Shown: positions 1-33,271 of the stretch, piece after piece
How positions within the stretch are numbered: position 1 is the first letter of the stretch
Layout of the letters: every line of letters begins with the position of its first letter
Origin: Alphaproteobacteria bacterium
GTDB taxonomy: Bacteria > Pseudomonadota > Alphaproteobacteria > Puniceispirillales > UBA1172
Assembly (NCBI GenBank): GCA_023259875.1
Contig: JALRFL010000082.1
Location: 1-33,271, forward strand
Direction of reading: 5' to 3'
Length of the DNA: 33,271 bases
Position numbers and translations under genes: made by a program
The notes under the pieces: model-generated
Databases searched by the model: none
Told to the model about the DNA's origin: nothing
Seen by the model: the letters and a program-made list of their open reading frames with translations, nothing else

Positions 1-115
1 GGCACTAAATTTTTTAGCAAAATGTCGTACCTGTGATAGTAAAAGTCGGGGTTAAAAGCCGTTCTGATTAAGGTGCACCCTAATGATGGGGGAAGGGCTG
101 TAATTCAGGCCGGAT

Positions 116-146
116 GAACCTTTGGCAAGGTTTGGTTTATTTTATA
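116..146 (+). promoter_or_regulatory. Weak hairpin (GAACCTT-TGGC-AAGGTTT, 7 bp including one G.U) followed by a T-rich run GGTTTATTTTATA, in the leader of the corrinoid protein gene. It may be an attenuator or terminator element.
   Basis: Read directly from the sequence. The stem is AT-rich and short. An AAGGGGA Shine-Dalgarno at about 152-159 and the ATG at 167 follow. Confidence 0.2.
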
Positions 147-166
147 CAGGTTAAGGGGAGTCTGAT

Positions 167-856
167 ATGTCCGATGATGATGATATTATCTTGTCCGAGC
201 TAGATGATGATGAACTGGTTCAGCAGATGCATGATGACCTGTATGACGGGTTGCAAGAGGAAATCGTTGAAGGGGTAAATATCCTGCTGGAGCGGGGATG
301 GACACCTTATGATGTGTTGACCAAGGCACTGGTCGAGGGCATGACGATTGTCGGTATTGATTTCCGCGATGGTATTTTATTCGTCCCCGAAGTGTTAATG
401 GCTGCCAATGCGATGAAGGCGGGCATGGGGGTTCTGCGCCCTCTGCTGGCAGAAACAGGCGCGCCGCGCGTGGGCAAGGTCGTCATTGGTACAGTTAAAG
501 GCGATATTCATGATATCGGCAAAAATCTGGTTTCCATGATGATGGAAGGGGCTGGATTTGAGGTCATTGATATCGGTATCAATAACCCTGTTGAAAACTA
601 CATTGAGGCGCTTGAAAAACATAAACCTGATATTCTAGGAATGTCTGCGCTTTTGACCACGACCATGCCTTACATGAAGGTGGTGATTGACGCTTTGGTC
701 GAAAAAGGGATGCGCGATGATTATATCGTGCTTGTTGGCGGCGCCCCTTTGAATGAGGCGTTTGCTAATTCTATCGGTGCTGATGCTTATTGTCGTGATG
801 CCGCGGTTGCGGTGGAAACGGCAAAGGCAATGGTCGCATCCAAGCCCTCGGCCTAA
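167..856 (+). CDS. Corrinoid (cobalamin-binding) methyl-carrier protein of the MtmC/MtgC/MetH-B12-domain type, with an acidic N-terminal extension
   Basis: The 229 aa ORF contains the DxHxxG base-off/His-on motif (GDIHDIGKNLV) and the downstream SALLTTT and LVGGAP motifs of the B12-binding Rossmann domain. It is preceded by a helical cap region. There is a good SD (AAGGGGA) upstream. Confidence 0.9.
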   Translation: MSDDDDIILSELDDDELVQQMHDDLYDGLQEEIVEGVNILLERGWTPYDVLTKALVEGMTIVGIDFRDGILFVPEVLMAANAMKAGMGVLRPLLAETGAPRVGKVVIGTVKGDIHDIGKNLVSMMMEGAGFEVIDIGINNPVENYIEALEKHKPDILGMSALLTTTMPYMKVVIDALVEKGMRDDYIVLVGGAPLNEAFANSIGADAYCRDAAVAVETAKAMVASKPSA

Positions 857-862
857 CCCCTC

Positions 863-1177
863 GTGCCAGCAATAACTGTCATTTATTGGCGTGATATCCC
901 TGCACAGGTGGTAGCAGAGGAAGGTCGCGGTCGTAATCGTCGCCAAGCCAAGGTTGAATTGCCTCAGCGTTTTGCCATTGCGATTGACGCGGCGGCGATG
1001 CGCGATGGCGCGGATTCAACCGATGATTATTTGGCAGAATGGCGGAAATCCGACCCTATGCCTTGCGGCGATGATCTTCAGGCTGAGGCGAACGCCAAAG
1101 CGGATCAATTGGTGGAAGAATACCCCCAAAGCCGGATTGCCAAAATTGTTGAAGCAGGTGGTCTAGAAGCATCATAA
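863..1177 (+). CDS. Small conserved protein of unknown function. It resembles the family often auto-annotated as 'virulence factor' domain protein next to alphaproteobacterial metF genes.
   Basis: 104 aa ORF with a GTG start 6 nt after the upstream stop, packed inside the operon. My family assignment comes from recollection of the N-terminal pattern (TVIYWRDIPAQV...) and is not verified. The protein has no cofactor motif and one Cys. Confidence 0.55.
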   Translation: MPAITVIYWRDIPAQVVAEEGRGRNRRQAKVELPQRFAIAIDAAAMRDGADSTDDYLAEWRKSDPMPCGDDLQAEANAKADQLVEEYPQSRIAKIVEAGGLEAS

Positions 1178-1321
1178 GCCAGCACGGCCATTAAGATTGT
1201 CGGAAATAAGAGACTGTTAGCCGCCATCTGGCCATTATCAAACGGGAATCCTATCTATTACCCTAGGCATGGCTAATAGAGTCATACCTTCGCTTGTTTT
1301 ATCCATGTAAGGAGCCGGAAG

Positions 1322-2224
1322 ATGAGTATTTCAATAGATGCAATTGCCAAGGCAGGGAAAAATTGGTCTATTGAGGTGACCCCACCCGGTGCCGCCAAAA
1401 TTGAGAGCTTTTCAGATATTCTGGCTGAAAACACCACGGTGAATGTCACTTTTCTGCCGGGAACCGACCCTGTGGATACGGTCAATGTCGCTAAGCGTTT
1501 GCGTGATGACGGCATGAATCCTGTTCCCCATATTGCTGCGCGGTCAATCAAATCCAAAGCTCAACTTTCTGAACTGGTGGCGGATATGACTTCGCGCGCC
1601 AAGGTTGACGAAGTTTTGGTTATTGGCGGCGGTGTCACGCATCCGGTTGGTGATTTTTCCTCAAGCATGGAAATTCTTGAAACCGGAGTTCTGCAATCCG
1701 CAGGGATTCGCAAGATCGGCGTCTCTGGGCATCCTGAGGGAAGCCCAGATATCACTGATCCGCAACTGGCAGAGGCATTGGCATGGAAAAATGCCTTTGC
1801 TAAGCGTGAAGGCCTTGATCTCTATATCGAAACCCAATTCTGTTTTGATGCCGCCGCGGTGGTGGCGTGGGAAAATGCGATCCGTGAGGCTGGTAACGAG
1901 TTGCCCATTCGCATTGGTATTCCAGGCCCAGCCACAATTAAAACCCTGTTCCGTTTTGCCCAGATTTCGGGCATTGGCCCATCGATGCGGTTTATTGCCA
2001 AACAGGCTCGCAATGTTACCAAACTGCTTACCGTGCAATCACCCCATTTGCTGATCGCAGGCCTAGCCGAAGCCATGGCGAATGATGACAAGAGCAAATT
2101 ACATCATTTCCACTATTATCCTTTTGGCGGCGTTGCCAAAACCGCCATATGGGCATCAGAAGTCGCCGCAGGCAATATTACGCTTCTTCCAAAGGGAGGG
2201 TTTAGCGTGCCAACACCGAAATAA
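1322..2224 (+). CDS. metF: Methylenetetrahydrofolate reductase family protein (MetF-like)
   Basis: 300 aa, the usual MetF length, with a TIM-barrel-like pattern (SIEVTPP, VNVTFLPG, VLVIGGG, SGHPEGSP, IETQFCFD). There is a GGAG SD 5' of the ATG. The operon context includes a methyl-H4folate-forming methyltransferase. Confidence 0.85.
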   Translation: MSISIDAIAKAGKNWSIEVTPPGAAKIESFSDILAENTTVNVTFLPGTDPVDTVNVAKRLRDDGMNPVPHIAARSIKSKAQLSELVADMTSRAKVDEVLVIGGGVTHPVGDFSSSMEILETGVLQSAGIRKIGVSGHPEGSPDITDPQLAEALAWKNAFAKREGLDLYIETQFCFDAAAVVAWENAIREAGNELPIRIGIPGPATIKTLFRFAQISGIGPSMRFIAKQARNVTKLLTVQSPHLLIAGLAEAMANDDKSKLHHFHYYPFGGVAKTAIWASEVAAGNITLLPKGGFSVPTPK

Positions 2225-2344
2225 GCCAGATGAACGGTGATCGGTTGAAAAGCATATCAGGCAGGGACTTGAAAACCTTGGCTGCCAAGAAATATCAGTG
2301 TTAACAGAATACAAGCGAACTCACATCGAAAGAGGAGCCCAAAC

Positions 2345-3250
2345 ATGACCATTACCCGCGTGTCATCACACAAAAAAGAGATTGAGATTGGTTTTGAAAA
2401 GCCATTTTGCATTATTGGTGAACGAATTAATCCCACCGGCCGTAAACTGCTTGCCGCAGAAATGGCAGAGGGCGATTACACGCGCGTGTTGTCTGATGCG
2501 CTGGCTCAGGTTGAGGCAGGGGCAACTATGCTGGATGTGAACGCTGGCATCCCCATGGCTGATGAGCCAAAGATTCTGGCAGAATGTATCCAGTTGATTC
2601 AGGATCATGTTGATATTCCTCTGGCCATTGACAGCTCCATCGTTGAGGCGCTGGAATCAGGATTGTCTGTTTATAAGGGTAAGCCTTTGGTCAATTCGGT
2701 GACGGGTGAAGAAGAACGCCTTGAGGTGGTTTTGCCACTTGTGAAAAAATATAACGCCGCTGTTGTTGCTATCTCAAATGATGAAACTGGCATTTCCGAA
2801 GACCCTGATGTGCGTTATGAGGTGGCAAAGAAAATTGTTGAACGCGCCGAAGATTTTGGCATCCCACGCGAAGATGTGGTGGTTGATCCTTTGATCATGC
2901 CTGTGGGGGCAATTAATCTGGCTGGCCGTTCCGCGCTTGATCTGATTCGCCGCCTGCGGACAGAGCTCAAGGTTAACACCACTTGTGGGGCGTCTAATAT
3001 TTCCTTTGGTTTGCCAAACCGGCATGGCATGAATGCCGCTTTCTTGGCTATGGCTGTTGGGGCAGGCATGACCTCTGCCATTATGAATCCGCTTCATGCC
3101 GAAGAAATGTCAGGCATTATGGGCGCGGATGTTATGATGGGAACTGATCCAGAATGCCGCCGTTGGATTAAGAAATATCGTGAGCCTGTGGCCGAAGGCG
3201 AAGGTCGGGGGGCACGCGGTGATCGTGAACGCCGCCGCCGCAGGGCATAA
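2345..3250 (+). CDS. Methyltetrahydrofolate:corrinoid methyltransferase (pterin-binding, DHPS-like; MT2 component, related to the MetH pterin module, AcsE and MtgA)
   Basis: The 301 aa ORF carries motifs that parallel the MetH pterin-binding module: IIGERINPTGRK, MLDVNAG, LAIDSS, LVNSV, GASNISFG. There is an AGAGGAG SD. The C-terminus is Arg-rich (GRGARGDRERRRRRA). Confidence 0.88.
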   Translation: MTITRVSSHKKEIEIGFEKPFCIIGERINPTGRKLLAAEMAEGDYTRVLSDALAQVEAGATMLDVNAGIPMADEPKILAECIQLIQDHVDIPLAIDSSIVEALESGLSVYKGKPLVNSVTGEEERLEVVLPLVKKYNAAVVAISNDETGISEDPDVRYEVAKKIVERAEDFGIPREDVVVDPLIMPVGAINLAGRSALDLIRRLRTELKVNTTCGASNISFGLPNRHGMNAAFLAMAVGAGMTSAIMNPLHAEEMSGIMGADVMMGTDPECRRWIKKYREPVAEGEGRGARGDRERRRRRA

Positions 3251-3311
3251 CTTTTCACGGGTTACTGATTGGCATAGCTTACCATTGCGTTCAACCTAGA
3301 GATAAACGGAT

Positions 3312-5384
3312 ATGGCAAAACCTGAAAACGCCAAGAACAACAATAACGAAGCAAACGATACCCAAGCGAAGGATATTAAGGTTGTTTTCACCCCTTCTGG
3401 CAGACAAGGTCATGTGCCTGCCGGAACAACCGTGCTTCAAGCCGCGCGAAGCCTTGGCGTAGATATTGATTCGGTTTGTGGTGGCCGAGCCATGTGTGGG
3501 CGTTGTCAGGTCGTCGTGGGTGAAGGCGACTTTTCAAAACACGGTATCCGTTCATCGCAAGATTCTGTCTCACCCCGATCAAAAGTTGAAGATCGATATG
3601 CTGATAAACGCGGTCTCGCTAATGGTCGGCGGCTATCTTGCCAATCGACTTTGCTCAAAGATGCGGTGATAGATGTTCCTGCCACCTCACAGGTGCATGC
3701 TCAAGTGGTTCGTAAAGAAGCCGATACCAGAGTGATTGATGTCGATGCTATCACTCGGCTTTGTTATATTTCTGTTCGCGAACCGGATATGCATGAACCC
3801 TCAGGCGATTTGCGCCGTGTGGCCGAAGCACTCAAAGAACAATGGCCAGATCGTGTAGAAGGCCATATTACCGCTGACCTCCATGTTTTGCGCCAACTTC
3901 AAGTGGTGTTGCGCAAAGGAAAATGGGAAATCACCGTTGCCTTGCGTGACGGCACACGCATTATTGGGGTATGGCCGGGTCTTAAGGAACGCATTGTTGG
4001 CGCGGCGATTGATATTGGCTCAACCACCATGTCCGCGCATCTCTGTGATATGAATAGTGGTGAGGTGCTGGCCTCATCAGGGGCGATGAACCCACAAATC
4101 CGCTTCGGCGAAGATTTGATGAGTCGGGTGTCCTATGGCTTCCTTAACGCAGGCGGGGCAGAGGAAATGACCGCTTCGGTGCGCGAAGGGCTTCAACAGT
4201 TGCTTGATGGCGCAGCACAACAGGGCGGTATCAGCCAAGACGATATTATCGAGATTGTTCTGGTGGGCAATCCCGTGATGCATCATCTTGTGCTTGGTAT
4301 TGATCCTATTGAACTTGGTGGCGCGCCGTTTGCGCTTGCTATTGATCAGTCGTTTGAAACCATGGCGAGTGAACTTGACCTTAATGTCCATCCAGGGGCT
4401 CGGGTTTATGTTCTGCCTTGTATCGCTGGCCATGTTGGGGCGGATGCGGCGGCGGTGGCCTTGGCGGAACGCCCTGATGCGGCAGAGGCCATGACACTGG
4501 TGGTGGATGTGGGCACGAATGCGGAAATCATTTGCGGCAACAGCCAGCGTTTGCTGGCAGCGTCTTCCCCGACTGGCCCTGCTTTTGAAGGTGCTCAGAT
4601 CAGCAGTGGTCAACGCGCCGCGCCGGGGGCGATTGAACGCATTAAGATTGACCCTGAAACCCTTGAGCCTCGTTTCCGTGTGATTGGGGTGGATTTATGG
4701 TCTGACGACGAGGGGTTTGCGGATGCCATCGCTAGCACAGGCATTACCGGCATTTGTGGGTCTGGCATTATTGAGGTGCTGTCAGAGATGTATCTTTGCG
4801 GCATCATTTCTGAAGATGGGGTGGTGGATGGCAAGAAAGCCGCTATTTCGCCGCGCATCGAAGAAGACGGTCGTACCTTTCGCTATCGGGTTTCAGAAAC
4901 GGTGGCCATTACGCAGAATGATATTCGCGCGATCCAGCTTGCTAAGGCCGCGCTTTATGCTGGCTTCCGCTTATTGATGGATAAGCTGGAAATTGACCAT
5001 GTGGATCATGTCGTTTTGGCTGGGGCGTTTGGCACACATATTGAGCCAAAATACGCCATGGTTCTTGGCATGATTCCGGATTGTGAGATTGAAAATGTCC
5101 GCTCAGCTGGCAATTCCGCTGGTACAGGGGCGAGAATCTGCCTCTTGAACAAAGGCCAACGCCGCGAGGTTGAGGATATTGTCCGGCGGATTGAAAAGAT
5201 CGAAACCGCTGTTGAGCCATCGTTTCAAGATCACTTTGTAAAGGCCATGGCTATCCCCCATAAAACAGACCCTTACGCTAAACTGTCATCAGTGGTGAAA
5301 ATGCCGCCACGCCAGCTTGACGATCCTAGCGCCGTTGGTGCTGGAGGGGAAAGATCAGGCCGCCGTCGCCGCCGTCAACGCTAA
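3312..5384 (+). CDS. Corrinoid reductive activase (RACE/RamA-AcsV-like), made of an N-terminal plant-type [2Fe-2S] ferredoxin domain and an ASKHA ATPase domain
   Basis: The 690 aa ORF has a Cys cluster (CGGRAMCGRCQV ... LSCQS). It also has ASKHA phosphate and adenosine motifs: AIDIGSTTMSAH, VVDVGTNAEI, ITGICGSGIIE. The C-terminal tail is GERSGRRRRRQR. Confidence 0.85.
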   Translation: MAKPENAKNNNNEANDTQAKDIKVVFTPSGRQGHVPAGTTVLQAARSLGVDIDSVCGGRAMCGRCQVVVGEGDFSKHGIRSSQDSVSPRSKVEDRYADKRGLANGRRLSCQSTLLKDAVIDVPATSQVHAQVVRKEADTRVIDVDAITRLCYISVREPDMHEPSGDLRRVAEALKEQWPDRVEGHITADLHVLRQLQVVLRKGKWEITVALRDGTRIIGVWPGLKERIVGAAIDIGSTTMSAHLCDMNSGEVLASSGAMNPQIRFGEDLMSRVSYGFLNAGGAEEMTASVREGLQQLLDGAAQQGGISQDDIIEIVLVGNPVMHHLVLGIDPIELGGAPFALAIDQSFETMASELDLNVHPGARVYVLPCIAGHVGADAAAVALAERPDAAEAMTLVVDVGTNAEIICGNSQRLLAASSPTGPAFEGAQISSGQRAAPGAIERIKIDPETLEPRFRVIGVDLWSDDEGFADAIASTGITGICGSGIIEVLSEMYLCGIISEDGVVDGKKAAISPRIEEDGRTFRYRVSETVAITQNDIRAIQLAKAALYAGFRLLMDKLEIDHVDHVVLAGAFGTHIEPKYAMVLGMIPDCEIENVRSAGNSAGTGARICLLNKGQRREVEDIVRRIEKIETAVEPSFQDHFVKAMAIPHKTDPYAKLSSVVKMPPRQLDDPSAVGAGGERSGRRRRRQR

Positions 5385-5413
5385 TTCTGTTGTCGAAAAA
5401 TCATCAATCGCTA

Positions 5414-6130
5414 TTAGGGCGTGATGACATATTCCTTTTCATCACGGCCTGTTTTTCTGGCCATATCGCGTAGCTGCATGTTGATCAGGTCGAGCATCTG
5501 CTGGTTATTTTCGCTGGTCTTGACGCGCTTAGCTAAGTCTTGCCAAATCAAAATCGCTTGCTCATCATTGCCATTCTGACTGGCATAAAGGGCATAGAGA
5601 TAGGGCGCACGCCAATCTTCAGGGTTTTCTGCCATGGTTTGCCGTAATAAGGCGGCGGCGGCTTCGGTGACAATCCCATCCGCTTGCCGCGTCATGGCCT
5701 CTGCTAGCATGGCACGCACCGTTCCATTATGGGTTAAGGCTAGCACGGCCTCAAGGGCGGCGATCTCAATATCATATTCTTTGGCGGCGGCGGCGGCCTC
5801 TGCCAGCATCAGCATAGCGGCAACATCACCGGGATTCGCCATGGCGTAGGCTTCGGCGGCGGCAAGACGCTGTGCTATGATGTTTTGGCGTTCAGCTTCA
5901 ATTTCTGCCTTGATCTGAAGTTCTTCTAATCTGTCGGAAAGGGGCTGATCCGAAAACTCAGGGGTGCCAATAGCGCCATAAATGATCATCGCCCCTAGCA
6001 TGGGCAGAATGATGAGCCCCCCTTGCCGGCCAAGCGGCAAAACCCCTGTGCCGCGCATAACAAGCCCCATGACGGCTATCACCATAACTGTCATGACCAT
6101 CAGGCTGATGATAAAGCCGCCATCCATCAT
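5414..6130 (-). CDS. ccmI: Cytochrome c-type biogenesis protein CcmI/CycH (short form: two N-terminal TM helices plus a TPR-like region)
   Basis: 238 aa ORF. Its start overlaps the ccmH stop by 4 nt. It has a hydrophobic N-terminus and an Ala-rich helical repeat region. It is the last gene of the ccm operon. Confidence 0.7.
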   Translation of the reverse strand: MMDGGFIISLMVMTVMVIAVMGLVMRGTGVLPLGRQGGLIILPMLGAMIIYGAIGTPEFSDQPLSDRLEELQIKAEIEAERQNIIAQRLAAAEAYAMANPGDVAAMLMLAEAAAAAKEYDIEIAALEAVLALTHNGTVRAMLAEAMTRQADGIVTEAAAALLRQTMAENPEDWRAPYLYALYASQNGNDEQAILIWQDLAKRVKTSENNQQMLDLINMQLRDMARKTGRDEKEYVITP

Positions 6131-6591
6131 CCTTTTGTCTTTCTGTCATTTGTGGGGTTAGCCAGACGCGGCCGTGTCCATATGGTAATCCCAAGGCCAA
6201 GGAGCAAAAGGATAACTGGCGCAAGCCATAACACCATGGTCAACCGGTTAAAGGGCGGTGAGAACAGAATATAATCGCCATAGCGTTGGCGCAAATAATT
6301 GAGGATATCATCATCGCTTTTCCCATTTGTGATTTGCTCACGAATGATGCTGCGAATGGTAATGGCGAAATCAGAATTGCTGTCATCCACGGTCTGATTC
6401 TGGCAAGTCAAACAGCGCAATTCATTCGCCAGCGCTCTTGCTCTGGCTTCATCAGCAGGATTGGTCAGTTGCTCTTCGGGTAAAATCCCATAAGCCGGTG
6501 GGGGGTTCACGCTAAACATAGACCCAGACAGCGACACCATCATGACCACCATCAATGCGATCAGGGTTTGGGGGATCAGGCGATGGGTCAT
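6127..6591 (-). CDS. ccmH: Cytochrome c-type biogenesis protein CcmH/CycL
   Basis: 154 aa with a signal/TM segment, the LRCLTCQNQ (LRCxxC) motif and a C-terminal TM helix. It overlaps ccmG by 4 nt. Confidence 0.9.
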   Translation of the reverse strand: MTHRLIPQTLIALMVVMMVSLSGSMFSVNPPPAYGILPEEQLTNPADEARARALANELRCLTCQNQTVDDSNSDFAITIRSIIREQITNGKSDDDILNYLRQRYGDYILFSPPFNRLTMVLWLAPVILLLLGLGITIWTRPRLANPTNDRKTKG

Positions 6592-7142
6592 GGCGCCATG
6601 CCCAAGGTGATGAGCGCATCGCGGATCACCCCATTTAACTCATTGGCAAAGATAGGCCCCCGATGATGCAGAATGATCGTCCCATCTGGCCCAATAATCA
6701 GGGTTTCGGGTAAGGCCTGAACCCCAATTTCAATACTGGCTCTACCATCCCTATCCACCCCAATAGCGGTGTAAGGATCACCAAAGGTGTTTAGAAAATC
6801 CAATGCGTTTTCTTGCTCATCACGCTGATTGATGCCAAGCACAGGCAAAGATTCTGATAAGCGTTCAATCGCTGGGGCTTCGGCGCGGCAAGGGGGGCAC
6901 CATGAGGCCCACACATTTATGGCATAGGCTTGGCCTTGCCAATCTGTTAACGAAAACTCATCTTGATCTGTGGCTTTAAGGAGCGGCAAAGTCACCAAGG
7001 GTATTGCCTGACCCTCCATAGAAAACCCGATAGATTGGGTGTCCCTGCTGCCATTAGTAATGGCAAGCAAGCCCCATAACGAAACGCCAACAAACAAAAA
7101 GAAAATTAGAACAGGGATGATAAACACAGGGCGAAAGGTCAT
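6588..7142 (-). CDS. ccmG: Thiol:disulfide oxidoreductase CcmG/DsbE
   Basis: 184 aa with an N-terminal membrane anchor and the thioredoxin-fold motif WASWCPPCRAE. Confidence 0.92.
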   Translation of the reverse strand: MTFRPVFIIPVLIFFLFVGVSLWGLLAITNGSRDTQSIGFSMEGQAIPLVTLPLLKATDQDEFSLTDWQGQAYAINVWASWCPPCRAEAPAIERLSESLPVLGINQRDEQENALDFLNTFGDPYTAIGVDRDGRASIEIGVQALPETLIIGPDGTIILHHRGPIFANELNGVIRDALITLGMAP

Positions 7143-7145
7143 GGC

Positions 7146-9128
7146 TTAAACCTCTTGTCTTCGGGCGGAATGGCCTAGCATAGTCATTATCCCCCCGATG
7201 ACCATCAGGCCTGCGCCACCCCAAATCCAAGTGATTAAGGGTTTTTGATAGATGTGAATGACAAAGCCTTGGTCTGCTGTGCCGCCACCAAAGACAAGGT
7301 ATGTATCCCCTAGAAACCCTGTCTGGATAGCGGCCTCGGTGGTTTGGCTTCGGGCAACGGGAAAGGTGCGAATCTCGCTGATGAACTCAGACTTCTCACC
7401 ATCAGAGGCGGTCTTGATCACGGTCGCGGCAGTGGCGGTATAGTTTGGCCCCATAACAGGGGCAACACGGGCAAGGGTGAATTGGGCATTGCCACTGATC
7501 ATATGGTCACCAATCTGAAGCCGTTTGATCACCTCATCATCAAAAAAACTCACCCCAGCGACACCAATCGTGAACACCGCCACCCCAAGATGCGCCAAGT
7601 TCATCCCAAGCCGAGGCAGGGGGATGCCTATTAACCGCCGCCATATGCCTGTGGGGTGCTGACGCCATAATCCCATCACCGCCATGATATCGGCGGCGAC
7701 GCCTGTCATCACCCATATCCCCAGACCAATAGTGGCAAGGGCAAAGGCATTGACGCGGCCAATCAGCATCAGGACGATTGCCAAAAGAACAGCAGTGATC
7801 ATCAGCATTGGCCAAATGTGCCGCCATAGTTTTGAACCGCTTGCCTGTTTCCACGCCAGTAATGGCGCAACAGGTAAGAACACCAACATCAGGCCAAGCA
7901 AAGGGCCGACACTTGCCTCAAAAAAAGGTGGGCCAACAGAAATGCGCGCGCCATTGATGGCCTCAATGACCAAGGGGTAAAGCGTTCCCGTGAGCACCGT
8001 TGCGGTTGTCACCACCAGCAAAAGATTATTCGCTTGAAGGGCGGTTTCGCGGCTGATCAGGGCAGGGGCTTCGGCAACGGTATCACGGCCTAGCATCCCG
8101 GCACGCATGGCATAAAGCATCAGCGGAATACCAACCGCAATCATGATAATAACAAGGATGACAATCCCTCTGGTCGGGTCATTGGCAAAGGCATGAACCG
8201 AGGTCAGCAAACCGGATCGCACGATAAAAGTACCAATCAGGCTCAGCCCAAACCCTAAAATAGCCAACAATACCGTCCAGCTATGAAAAAGATTGCGCTT
8301 TTCGACCACGCGTAACGAATGGATGAGGGCAGTGGCGACAAGCCATGGCATCAGTGAGGCATTTTCAACCGGATCCCAAAACCACCAACCGCCCCAGCCT
8401 AGCTCATAATAAGCCCACCAACTGCCAAGGGCGATGCCAGCGGTTAACGCCGCCCAAGCCAGCAAAACCCAGCGCCGCGCTAAAATAGCCCAGCGCGCAT
8501 CAGCGCGGCCTTCGATCAACGCGGCCACGGCGAAAGCAAAACCCACTGATAGACCAACATAGCCGAGATAAAGCATAGGCGGATGAAAAGCCAAGCCGGG
8601 GTCTTGCAGAATAGGATTAAGCCCATTGCCATCATCAGGCAGAGAGGTCAGCCGCAAAAAAGGATTTGAGGTAAACAGAATGAGACCAATAAAGGCAAGC
8701 GAGATCATGCCTTGGATTGATAACGCATAGGCCATGGTCGAACGGCCTTCCTCTATCCGGCGAAGCCGCGCCGCCATCAAAGCTCCAAAAAATGTTAGAA
8801 TCAGAACCCATAACAACAATGAGCCTTCGTGATTTCCCCAAACCCCTGAAAACTTATAAAGCAGGGGTTTAAGGGAATGTGAATGTGACGCCACCAGCGC
8901 AACGGAAAAATCAGACCGCAAAAAGGCCAGCGTCAGCATAGCAAAGCTGAACGCCACCAGAACAAAGGTCATGACCGCGGCCTGCCAGCCCAGCCGGATC
9001 ATTCCAGCAGATGACGATCTGGCGCCAGCAAATAACGCGAAAGCCTGTGTGATGGTCAGACCAAACGCTAAAGCAAGGGCAAAATGGCCAATTTCTGTCC
9101 CATGCGGCATTATTCCTGACCTTTCCAT
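7146..9128 (-). CDS. ccmF: Cytochrome c heme lyase subunit CcmF
   Basis: Polytopic membrane protein of 654-660 aa with the Trp-rich motif WGGWWFWDPVENAS. An alternative ATG at 9110 (MPHGTEIGHFAL...) would form a TAATG overlap with the ccmE stop and may be the true start. Confidence 0.93.
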   Translation of the reverse strand: MERSGIMPHGTEIGHFALALAFGLTITQAFALFAGARSSSAGMIRLGWQAAVMTFVLVAFSFAMLTLAFLRSDFSVALVASHSHSLKPLLYKFSGVWGNHEGSLLLWVLILTFFGALMAARLRRIEEGRSTMAYALSIQGMISLAFIGLILFTSNPFLRLTSLPDDGNGLNPILQDPGLAFHPPMLYLGYVGLSVGFAFAVAALIEGRADARWAILARRWVLLAWAALTAGIALGSWWAYYELGWGGWWFWDPVENASLMPWLVATALIHSLRVVEKRNLFHSWTVLLAILGFGLSLIGTFIVRSGLLTSVHAFANDPTRGIVILVIIMIAVGIPLMLYAMRAGMLGRDTVAEAPALISRETALQANNLLLVVTTATVLTGTLYPLVIEAINGARISVGPPFFEASVGPLLGLMLVFLPVAPLLAWKQASGSKLWRHIWPMLMITAVLLAIVLMLIGRVNAFALATIGLGIWVMTGVAADIMAVMGLWRQHPTGIWRRLIGIPLPRLGMNLAHLGVAVFTIGVAGVSFFDDEVIKRLQIGDHMISGNAQFTLARVAPVMGPNYTATAATVIKTASDGEKSEFISEIRTFPVARSQTTEAAIQTGFLGDTYLVFGGGTADQGFVIHIYQKPLITWIWGGAGLMVIGGIMTMLGHSARRQEV

Positions 9129-9559
9129 ACACCCTGTTCTTTGAGCAGATCAGCAACCTCGGCGGGCATATAGGTTTCATCATGTTTGGCCAACACGTTA
9201 TCAGCCCGAAACACATCTCCATCAAGACGGCCTTCGGTAATAACGCCTTGGCCTTCACGAAACAGATCGGGAAGAATACCTGAATAACGCACTTCAATAC
9301 TGGTGATCTGATCCGTTACTTGGAAACGGATGCCGTCAGGGTCTTTCTGGATGCTGTCTTCCACAACCAATCCCCCTAACCGAACAATCTGGCTATGTCC
9401 TGCCTTTGCCCGAATATCAGATGGCCCATAAAAAAAGACCACATGATCACGCAGGGCACTAAGCACTAGCATAGCGGCTAATCCTAACGCCGCTAGAATC
9501 AGCAAAATACCTATGCCGCGGCGCATCTTTGGGCTGAGATCAGTCAAGATGATCTCCAT
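9110..9559 (-). CDS. ccmE: Heme chaperone CcmE
   Basis: Has an N-terminal anchor (MRRGIGILLILAAL) and the heme-binding His context VLAKHDETYMP. The start is ambiguous, at 9559 or at ATG 9526. Confidence 0.9.
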   Translation of the reverse strand: MEIILTDLSPKMRRGIGILLILAALGLAAMLVLSALRDHVVFFYGPSDIRAKAGHSQIVRLGGLVVEDSIQKDPDGIRFQVTDQITSIEVRYSGILPDLFREGQGVITEGRLDGDVFRADNVLAKHDETYMPAEVADLLKEQGVWKGQE

Positions 9560-9722
9560 CAGTTTTGTCTGTGAGGTGGCGATTTAACTGCTCTTTGATC
9601 AGATACGAGCGGATAAGGCTGTGACAAGTGACCGCGATAAGTATCCCTGCCGCCACGCCCCAAGAAGACCAGATATAAAAACCATATCCACCCATGGCAA
9701 AAAATCCTAAATCGCTGCTCAT
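9540..9722 (-). CDS. ccmD: Heme exporter protein CcmD
   Basis: 60 aa single-TM protein (GYGFYIWSSWGVAAGILIAV). It has an ATGA overlap with the ccmC stop and lies in the canonical position between ccmC and ccmE. Confidence 0.8.
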   Translation of the reverse strand: MSSDLGFFAMGGYGFYIWSSWGVAAGILIAVTCHSLIRSYLIKEQLNRHLTDKTDGDHLD

Positions 9723-10456
9723 ACTTTGCCTCTTTGGGGGGACTGTTCTCTGATCTCAAGTACATTGAGCCGCCGTTGAGCAAGCAAGGTGTTCATTCGC
9801 AAAATCGATACACTGATAAACCAGCCAAGCATCGCAAGGGCCATGACCAATAACGGCAAGAGCATAGCCGGATCAATGCTAGGGCCGCCAAAGCGCAGAA
9901 CACTACTGCCTTGATGTAAGGTGTTCCACCAATCCACAGAAAACTTGATAATCGGCAGATTAATCACACCAACAACTAACAACAGGCTAGCAGGTTTGCT
10001 GCCGCGTTCAGGACGCTCAAACCCATCCGCAAGAGCAATATAGCCAAGATAAAGAAAAAATAAGATTAACATTGAGGTCAGCCGCGCATCCCATACCCAC
10101 CATGTTCCCCACATAGGCCGACCCCAGAACGATCCCGTCAACAGGGTAATCAGGGCAAAACTTGCCCCCGGAACCGCCATGGCACGCGCCCCAATATCGG
10201 CTAGCGGATGCCGCCAGACCAGATAGAATATCGCCGCTACCGCCATCGCTAGGTAGGCCAGCAATGCCATCCACGCTGCCGGAACATGAATATACATAAT
10301 CCGCACGGTTTCACCTTGCTGGTAATCCGCAGGCGAGGCAAAAAAGGCCAAATAAAGCCCATAAAGCAACGCCGCCACGGTTACCGCCACCGCCACAGGA
10401 AAAATGACGGCGGTGATCGCGCGAAAACGGGTTGGATTTGCTAAATAGTCAAACAT
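9719..10456 (-). CDS. ccmC: Heme exporter/handling protein CcmC
   Basis: 245 aa polytopic protein with the WWD motif (WGTWWVWDARLTS). There is an AAGGTGG SD upstream. Confidence 0.93.
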   Translation of the reverse strand: MFDYLANPTRFRAITAVIFPVAVAVTVAALLYGLYLAFFASPADYQQGETVRIMYIHVPAAWMALLAYLAMAVAAIFYLVWRHPLADIGARAMAVPGASFALITLLTGSFWGRPMWGTWWVWDARLTSMLILFFLYLGYIALADGFERPERGSKPASLLLVVGVINLPIIKFSVDWWNTLHQGSSVLRFGGPSIDPAMLLPLLVMALAMLGWFISVSILRMNTLLAQRRLNVLEIREQSPQRGKV

Positions 10457-10533
10457 ATCGCCACCTTAATGGATATACGCGCCAAGCGAAAGCCAGATGC
10501 GATGTCATGTCACAAGTGATTTTCATCCGCGTC

Positions 10534-11211
10534 TTATTCTTCGGCAAAGCGGATAGCCGCCGCGCTAACAGGCGGGGCTAACACCAACAGAATCAAGGTT
10601 AACGCCGCTAATAGCATCAGATGCCCTATCGCATCACCGCCAGTCAAAACCGCGGTAGTTGCCATCACGCCGAAAATTAATACCGGCATTGCTAGAGGCA
10701 GGACAATCAGGGCAATAAATACTCCGCTTCGTCTTGACCCCAATGTTAATCCTGCCGCCATAGACCCGATCAGCACAAGACAAAGTCCGCCAAGACCCAA
10801 GAACGCCACAATGGCCAATAACCCATTGATAGAAAGGCCCAGCATGACGGCCAGAACAGGCGCTGATAGAATCAGTGGTAAGATAATGATCACCCACGCC
10901 GCCAAGGCTTTTGCCAGCATCAGTAAGGGCATGGGCGCAGGGCTGACCAACATCTGTTCAAGCACCCCGTCTCTGGCCTCACGCGTGTAGAGGCGATCCA
11001 TTTGTGGCAAACTGGCCAGCATAACCGCAATCCAGATGATAGCCGGTGCAATCTGCGCCAGCAAAGCCTGATCAGGGCCTAGGCCAAGCGGCACCAAGGT
11101 AGTGATCATAACAAAAAACATAACCGATGCCAGCATATCCCCCGGATAACGGCAAGCTGCTCGCAGATCATGAACAAACAGCATCATGGGAATAGACAAG
11201 AGGGTGGTCAT
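10534..11211 (-). CDS. ccmB: Heme exporter permease CcmB
   Basis: 225 aa hydrophobic protein that overlaps the ccmA stop by 4 nt and lies in the canonical position. Confidence 0.88.
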   Translation of the reverse strand: MTTLLSIPMMLFVHDLRAACRYPGDMLASVMFFVMITTLVPLGLGPDQALLAQIAPAIIWIAVMLASLPQMDRLYTREARDGVLEQMLVSPAPMPLLMLAKALAAWVIIILPLILSAPVLAVMLGLSINGLLAIVAFLGLGGLCLVLIGSMAAGLTLGSRRSGVFIALIVLPLAMPVLIFGVMATTAVLTGGDAIGHLMLLAALTLILLVLAPPVSAAAIRFAEE

Positions 11212-11921
11212 GACCTGTCTTCCTTTTTGCCACTTTGGGTTTGACCCTTAAGCTGATCCAGATGAAGCGTTTGGTTGGCGGTAATTGGCATTGCGCCATG
11301 CCCACTGATCACCGCCGCGCCGCCAGATTCTAGATGATGGTTAAGCAGATGATTAAGGGTGCTGGCGGCATCATCATCTAAGGCGTTAAACGGCTCATCC
11401 ATAAGCCACAACCGATGCGGCTCAGCGGTGAATAGGGCTAGCCGAGCCAAGGCAAGCCGCCGTTGCTGACCGGCAGAAAGATGGCTTATCTGGCGTTTGG
11501 CTAAACCTGCCATCGCAAATGTTTCTAATGCCATCATAATATGATCCGCACTTGGCGCTAGTCCGGCCAAGCCTGCTGTCATGGCAAGCGCATGATAAGC
11601 ATCAAGGCTTTCGGCATTAGCGTTGCGATGACCAATCAGCACAAGCTGGCGCATCATGTTTGCATGATCGCTGGCGGCGCTGATACCATTGATTGCAAAA
11701 TCGCCATGATCTTGTGGGATTAATCCGGCTAACCCCCGAAGCAAGGTTGTCTTGCCACACCCATTAGGGCCCCGCAATAGCATCACTTGCCCTTGCTCAA
11801 GCTGGGCATTAAGGCCGGTGATCAGGGGATATCCCCCTCGGCTGATGGTAAGATCACGGATGATGAGTCGCGGTGCTGTCATAAACCCAAGCTCATAGGA
11901 TTGTGTTGCCCCCATCATCAC
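11208..11921 (-). CDS. ccmA: Heme exporter ATP-binding protein CcmA
   Basis: Has Walker A (GPNGCGKTT), the ABC signature (LSAGQQRR) and Walker B (LWLMDEP). The start is uncertain: GTG 11921, ATG 11918 or 11915, or ATG 11882 (MTAPRLIIRDL). Confidence 0.9.
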   Translation of the reverse strand: MMMGATQSYELGFMTAPRLIIRDLTISRGGYPLITGLNAQLEQGQVMLLRGPNGCGKTTLLRGLAGLIPQDHGDFAINGISAASDHANMMRQLVLIGHRNANAESLDAYHALAMTAGLAGLAPSADHIMMALETFAMAGLAKRQISHLSAGQQRRLALARLALFTAEPHRLWLMDEPFNALDDDAASTLNHLLNHHLESGGAAVISGHGAMPITANQTLHLDQLKGQTQSGKKEDRS

Positions 11922-12160
11922 GATTGTCAGACAGAGATCAAGTCACAATCCCCAAAACCTGTGGGAGGGGGCTTCTCAAGGGGAAATTGTTTGCTATAAT
12001 CATCCGCGACTGGTCCTCGTTCAAGGCGAGTGATGGGGCGCCCCCCGGCTAGCCAAAATGTTATGCTTTATGGGCTATGTGTCATCATCCAGATGCCGTG
12101 TGTAGATGGGCTTTGATGAAGGCATAGCAATCCGTTTATGCGAGCTATTAGGGGGTAATA

Positions 12161-14842
12161 ATGGCCAAAACCGCTACTAAATATCGTGAACAATCACGCC
12201 GCCAGCTTCGGGTGGGTGATAAGACTTATGATTTCTTTTCTATTGCCGCTCTGGCCGAGAAATTTCCTAACGTCAACAGCTTGCCGTTTTCTATTAAAGT
12301 GCTTTTAGAAAATCTGCTTCGTAACGAAGATGGGGATAGCGTCACAGCTGAGGCGATCGAAACTATGGCAAGGATGAGCTCTGACGCCGCTTCGGATCAA
12401 GAGATCGCCTATCGCCCTGCGCGTGTCTTGATGCAGGATTTCACTGGTGTGCCTGCGGTGGTAGATTTGGCGGCGATGCGTGATGCTATGGTTGCCATGG
12501 GTGGTGATGCCGACCGCATTAACCCCCTTTCCCCCGTTGATCTGGTCATTGACCATTCGGTGATGGTGGACCATTTCGGCAATGCTGATGCCTTTGCCCA
12601 GAATGTTGATCTGGAAATGCAACGAAATTTGGAACGCTATGTCTTTCTGCAATGGGGCAGTAAAGTGTTTAAGAACTTTCGCGTTGTTCCGCCGGGGACA
12701 GGAATTTGCCATCAGGTTAATGTGGAATATCTTGCCCAAGTGGTGTGGAGCAATGAACAAGACGGTGTGAGCGTTGCCTATCCCGATACTTGTGTCGGAA
12801 CCGATAGTCATACGACCATGGTTGGGGGGATGGCTGTACTAGGTTGGGGTGTTGGCGGCATTGAGGCAGAGGCCGCGATGTTAGGCCAGCCCATATCCAT
12901 GCTGGTGCCAGATGTCATTGGCCTGCGTTTGCGCGGCGATTTGAAAGAAGGCGTTACCGCAACCGATTTGGTGTTAAGGGTGACAGAATTGTTGCGGCAA
13001 AAAGGCGTGGTTGGAAAGTTTGTTGAGTTTTGCGGCGATGGTCTTGATCACCTGTCGCTGGCGGATCGGGCAACAATCGCCAATATGGCACCTGAATATG
13101 GCGCGACTTGCGGCTTTTTCCCTATTGATTCCGAAACGCTTAATTATCTGCGCTTAACCGCAAGGGATGAGGCTAATATCGCCCTAGTTGAGGCTTATGC
13201 CAAGGCGCAGGGGATGTGGCGTGAGCCGGGAATGGCAGAGCCGAACTTTACCGAGGTGTTGGAATTGGATTTATCCAGTATTGTCCCATCTCTGGCTGGG
13301 CCAAAACGCCCACAGGACAGGGTCGCCCTAACCGACGCGGCGGCATCTATTGCCAAAGCTATTGCAGATACAGGTCATGCTGAGCCAAAATCTGTTCCTG
13401 TCCCAAATCAGGATTATCATCTGACCGAAGGCGATGTGGCTATTGCCGCCATTACCTCATGCACCAATACCTCAAACCCATCGGTTCTGGTCGCCGCCGG
13501 TTTGGTGGCGCGCGCCGCCCGGCAACGCGGGCTTAAGGTTAAACCATGGGTGAAAACCTCTCTTGCCCCCGGCAGTCAGGTGGTGACGGATTATCTCAAC
13601 GCTGCTGGTCTTCAAGAAGATTTGGATGCGCTTGGATTTAATCTGGTGGGATATGGATGTACCACCTGCATTGGCAATTCTGGCCCTTTGCCTGCGGATA
13701 TCTCAAAGGCCATCAATGATCATGATTTGGTGGTGGCCTCTGTTCTTTCGGGGAACCGCAATTTTGAAGGTCGGGTCAGCCCGGATGTTATCGCGAATTA
13801 TCTGGCTAGCCCACCTTTGGTTGTTGCTTATGCGCTGGCTGGGAATATGCGGCTTGATATCACGCGTGATCCGCTTGGTGAGGATAGCAACGGCCAGCCT
13901 GTTTATCTCAAAGATATCTGGCCAGATAACGCCACCATCAAGCAAGTGATGGAAAGCTTTGTGACGCCAGAAATGTTTGCCAGCCGTTACAGCAATGTGT
14001 TCAAAGGCACTGAGGAATGGGCAAAAATCAAATCCCCATCCAGCCAAACCTTTGCATGGGATGGCGGTTCCACCTATGTGCGCAATCCCCCTTATTTTGA
14101 TGGCATGACCATGACCGTTGACCCTAATCGGGTGCAAAACATCACCGGGGCAAGGCTGCTGGCTAAATTAGGGGATTCGATCACAACGGATCATATTTCA
14201 CCAGCAGGCAGCATTCGCCGTGATGGGCCTGCTGGCGATTATCTCAACCATTATCAGGTGCGACCGGTGGATTTTAATTCCTATGGTTCTCGCCGCGGCA
14301 ATCATGAGATTATGATGCGTGGGACATTTGCCAATATTCGCCTGCGCAATGAACTTGCGCCGGGGACAACAGGCGGCGTGACGCGAATGCCTGATGGCAC
14401 GGAATTATCCATCTATGATGCCGCGATGCGATACGCTGAGGATGAAACGCCATTGCTGGTCATGGGCGGTAAGGAATATGGCACAGGGTCTAGCCGTGAC
14501 TGGGCGGCGAAGGGTACGGCCTTATTGGGGATCAAAGCGGTGATCGTGGAGAGCTTTGAGCGTATCCACCGTTCAAACCTGATTGGGATGGGGGTTCTGC
14601 CCTTGCAATTCCCTGAAGGGGTGAGCCATGAAAGCCTTAAGATCAAAGGTGATGAAATGTTTGATCTCACCGGCTTGGATCACGGGGTTAGCCCCAAGAT
14701 GACGGTAACCCTGACCATCCGCCGCGCTGATGGCAAAACGGACGAAGTGCCGCTGTTATGCCGGATTGATACCGAGGGTGAGGCCGAATATTACCGCCAT
14801 GGCGGCATTCTGCCTTATGTCTTACGGGGATTAGCGGCCTGA
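12161..14842 (+). CDS. acnA: Aconitate hydratase A
   Basis: 893 aa with typical AcnA/IRP-type blocks ([58 protein letters not shown]). There is a GGGGG SD upstream. Confidence 0.97.
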
Positions 14843-14864
14843 CGCTGATCGTGTGATGTGATAT

Positions 14865-14903
14865 TCCTTGCTTGCGGTGCTGGGCTAAGCATGGCAAGCA
14901 GGA
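14865..14903 (+). terminator. Stem-loop between acnA and the helicase gene: 10 bp with one bulge, an 18 nt loop and no T-tract
   Basis: TCCT(T)GCTTGC ... GCAAGCAGGA, read directly from the sequence. Terminator function is not established. Confidence 0.2.
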
Positions 14904-14930
14904 TATCAGATCAGTATTTGGAACACCGCC

Positions 14931-17540
14931 ATGTCATCCCGTCATCCTCCGCCTATTGCCATTTTGGGCCCGACGAATACGGGCAAGACGCATTACGCCA
15001 TGGAACGGATGTTTGGGCATGCGTCAGGTATGATTGGCTTTCCTTTGCGCCTGCTGGCACGCGAAAATTACGATCGGGCGGTGGCAAGGCTGGGGGCTGA
15101 CCGTGTTGCCTTAATCACGGGCGAAGAAAAGATTGTCCCTGAAAAAGCAAGTTATTTTCTCTGCACGGTTGAGGCGATGCCTATGGATCGCCGTGTGGCT
15201 TTTATGGCAATCGATGAAGTGCAATTGGCCGCTGATCCGGAACGCGGCCATGTGTTTACTGACCGCATCCTTCATGCGCGTGGATATGAAGAAACCCTGC
15301 TTTTGGGGGCGGAAACGATTCGCCGTGTGCTCGAAGCCTTGTTTCCAGAAATCGACATCCAGATTCGTCAGCGCTTCTCAAAGTTAAGCTGGTCAGGACA
15401 GAAAAAAGTCACGCGCTTGCCCCGCCGTTCCGCGGTGGTGGTATTCAGTATCGCCGAGGTCTATCAGCTTGCTGAATTGATCCGCCGGCAACGCGGCGGC
15501 ACGGCGGTTGTCATGGGGGCGTTAAGCCCACGCACTCGAAACGCGCAGGTGGAGATGTTTCAATCAGGTGAGGTCGATTATTTGGTTGCCACCGATGCAA
15601 TTGGTATGGGCTTGAACATGGATATTGATCATGTTGCGCTGGCAGGGGATACCAAATTTGATGGTCGGCGCCCGCGGCGGTTGACGGCGGCTGAACTTGC
15701 CCAGATTGCTGGCCGTGCCGGACGCCATACTAAAGATGGCAGTTTTGGGGTCACCGAGGGCTGTGAGGTCTTTGAAGATGAGGTTATTGCCGCGATTGAG
15801 GATCACCGATTCCCATTTCTAGGCGGGGTGTTTTGGCGCAATTCTGATTTGGATATGCGCTCTCCTGATCATCTCTTGCGAAGCCTTGAGGCGGCACCCA
15901 CCCATGCCATGCTGACACGCAAAGCGGATGCCGAAGATCACCAAACGCTTGTCAGTTTACTGGAAATGGATGATATCCGCGCCATGGCCTATGGTGAGGA
16001 AAAGGTGCGCTTGTTGTTTGAAATTGCGCAGATTCCTGATTTTCAGAAAAGCTTCACCGATAGCCATGTGCAAATGCTGGCGCGCATATATAGCCATCTG
16101 GCACAAGGCGAAACTTTACCCAAAGATTGGGTCGCTAGCCAGATTAGCCGCCTTGACCGCATTGATGGCGATATTGATACGGTGATGACACGGCTTGCCC
16201 ATATTCGCACATGGACTTATATTACACAGCGTTCCGCTTGGATTGATCATGATCAAACATGGCAGGATGAAGCCAGACAAATCGAAGATCGGCTTTCAGA
16301 CTGTTTGCATACCAATCTGACGCAACGCTTTGTAGATAGACGAGCCGCAAGGCTGTCACGACGTTTGAAGGATAATGATCACTTGGTATGTGCTGTTAGA
16401 TCAGATGGAACCGTTCTGGTGGAAGGGGAAGAAGTCGGCCAGCTAGATGGCTTTATCTTTACGCCTTCCCTGTCCCAAGGCGATATCGAAAAACCTATTA
16501 TTGCCGCTGCGCGTAAAGGGCTGGCGGATGAGATTCGCCGTCGCGCGCAGGCCTTGGCGGCGAGTGCGGATTTGGCCTTTCATCTCAACCCCAAGGGGCA
16601 GATCACTTGGCGCGAATCAGTTATTGGCCAGTTGGTGAAAGGGGCTAGTATTGATCAGCCGCGCGCAGAAGTGATGCCAAGCCAGTTGCTTGAAGGCGAT
16701 CAGTTGAAAATGGTTGCTGATCGGTTAAATCGTTTTGCCGCTGAAATGCCGCGCCAGAAACTAGAAAAGCTCTATCAACTGGTGAGTGATGACATGACAG
16801 GCGTGCCGCGCGGCATAGCATTCCAAATGTTTGAGGCGTTAGGGGTTTTGCCGCGCCGCAAAGTGATGGATATGATTCAAAAACTGGATGAAGAAGGCAA
16901 GCGGCAACTGGCGCGTGCCGGGGTGAGAATCGGCGTGGATATGCTTTATATGCCAGACCTTTTGAAGCCCTCACAAATTGACATTAGGGCCTTATTGTTC
17001 AGCCTTTTTCATGATGAGTTTCCCCCATCTGGCCCACCACCTGCGGGCAGGGTAGCAATAGATCATATTGACGGCGTCAGCGATGCCTATTGGCTAGCCA
17101 CAGGATATCGGCGGATTGGCGGCAGGGTGATGCGCGTGGACATGGCAGAACGCTTGGCGGCCGTGGTACGCGCGGCTAGCCGCGAAGGGGTTTTTCGAAT
17201 CAGTGAGGAAATGTTGTCTCTGGCTGGGGCAACGCGTGAACAAATGCAGGTTATGATTGAAGATTTCGGGTTCAAGAAAACAGGTGAAGACCCTTCAGAA
17301 GACCCAGAAAAGCCAGCTATTGCCCTTTTTGAAAGGCCTGCCAGACCAAAACCAGCCCGAAACGCTAACCATTCTGATCCAAAACAAAATGGCAGAGGGG
17401 CAAAATCACGGCCTAATAAACCCCAAGATTCTTCTAGCCGTAAAGGCAAGAAAAGCGGCCCTAAGGCCGACGCCCCTATTGACCCTAATTCCCCTTTTGC
17501 CGTGCTAGCACAGCTCAAATCACGCCAGCAAAGGCCATGA
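14931..17540 (+). CDS. Superfamily-2 ATP-dependent helicase, alphaproteobacterial SUV3-like, with a long basic disordered C-terminal tail
   Basis: 869 aa with Walker A (GPTNTGKTHYA), Walker B (AIDEVQ) and helicase C motifs (ATDAIGMGLN, QIAGRAGR). The last ~80 aa are rich in K, R, P and S. Confidence 0.85.
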   Translation: MSSRHPPPIAILGPTNTGKTHYAMERMFGHASGMIGFPLRLLARENYDRAVARLGADRVALITGEEKIVPEKASYFLCTVEAMPMDRRVAFMAIDEVQLAADPERGHVFTDRILHARGYEETLLLGAETIRRVLEALFPEIDIQIRQRFSKLSWSGQKKVTRLPRRSAVVVFSIAEVYQLAELIRRQRGGTAVVMGALSPRTRNAQVEMFQSGEVDYLVATDAIGMGLNMDIDHVALAGDTKFDGRRPRRLTAAELAQIAGRAGRHTKDGSFGVTEGCEVFEDEVIAAIEDHRFPFLGGVFWRNSDLDMRSPDHLLRSLEAAPTHAMLTRKADAEDHQTLVSLLEMDDIRAMAYGEEKVRLLFEIAQIPDFQKSFTDSHVQMLARIYSHLAQGETLPKDWVASQISRLDRIDGDIDTVMTRLAHIRTWTYITQRSAWIDHDQTWQDEARQIEDRLSDCLHTNLTQRFVDRRAARLSRRLKDNDHLVCAVRSDGTVLVEGEEVGQLDGFIFTPSLSQGDIEKPIIAAARKGLADEIRRRAQALAASADLAFHLNPKGQITWRESVIGQLVKGASIDQPRAEVMPSQLLEGDQLKMVADRLNRFAAEMPRQKLEKLYQLVSDDMTGVPRGIAFQMFEALGVLPRRKVMDMIQKLDEEGKRQLARAGVRIGVDMLYMPDLLKPSQIDIRALLFSLFHDEFPPSGPPPAGRVAIDHIDGVSDAYWLATGYRRIGGRVMRVDMAERLAAVVRAASREGVFRISEEMLSLAGATREQMQVMIEDFGFKKTGEDPSEDPEKPAIALFERPARPKPARNANHSDPKQNGRGAKSRPNKPQDSSSRKGKKSGPKADAPIDPNSPFAVLAQLKSRQQRP

Positions 17541-17944
17541 ATGAGACTGCTGAGAGCGAGACCGCCGCGCGTAATGGGCCAAGACTAGACAAATGGTTGT
17601 GGACGGCGCGGTTTTTTAAGACCCGATCCTTGGCAACTCAGCTGATCTCGGCTGGACGCTTACGGCTGGACGGAACGATTATGTCAAAACCCCACCGCCA
17701 AGCCCAGCGTGATATGGTGCTGACTTTTCCGCAAGGGGATCATATTCGTGTGATCCGTATTCTTGGCTTTTCTGAAAGGCGAGGGCCTGCGGTTGAGGCG
17801 GTGCAATTATATGAAGACCTTGCGCCCCCTGAACCCAGATCAAAAACCCAGAAAGATGAGGTAAACTCAAGCGTTACGCGCGCCCCTGGAAGCGGAAGGC
17901 CGACCAAAAAAGATCGCCGAGCGATTGATCGTCTGATGCGATGA
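17537..17944 (+). CDS. S4-domain RNA-binding protein (Hsp15/HslR-like)
   Basis: 135 aa with RLDKWLWTARFFKTRSLATQLISAGRLRLDG, typical of the Hsp15 S4 domain. Its start overlaps the helicase stop (ATGA). Confidence 0.8.
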   Translation: MNETAESETAARNGPRLDKWLWTARFFKTRSLATQLISAGRLRLDGTIMSKPHRQAQRDMVLTFPQGDHIRVIRILGFSERRGPAVEAVQLYEDLAPPEPRSKTQKDEVNSSVTRAPGSGRPTKKDRRAIDRLMR

Positions 17945-18009
17945 TTTGCCTATTGCCTCACCTGCCAGCTTTCGCTAAAACATCACCACACGAACTGGGA
18001 TGATGACTC

Positions 18010-18351
18010 ATGACTTATATCGTCAACGACAAATGTATTCGCTGCAAATATACCGATTGTGTTGAGGTATGCCCTGTTGATTGTTTCTATGAGGGGGAAA
18101 GCATGCTTGTGATTCACCCTGATGAATGTATTGATTGCGGTGTCTGCGAGCCAGAATGCCCACCTGAAGCGATTCTCCCCGACACAGATCAAGGGGCAGA
18201 AAAATGGTTGCAGTTCAACGCGGATAAATCCCTCGCTTGGCCAAATATTACCAGACGCAAGGATGCGCCGGCTGATGCTGATGATTTCCAAGATGTTGAA
18301 GGCAAGTTTGAAGCCTATTTTGTTGATCGCCCCGGCGAAGGCGATGTCTAG
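18010..18351 (+). CDS. fdxA: 7Fe ferredoxin ([3Fe-4S][4Fe-4S]), FdxA type
   Basis: 113 aa with the sequence [29 protein letters not shown] ... [12 protein letters not shown]. Confidence 0.93.
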
Positions 18352-18373
18352 GCTATAAGCATTAAAATCCATC

Positions 18374-18408
18374 CAGAATCACACTGACTTTCCAAAAGTC
18401 TGATTTTG
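18374..18408 (+). terminator. Candidate stem-loop downstream of fdxA (CAGAATCA ... TGATTTTG, 8 bp including one G.U), followed by a T-rich sequence
   Basis: Read directly from the sequence. The structure is weak, with an asymmetric interior. Confidence 0.2.
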
Positions 18409-18592
18409 TGGTATTATTACTCTTAGATGATTGTGTGTTTAGGCATAATGCAGGCTATACGCCCGCGTTTTCACTAAACATGAAAGATAACTTTGAAAAT
18501 GTGATCATGATTCATTCGTCTTATGCCATGTTTCAAATGCGAAACAGGATGATGATGTGATTGGTCATTTTCATTGAGAAACGGGAAGATTA

Positions 18593-19105
18593 ATGGCTGC
18601 GAAAGAAAAGAAAGCAATCGTTGAGTTTAACGCCAATGATTTTGTGGTTTATCCTACCCATGGGGTGGGGCGTATTTTGGGAACGGAAACACAGACCATC
18701 GCTGGGTTTAAAATGGATGTTCTGATTGTCCGGTTTGAACAAGACCGGATGACCTTGCGCGTGCCACTGGAAAAGGCGCGTAGCCTTGGGTTGAGAACGC
18801 TATCTTCAAAAAAACAAATGGAAGAAGCGATCACCACCCTAAAGGGCAAGGCCAAATCACGCCGGGATATGTGGTCAAAACGCGCTAAGGTATATGATGA
18901 TAAAATTCGGTCAGGTGACCCGGTTTCTATTGCCGAAGTCGTGCGTGATTTGCGTCGCCGCGAAAACCAGACGGAACAGTCTTACAGCGAAAGGCAAATG
19001 TATCAGGCGGCACTTGAACGGCTGGCTAGAGAATTCGCCGCTATTGAACAAATTGACCAGTCTGCCGCGGCAGATAAACTGGAACATTTGATGGATGCGG
19101 CCTAA
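18593..19105 (+). CDS. carD: CarD-family (CdnL-like) RNA polymerase-binding transcription factor
   Basis: 170 aa. The N-terminal Tudor-like region (FVVYPTHGVGRILG) and the C-terminal helical domain are typical of CarD/CdnL. There is a GGGAAG SD. Confidence 0.88.
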   Translation: MAAKEKKAIVEFNANDFVVYPTHGVGRILGTETQTIAGFKMDVLIVRFEQDRMTLRVPLEKARSLGLRTLSSKKQMEEAITTLKGKAKSRRDMWSKRAKVYDDKIRSGDPVSIAEVVRDLRRRENQTEQSYSERQMYQAALERLAREFAAIEQIDQSAAADKLEHLMDAA

Positions 19106-19111
19106 ACTATT

Positions 19112-19148
19112 GATATCGGGTGGCATCATTGTGATCTCACCCGATGTC
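19112..19148 (+). terminator. Stem-loop downstream of carD: 11 bp including one G.U (GATATCGGGTG ... CACCCGATGTC) with a 15 nt loop
   Basis: Read directly from the sequence. A T8 run lies about 20 nt downstream rather than adjacent. Confidence 0.3.
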
Positions 19149-19160
19149 TTGTCATATTGG

Positions 19161-19252
19161 CAGAGGTAATTTTTTTTAGAAATTAGACTTGATCTTGTTT
19201 TTTAATGAACTAATTCCTTAAATGAATAAATAAAATAAAATTTATAATTTAG
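19161..19252 (+). promoter_or_regulatory. Extremely AT-rich upstream region of rpoH containing several promoter-like hexamers
   Basis: About 17% G+C by hand count. Contains TTGTTT (19195-19200), a 17 nt spacer and TTAAAT (19218-19223). Also contains CTTGAT (19188-19193), resembling a sigma-32 -35 box, and TATAAT (19243-19248). Confidence 0.35.
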
Positions 19253-20146
19253 GTGCAGGAAATGAGTGAAAGTGTAAATCGCGACGCGATTAACTATGAT
19301 AATCAGTTTATTCGCCGCGTTATGCGAGAAGACCTCCTTGAGCGTCAAGAAGAACTCGAACTTGCCATAGCTTGGCGTGATCATCAGGATGAACGCGCTC
19401 TGCACCGTCTGGTCATGGCTTACTCTCGCCTTGTGGTCAGTGTCGCTTCTAAATTCCGCCATTATGGCCTGCCTGTTGGTGATCTGATCCAAGAGGGCAA
19501 TATCGGCATTATGCAGGCGGCTAATCGCTTTGATCCTGATCGCGAAGTCCGGTTTTCAACCTATTCCGTGTGGTGGATTAGGGCGTCTATTCAGGATTAT
19601 GTGTTGCGGAACTGGTCGATTGTCCGCACCGGAACAACCTCTGCCCATAAATCCTTGTTTTTTAAGCTTCGCCGTCTGCGCGCCCGCATTGGTGAGGCGG
19701 ATGGCGGCGCATTGACCACCGATGGCCGTGAACAGATCGCGCAAAGCATTGGTGTGTCCGTCAATGATGTTCAGCATATGGAAATGCGGATGTCTGGCGC
19801 AGATGCGTCCCTTAATGCGATGGTAGGCGAGAACAGCGATAATTCTATCCAAGATTTTCTGGTTGATGACAGACCAAATCCTGAACAATCTGCCATGATG
19901 GCGACCGATGCTGTGACATTGTCGTCGTGGCTGAAAGACGCACTTGATGACCTAAGCGACCGGGAAAGATTGATTATTCAGCGGCGGCGTCTTGAAGAAG
20001 AAGGATCAACCCTAGAACAGCTGGGTTTTGACTTTGGTGTCAGCAAAGAACGGATCCGCCAATTAGAGGCCAGAGCCTTTAACAAAATTCGGGATAATCT
20101 AGAAAGACGCGTGGCAAATATCAGCGATTTGCCATTCATGGCCTAG
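19253..20146 (+). CDS. rpoH: RNA polymerase sigma-32 (heat-shock sigma factor RpoH)
   Basis: 297 aa with region 2 (LIQEGNIGIMQAANRFDP), an RpoH-box-like HKSLFFKLRRLR and region 4 (ERIRQLEARAF). The start is either GTG 19253 or ATG 19262. Confidence 0.92.
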   Translation: MQEMSESVNRDAINYDNQFIRRVMREDLLERQEELELAIAWRDHQDERALHRLVMAYSRLVVSVASKFRHYGLPVGDLIQEGNIGIMQAANRFDPDREVRFSTYSVWWIRASIQDYVLRNWSIVRTGTTSAHKSLFFKLRRLRARIGEADGGALTTDGREQIAQSIGVSVNDVQHMEMRMSGADASLNAMVGENSDNSIQDFLVDDRPNPEQSAMMATDAVTLSSWLKDALDDLSDRERLIIQRRRLEEEGSTLEQLGFDFGVSKERIRQLEARAFNKIRDNLERRVANISDLPFMA

Positions 20147-20159
20147 ACAGAAATCATCA

Positions 20160-21110
20160 ATGCGTTCATCTGATAATTTTGATCGCCTTCATCCCCCTAT
20201 CACACCTTTTGCTAGGCATCGCATAGACACGGGCGATGGCCACAACCTTTATGTTGAGGAATGTGGCAACCCAAAGGGTATTCCCGTTATATTTCTTCAT
20301 GGTGGCCCGGGGTCAGGCATTTCCGCTATGCACCGGCGGATGTTTGATCCGGCGCGGTTTCGCGCCATCTTGTTTGATCAGCGCGGATCAGGGCAATCGC
20401 GTCCCTTTGCCTCGGTCATCAATAACACCACCGATCACCTTGTGGCGGATATGGAACGCATTCGCAACACGCTTGGCATTGAAAAATGGTTGGTGTTTGG
20501 CGGATCATGGGGGGCTACGCTAGCGCTGGTTTATGGCATCCGCCATGCAGGGCAATGTTTAGGATTTATCCTGCGCGGTGTGTTTATGGGCACAAAGGGG
20601 GAAATTGACTGGTTTCTCTATGATATGAAGCGGTTTTATCCAGAAGCGTGGCAACGCTTTGCCAATTTTATTCCCATAGAGGAAAGGCAGGATTTGCTGA
20701 CGGCCTATACCAGCCGATTGATGGGTGAAGATGCGAATGTTGCCATGGCGGCGGCGGAAAGCTGGTCTGCTTATGAAAACTCTTGCGCTACCCTCAAGGC
20801 TGAAATGCGCGGTGGTGGTGGCCGCATGGCGCTAAGTCTGGCTAGGATGGAAGCGCATTATTTTTGTCATGATTGCTTTCTGCCTGATCATTATATCATG
20901 GATCATATTGACCGCCTTAATGGTATTCCTGCGGAGATTATTCAGGGCAGGCATGATGTCATCTGTCCTCCATTTTCGGCCCATATGCTAGCAGAACGTT
21001 GGCAAAGCGCGGATATTACCTTTGTTGATGATGCTGGTCATTCGGCGTTTGAGCCAGGAATTCTGTCACATTTGCTAGCTGGTCTTGAGCGCGTCTCGCG
21101 GTCGGTTTAA
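20160..21110 (+). CDS. pip: Prolyl aminopeptidase (proline iminopeptidase), alpha/beta hydrolase
   Basis: 316 aa with HGGPG, the nucleophile elbow GGSWGATLAL and a C-terminal His context (DDAGHSAFEPG). It starts 13 nt after the rpoH stop. Confidence 0.88.
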   Translation: MRSSDNFDRLHPPITPFARHRIDTGDGHNLYVEECGNPKGIPVIFLHGGPGSGISAMHRRMFDPARFRAILFDQRGSGQSRPFASVINNTTDHLVADMERIRNTLGIEKWLVFGGSWGATLALVYGIRHAGQCLGFILRGVFMGTKGEIDWFLYDMKRFYPEAWQRFANFIPIEERQDLLTAYTSRLMGEDANVAMAAAESWSAYENSCATLKAEMRGGGGRMALSLARMEAHYFCHDCFLPDHYIMDHIDRLNGIPAEIIQGRHDVICPPFSAHMLAERWQSADITFVDDAGHSAFEPGILSHLLAGLERVSRSV

Positions 21111-21236
21111 GGCATGGCGACCAATCATCTGTTGCCGCAATGGCGATGAGGGTTGAGTTTTAATGGCATGCAAGCAATACTAATTGGGCTAAGACATCCA
21201 AAAAACGACAAACGCAAATAGTGAGGCGGATCAACC

Positions 21237-21704
21237 ATGGGTAACAAAGCAGGCTCAACGGAAACAAGCCGCGTTTTTGGTGTCACTAACAATAATGCCA
21301 TTGATATCCATGTTGGCAGGCAAATCCGCTTGCAACGAACTCTGCTTGGGCTAAGCCAAGAGCAATTGGCGCAAGGGTTATCAATCACCTTTCAGCAGAT
21401 ACAGAAATATGAACGCGGCGCTAACCGCGTCAGTGCGTCAAGATTGTGGGATATCAGCCAGATACTTGAGGTGGATATTAGTTATTTTTTCAACAATATG
21501 TCCTCATCCACCAAATCAAGTTCGCCGCGCCAAGTGGCTTTGGCCGAAGATAAGTTTGATGTGGAAGTGCCAGAAAAAGATACCCTGATGCGGCGCGAAA
21601 CCCTAGAGCTTGTTCGCCATTACTACCGGATTGAGGACGGACAAATCAGAAAAAGGGTATCAGAAATGGTGAAATCCATCTCTCAGGCCATGACAGGCCG
21701 CTAA
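21237..21704 (+). CDS. XRE-family helix-turn-helix transcriptional regulator (PhrR/PraR-like)
   Basis: 155 aa. GRQIRLQRTLLGLSQEQLAQGLSITFQQIQKYERGANRVSASRLWDISQILEVDISYFF matches the alphaproteobacterial PhrR/PraR-type HTH as I remember it. Confidence 0.8.
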   Translation: MGNKAGSTETSRVFGVTNNNAIDIHVGRQIRLQRTLLGLSQEQLAQGLSITFQQIQKYERGANRVSASRLWDISQILEVDISYFFNNMSSSTKSSSPRQVALAEDKFDVEVPEKDTLMRRETLELVRHYYRIEDGQIRKRVSEMVKSISQAMTGR

Positions 21705-21799
21705 GCCGCTCTGTGGCTACCCCAACAAGGTATTCGGATGATGGATGGATAATGCGATATGAAAACTGAAGCGGAACAAACAGAACAAAGGAAGTGGCT

Positions 21800-22045
21800 A
21801 TGGCAAATGAAGCCGAAAAGATGAGCTTTGAAGAAGCCTTAAAAGAATTGGAAACAATCGTTGAAAAACTTGAACGCGGTGATGTCTCCCTAGATGACGC
21901 GGTGATGGCTTATGAACGCGGCACCGAGCTGAAACAGCATTGTCAAAAAAGGCTGGATGAGGCCAAGATGCGTGTTGAAGCCATCCGCGCTAAAAAGGCC
22001 AGCTCTGTTGCCGAGGATACCGCGCCTTTTGATCAGGATAGTTAG
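21800..22045 (+). CDS. xseB: Exodeoxyribonuclease VII small subunit
   Basis: FEEALKELETIVEKLERGDVSLDDAVMAYERGTELKQHC is typical of XseB. I prefer ATG 21800 (AGGA SD 7 nt upstream) over the ORF-track GTG at 21794. Confidence 0.88.
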   Translation: MANEAEKMSFEEALKELETIVEKLERGDVSLDDAVMAYERGTELKQHCQKRLDEAKMRVEAIRAKKASSVAEDTAPFDQDS

Positions 22046-22063
22046 TTAGCAGGAGTAACCGAA

Positions 22064-23014
22064 ATGGCTTCTGATCAGCCGCCTAAGCTGGGCGAGGATG
22101 AGTTGTCGCAACATATCGGTGCGATGGCGTTGCAAACAGATACCCTTCTGGATGCCATATTCACAGATTATACAAACCATCACGCCTCTGAGCGCCTAGT
22201 TGAGGCCATGGCCTATGCCACCCTTAATGGCGGTAAGCGCATTCGCGCCTATCTTGTTTATGGTGGCGCAGGGGTGATCAATGGCCAAAACGACCAAGCC
22301 CCTCAACATGGCATTGCCAGAGTAGCCGCCGCCTTTGAATGTCTTCATGCCTATTCGCTGATCCATGATGATTTGCCGGCTATGGATGATGCCGCAACGC
22401 GGCGCGGCAAACCGTCTTGTCATTTGGCCTATGACGAAGCCACAGCCATTCTGGCAGGGGATGCGTTGCAGACGCTGGCTTTTGCCGTGCTGGCCGACCC
22501 TGATACTCATCAAGATGACAGGATACGCGCGGATCTGGTGCTTGAACTGGCAAGCGCGGCAGGATGTGCAGGAATGGCCGGTGGGCAGATGCTTGACCTT
22601 GAGGCAGAGACAAGGCGCTTCAGCCAGTCTGAAACCATGCAAATGCAGGCGCTGAAAACGGGGGCTTTGATCACCTCATCGGTGGTGGCAGGCGGGCGGT
22701 TTGCCGGGGCAGATCAGGCTAGCCTAACGCAATTACGGACTTATGGTCAGGCGGTTGGGCAGGCGTTTCAAATCGCTGATGATTTGCTGGATGCTGAAGG
22801 GGATGAAGCCATAGTCGGCAAACCCCTAGGCCAAGATGATTGGCGCGGCAAGGCAACGCTTGTGGCGCATCTAGGGCTTGATGCTGCAAGGAAAGAGGCT
22901 GAAAGGCAGGTGCGACTGGCAAAAGAGGCGCTAGGGCGCATCCCCAACTCTGCCCCCCTTTGGCTGGCGCGATTGACCGCCTTGGCTGATTTTATTATTA
23001 CCCGAAAGGCTTGA
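22064..23014 (+). CDS. ispA: (2E,6E)-farnesyl diphosphate synthase / geranyltranstransferase
   Basis: 316 aa with the first and second Asp-rich motifs (LIHDDLPAMDD, FQIADDLLD). There is an AGGAG SD. It sits in the conserved xseB-ispA-dxs order. Confidence 0.9.
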   Translation: MASDQPPKLGEDELSQHIGAMALQTDTLLDAIFTDYTNHHASERLVEAMAYATLNGGKRIRAYLVYGGAGVINGQNDQAPQHGIARVAAAFECLHAYSLIHDDLPAMDDAATRRGKPSCHLAYDEATAILAGDALQTLAFAVLADPDTHQDDRIRADLVLELASAAGCAGMAGGQMLDLEAETRRFSQSETMQMQALKTGALITSSVVAGGRFAGADQASLTQLRTYGQAVGQAFQIADDLLDAEGDEAIVGKPLGQDDWRGKATLVAHLGLDAARKEAERQVRLAKEALGRIPNSAPLWLARLTALADFIITRKA

Positions 23015-23063
23015 TTTTTCTTTATTTTGATAAAGATAGAGATTAGATGATTACCTAAAGACA

Positions 23064-25019
23064 ATGACCACAAGCGAAACACCAGATAAAGATCAACCCA
23101 TGCCCACACCCCTTCTGGATCAGATCAATACCCCTCAAGACATGAAGCATCTGTCAAAGCAGGAATTGCGGCAGTTAGCGGATGAATTGCGAGCTGAGAC
23201 CATTTCGGCGGTATCCCGTACGGGTGGGCATTTGGGCGCTGGGCTTGGGGTTGTTGAGCTGACGGTGGCTTTGCATCATGTTTTTGATACCCCTCATGAT
23301 CGCTTGATCTGGGATGTTGGGCATCAGGCCTATCCGCATAAGATTTTGACCGGACGGCGTGACCGGATACGCACCCTGCGCCAGCCAGGGGGATTGTCTG
23401 GTTTCACTAAGCGCGACGAATCCCCCTATGATCCTTTCGGGGCGGCGCATTCCTCCACCTCAATTTCAGCAGGATTAGGGATGGCGGTAGCTCGTGATCA
23501 TCTTGGCGGAAAAAATCATGTCATTTCGGTCATTGGCGATGGTGCTATGAGCGCTGGCATGGCCTATGAGGCGATGAATAACGCTGGTGATCTGAAAACA
23601 CGCATGATTGTTATCTTGAATGATAATGATATGTCGATTGCGCCTGCGGTTGGGGCTATGAGTTCGTATCTTAGCCAATTGATTTCTTCTGAACGCTTTC
23701 TTTCTATTCGCCATTTGGCCAAAAAGGTGGCAAAACGCTTCCCAGAAGAAGCCCAGCGTACCGCCAAACGCGCCGAAGAAATGGCACGCGGTTTGGTCGG
23801 TGGCAGCACGCTTTTTTCACAATTAGGGTTCTATTATTTAGGGCCGGTTGATGGTCATGATCTCAATCAACTGGTGCCAATCCTAAACAACCTGCGTGAC
23901 AATTCGCATGAAGGCCCTGTGTTGCTCCATGTTCGTACCGAAAAGGGGCGCGGTCACCCCTTTGGCAAAGAAAGTGGTGAGAAATATCACGCGGTGCCGC
24001 GTTTTGATCTGGTGGGTGAAAACGATAGTAAGCCCATAGGTAATCGCCCACCTAGTTACACCTCGGTGTTTGCCCAGCAACTGATAGCAGAAGCCGAACA
24101 GGATAAGCGGATTATTGGCATCACCGCCGCCATGCCATCAGGCACAGGCATGGATAAGTTTGCTGAGCGTTTCCCCGGGCGCAGTTATGATGTTGGTATT
24201 GCAGAACAGCACGCGGTCACCTTTGCCGCTGGGCTGGCCGCCGAAGGCTTAAAACCCTTTACCGCGATTTATTCCACCTTTCTTCAGCGCGGTTATGATC
24301 AGGTGGTGCATGATGTGGCCTTGCAAAAACTGCCTGTGCGCTTTGCCATTGATCGGGCAGGATTGGTTGGCGCGGATGGGGCTACTCATGTTGGGGCTTA
24401 TGATATGGCCTATCTGTCTGCCTTACCAAATATGGTGGTCATGGCCCCCTCGGATGAGGCAGAGTTAGCGGCGATGGTATCAACCGCCGCCGCCCTAGAT
24501 GATAGGCCGTCAGCGTTTCGCTATCCGCGCGGCGAAGGCACAGGCGTTCCTATCCCCGAACAGGTGTCTCCGCTAGAAATTGGGCGTGGGCGCATCTTGC
24601 GCGAAGGCAATAGCATTGCCCTGTTGTCTGTGGGAACAAGACTGGGGGATTGCCTCAAGGTTGCGGATCATCTTAAGGCGCATGGCATGACGATCACTGT
24701 GGCTGATGCTCGTTTTGTGAAACCTCTTGATCATGATCTGATCACGCGGCTTGCCACAGAGCATGACATGTTGGTGACGATTGAAGAAGGCAGTGTTGGC
24801 GGCTTTGGCTCACAAGTGGCGCAATTCCTAGCCAATCAAGGCCTCTTGGATCGGGGTTTGAAACTCCGCATGCTGACTTTGCCAGATGAAATGATTGATC
24901 ATAACACGCAAGAAGCACAGCTGGCACAAGCAGGTCTTGACGCGGCAGGGATCCTTGCCGCTATCTCCCCTTGTATTGACGACAAGACGGCCACAGCGGT
25001 GGCAGGGTGGCATGGCTAA
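23064..25019 (+). CDS. dxs: 1-deoxy-D-xylulose-5-phosphate synthase
   Basis: 651 aa with the ThDP motif [18 protein letters not shown], plus [16 protein letters not shown] and [15 protein letters not shown]. An alternative start at ATG 23100 is possible. Confidence 0.96.
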
Positions 25020-25782
25020 TTCGGCCAAAGAACGACTTGATATCCTTCTGTTTCAGCGCGGTCTCGCAGACAGCCGCGAAAAAGCACAAGCCTTGATTAT
25101 GGCTGGGCTAGTGTATTCAGGTGATCAAAACCTGACCAAAGCCGGTCACAAATTGGATCAATCGGCCGAATTGAGGGTAAAGGGCAAGGATCATCCCTAT
25201 GTTTCTCGTGGCGGTGTGAAACTGGCTGGCGGGCTTGATCACTTTACCGATATTGACCCAAAAGGGGCGGTTGCCATTGATGTTGGCGCCAGCACAGGCG
25301 GATTTACCGATGTTCTCTTACGCCGAGGGGCAAGCCGGGTTTATGCTGTTGATGTCGGGCATGGTCAGCTGGATTGGGCCTTGCGCCAAGATGAACGCGT
25401 GGTGGTGTTGGAAAAGACAAATGCTCGGTATCTGACGGCTCAGGAAATACCTGAACCCGCTGATCTGGTGGTATGTGATGCGTCATTTATCTCGCTTACG
25501 AAAGTTCTGCCCAGCAGCCTTGCCTTGGTTCGCCCGGGGGGCTGGCTGGTGGCGTTGATTAAACCACAATTTGAGGTTGGTCGAGGGCAAGTGGGTAAGG
25601 GCGGTGTGGTTCGTGACCCGATCCTGCATCAGGAAGTCCAAGATCATATTGCTGCGTGGCTTAGGGATGATTTGGGCTGGCAAGTGCAAGGGGTGGTGGA
25701 ATCAAGCATCACCGGCCCTGAAGGCAATCGCGAGTTTATTATTGCCGCCAGAAAACCCCCAAAGCCCCCAGTGAATGACTAG
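25012..25782 (+). CDS. tlyA: TlyA-family rRNA (cytidine-2'-O)-methyltransferase (S4 domain plus FtsJ-like methyltransferase)
   Basis: [26 protein letters not shown] is an S4-like N-terminus, and [11 protein letters not shown] is the SAM motif. The ATG at 25012 overlaps the dxs stop by 8 nt. The ORF-track start at 24895 lies inside dxs and I rejected it. Confidence 0.87.
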
Positions 25783-26873
25783 GAAGAGATAGGCCCACAT
25801 TGAGCGATATGTTGCATCAGCATATCCGTCAGTACAGCAGCCATCATAGCCTCACCAATAGGAACAGCACGAATACCAACGCAAGGATCATGGCGACCTT
25901 TGGTCGTGACCTCAATTTCTTCGCCATCACTAGTGATGCTTGGGCGAGGGGTGAGAATTGAGCTAGTTGGCTTCACCACAAAGCGCACCACCAGAGGCTG
26001 ACCCGTGGAAATGCCGCCAAGCACGCCGCCAGCGTGATTGCTGGCAAACACAGGCTTGCCATTGGCATCAATGCGCATGGCATCACCAGCGGCACTGCCG
26101 GGAAGGCTAGCTGTGGCAAAGCCTGATCCGATCTCAACACCCTTAACGGCGTTAATGCTCATCATCGCGTTGGCAAGTTGGGCATCGAGTTTATTATAAA
26201 TCGGGCCGCCTAATCCTGCTGGCACACCATCAGCCACAATTTCAATCACCGCGCCGACCGAAGACCCGTTTTTGCGTGTTTCATCTAGGTAAGCTTCCCA
26301 AACAGGGACAATGGCTTCATCCGGGCTAAAGAAGGGGTTTTTATCACAGGCGTTCCAGTTCCAGTTGTCGCGATCAATGCTATGCTCACCGATCTGAACC
26401 ACCGCCCCGCGAATGATAAGATCAGGCACATGATGGCGTAGCACTTTATGGGCAATCGCCCCTGCGGCAACGCGGCTTGCGGTTTCGCGCGCCGAAGACC
26501 TGCCGCCACCACGATAATCCCTGATGCCATATTTGCTGTCATAGGTGAAATCCGCGTGACCCGGGCGATATTGTTTAGCAATATCAGAATAATCTTTTGA
26601 GCGTTGATCAGTATTTTCGATCAAAATAGCAATAGGTGTGCCAGTCGTCTTGCCCTCAAACACCCCCGATAGAATCCGAACTTTGTCATCTTCGCGGCGT
26701 TGGGTCACAAAGCGCGAAGTGCCAGGTTTGCGCCGATCCATAAAGGGTTGGATATCGGTTTCATCCAGAGACAGAAGCGGCGGCACCCCATCAACCACAC
26801 ATCCAATGGCCGGGCCATGACTTTCACCAAATGTCGTAAAGCGAAAAAGCGTGCCGAAGCTGTTATCAGCCAT
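25779..26873 (-). CDS. aroC: Chorismate synthase
   Basis: [29 protein letters not shown] plus the RPGHAD and GRHDPCV motifs. The ATG at 26873 gives 364 aa and overlaps the fabI stop by 8 nt. Confidence 0.95.
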
Positions 26874-27690
26874 GCGGTTGATCCACGGATATATCTGGTG
26901 CATCGACCGCTTTCATGCCGACCACATGATAGCCGCAATCGACATGATGGGTTTCACCAGTGACCCCACTAGCAAGATCAGATAACAGATAAACCCCTGC
27001 GCCGCCGATATCTTCAAGCGATACATTGCGTTTTAACGGGGCGTTAAAGGCATTCCATTTCAAAATATAACGGAAATCACCAATCCCAGACGCGGCCAGA
27101 GTCTTAACAGGCCCTGCGGATAGGCTGTTGACGCGGATATTGCGTGAGCCTAGATCAACCGCCAGATAGCGCACCGATGCCTCTAAGGCCGCCTTTGCCA
27201 CCCCCATCACATTATAATGTGGCATCACCCGTTCTGCCCCATAATAGGTCAGGGTGATGATTGAGCCCCCATCATTCAGCATATGTTCCGCCCTGCGCGT
27301 CACCGCGGTCAGGGAATAAACAGAAATATCCATGGTGCGGGTAAAGTTATCGCGTGTTGTGCTGTAATAATTGCCTTTGAGTTCTTCTTTGTCAGAATAA
27401 GCAATGGCATGGACAATAAAATCCAGTTTTCCCCATTTTTTCTCAATCTCATTAAACAGGCGATCTATGTCTTCATCGCTGGTGACATCGCATGGCAGAA
27501 CGAGTTGAGAATTTACGCTAGCCGCCAAGGGTTTAACCCGTTTTTCCAAGGCGTCGCCTTGAAAGGTAAAGGCGAGTTCCGCGCCGGCATCATGCGCGGC
27601 TTTGGCAATTCCCCATGCGATTGACCGATCATTCGCAACGCCCATGATGAGCCCGCGTTTGCCTTTAAGGATATCGTGATACTGTGCCAT
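26866..27690 (-). CDS. fabI: Enoyl-[acyl-carrier-protein] reductase (NADH), FabI
   Basis: 274 aa with [23 protein letters not shown], and the catalytic Tyr/Lys region [22 protein letters not shown]. Confidence 0.95.
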
Positions 27691-27739
27691 TGTTTTCTAT
27701 TTCTTATGTTTAAAAAATACTATTAACACCATCATAGCA

Positions 27740-27769
27740 ATCAGGCCCTTGTAAAGACAAGAGCCTGAT
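27740..27769 (-). terminator. Strong hairpin (12 bp with one mismatch, 4 nt loop) 24 nt downstream of the YcfJ-like gene stop
   Basis: ATCAGGCCCTTGT-AAAG-ACAAGAGCCTGAT, read directly from the sequence. There is no adjacent T-tract on the minus strand, so intrinsic termination is plausible but unproven. Confidence 0.4.
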
Positions 27770-27792
27770 GAAAAAGAATAGATGATTTCTTG

Positions 27793-28347
27793 TTATCGTA
27801 AGCTGTATGTGGTCTTGCGGTTAAGGTAAATTTGATCACCAGCGCGATAGGATCGGTTAGAATCCAAAGTAATGCTGCGGCCATCGACCATAACCTCTAT
27901 CCGGTATCCCGTGACGGTCTCAATCAGGTCTTCGCGGATTGTTGTGATATTCTCACACACATTCTTTTCTTGATAACCAACGATTTGCTGATTAGCGGCG
28001 TTATTTTTGCTCGCGATATCGCGGCCAATCAACGCCCCAGCGACAGCCCCAACCGTCCCTGCGCCATCTTTGCTGGTGAGGCCATTACCAACGGCACTGC
28101 CAATTAATCCGCCAACAATCATGCTGCCCAATTCATCAGATTGCTTTCCAGATTGCGCGTAAATCGGTACATTTTCCACGCGGCAAACGCGTTGTGGCAC
28201 TTGAGTTTCTTGAACATAGGTAGATTTGAGCGTTTCCACATAACCAACTGTTCCAACAACACTGTCAACGGAAGTGGTGGACCCTGCTACAGCAATGCTT
28301 GGAATAGCCAGAGCAAGAGAGAGGAGTGATGCGTAAAGGGGTCTCAT
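27793..28347 (-). CDS. Secreted glycine-zipper protein, YcfJ-like (Rick_17kDa_Anti / glycine zipper 2TM type)
   Basis: Has a signal peptide (MRPLYASLLSLALAIPSIAVA|GS) and a glycine zipper (GGLIGSAVGNG...GAVAGALIG) flanked by two Cys, the same architecture as E. coli YcfJ. I prefer ATG 28347 with a GGAGG SD 6 nt upstream; the ORF-track TTG at 28359 lies inside that SD. Confidence 0.7.
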   Translation of the reverse strand: MRPLYASLLSLALAIPSIAVAGSTTSVDSVVGTVGYVETLKSTYVQETQVPQRVCRVENVPIYAQSGKQSDELGSMIVGGLIGSAVGNGLTSKDGAGTVGAVAGALIGRDIASKNNAANQQIVGYQEKNVCENITTIREDLIETVTGYRIEVMVDGRSITLDSNRSYRAGDQIYLNRKTTYSLR

Positions 28348-28584
28348 TTTAACCTCCAATGGTTAAGTTTCATCATATCTGATACCAAATAACGAAGCTA
28401 TACAACTAACATAAGTGCGGCTTTTTAGCATTCAAGCCTTCCACCGCTTGCGGCATCTGATACCCATACGATAAGATAATGAAATAATGACATGGAATTT
28501 TGTCAAAAGATAGGCAGGCTTTACGCAATTAAACTTTATCTTTGCACTTATAGTTTTGCCAAGAACACCGAAATGAGGGCTAAT

Positions 28585-29202
28585 ATGACTGACGCATCTG
28601 CTTTTGATCCTACCGGAAAAGACCCCTTTGCTCTCTTTGATGCTTGGTTGGCAGAGGCAGAAAGCACGGAAATCAATGATCCTAACGCTGTTGCTCTTGC
28701 AACGGTTTCGCCTGATGGCTGGCCATCGGTGCGCGTGGTTTTGATCAAGGGCAGGGATGATAAGGCACTGCATTTTTATACAAATTATACTAGCCGCAAA
28801 GCCAGTGAACTTGATGCCACTGGCCGGGCTGGGATGAGCATACATTGGAAATCCTTGCGTCGCCAAATTCGCTTGGTCGGACAGGTTGAACGCCTGCCAG
28901 ATCATGTTTCTGATGAATATTACGCTAGCCGCCCCTATGGAAGCCGCATTGGGGCATGGGCTTCAAAACAGTCTCAACCTCTGGCCAGCCGGGAAGATTT
29001 GATTGCCAGAGTCAGTCAGGCCGAAGCCGATTATCCCGATAATCCCCCTCGTCCGCCGTTTTGGGGTGGTTATCGCCTTATTCCGCATGAGATAGAGTTC
29101 TGGCATGACGGGGCGTCGCGGCTTCATGATCGCTTCTGTTTTCGCTTAAAAACCCCCGATCAACCAGCATCGGGATGGGATATTCAGCGCCTCTATCCCT
29201 AG
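28585..29202 (+). CDS. pdxH: Pyridoxamine 5'-phosphate oxidase
   Basis: Has RVVLIKG, and IEFWHDGASRLHDRF near the C-terminus. ATG 28585 with a GAGGG SD 5 nt upstream gives 205 aa, the typical size. ATG 28573 is an alternative. The ORF-track start at 28492 adds an implausible Cys/Tyr-rich leader. Confidence 0.9.
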   Translation: MTDASAFDPTGKDPFALFDAWLAEAESTEINDPNAVALATVSPDGWPSVRVVLIKGRDDKALHFYTNYTSRKASELDATGRAGMSIHWKSLRRQIRLVGQVERLPDHVSDEYYASRPYGSRIGAWASKQSQPLASREDLIARVSQAEADYPDNPPRPPFWGGYRLIPHEIEFWHDGASRLHDRFCFRLKTPDQPASGWDIQRLYP

Positions 29203-29338
29203 GTAAAGGCGGTTAACGCCCCCCTTAGCAATGGGGCCATTATTGACAGGATTATGTCGTTTGCCGGATGCTTTCCTGCTGTGATTTTTCTATAATGCGC
29301 CAGCAGTAAAAAAAGCTCGACACTTGGAGGTCAATATC

Positions 29339-31777
29339 ATGAATAGTCATGCGCGCGCAGTTGTTATTGGTGGTGGTGTGGTTGGGGTATCTATGCTTTA
29401 CCATCTTGCCAAAAAAGGCTGGACAGATTCTGTTTTGATCGAACGCAAAGAATTGACTTCTGGGTCAACATGGCACGCCGCGGGGCTATTGCCATTGTTC
29501 AATATGTCCTATTCCGTGGGGCAGGTGCATAAATATTCCGTGAAATTTTATCAGGAACTGGAACAAGAAACCGGCATGAATGTCGGTTTCCGCAAAGTGT
29601 CTAATGTCCGTCTTGCCAGCAAGGCTGATCGCTGGGATGAATATATGCAATACGCAGGCGTTGCGGATACTATTGGTATTGATGTCAGACGGCTGACCCC
29701 AGAACAGGTCAAAGAGGTTTGGCCTATGTGCAACACCGAAGGTTTGCTTGGTGCGATCCAGCACCCTGAAGATGGTTATATTCAGCCTGCTGATCTGACC
29801 CAAGCCATGGCTAAAGGCGCGCGTGACAGGGGGGCAACTATTCACCGTAATACCACGGTTCAGGCAATCAATCGCACCTCATCTGGCGAATGGGAAGTGG
29901 TAACAGACAAAGGCACCATCACTTGTGAACATGTGGTGTCTTGCACTGGCAATTTTGCGCGCAAAACCGGGGCGATGGTAGGATTAAACATCCCTGTTAT
30001 TCCGGTTGAGCATCAGTATATCGTCACCGAAGCTCACCCAGAGATCAAAGCGCGCCACGCTGATGGTTTGCCAGAAATGGGCGTGTTACGGGACAGTGAT
30101 AATGGCTGGTATATGCGCGAAGAAGCAGGGGGACTGATCCTTGGCCCTTATGAATATGGCGCTCCAGCTTGTTATGTGAAAGGCCCTAGTGAAGACAGCG
30201 AATATGAACTGTTCCAAGAAGATTTGGAACGGATCGAACAGCATATTGAAAGCGCGATGTTCCGCGTGCCTGCGTTTGGTGAGGTTGGCGTCAAGCGTGT
30301 CTATAACGGCGCGATTGCCTACACCCCTGATGGAAACCCTATTATTGGCCCTGCGCCGGGGTTGAAAAACTTCTGGCTTAGTGAGGGGCATTCCTTTGGG
30401 GTTACCGCCGCAGGTGGGGCAGGCTGGCAGTTAGCCGAATGGATCGTAGAAGGTGAGCCAACGATTGATATGACAGGTGTTGATCCACGCCGTTACGGCA
30501 ATTATGCCACCGAAAGCTACCTGATCGAAAAGAACGAAGAAGCCTATGCCAATGTCTTTACCATCCACTATCCTGATGAGGAGCGTGAAGGCGCAAGACC
30601 CTTGCGGACTGCGCCATGCTATGATCGCTTGAAAGCGCTAGGTGCGGTTTTTGGGGCAAAGTTTGGTTGGGAACGCGCCAACTGGTTCGCGCCTGAAGGC
30701 GTCGCCCAAGAAGACGATTGGTCATTCCGCCGCTCTCAGTGGTTCAAACATATTGGAAATGAGGTGCGCAACACGACAGAAAATGTTGGGCTTCTGGATA
30801 TGTCCGCTTTTGCCAAAGCGCGAGTTTCAGGCCCGGGAGCAGAGGCATTTCTTGATCGTTTGATCGCTAATCGTGTGCCTAAGAAAGTGGGCCGTGTGAA
30901 TCTCTGCCATGCCTTATCCCATGGCGGCGGCGTCCATTCGGAATACACCATTATTCGCGAATCGGATCAGAGTTTTTATGTGGTATCTGCAGGTGCGTTG
31001 CAGTCCGTTGACCATGACTGGATGCGCAAACATATGCCCGATGATGGCAGCGTACAGTTCACCAATATCACAAATGCGATGGGGGTTCTGATCGTAGCCG
31101 GGCCGAATTCTCGTAAATTGATGGAACGGGTCAGCCCACGCTTTGACTTTTCTAACGAAGCGTTTCCATGGCTCACATCACGCTGGATTGATGTTGGTCA
31201 TGCCCCATCACTTGCTGCGCGCGTGAATTATGTAGGCGAGCTTGGCTGGGAATTGCATCATCCTATCGAATATCAGAATCATATCTTTGATCATTTGATG
31301 GAAGCCGGTGCGGATCTGGGCATTAAGCCGTTTGGTATTAGGGCGATGGATTCCATGCGAATGGAAAAAAGCTATCGCATGATGGGAACGGAATTATCAA
31401 TCGAATATGCGGCGCTGGAATCCAAACTGGATCGCTTTGTGCATCTCAACAAAGGGGATTTCATTGGCCGTGATGCGCTGGTGAAATGGCAGGAAAAAGG
31501 TTTTGCCAATGAGCTGGTGACCATCAGAATTGATAACATTAAAGACGCGGATGTGATTGGCGGCAATCCGATTTACCATGATGGTAAGATGGTTGGCCGT
31601 GCCACTTCGGGCAATTATGGTTTCCGCGTGGAACAGTCGCTGGCAATGGGTATGGTGCCGCCAGCACTGGCAAATGTGGGAACCACATTTGAAATTGAAA
31701 TTCTGGGTGAGCGTTATCCGGCAGTGATTGTTGAAGAAAGCCCATTTGATCCGGACAATCTCAGATTAAGAGCCTAA
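29339..31777 (+). CDS. FAD-dependent dimethylglycine/sarcosine dehydrogenase family protein (DAO domain fused to a GcvT-type H4folate-binding aminomethyltransferase domain)
   Basis: Has a dinucleotide fold (AVVIGGGVVGVS) and the covalent-flavinylation His context SGSTWHAAGL, as in DMGDH/SARDH. The C-terminal GcvT-like domain makes 812 aa in total. I prefer ATG 29339 with a GGAGG SD 8 nt upstream over the TTG at 29324. Confidence 0.88.
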   Translation: MNSHARAVVIGGGVVGVSMLYHLAKKGWTDSVLIERKELTSGSTWHAAGLLPLFNMSYSVGQVHKYSVKFYQELEQETGMNVGFRKVSNVRLASKADRWDEYMQYAGVADTIGIDVRRLTPEQVKEVWPMCNTEGLLGAIQHPEDGYIQPADLTQAMAKGARDRGATIHRNTTVQAINRTSSGEWEVVTDKGTITCEHVVSCTGNFARKTGAMVGLNIPVIPVEHQYIVTEAHPEIKARHADGLPEMGVLRDSDNGWYMREEAGGLILGPYEYGAPACYVKGPSEDSEYELFQEDLERIEQHIESAMFRVPAFGEVGVKRVYNGAIAYTPDGNPIIGPAPGLKNFWLSEGHSFGVTAAGGAGWQLAEWIVEGEPTIDMTGVDPRRYGNYATESYLIEKNEEAYANVFTIHYPDEEREGARPLRTAPCYDRLKALGAVFGAKFGWERANWFAPEGVAQEDDWSFRRSQWFKHIGNEVRNTTENVGLLDMSAFAKARVSGPGAEAFLDRLIANRVPKKVGRVNLCHALSHGGGVHSEYTIIRESDQSFYVVSAGALQSVDHDWMRKHMPDDGSVQFTNITNAMGVLIVAGPNSRKLMERVSPRFDFSNEAFPWLTSRWIDVGHAPSLAARVNYVGELGWELHHPIEYQNHIFDHLMEAGADLGIKPFGIRAMDSMRMEKSYRMMGTELSIEYAALESKLDRFVHLNKGDFIGRDALVKWQEKGFANELVTIRIDNIKDADVIGGNPIYHDGKMVGRATSGNYGFRVEQSLAMGMVPPALANVGTTFEIEILGERYPAVIVEESPFDPDNLRLRA

Positions 31778-31811
31778 AGCCCACTAACCATGAAAAGCAA
31801 TGAGGGATATT

Positions 31812-33271
31812 ATGTCTGAAGACGCATCGACTGAAAAACGCGGCCGCAGAGGTGGTGGGCGTGATGCTCGCCGGAGCGCACGAAGTGGCGGCGGCAACAA
31901 AATGTCTGCCCCTTATCTGATCCGTAAGGTGCCACTCTATGAGGTTCTGTCTGATGAAGGGGCAGAGATCATTGAGAACAACGCCGAAACCATCCTTGAA
32001 GAGATCGGGATTGAGTTCAAAGATGATCCTGAGGCACTTGAAATTCTCAAAGAACATGGGGCGGATGTGAAAGGCCAGCGTGTCCATTTTCCTCGCGGTC
32101 TTTGCCGTGAGTATTGCAAAAAGGCACCATCACAATTTACCCAATACGCGCGTAACCCTGACCGTTCCGTAGAAATTGGCGGAAATAACACCGTGTTTGC
32201 CCCTGTTTATGGGCCGCCATTTGTTCGTGATCTTGAAAATGAACGGCGTTATGCCACGATTGAAGATTTCCGGAATTTCATTAAACTGGCCTATATGTTG
32301 CCTGGTTTGCACCATTCGGGTGGCACGATCTGTGAGCCGGTAGATTTGCCTGTACCAAAACGCCATCTGGAAATGGTTTATAGCCATATCAAATATTCAG
32401 ATAAGCCTTTCATGGGTTCGGTGACCGCGGCAAGCCGCGCACAGGATACTGTGGAAATGGCCAAAATTGTATTTGGTGCAGATTTTCTTGATCAAAACAA
32501 TGTTCTGGTTAGCCTTATTAACGCCAATTCGCCTATGACATGGGACGATACCATGCTTGGTGCGCTAAAGGTATATGCGCGTCATGGTCAGGCGGTTATG
32601 CTGTCACCATTCATTCTGGCAGGGGCGATGTCTCCGGTATCTGTGGCTGGTACCTTAGCGCAAACCCTTGCCGAAGCGATGAGCGGCATTGCCTTTGCCC
32701 AGATGGTGAAGCCGGGTGCGCCAGTGATTTTTGGATCATTCGCCAGTTCGATGTCCATGCAAACAGGGGCGCCGACTTTTGGCACCCCTGAACCGGCATT
32801 GGTACTTAATGGTTGTGCTAAGCTGGCGCGGCGGTTGAATGTCCCGTTCCGTTCTGGCGGCTCTCTTACCGCGGCAAAAACGGTTGATGCGCAAGCCGCG
32901 TATGAATCCACCTACACGCTACTTCCTGCGGTGACCAGCGGCGTTAATTTTATGCTTCACGCCGCAGGCTGGATGGAAGGTGGACTAGTATCGGATTACC
33001 GCAAACTGGTGCTAGATGCCGATCAGTTGTCCATGATGCAACGCATGGTAGGCGGTATTGATCTGACTGAAAATGGACAGGCAATGGATGCCATCCGCGA
33101 AACTGGCCCCGGTCAGCACTTCTTAGGGTCAAGCCACACCCAAGCCAATTTCGAAGATGCCTTCTGGCGTTCTGAGCTTGCGGATTATACGACTTTTGAG
33201 CAATGGAGTTCAGAAGGCAGTATCGAAAGTGCAAAAAGGGCGGAAAATCGCGCTCGCAAAATGCTGACGCA
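31812..33271 (+). CDS. Trimethylamine methyltransferase (MttB) superfamily protein, non-pyrrolysine type. It is probably a quaternary-amine (glycine betaine-like):corrinoid methyltransferase (MT1). The 3' end is truncated by the window edge.
   Basis: I translated the frame by hand and it stays open for 486 codons from ATG 31812 to the window end, with no stop and no in-frame TAG. It is absent from the ORF track because it has no stop codon. The sequence (…LINANSPMTWDD…, GSFASSMSMQTGAPTFGTPEPAL, FMLHAAGWMEGGL, GPGQHFLG) matches my recollection of MttB-family conserved blocks. It starts 34 nt after the DMGDH-like gene. Confidence 0.85.
   Translation, partial: MSEDASTEKRGRRGGGRDARRSARSGGGNKMSAPYLIRKVPLYEVLSDEGAEIIENNAETILEEIGIEFKDDPEALEILKEHGADVKGQRVHFPRGLCREYCKKAPSQFTQYARNPDRSVEIGGNNTVFAPVYGPPFVRDLENERRYATIEDFRNFIKLAYMLPGLHHSGGTICEPVDLPVPKRHLEMVYSHIKYSDKPFMGSVTAASRAQDTVEMAKIVFGADFLDQNNVLVSLINANSPMTWDDTMLGALKVYARHGQAVMLSPFILAGAMSPVSVAGTLAQTLAEAMSGIAFAQMVKPGAPVIFGSFASSMSMQTGAPTFGTPEPALVLNGCAKLARRLNVPFRSGGSLTAAKTVDAQAAYESTYTLLPAVTSGVNFMLHAAGWMEGGLVSDYRKLVLDADQLSMMQRMVGGIDLTENGQAMDAIRETGPGQHFLGSSHTQANFEDAFWRSELADYTTFEQWSSEGSIESAKRAENRARKMLT

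Follow-up and report, generated by a model that had tools for sequence, protein, structure and literature searches.

In Phaeobacter inhibens and Ruegeria pomeroyi, a split methionine synthase, or MtgBCDE system, has been described through genetics, proteomics and distribution (Price et al. 2018, PMC5764234; Mausz et al. 2025, PMC12478193). In R. pomeroyi, both glycine-betaine demethylation and methionine synthesis are served by MtgC together with MtgD, hence the need for a hub, and the mtgC carriers named by Mausz et al. include SAR116 (PMC12478193). Homologous folds are found in the anaerobic systems of D. hafniense (MtgB/MtgC/MtgA), methanogens (MttB/MttC with RamA) and acetogens (MeTr/CFeSP/RACo). 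Their catalytic logic is also the same: Co(I) receives a methyl group from MT1 and gives it up to MT2, and Co(II) is repaired by an ATP-dependent activase.

An earlier note on the locus studied here pointed to charged terminal tails on the carrier and its partners as undescribed for corrinoid methyltransferase systems. This fits the searched literature: the papers defining the split MetH/MtgBCDE system do not mention them (PMC5764234, PMC12478193).

A split MetH/MtgBCD system in a SAR116-like window

The window, by which we mean the whole analysed stretch of 33,271 nucleotides, is SAR116/Puniceispirillaceae-like, and its cluster is the known aerobic-type split MetH/MtgBCD glycine-betaine methyltransferase system. 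The cap and B12-binding corrinoid protein MtgC, the pterin-binding MtgD (MT2), an MttB-family MT1 (MtgB), a RACo/RamA-like activase and MetF2 are all shared with P. inhibens and R. pomeroyi, making the window a member of that system (PMC5764234, PMC12478193); DUF1638 and MtgE are absent from it. The gene assignments proposed earlier were borne out by matches to Pfam and NCBIfam. The relevant genes are:

167..856, + strand: MtgC, corrinoid (B12) carrier with a cap domain and a Rossmann B12-binding domain (Pfam B12-binding_2, B12-binding)
863..1177, + strand: PF13769 ('Virulence_fact') small acidic protein, function unknown (Pfam match)
1322..2224, + strand: MetF2-like methylenetetrahydrofolate reductase homologue, a non-docking control (weak PF02219, 27.4 bits; cut-off 24)
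2345..3250, + strand: MtgD/MT2, methyltetrahydrofolate:corrinoid methyltransferase, a pterin-binding TIM barrel (Pfam Pterin_bind; NCBIfam PRK07535, 376 bits)
3312..5384, + strand: RACo/RamA-like reductive activase, ATP-dependent and acting on the corrinoid protein (Pfam, NCBIfam; PDB homologues 3ZYY and 4C1N)
29324..31777, + strand: dimethylglycine-dehydrogenase-like (DMGDH-like) FAD/GCV_T enzyme, a non-docking control (Pfam DAO, FAO_M, GCV_T, GCV_T_C)
31812..33269, + strand: MttB-superfamily (MtgB-like, non-pyrrolysine) MT1, truncated by the window end (Pfam MTTB, 729 bits)

MtgC carries DIHDIG at residue 113 (DxHxxG motif search), and its matches to the NCBIfam MtgC/MtbC-like models lie under the cut-offs of those models. 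The visible part of MttB comprises 486 codons, none an in-frame stop, and is 66% identical to S. meliloti 4YYC. This one small carrier, MtgC, needs visits in turn from several separate enzymes. Judged by sequence, every enzyme due to dock on it in this subfamily bears an Arg-rich terminal tail, and the charged tails look like an undescribed docking tag.

An acidic N-terminal handle on MtgC

167..223, + strand: acidic N-terminal extension of MtgC, approximately residues 1-19, MSDDDDIILSELDDDELVQ, upstream of the start of solved homologues; the proposed docking handle

MtgC has a computed net charge of -22 and a pI of 4.25. The N-terminus quoted previously, MSDDDDIILSELDDDELVQQMHDD, is present, with 11 Asp/Glu and no Lys/Arg in the first 24 residues. 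This acidic stretch does lie ahead of the recognisable cap, but over residues ~1-18 rather than the full 24 residues claimed: Pfam B12-binding_2 begins at residue 18, and the solved homologues at residues 19-20. The extension is missing from 1Y80, 4JGI, 7XCN and 3EZX, all of which start after the acidic stretch.

The acidic N-terminus is kept in loci L001-L080, S. meliloti, Azoarcus, L089 and L099. Alignment across loci showed that positions 3-6 exchange D and E and that IIL is invariant, giving a conserved handle in this subfamily with 8-10 Asp/Glu, zero Lys/Arg and hydrophobic residues in an invariant IIL/L pattern. The window and related loci supplied a background set of ~1,300 crude ORF-genes; N-termini that have no basic and at least 9 acidic residues among 24 were found in 27 of these ORFs, and 27/27 were MtgC. 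Shine-Dalgarno sequences precede the start codons of both MtgC (AGGGGAG, ATG 167) and MttB (GAGGGA, ATG 31812), and the N-terminal peptides of both proteins are conserved in other genomes. For MtgC as a monomer, the predicted model was too poor to use (pLDDT 54).

Arg-rich tails on the docking partners

3185..3247, + strand: C-terminal extension of MT2, residues 281-301, PVAEGEGRGARGDRERRRRRA, made up of a variable linker and then an Arg run, beyond the end of solved homologues
5328..5381, + strand: C-terminal tail of RACo, predicted flexible (low pLDDT), approximately residues 673-690, AVGAGGERSGRRRRRQR, after an ordered extension (652-672)
31812..31925, + strand: N-terminal extension of MttB, rich in Arg (residues 1-38, net charge +6), missing in D. 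hafniense MtgB

The quoted ends of MT2 (EGEGRGARGDRERRRRRA, 3194-3247) and RACo (GGERSGRRRRRQR) and the quoted start of MttB (MSEDASTEKRGRRGGGRDARRSARSGGGNK, from 31812) were all located; the 13 RACo residues, previously placed at 5349-5381, actually span 5343-5381. Solved MT2 homologues, with MeTr and 4O0Q as PDB matches, stop at approximately residue 280. The MT2 Arg run is found in nearly all of 80 loci, as well as in L089, L096, L099, L100 and L101. Some members have weaker or atypical tails, with just 4-5 Arg in the MT2 of S. meliloti and Paracoccus and 13 further residues beyond the Arg patch in that of Azoarcus, which counts against a docking role.

RACo consists of a 2Fe-2S ferredoxin domain, a linker, a middle domain and an ASKHA domain, and its AlphaFold2 model has a mean pLDDT of 92.6. 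Order is predicted up to approximately residue 672 and the Arg run is modelled at low confidence, with pLDDT values of 95 and 89 over residues 651-670 and of 57 and 47 over residues 671-690; solved RACo stops ~9 residues past position 651. The Arg tail was found in 19/26 RACo representatives with at least 40% identity and in 5/74 below 40%, and thus appears to mark a RACo subfamily boundary.

At the other end of the window, D. hafniense MtgB (2QNE, 9YCE) begins at approximately residue 39-40 of MttB and S. meliloti 4YYC retains the extension, part of which, from residue 13, is included in the Pfam MTTB profile. The pattern R..GGR.ARR is kept in 5/6 divergent MttB paralogues of tail-bearing organisms (37-66% identical to the MttB of the window), and the Arg-rich N-terminus is further found in L089, L101, Paracoccus and Terrarubrum.

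The homocysteine-binding MtgE is a fourth docking partner of the carrier, and the additional prediction that it should bear the same tail appears to hold at the sequence level. An ending of the form ..RERRxRR[GA] or ..RER(x)RRR[GA] was found in 120/120 Rhizobiaceae and 120/120 Paracoccaceae-type Rhodobacterales cluster representatives (240/240), and Terrarubrum MtgE has the same Arg-rich ending. The C-terminus is often R-E-R-R-x-R-R-[AG]-stop on MtgD, RACo and MtgE alike.

The enzyme cores are themselves acidic (MT2 -12, RACo -22, MttB -13), which would allow each tail to fold back on its own enzyme, a point against docking. They might act within or between copies of that enzyme, in fold-back, oligomer stability, solubility or active-site gating, with the acidic tip of the carrier contacting basic patches on the enzyme cores and no tail-to-tail contact; MttB and MeTr homologues are indeed oligomeric, for example the MtgB dimer (PMC13080624). 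We consider this quite unlikely, given that the same device would be needed independently in 4-5 non-homologous folds, only in the subfamily with the acidic handle, and that the RERRxRR[AG] ending common to MtgE, MT2 and RACo suggests a single receptor.

Tail-less pathway proteins and background frequency

In the same background set, at least 4 Arg among the last 8 residues were found in 58/65 MT2 and 59/68 RACo sequences, compared to 11/1074 other ORFs, several of which were spurious ORFs or MtgE. Arg-rich ends thus have a background frequency of ~1% and seldom occur on unrelated proteins in these genomes, a point on which the earlier note had urged caution because of basic tails on other proteins in the window. 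Those of the Suv3-like helicase and the S4 protein are mixed K/R tails with no poly-Arg runs. Such mixed tails are typical of nucleic-acid binders. The charged-tail observation is confirmed as real and well beyond chance.

As had been claimed, MetF and the DMGDH-like enzyme have no such tails. The termini of the window's MetF2 are without them and 0/47 MetF2 orthologues have an Arg-rich end; none was seen on inspecting the termini of the DMGDH-like enzyme, which performs the next demethylation step, or of DUF1638. The internal GRGRNRRQAK patch of the PF13769 protein, previously listed alongside the tails, is a conserved internal loop, so the pattern should, on sequence grounds, exclude this protein.

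Disordered tails rich in Arg are well known for binding nucleic acids (RNA and DNA), polyphosphate and acidic lipids. The tails might accordingly target another polyanion (the nucleoid or RNA, polyphosphate, or acidic lipids of the membrane) and co-localise the pathway enzymes, perhaps in a condensate or near a betaine transporter, with the acidic N-terminus of MtgC serving a different purpose, cap dynamics for instance. The predicted flexibility of the RACo tail and the basic tails of the nucleic-acid-binding proteins in the window are consistent with this, and a feature common to all pathway enzymes would still be explained. Yet three proteins of this same pathway, MetF2, DMGDH and DUF1638, are tail-less, so the tail tracks carrier docking rather than pathway membership, and among the features found only the MtgC handle is conserved, complementary and restricted to the subfamily to an equal degree. 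We therefore regard another polyanion as unlikely.

A receptor other than MtgC could also be an accessory protein, either DUF1638, which has the same phylogenetic distribution as the RamA-like protein and is genetically required together with it (PMC5764234), or PF13769, an acidic protein (pI 4.6). Both accompany tail-bearing systems, but neither is universal (PF13769 in 56/63 and DUF1638 in 34/63 clusters). DUF1638 is absent from the window and from the clusters of its closest relatives, where the tails are still present, and the Paracoccus, L089 and L099 clusters have no PF13769 (cluster regions only), making an accessory receptor very unlikely.

Conservation and co-occurrence of the tails

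Conservation of the tails extends over Alpha-, Beta- and Gammaproteobacteria as well as deep metagenomic lineages, and reaches RACo identities as low as ~42%. The 80 loci span Puniceispirillales, Thalassobaculaceae, Rhodospirillales, Labrys and the gammaproteobacterial Arenicellales, and the same pattern is present in S. meliloti, the betaproteobacterium Azoarcus, L089 and L099, and more weakly in Paracoccus and Pseudorhodobacter. Conservation in orthologous systems, on which the earlier proposal depended, is thereby supported. In the comparison with anaerobic homologues, none of the four terminal extensions is present in the solved members.

Every complete MT2 and RACo copy in the 80 genomes has an Arg run at its end. 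The linkers before these runs differ among loci and the runs stay, and the Arg codons vary synonymously, matching genomic proportions; selection on the tails therefore acts at the protein level, as the exchange of D and E at MtgC positions 3-6 also indicates. In genomes of 30-38% GC the tails retain Arg, not Lys. Low-complexity termini can drift, and a single ancestor is possible for all tail-bearing systems, so the tails might be functionless neutral linker leftovers or a lineage compositional quirk. This reading is already disfavoured, and we consider it highly improbable: the tails persist to ~42% identity next to linkers that vary freely, their Arg codons are replaced synonymously, AT-rich genomes keep Arg as well, and the background is low.

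Tail-bearing RACo is accompanied by tail-bearing partners in L089, L096, L099, L100, L101, the window clade, S. meliloti, Azoarcus and Paracoccus. In the contexts of tail-less RACo (L092, L093, L094 and L102), the corrinoid proteins, MT2, URO-D methyltransferases and S-methyltransferase are also tail-less. The tails are thus present together and absent together, but the covariation that had also been anticipated was not seen in tail strength within the clade (Spearman 0.1 and 0.0), where both features are saturated and no quantitative covariation is measurable. The tail-bearing systems probably form one clade, so the perfect 9-versus-5 co-occurrence counts lineages, not independent evolutionary events, and may partly be co-inheritance.

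A putative exchangeable docking tag

Electrostatic docking onto the acidic handle of MtgC is, we infer, the best reading of the tails, with roughly an even chance of being correct. The Arg tails would bind this handle, or the generally acidic surface of MtgC, as a common, exchangeable electrostatic tag. Such a tag could offset the repulsion among all-acidic proteins (MtgC -22, RACo core -22, MT2 core -12) and raise the local partner concentration, and competition of the partners for one handle would pass the carrier from enzyme to enzyme. If true, this would amount to physical tethering or fly-casting of the partners on MtgC.

Fused MetH has the same domains, with the C-terminus of the folate domain adjoining the N-terminus of the cap; the MT2-like and MtgC-like segments of MetH chains are ~20 residues apart (in 9SSP, end 656 and start 676). 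The join in MetH is covalent, whereas the corresponding free ends in the split system are oppositely charged, so the tails may stand in for the linker without a bond. The linker of a MetH encoded beside a related cluster (L052) is neither acidic nor Arg-rich.

In polyketide and non-ribosomal peptide synthases, COM/docking domains, short complementary C- and N-terminal peptides, keep separate modules together non-covalently and partly by electrostatics. These are defined helical structures serving one fixed pair, whereas here many partners would share one handle; they have no sequence relationship to the tails of the MtgC system, which are known here from sequence. The sharing of one short acidic terminal peptide by many alternating partners, with electrostatic, competitive hand-off, resembles the C-terminal tip of SSB and the acidic tails of T7 gp2.5 and gp4, which compete for basic patches on T7 DNA polymerase. 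The partners of these hubs use folded basic pockets rather than Arg-rich tails, and the biology is that of DNA replication.

Gene content of the window

The gene cluster in the window is the known split methionine synthase/MtgBCD glycine-betaine system (PMC5764234, PMC12478193), which constitutes a major route for glycine-betaine demethylation and methionine synthesis in abundant marine bacteria (2025 PNAS, PMC12478193). It encodes a stand-alone corrinoid protein with a cap and a Rossmann domain containing DxHxxG (MtgC), a separate methyltetrahydrofolate:corrinoid methyltransferase (MT2, MtgD), a non-pyrrolysine MttB-superfamily MT1 (486 codons without an in-frame stop, scoring below threshold for the pyrrolysine MttB model) and a RamA/RACo-like reductive activase (2Fe-2S and ASKHA, from domain matches and a confident model).

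Features of the window (coordinates, strand, description)
within 167–5384, +, MtgC corrinoid protein; B12-binding_2 (PF02607) and B12-binding (PF02310), DIHDIG at residue 113
863–1177, +, small PF13769 protein; Pfam match
1322–2224, +, MTHFR-like protein (MetF2); 300 residues, 27.4 bits against a Pfam cut-off of 24
within 167–5384, +, pterin-binding methyltransferase MT2/MtgD; PF00809, NCBIfam PRK07535 376 bits (cut-off 259)
3312–5384, +, RACo/RamA-like activase; Fer2, RACo_linker, Raco_middle and RACo_C_ter (ASKHA), 3ZYY match E = 4e-84
29324–31777, DMGDH-like enzyme
from 31812, truncated by the window end, MttB-family methyltransferase; PF06253 729 bits, 486 visible codons
remaining genes, housekeeping; ccm operon, aconitase, Suv3-like helicase, S4 protein, CarD, DXS and others

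The window is similar to SAR116/Puniceispirillaceae genomes: its MtgC is 88–95% identical to corrinoid proteins labelled Puniceispirillaceae by their sources. In addition, the adjoining DMGDH-like gene fits glycine betaine as the putative substrate of MttB. [quoted passage not shown] No MtgE was found within the 33-kb window; in marine taxa, mtgE is usually not co-located (PMC12478193). A tblastn search of the 33-kb window gave no match to DUF1638, which is genetically required alongside the RamA-like activase in P. inhibens (PMC5764234) and may be encoded elsewhere in the source genome. No RNA family, riboswitches included, was found in the window by an Rfam scan. The FtsJ/S4 (TlyA-like) methyltransferase, taken as its longest ORF, shares ~125 nt (24895–25019) with the end of the DXS gene, its TTG start probably being called too far upstream.

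Charged termini as extensions of known folds

The earlier note had claimed that an acidic N-terminus on MtgC is matched by Arg-rich ends on its docking partners, C-terminal on MT2 and RACo and N-terminal on MttB. The termini that it quoted are exact in the window translation, with two corrections of extent: the RACo tail spans 5343–5381 instead of 5349–5381, and only the first ~18 residues of MtgC lie before the cap. Shine-Dalgarno sequences precede both N-terminal start codons (MtgC and MttB). The GRGRNRRQAK patch of the PF13769 protein, which the note had also listed, is an internal loop rather than a tail, and was dropped from the pattern.

Comparison with anaerobic homologues, which the note had suggested as a check, revealed that all four features are extensions relative to solved structures. 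The RACo structure 3ZYY ends ~9 residues past window residue 651, the window protein being 39 residues longer; MeTr and 4O0Q end at ~residue 280 of MT2, which is 21 residues longer. The corrinoid proteins 1Y80, 4JGI, 7XCN and 3EZX start at window residue 19–20, and D. hafniense MtgB starts at ~window residue 39 of MttB, while S. meliloti 4YYC retains the Arg-rich N-terminus. The solved components of the anaerobic MtgABC or MeTr-CFeSP-RACo type are tail-less (1Y80, 4JGI, 2YCI, 1F6Y, 4O0Q, 3ZYY, 2QNE and 9YCE), whereas the window proteins bear extensions of 17–39 residues.

The view that the tails are not Tat signals is borne out by their position and the missing h-region: three of them are C-terminal, and the SGGGNKMSAPYLIRKVPLYEVLSDEG that follows the MttB N-terminus aligns to the start of a cytosolic TIM-barrel enzyme. 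The RACo model (mean pLDDT 92.6) is ordered to ~residue 672, with low confidence in the Gly/Ala linker and Arg run, which in the model fits a flexible tether. For MtgC, AlphaFold2 had only a shallow alignment (at least 88% identity) and returned a mean pLDDT of 54, unusable for the N-terminus. Net charges are –22 for MtgC (half of it in residues 1–24), –22 for the RACo core and –12 for the MT2 core. The RACo N-terminus (3312–3380) carries a separate Asn/Lys-rich extension, MAKPENAKNNNNEANDTQAK, of low model confidence and of varying length among relatives.

Conservation and background frequency

A genome scan with MT2 yielded 80 loci, which range from Puniceispirillales to Labrys and the gammaproteobacterial Arenicellales. 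An Arg run ends every complete MT2 and RACo copy in this set, following a variable linker, and the MtgC start M[SA]DEDDIIL.ELDDDELVQQMHDDLYDGL is kept throughout. The same pattern of charged ends occurs in S. meliloti and Azoarcus, and is weaker in Paracoccus and Pseudorhodobacter. At MtgC positions 3–6, Asp and Glu interchange while IIL is invariant, and the Arg codons of the tails vary synonymously, at genomic proportions. An origin of the tails in neutral drift is contradicted by this conservation; as read from the alignments, they are under selection at the protein level. A DNA-level repeat or terminator artefact was ruled out by the synonymous codon variation together with the finding of no terminator-like site at the tail-coding DNA.

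Poly-Arg ends are rare in unrelated proteins: four or more of the last 8 residues are Arg in 58/65 MT2 and 59/68 RACo sequences, compared with 11/1074 other ORFs. All ORFs that combine 9 or more acidic with 0 basic residues among the first 24 are MtgC (27/27). The corresponding background for Arg-rich N-termini was unusable, since longest-ORF starts in high-GC DNA yield false ones. Across 58 loci, the acidic count of MtgC and the Arg count of the tails gave rho values of 0.1 and 0.0, there being no variance to correlate.

The tail residues are still mostly Arg in L097, a locus of 30% GC. More generally, the tails in three loci of 30–38% GC (L096, L097 and L100) are mainly Arg rather than Lys despite the AT-rich genomes, which suggests that guanidinium groups are required beyond positive charge.

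Co-occurrence of the charged termini

To delimit the tail-bearing subfamily, RACo homologues were searched with one representative per 50%-identity cluster, and full-length representatives were scored for Arg tails. Tails were present in 19/26 representatives with at least 40% identity and in 5/74 below 40%. Among loci with a tail-bearing RACo, L089 encodes an acidic MtgC, an MT2 ending in ..RRRGGRRRRA and an MttB starting with MARERRRGGRSRR; L099 encodes an acidic MtgC, with MT2 and RACo tailed; and MT2 and RACo are both tailed in L096 and L100 (38% GC) and in L101, as is MttB in L101. Where RACo is tail-less, the corrinoid proteins of L092 and L102 lack the acidic extension and their URO-D methyltransferases are likewise tail-less, L093 has a tail-less MT2 and corrinoid protein, and L094 a tail-less S-methyltransferase. 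The proposed co-occurrence thus holds, with tailed partners in 9/9 tail-bearing vs 0/5 tail-less RACo contexts, counted as lineages (Fisher's exact test by hand calculation, p ~5e-4, a figure that does not count independent events because the tail-bearing lineages probably form a single clade).

Two further observations concern the tail-bearing loci. In Thalassobaculaceae (L052–L055), fully Arg-tailed MT2 and RACo lie near a classical fused MetH, with no separate MtgC within 10 kb. Two distant lineages have an inserted gene of the glutathione-dependent formaldehyde-activating enzyme (GFA) family that separates MT2 from RACo (L089, 9579–9983; L101, 1906–2319).

Termini of other docking and non-docking proteins

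If the tail marks carrier-docking enzymes, the homocysteine-binding MtgE is expected to carry one, a prediction that could have failed. S. meliloti MtgE (annotated bmt) ends in ..PARERRRRA, and its counterparts in Shinella, Terrarubrum and Pseudorhodobacter in ..ARERSRRRG, ..ARRGARRRGTT and ..KRERRGRRG, respectively. Four or more of the last 10 residues were Arg in 120/120 Rhizobiaceae and 120/120 Paracoccaceae-type representatives, in each case among the best 120 matches listed. Neither a SAR116 MtgE nor a distant MtgC appeared among the best 120 matches listed, which were full of near-identical relatives. The R-E-R-R-x-R-R-[AG] ending also occurs on MT2 (SAR116, RERRRRRA) and RACo (Labrys, RERRRRRG), and the N-terminal R..GGR.ARR is kept in 5/6 divergent MttB paralogues, taken from P. 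inhibens, C. sphaeroides, Leisingera, Mesorhizobium and S. meliloti pSymA.

MetF2, the DMGDH-like enzyme and DUF1638 belong to the pathway without docking on the carrier. None of them has a tail, as the earlier note had stated for the first two. At the level of sequence, the tails track carrier docking and are restricted to this subfamily. Binding of the tails to another polyanion is possible, and would leave the tail-free MetF2 and DMGDH unexplained. The tails might also be self-directed, acting on their own enzyme; the same device must then have arisen on four or five unrelated folds, and only with a handle-bearing carrier.

A 46%-identical MtgE-like protein on the P. denitrificans chromid (L087) ends in ..AEVMGPGE, with no Arg tail. 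If this protein is a homocysteine methyltransferase that works without the carrier, as it may be, the tail would distinguish the two kinds. When metagenome DNA was scanned for RERRxRR[AG]-stop, nearly all of the 120 matches proved to be spurious out-of-frame hits in high-GC sequence. Three credible long proteins were left, a suggestive result but too small for a census: one MtgE, one MT2 and one unrelated-looking 337-residue protein ending in ..RRERRSRRA (L182, 522–1535, – strand), the sole credible non-Mtg motif carrier in this small sample.

Proposed docking mechanism

The system is already known, and the tails are a well-supported feature of its sequences. Consistent with the claim that they are undescribed, they go unmentioned in the system-defining papers, and literature searches on Arg-rich tails of corrinoid systems turned up no mention of them either. 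We infer that the Arg tails would serve as a common docking tag, competing to bind the acidic N-terminal handle of MtgC, and could counter repulsion among proteins that are all acidic overall. This mechanism is plausible and testable, but unproven. A single MetH chain carries the MT2-like and MtgC-like segments ~20 residues apart, so the oppositely charged ends are the ends that MetH covalently joins.

More tentatively, and with the balance somewhat against it, the tails could form a modular address code, in which a short linear motif (C-terminal R-E-R-R-x-R-R-[AG] or N-terminal R..GGR.ARR) marks the clients of one corrinoid hub and the acidic N-terminal peptide of MtgC is their common receptor. 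Such a code would stand in for the covalent linkers of MetH and, since several partners are oligomeric, could even drive dynamic multi-enzyme assembly. Many methyl-donor enzymes could then plug into one carrier, and further clients would be predictable from sequence alone. The docking (COM) domains of PKS/NRPS, complementary helical peptides on consecutive modules, are similar by analogy, with no sequence relationship to the Mtg tails.

The question bears on how one small B12 carrier, whose Co(I) is easily lost, is efficiently shared by at least 4 separate enzymes. A conserved docking tag, readable from sequence, would show how a fused multidomain MetH can function as separate parts, help to locate other enzymes using the MtgC carrier, and serve as a simple metagenome marker of this subfamily vs anaerobic systems. 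It would also offer a concrete mechanism open to genetic tests in existing models, of which S. meliloti is a tractable one. For R. pomeroyi DSS-3, where MtgD is SPO1863, RamA SPO2041 and MtgE SPO1884, mutants of both mtgC and mtgD are available together with their complementation (PMC12478193).

Accessory genes of the cluster

DUF1638 is missing from the window (856–1322) and likewise from the clusters most closely related to that of the window (L001–L016, compared with L017–L051). Its gene directly follows mtgC in S. meliloti, Azoarcus, L089, L099 and other SAR116 loci than these. It occurs in 34/63 related clusters. The PF13769 "virulence factor" protein (863–1177) is a near-constant companion (56/63), with an invariant YWRDIPAQV start; its loop reads GRGR[KNQ]R.QAK in SAR116 versions vs GR..AKRE in other lineages. 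That either protein, rather than MtgC, receives the tails is very improbable, as neither is universal in the clusters and the window is without DUF1638.

There seem to be two arrangements of MetF2. The window encodes a short MTHFR-like protein without a partner (1322–2224), whereas in L081, L082, L089 and L099 a longer MTHFR comes after an MTHFR C-terminal-domain (DUF5981/PF12225) protein.
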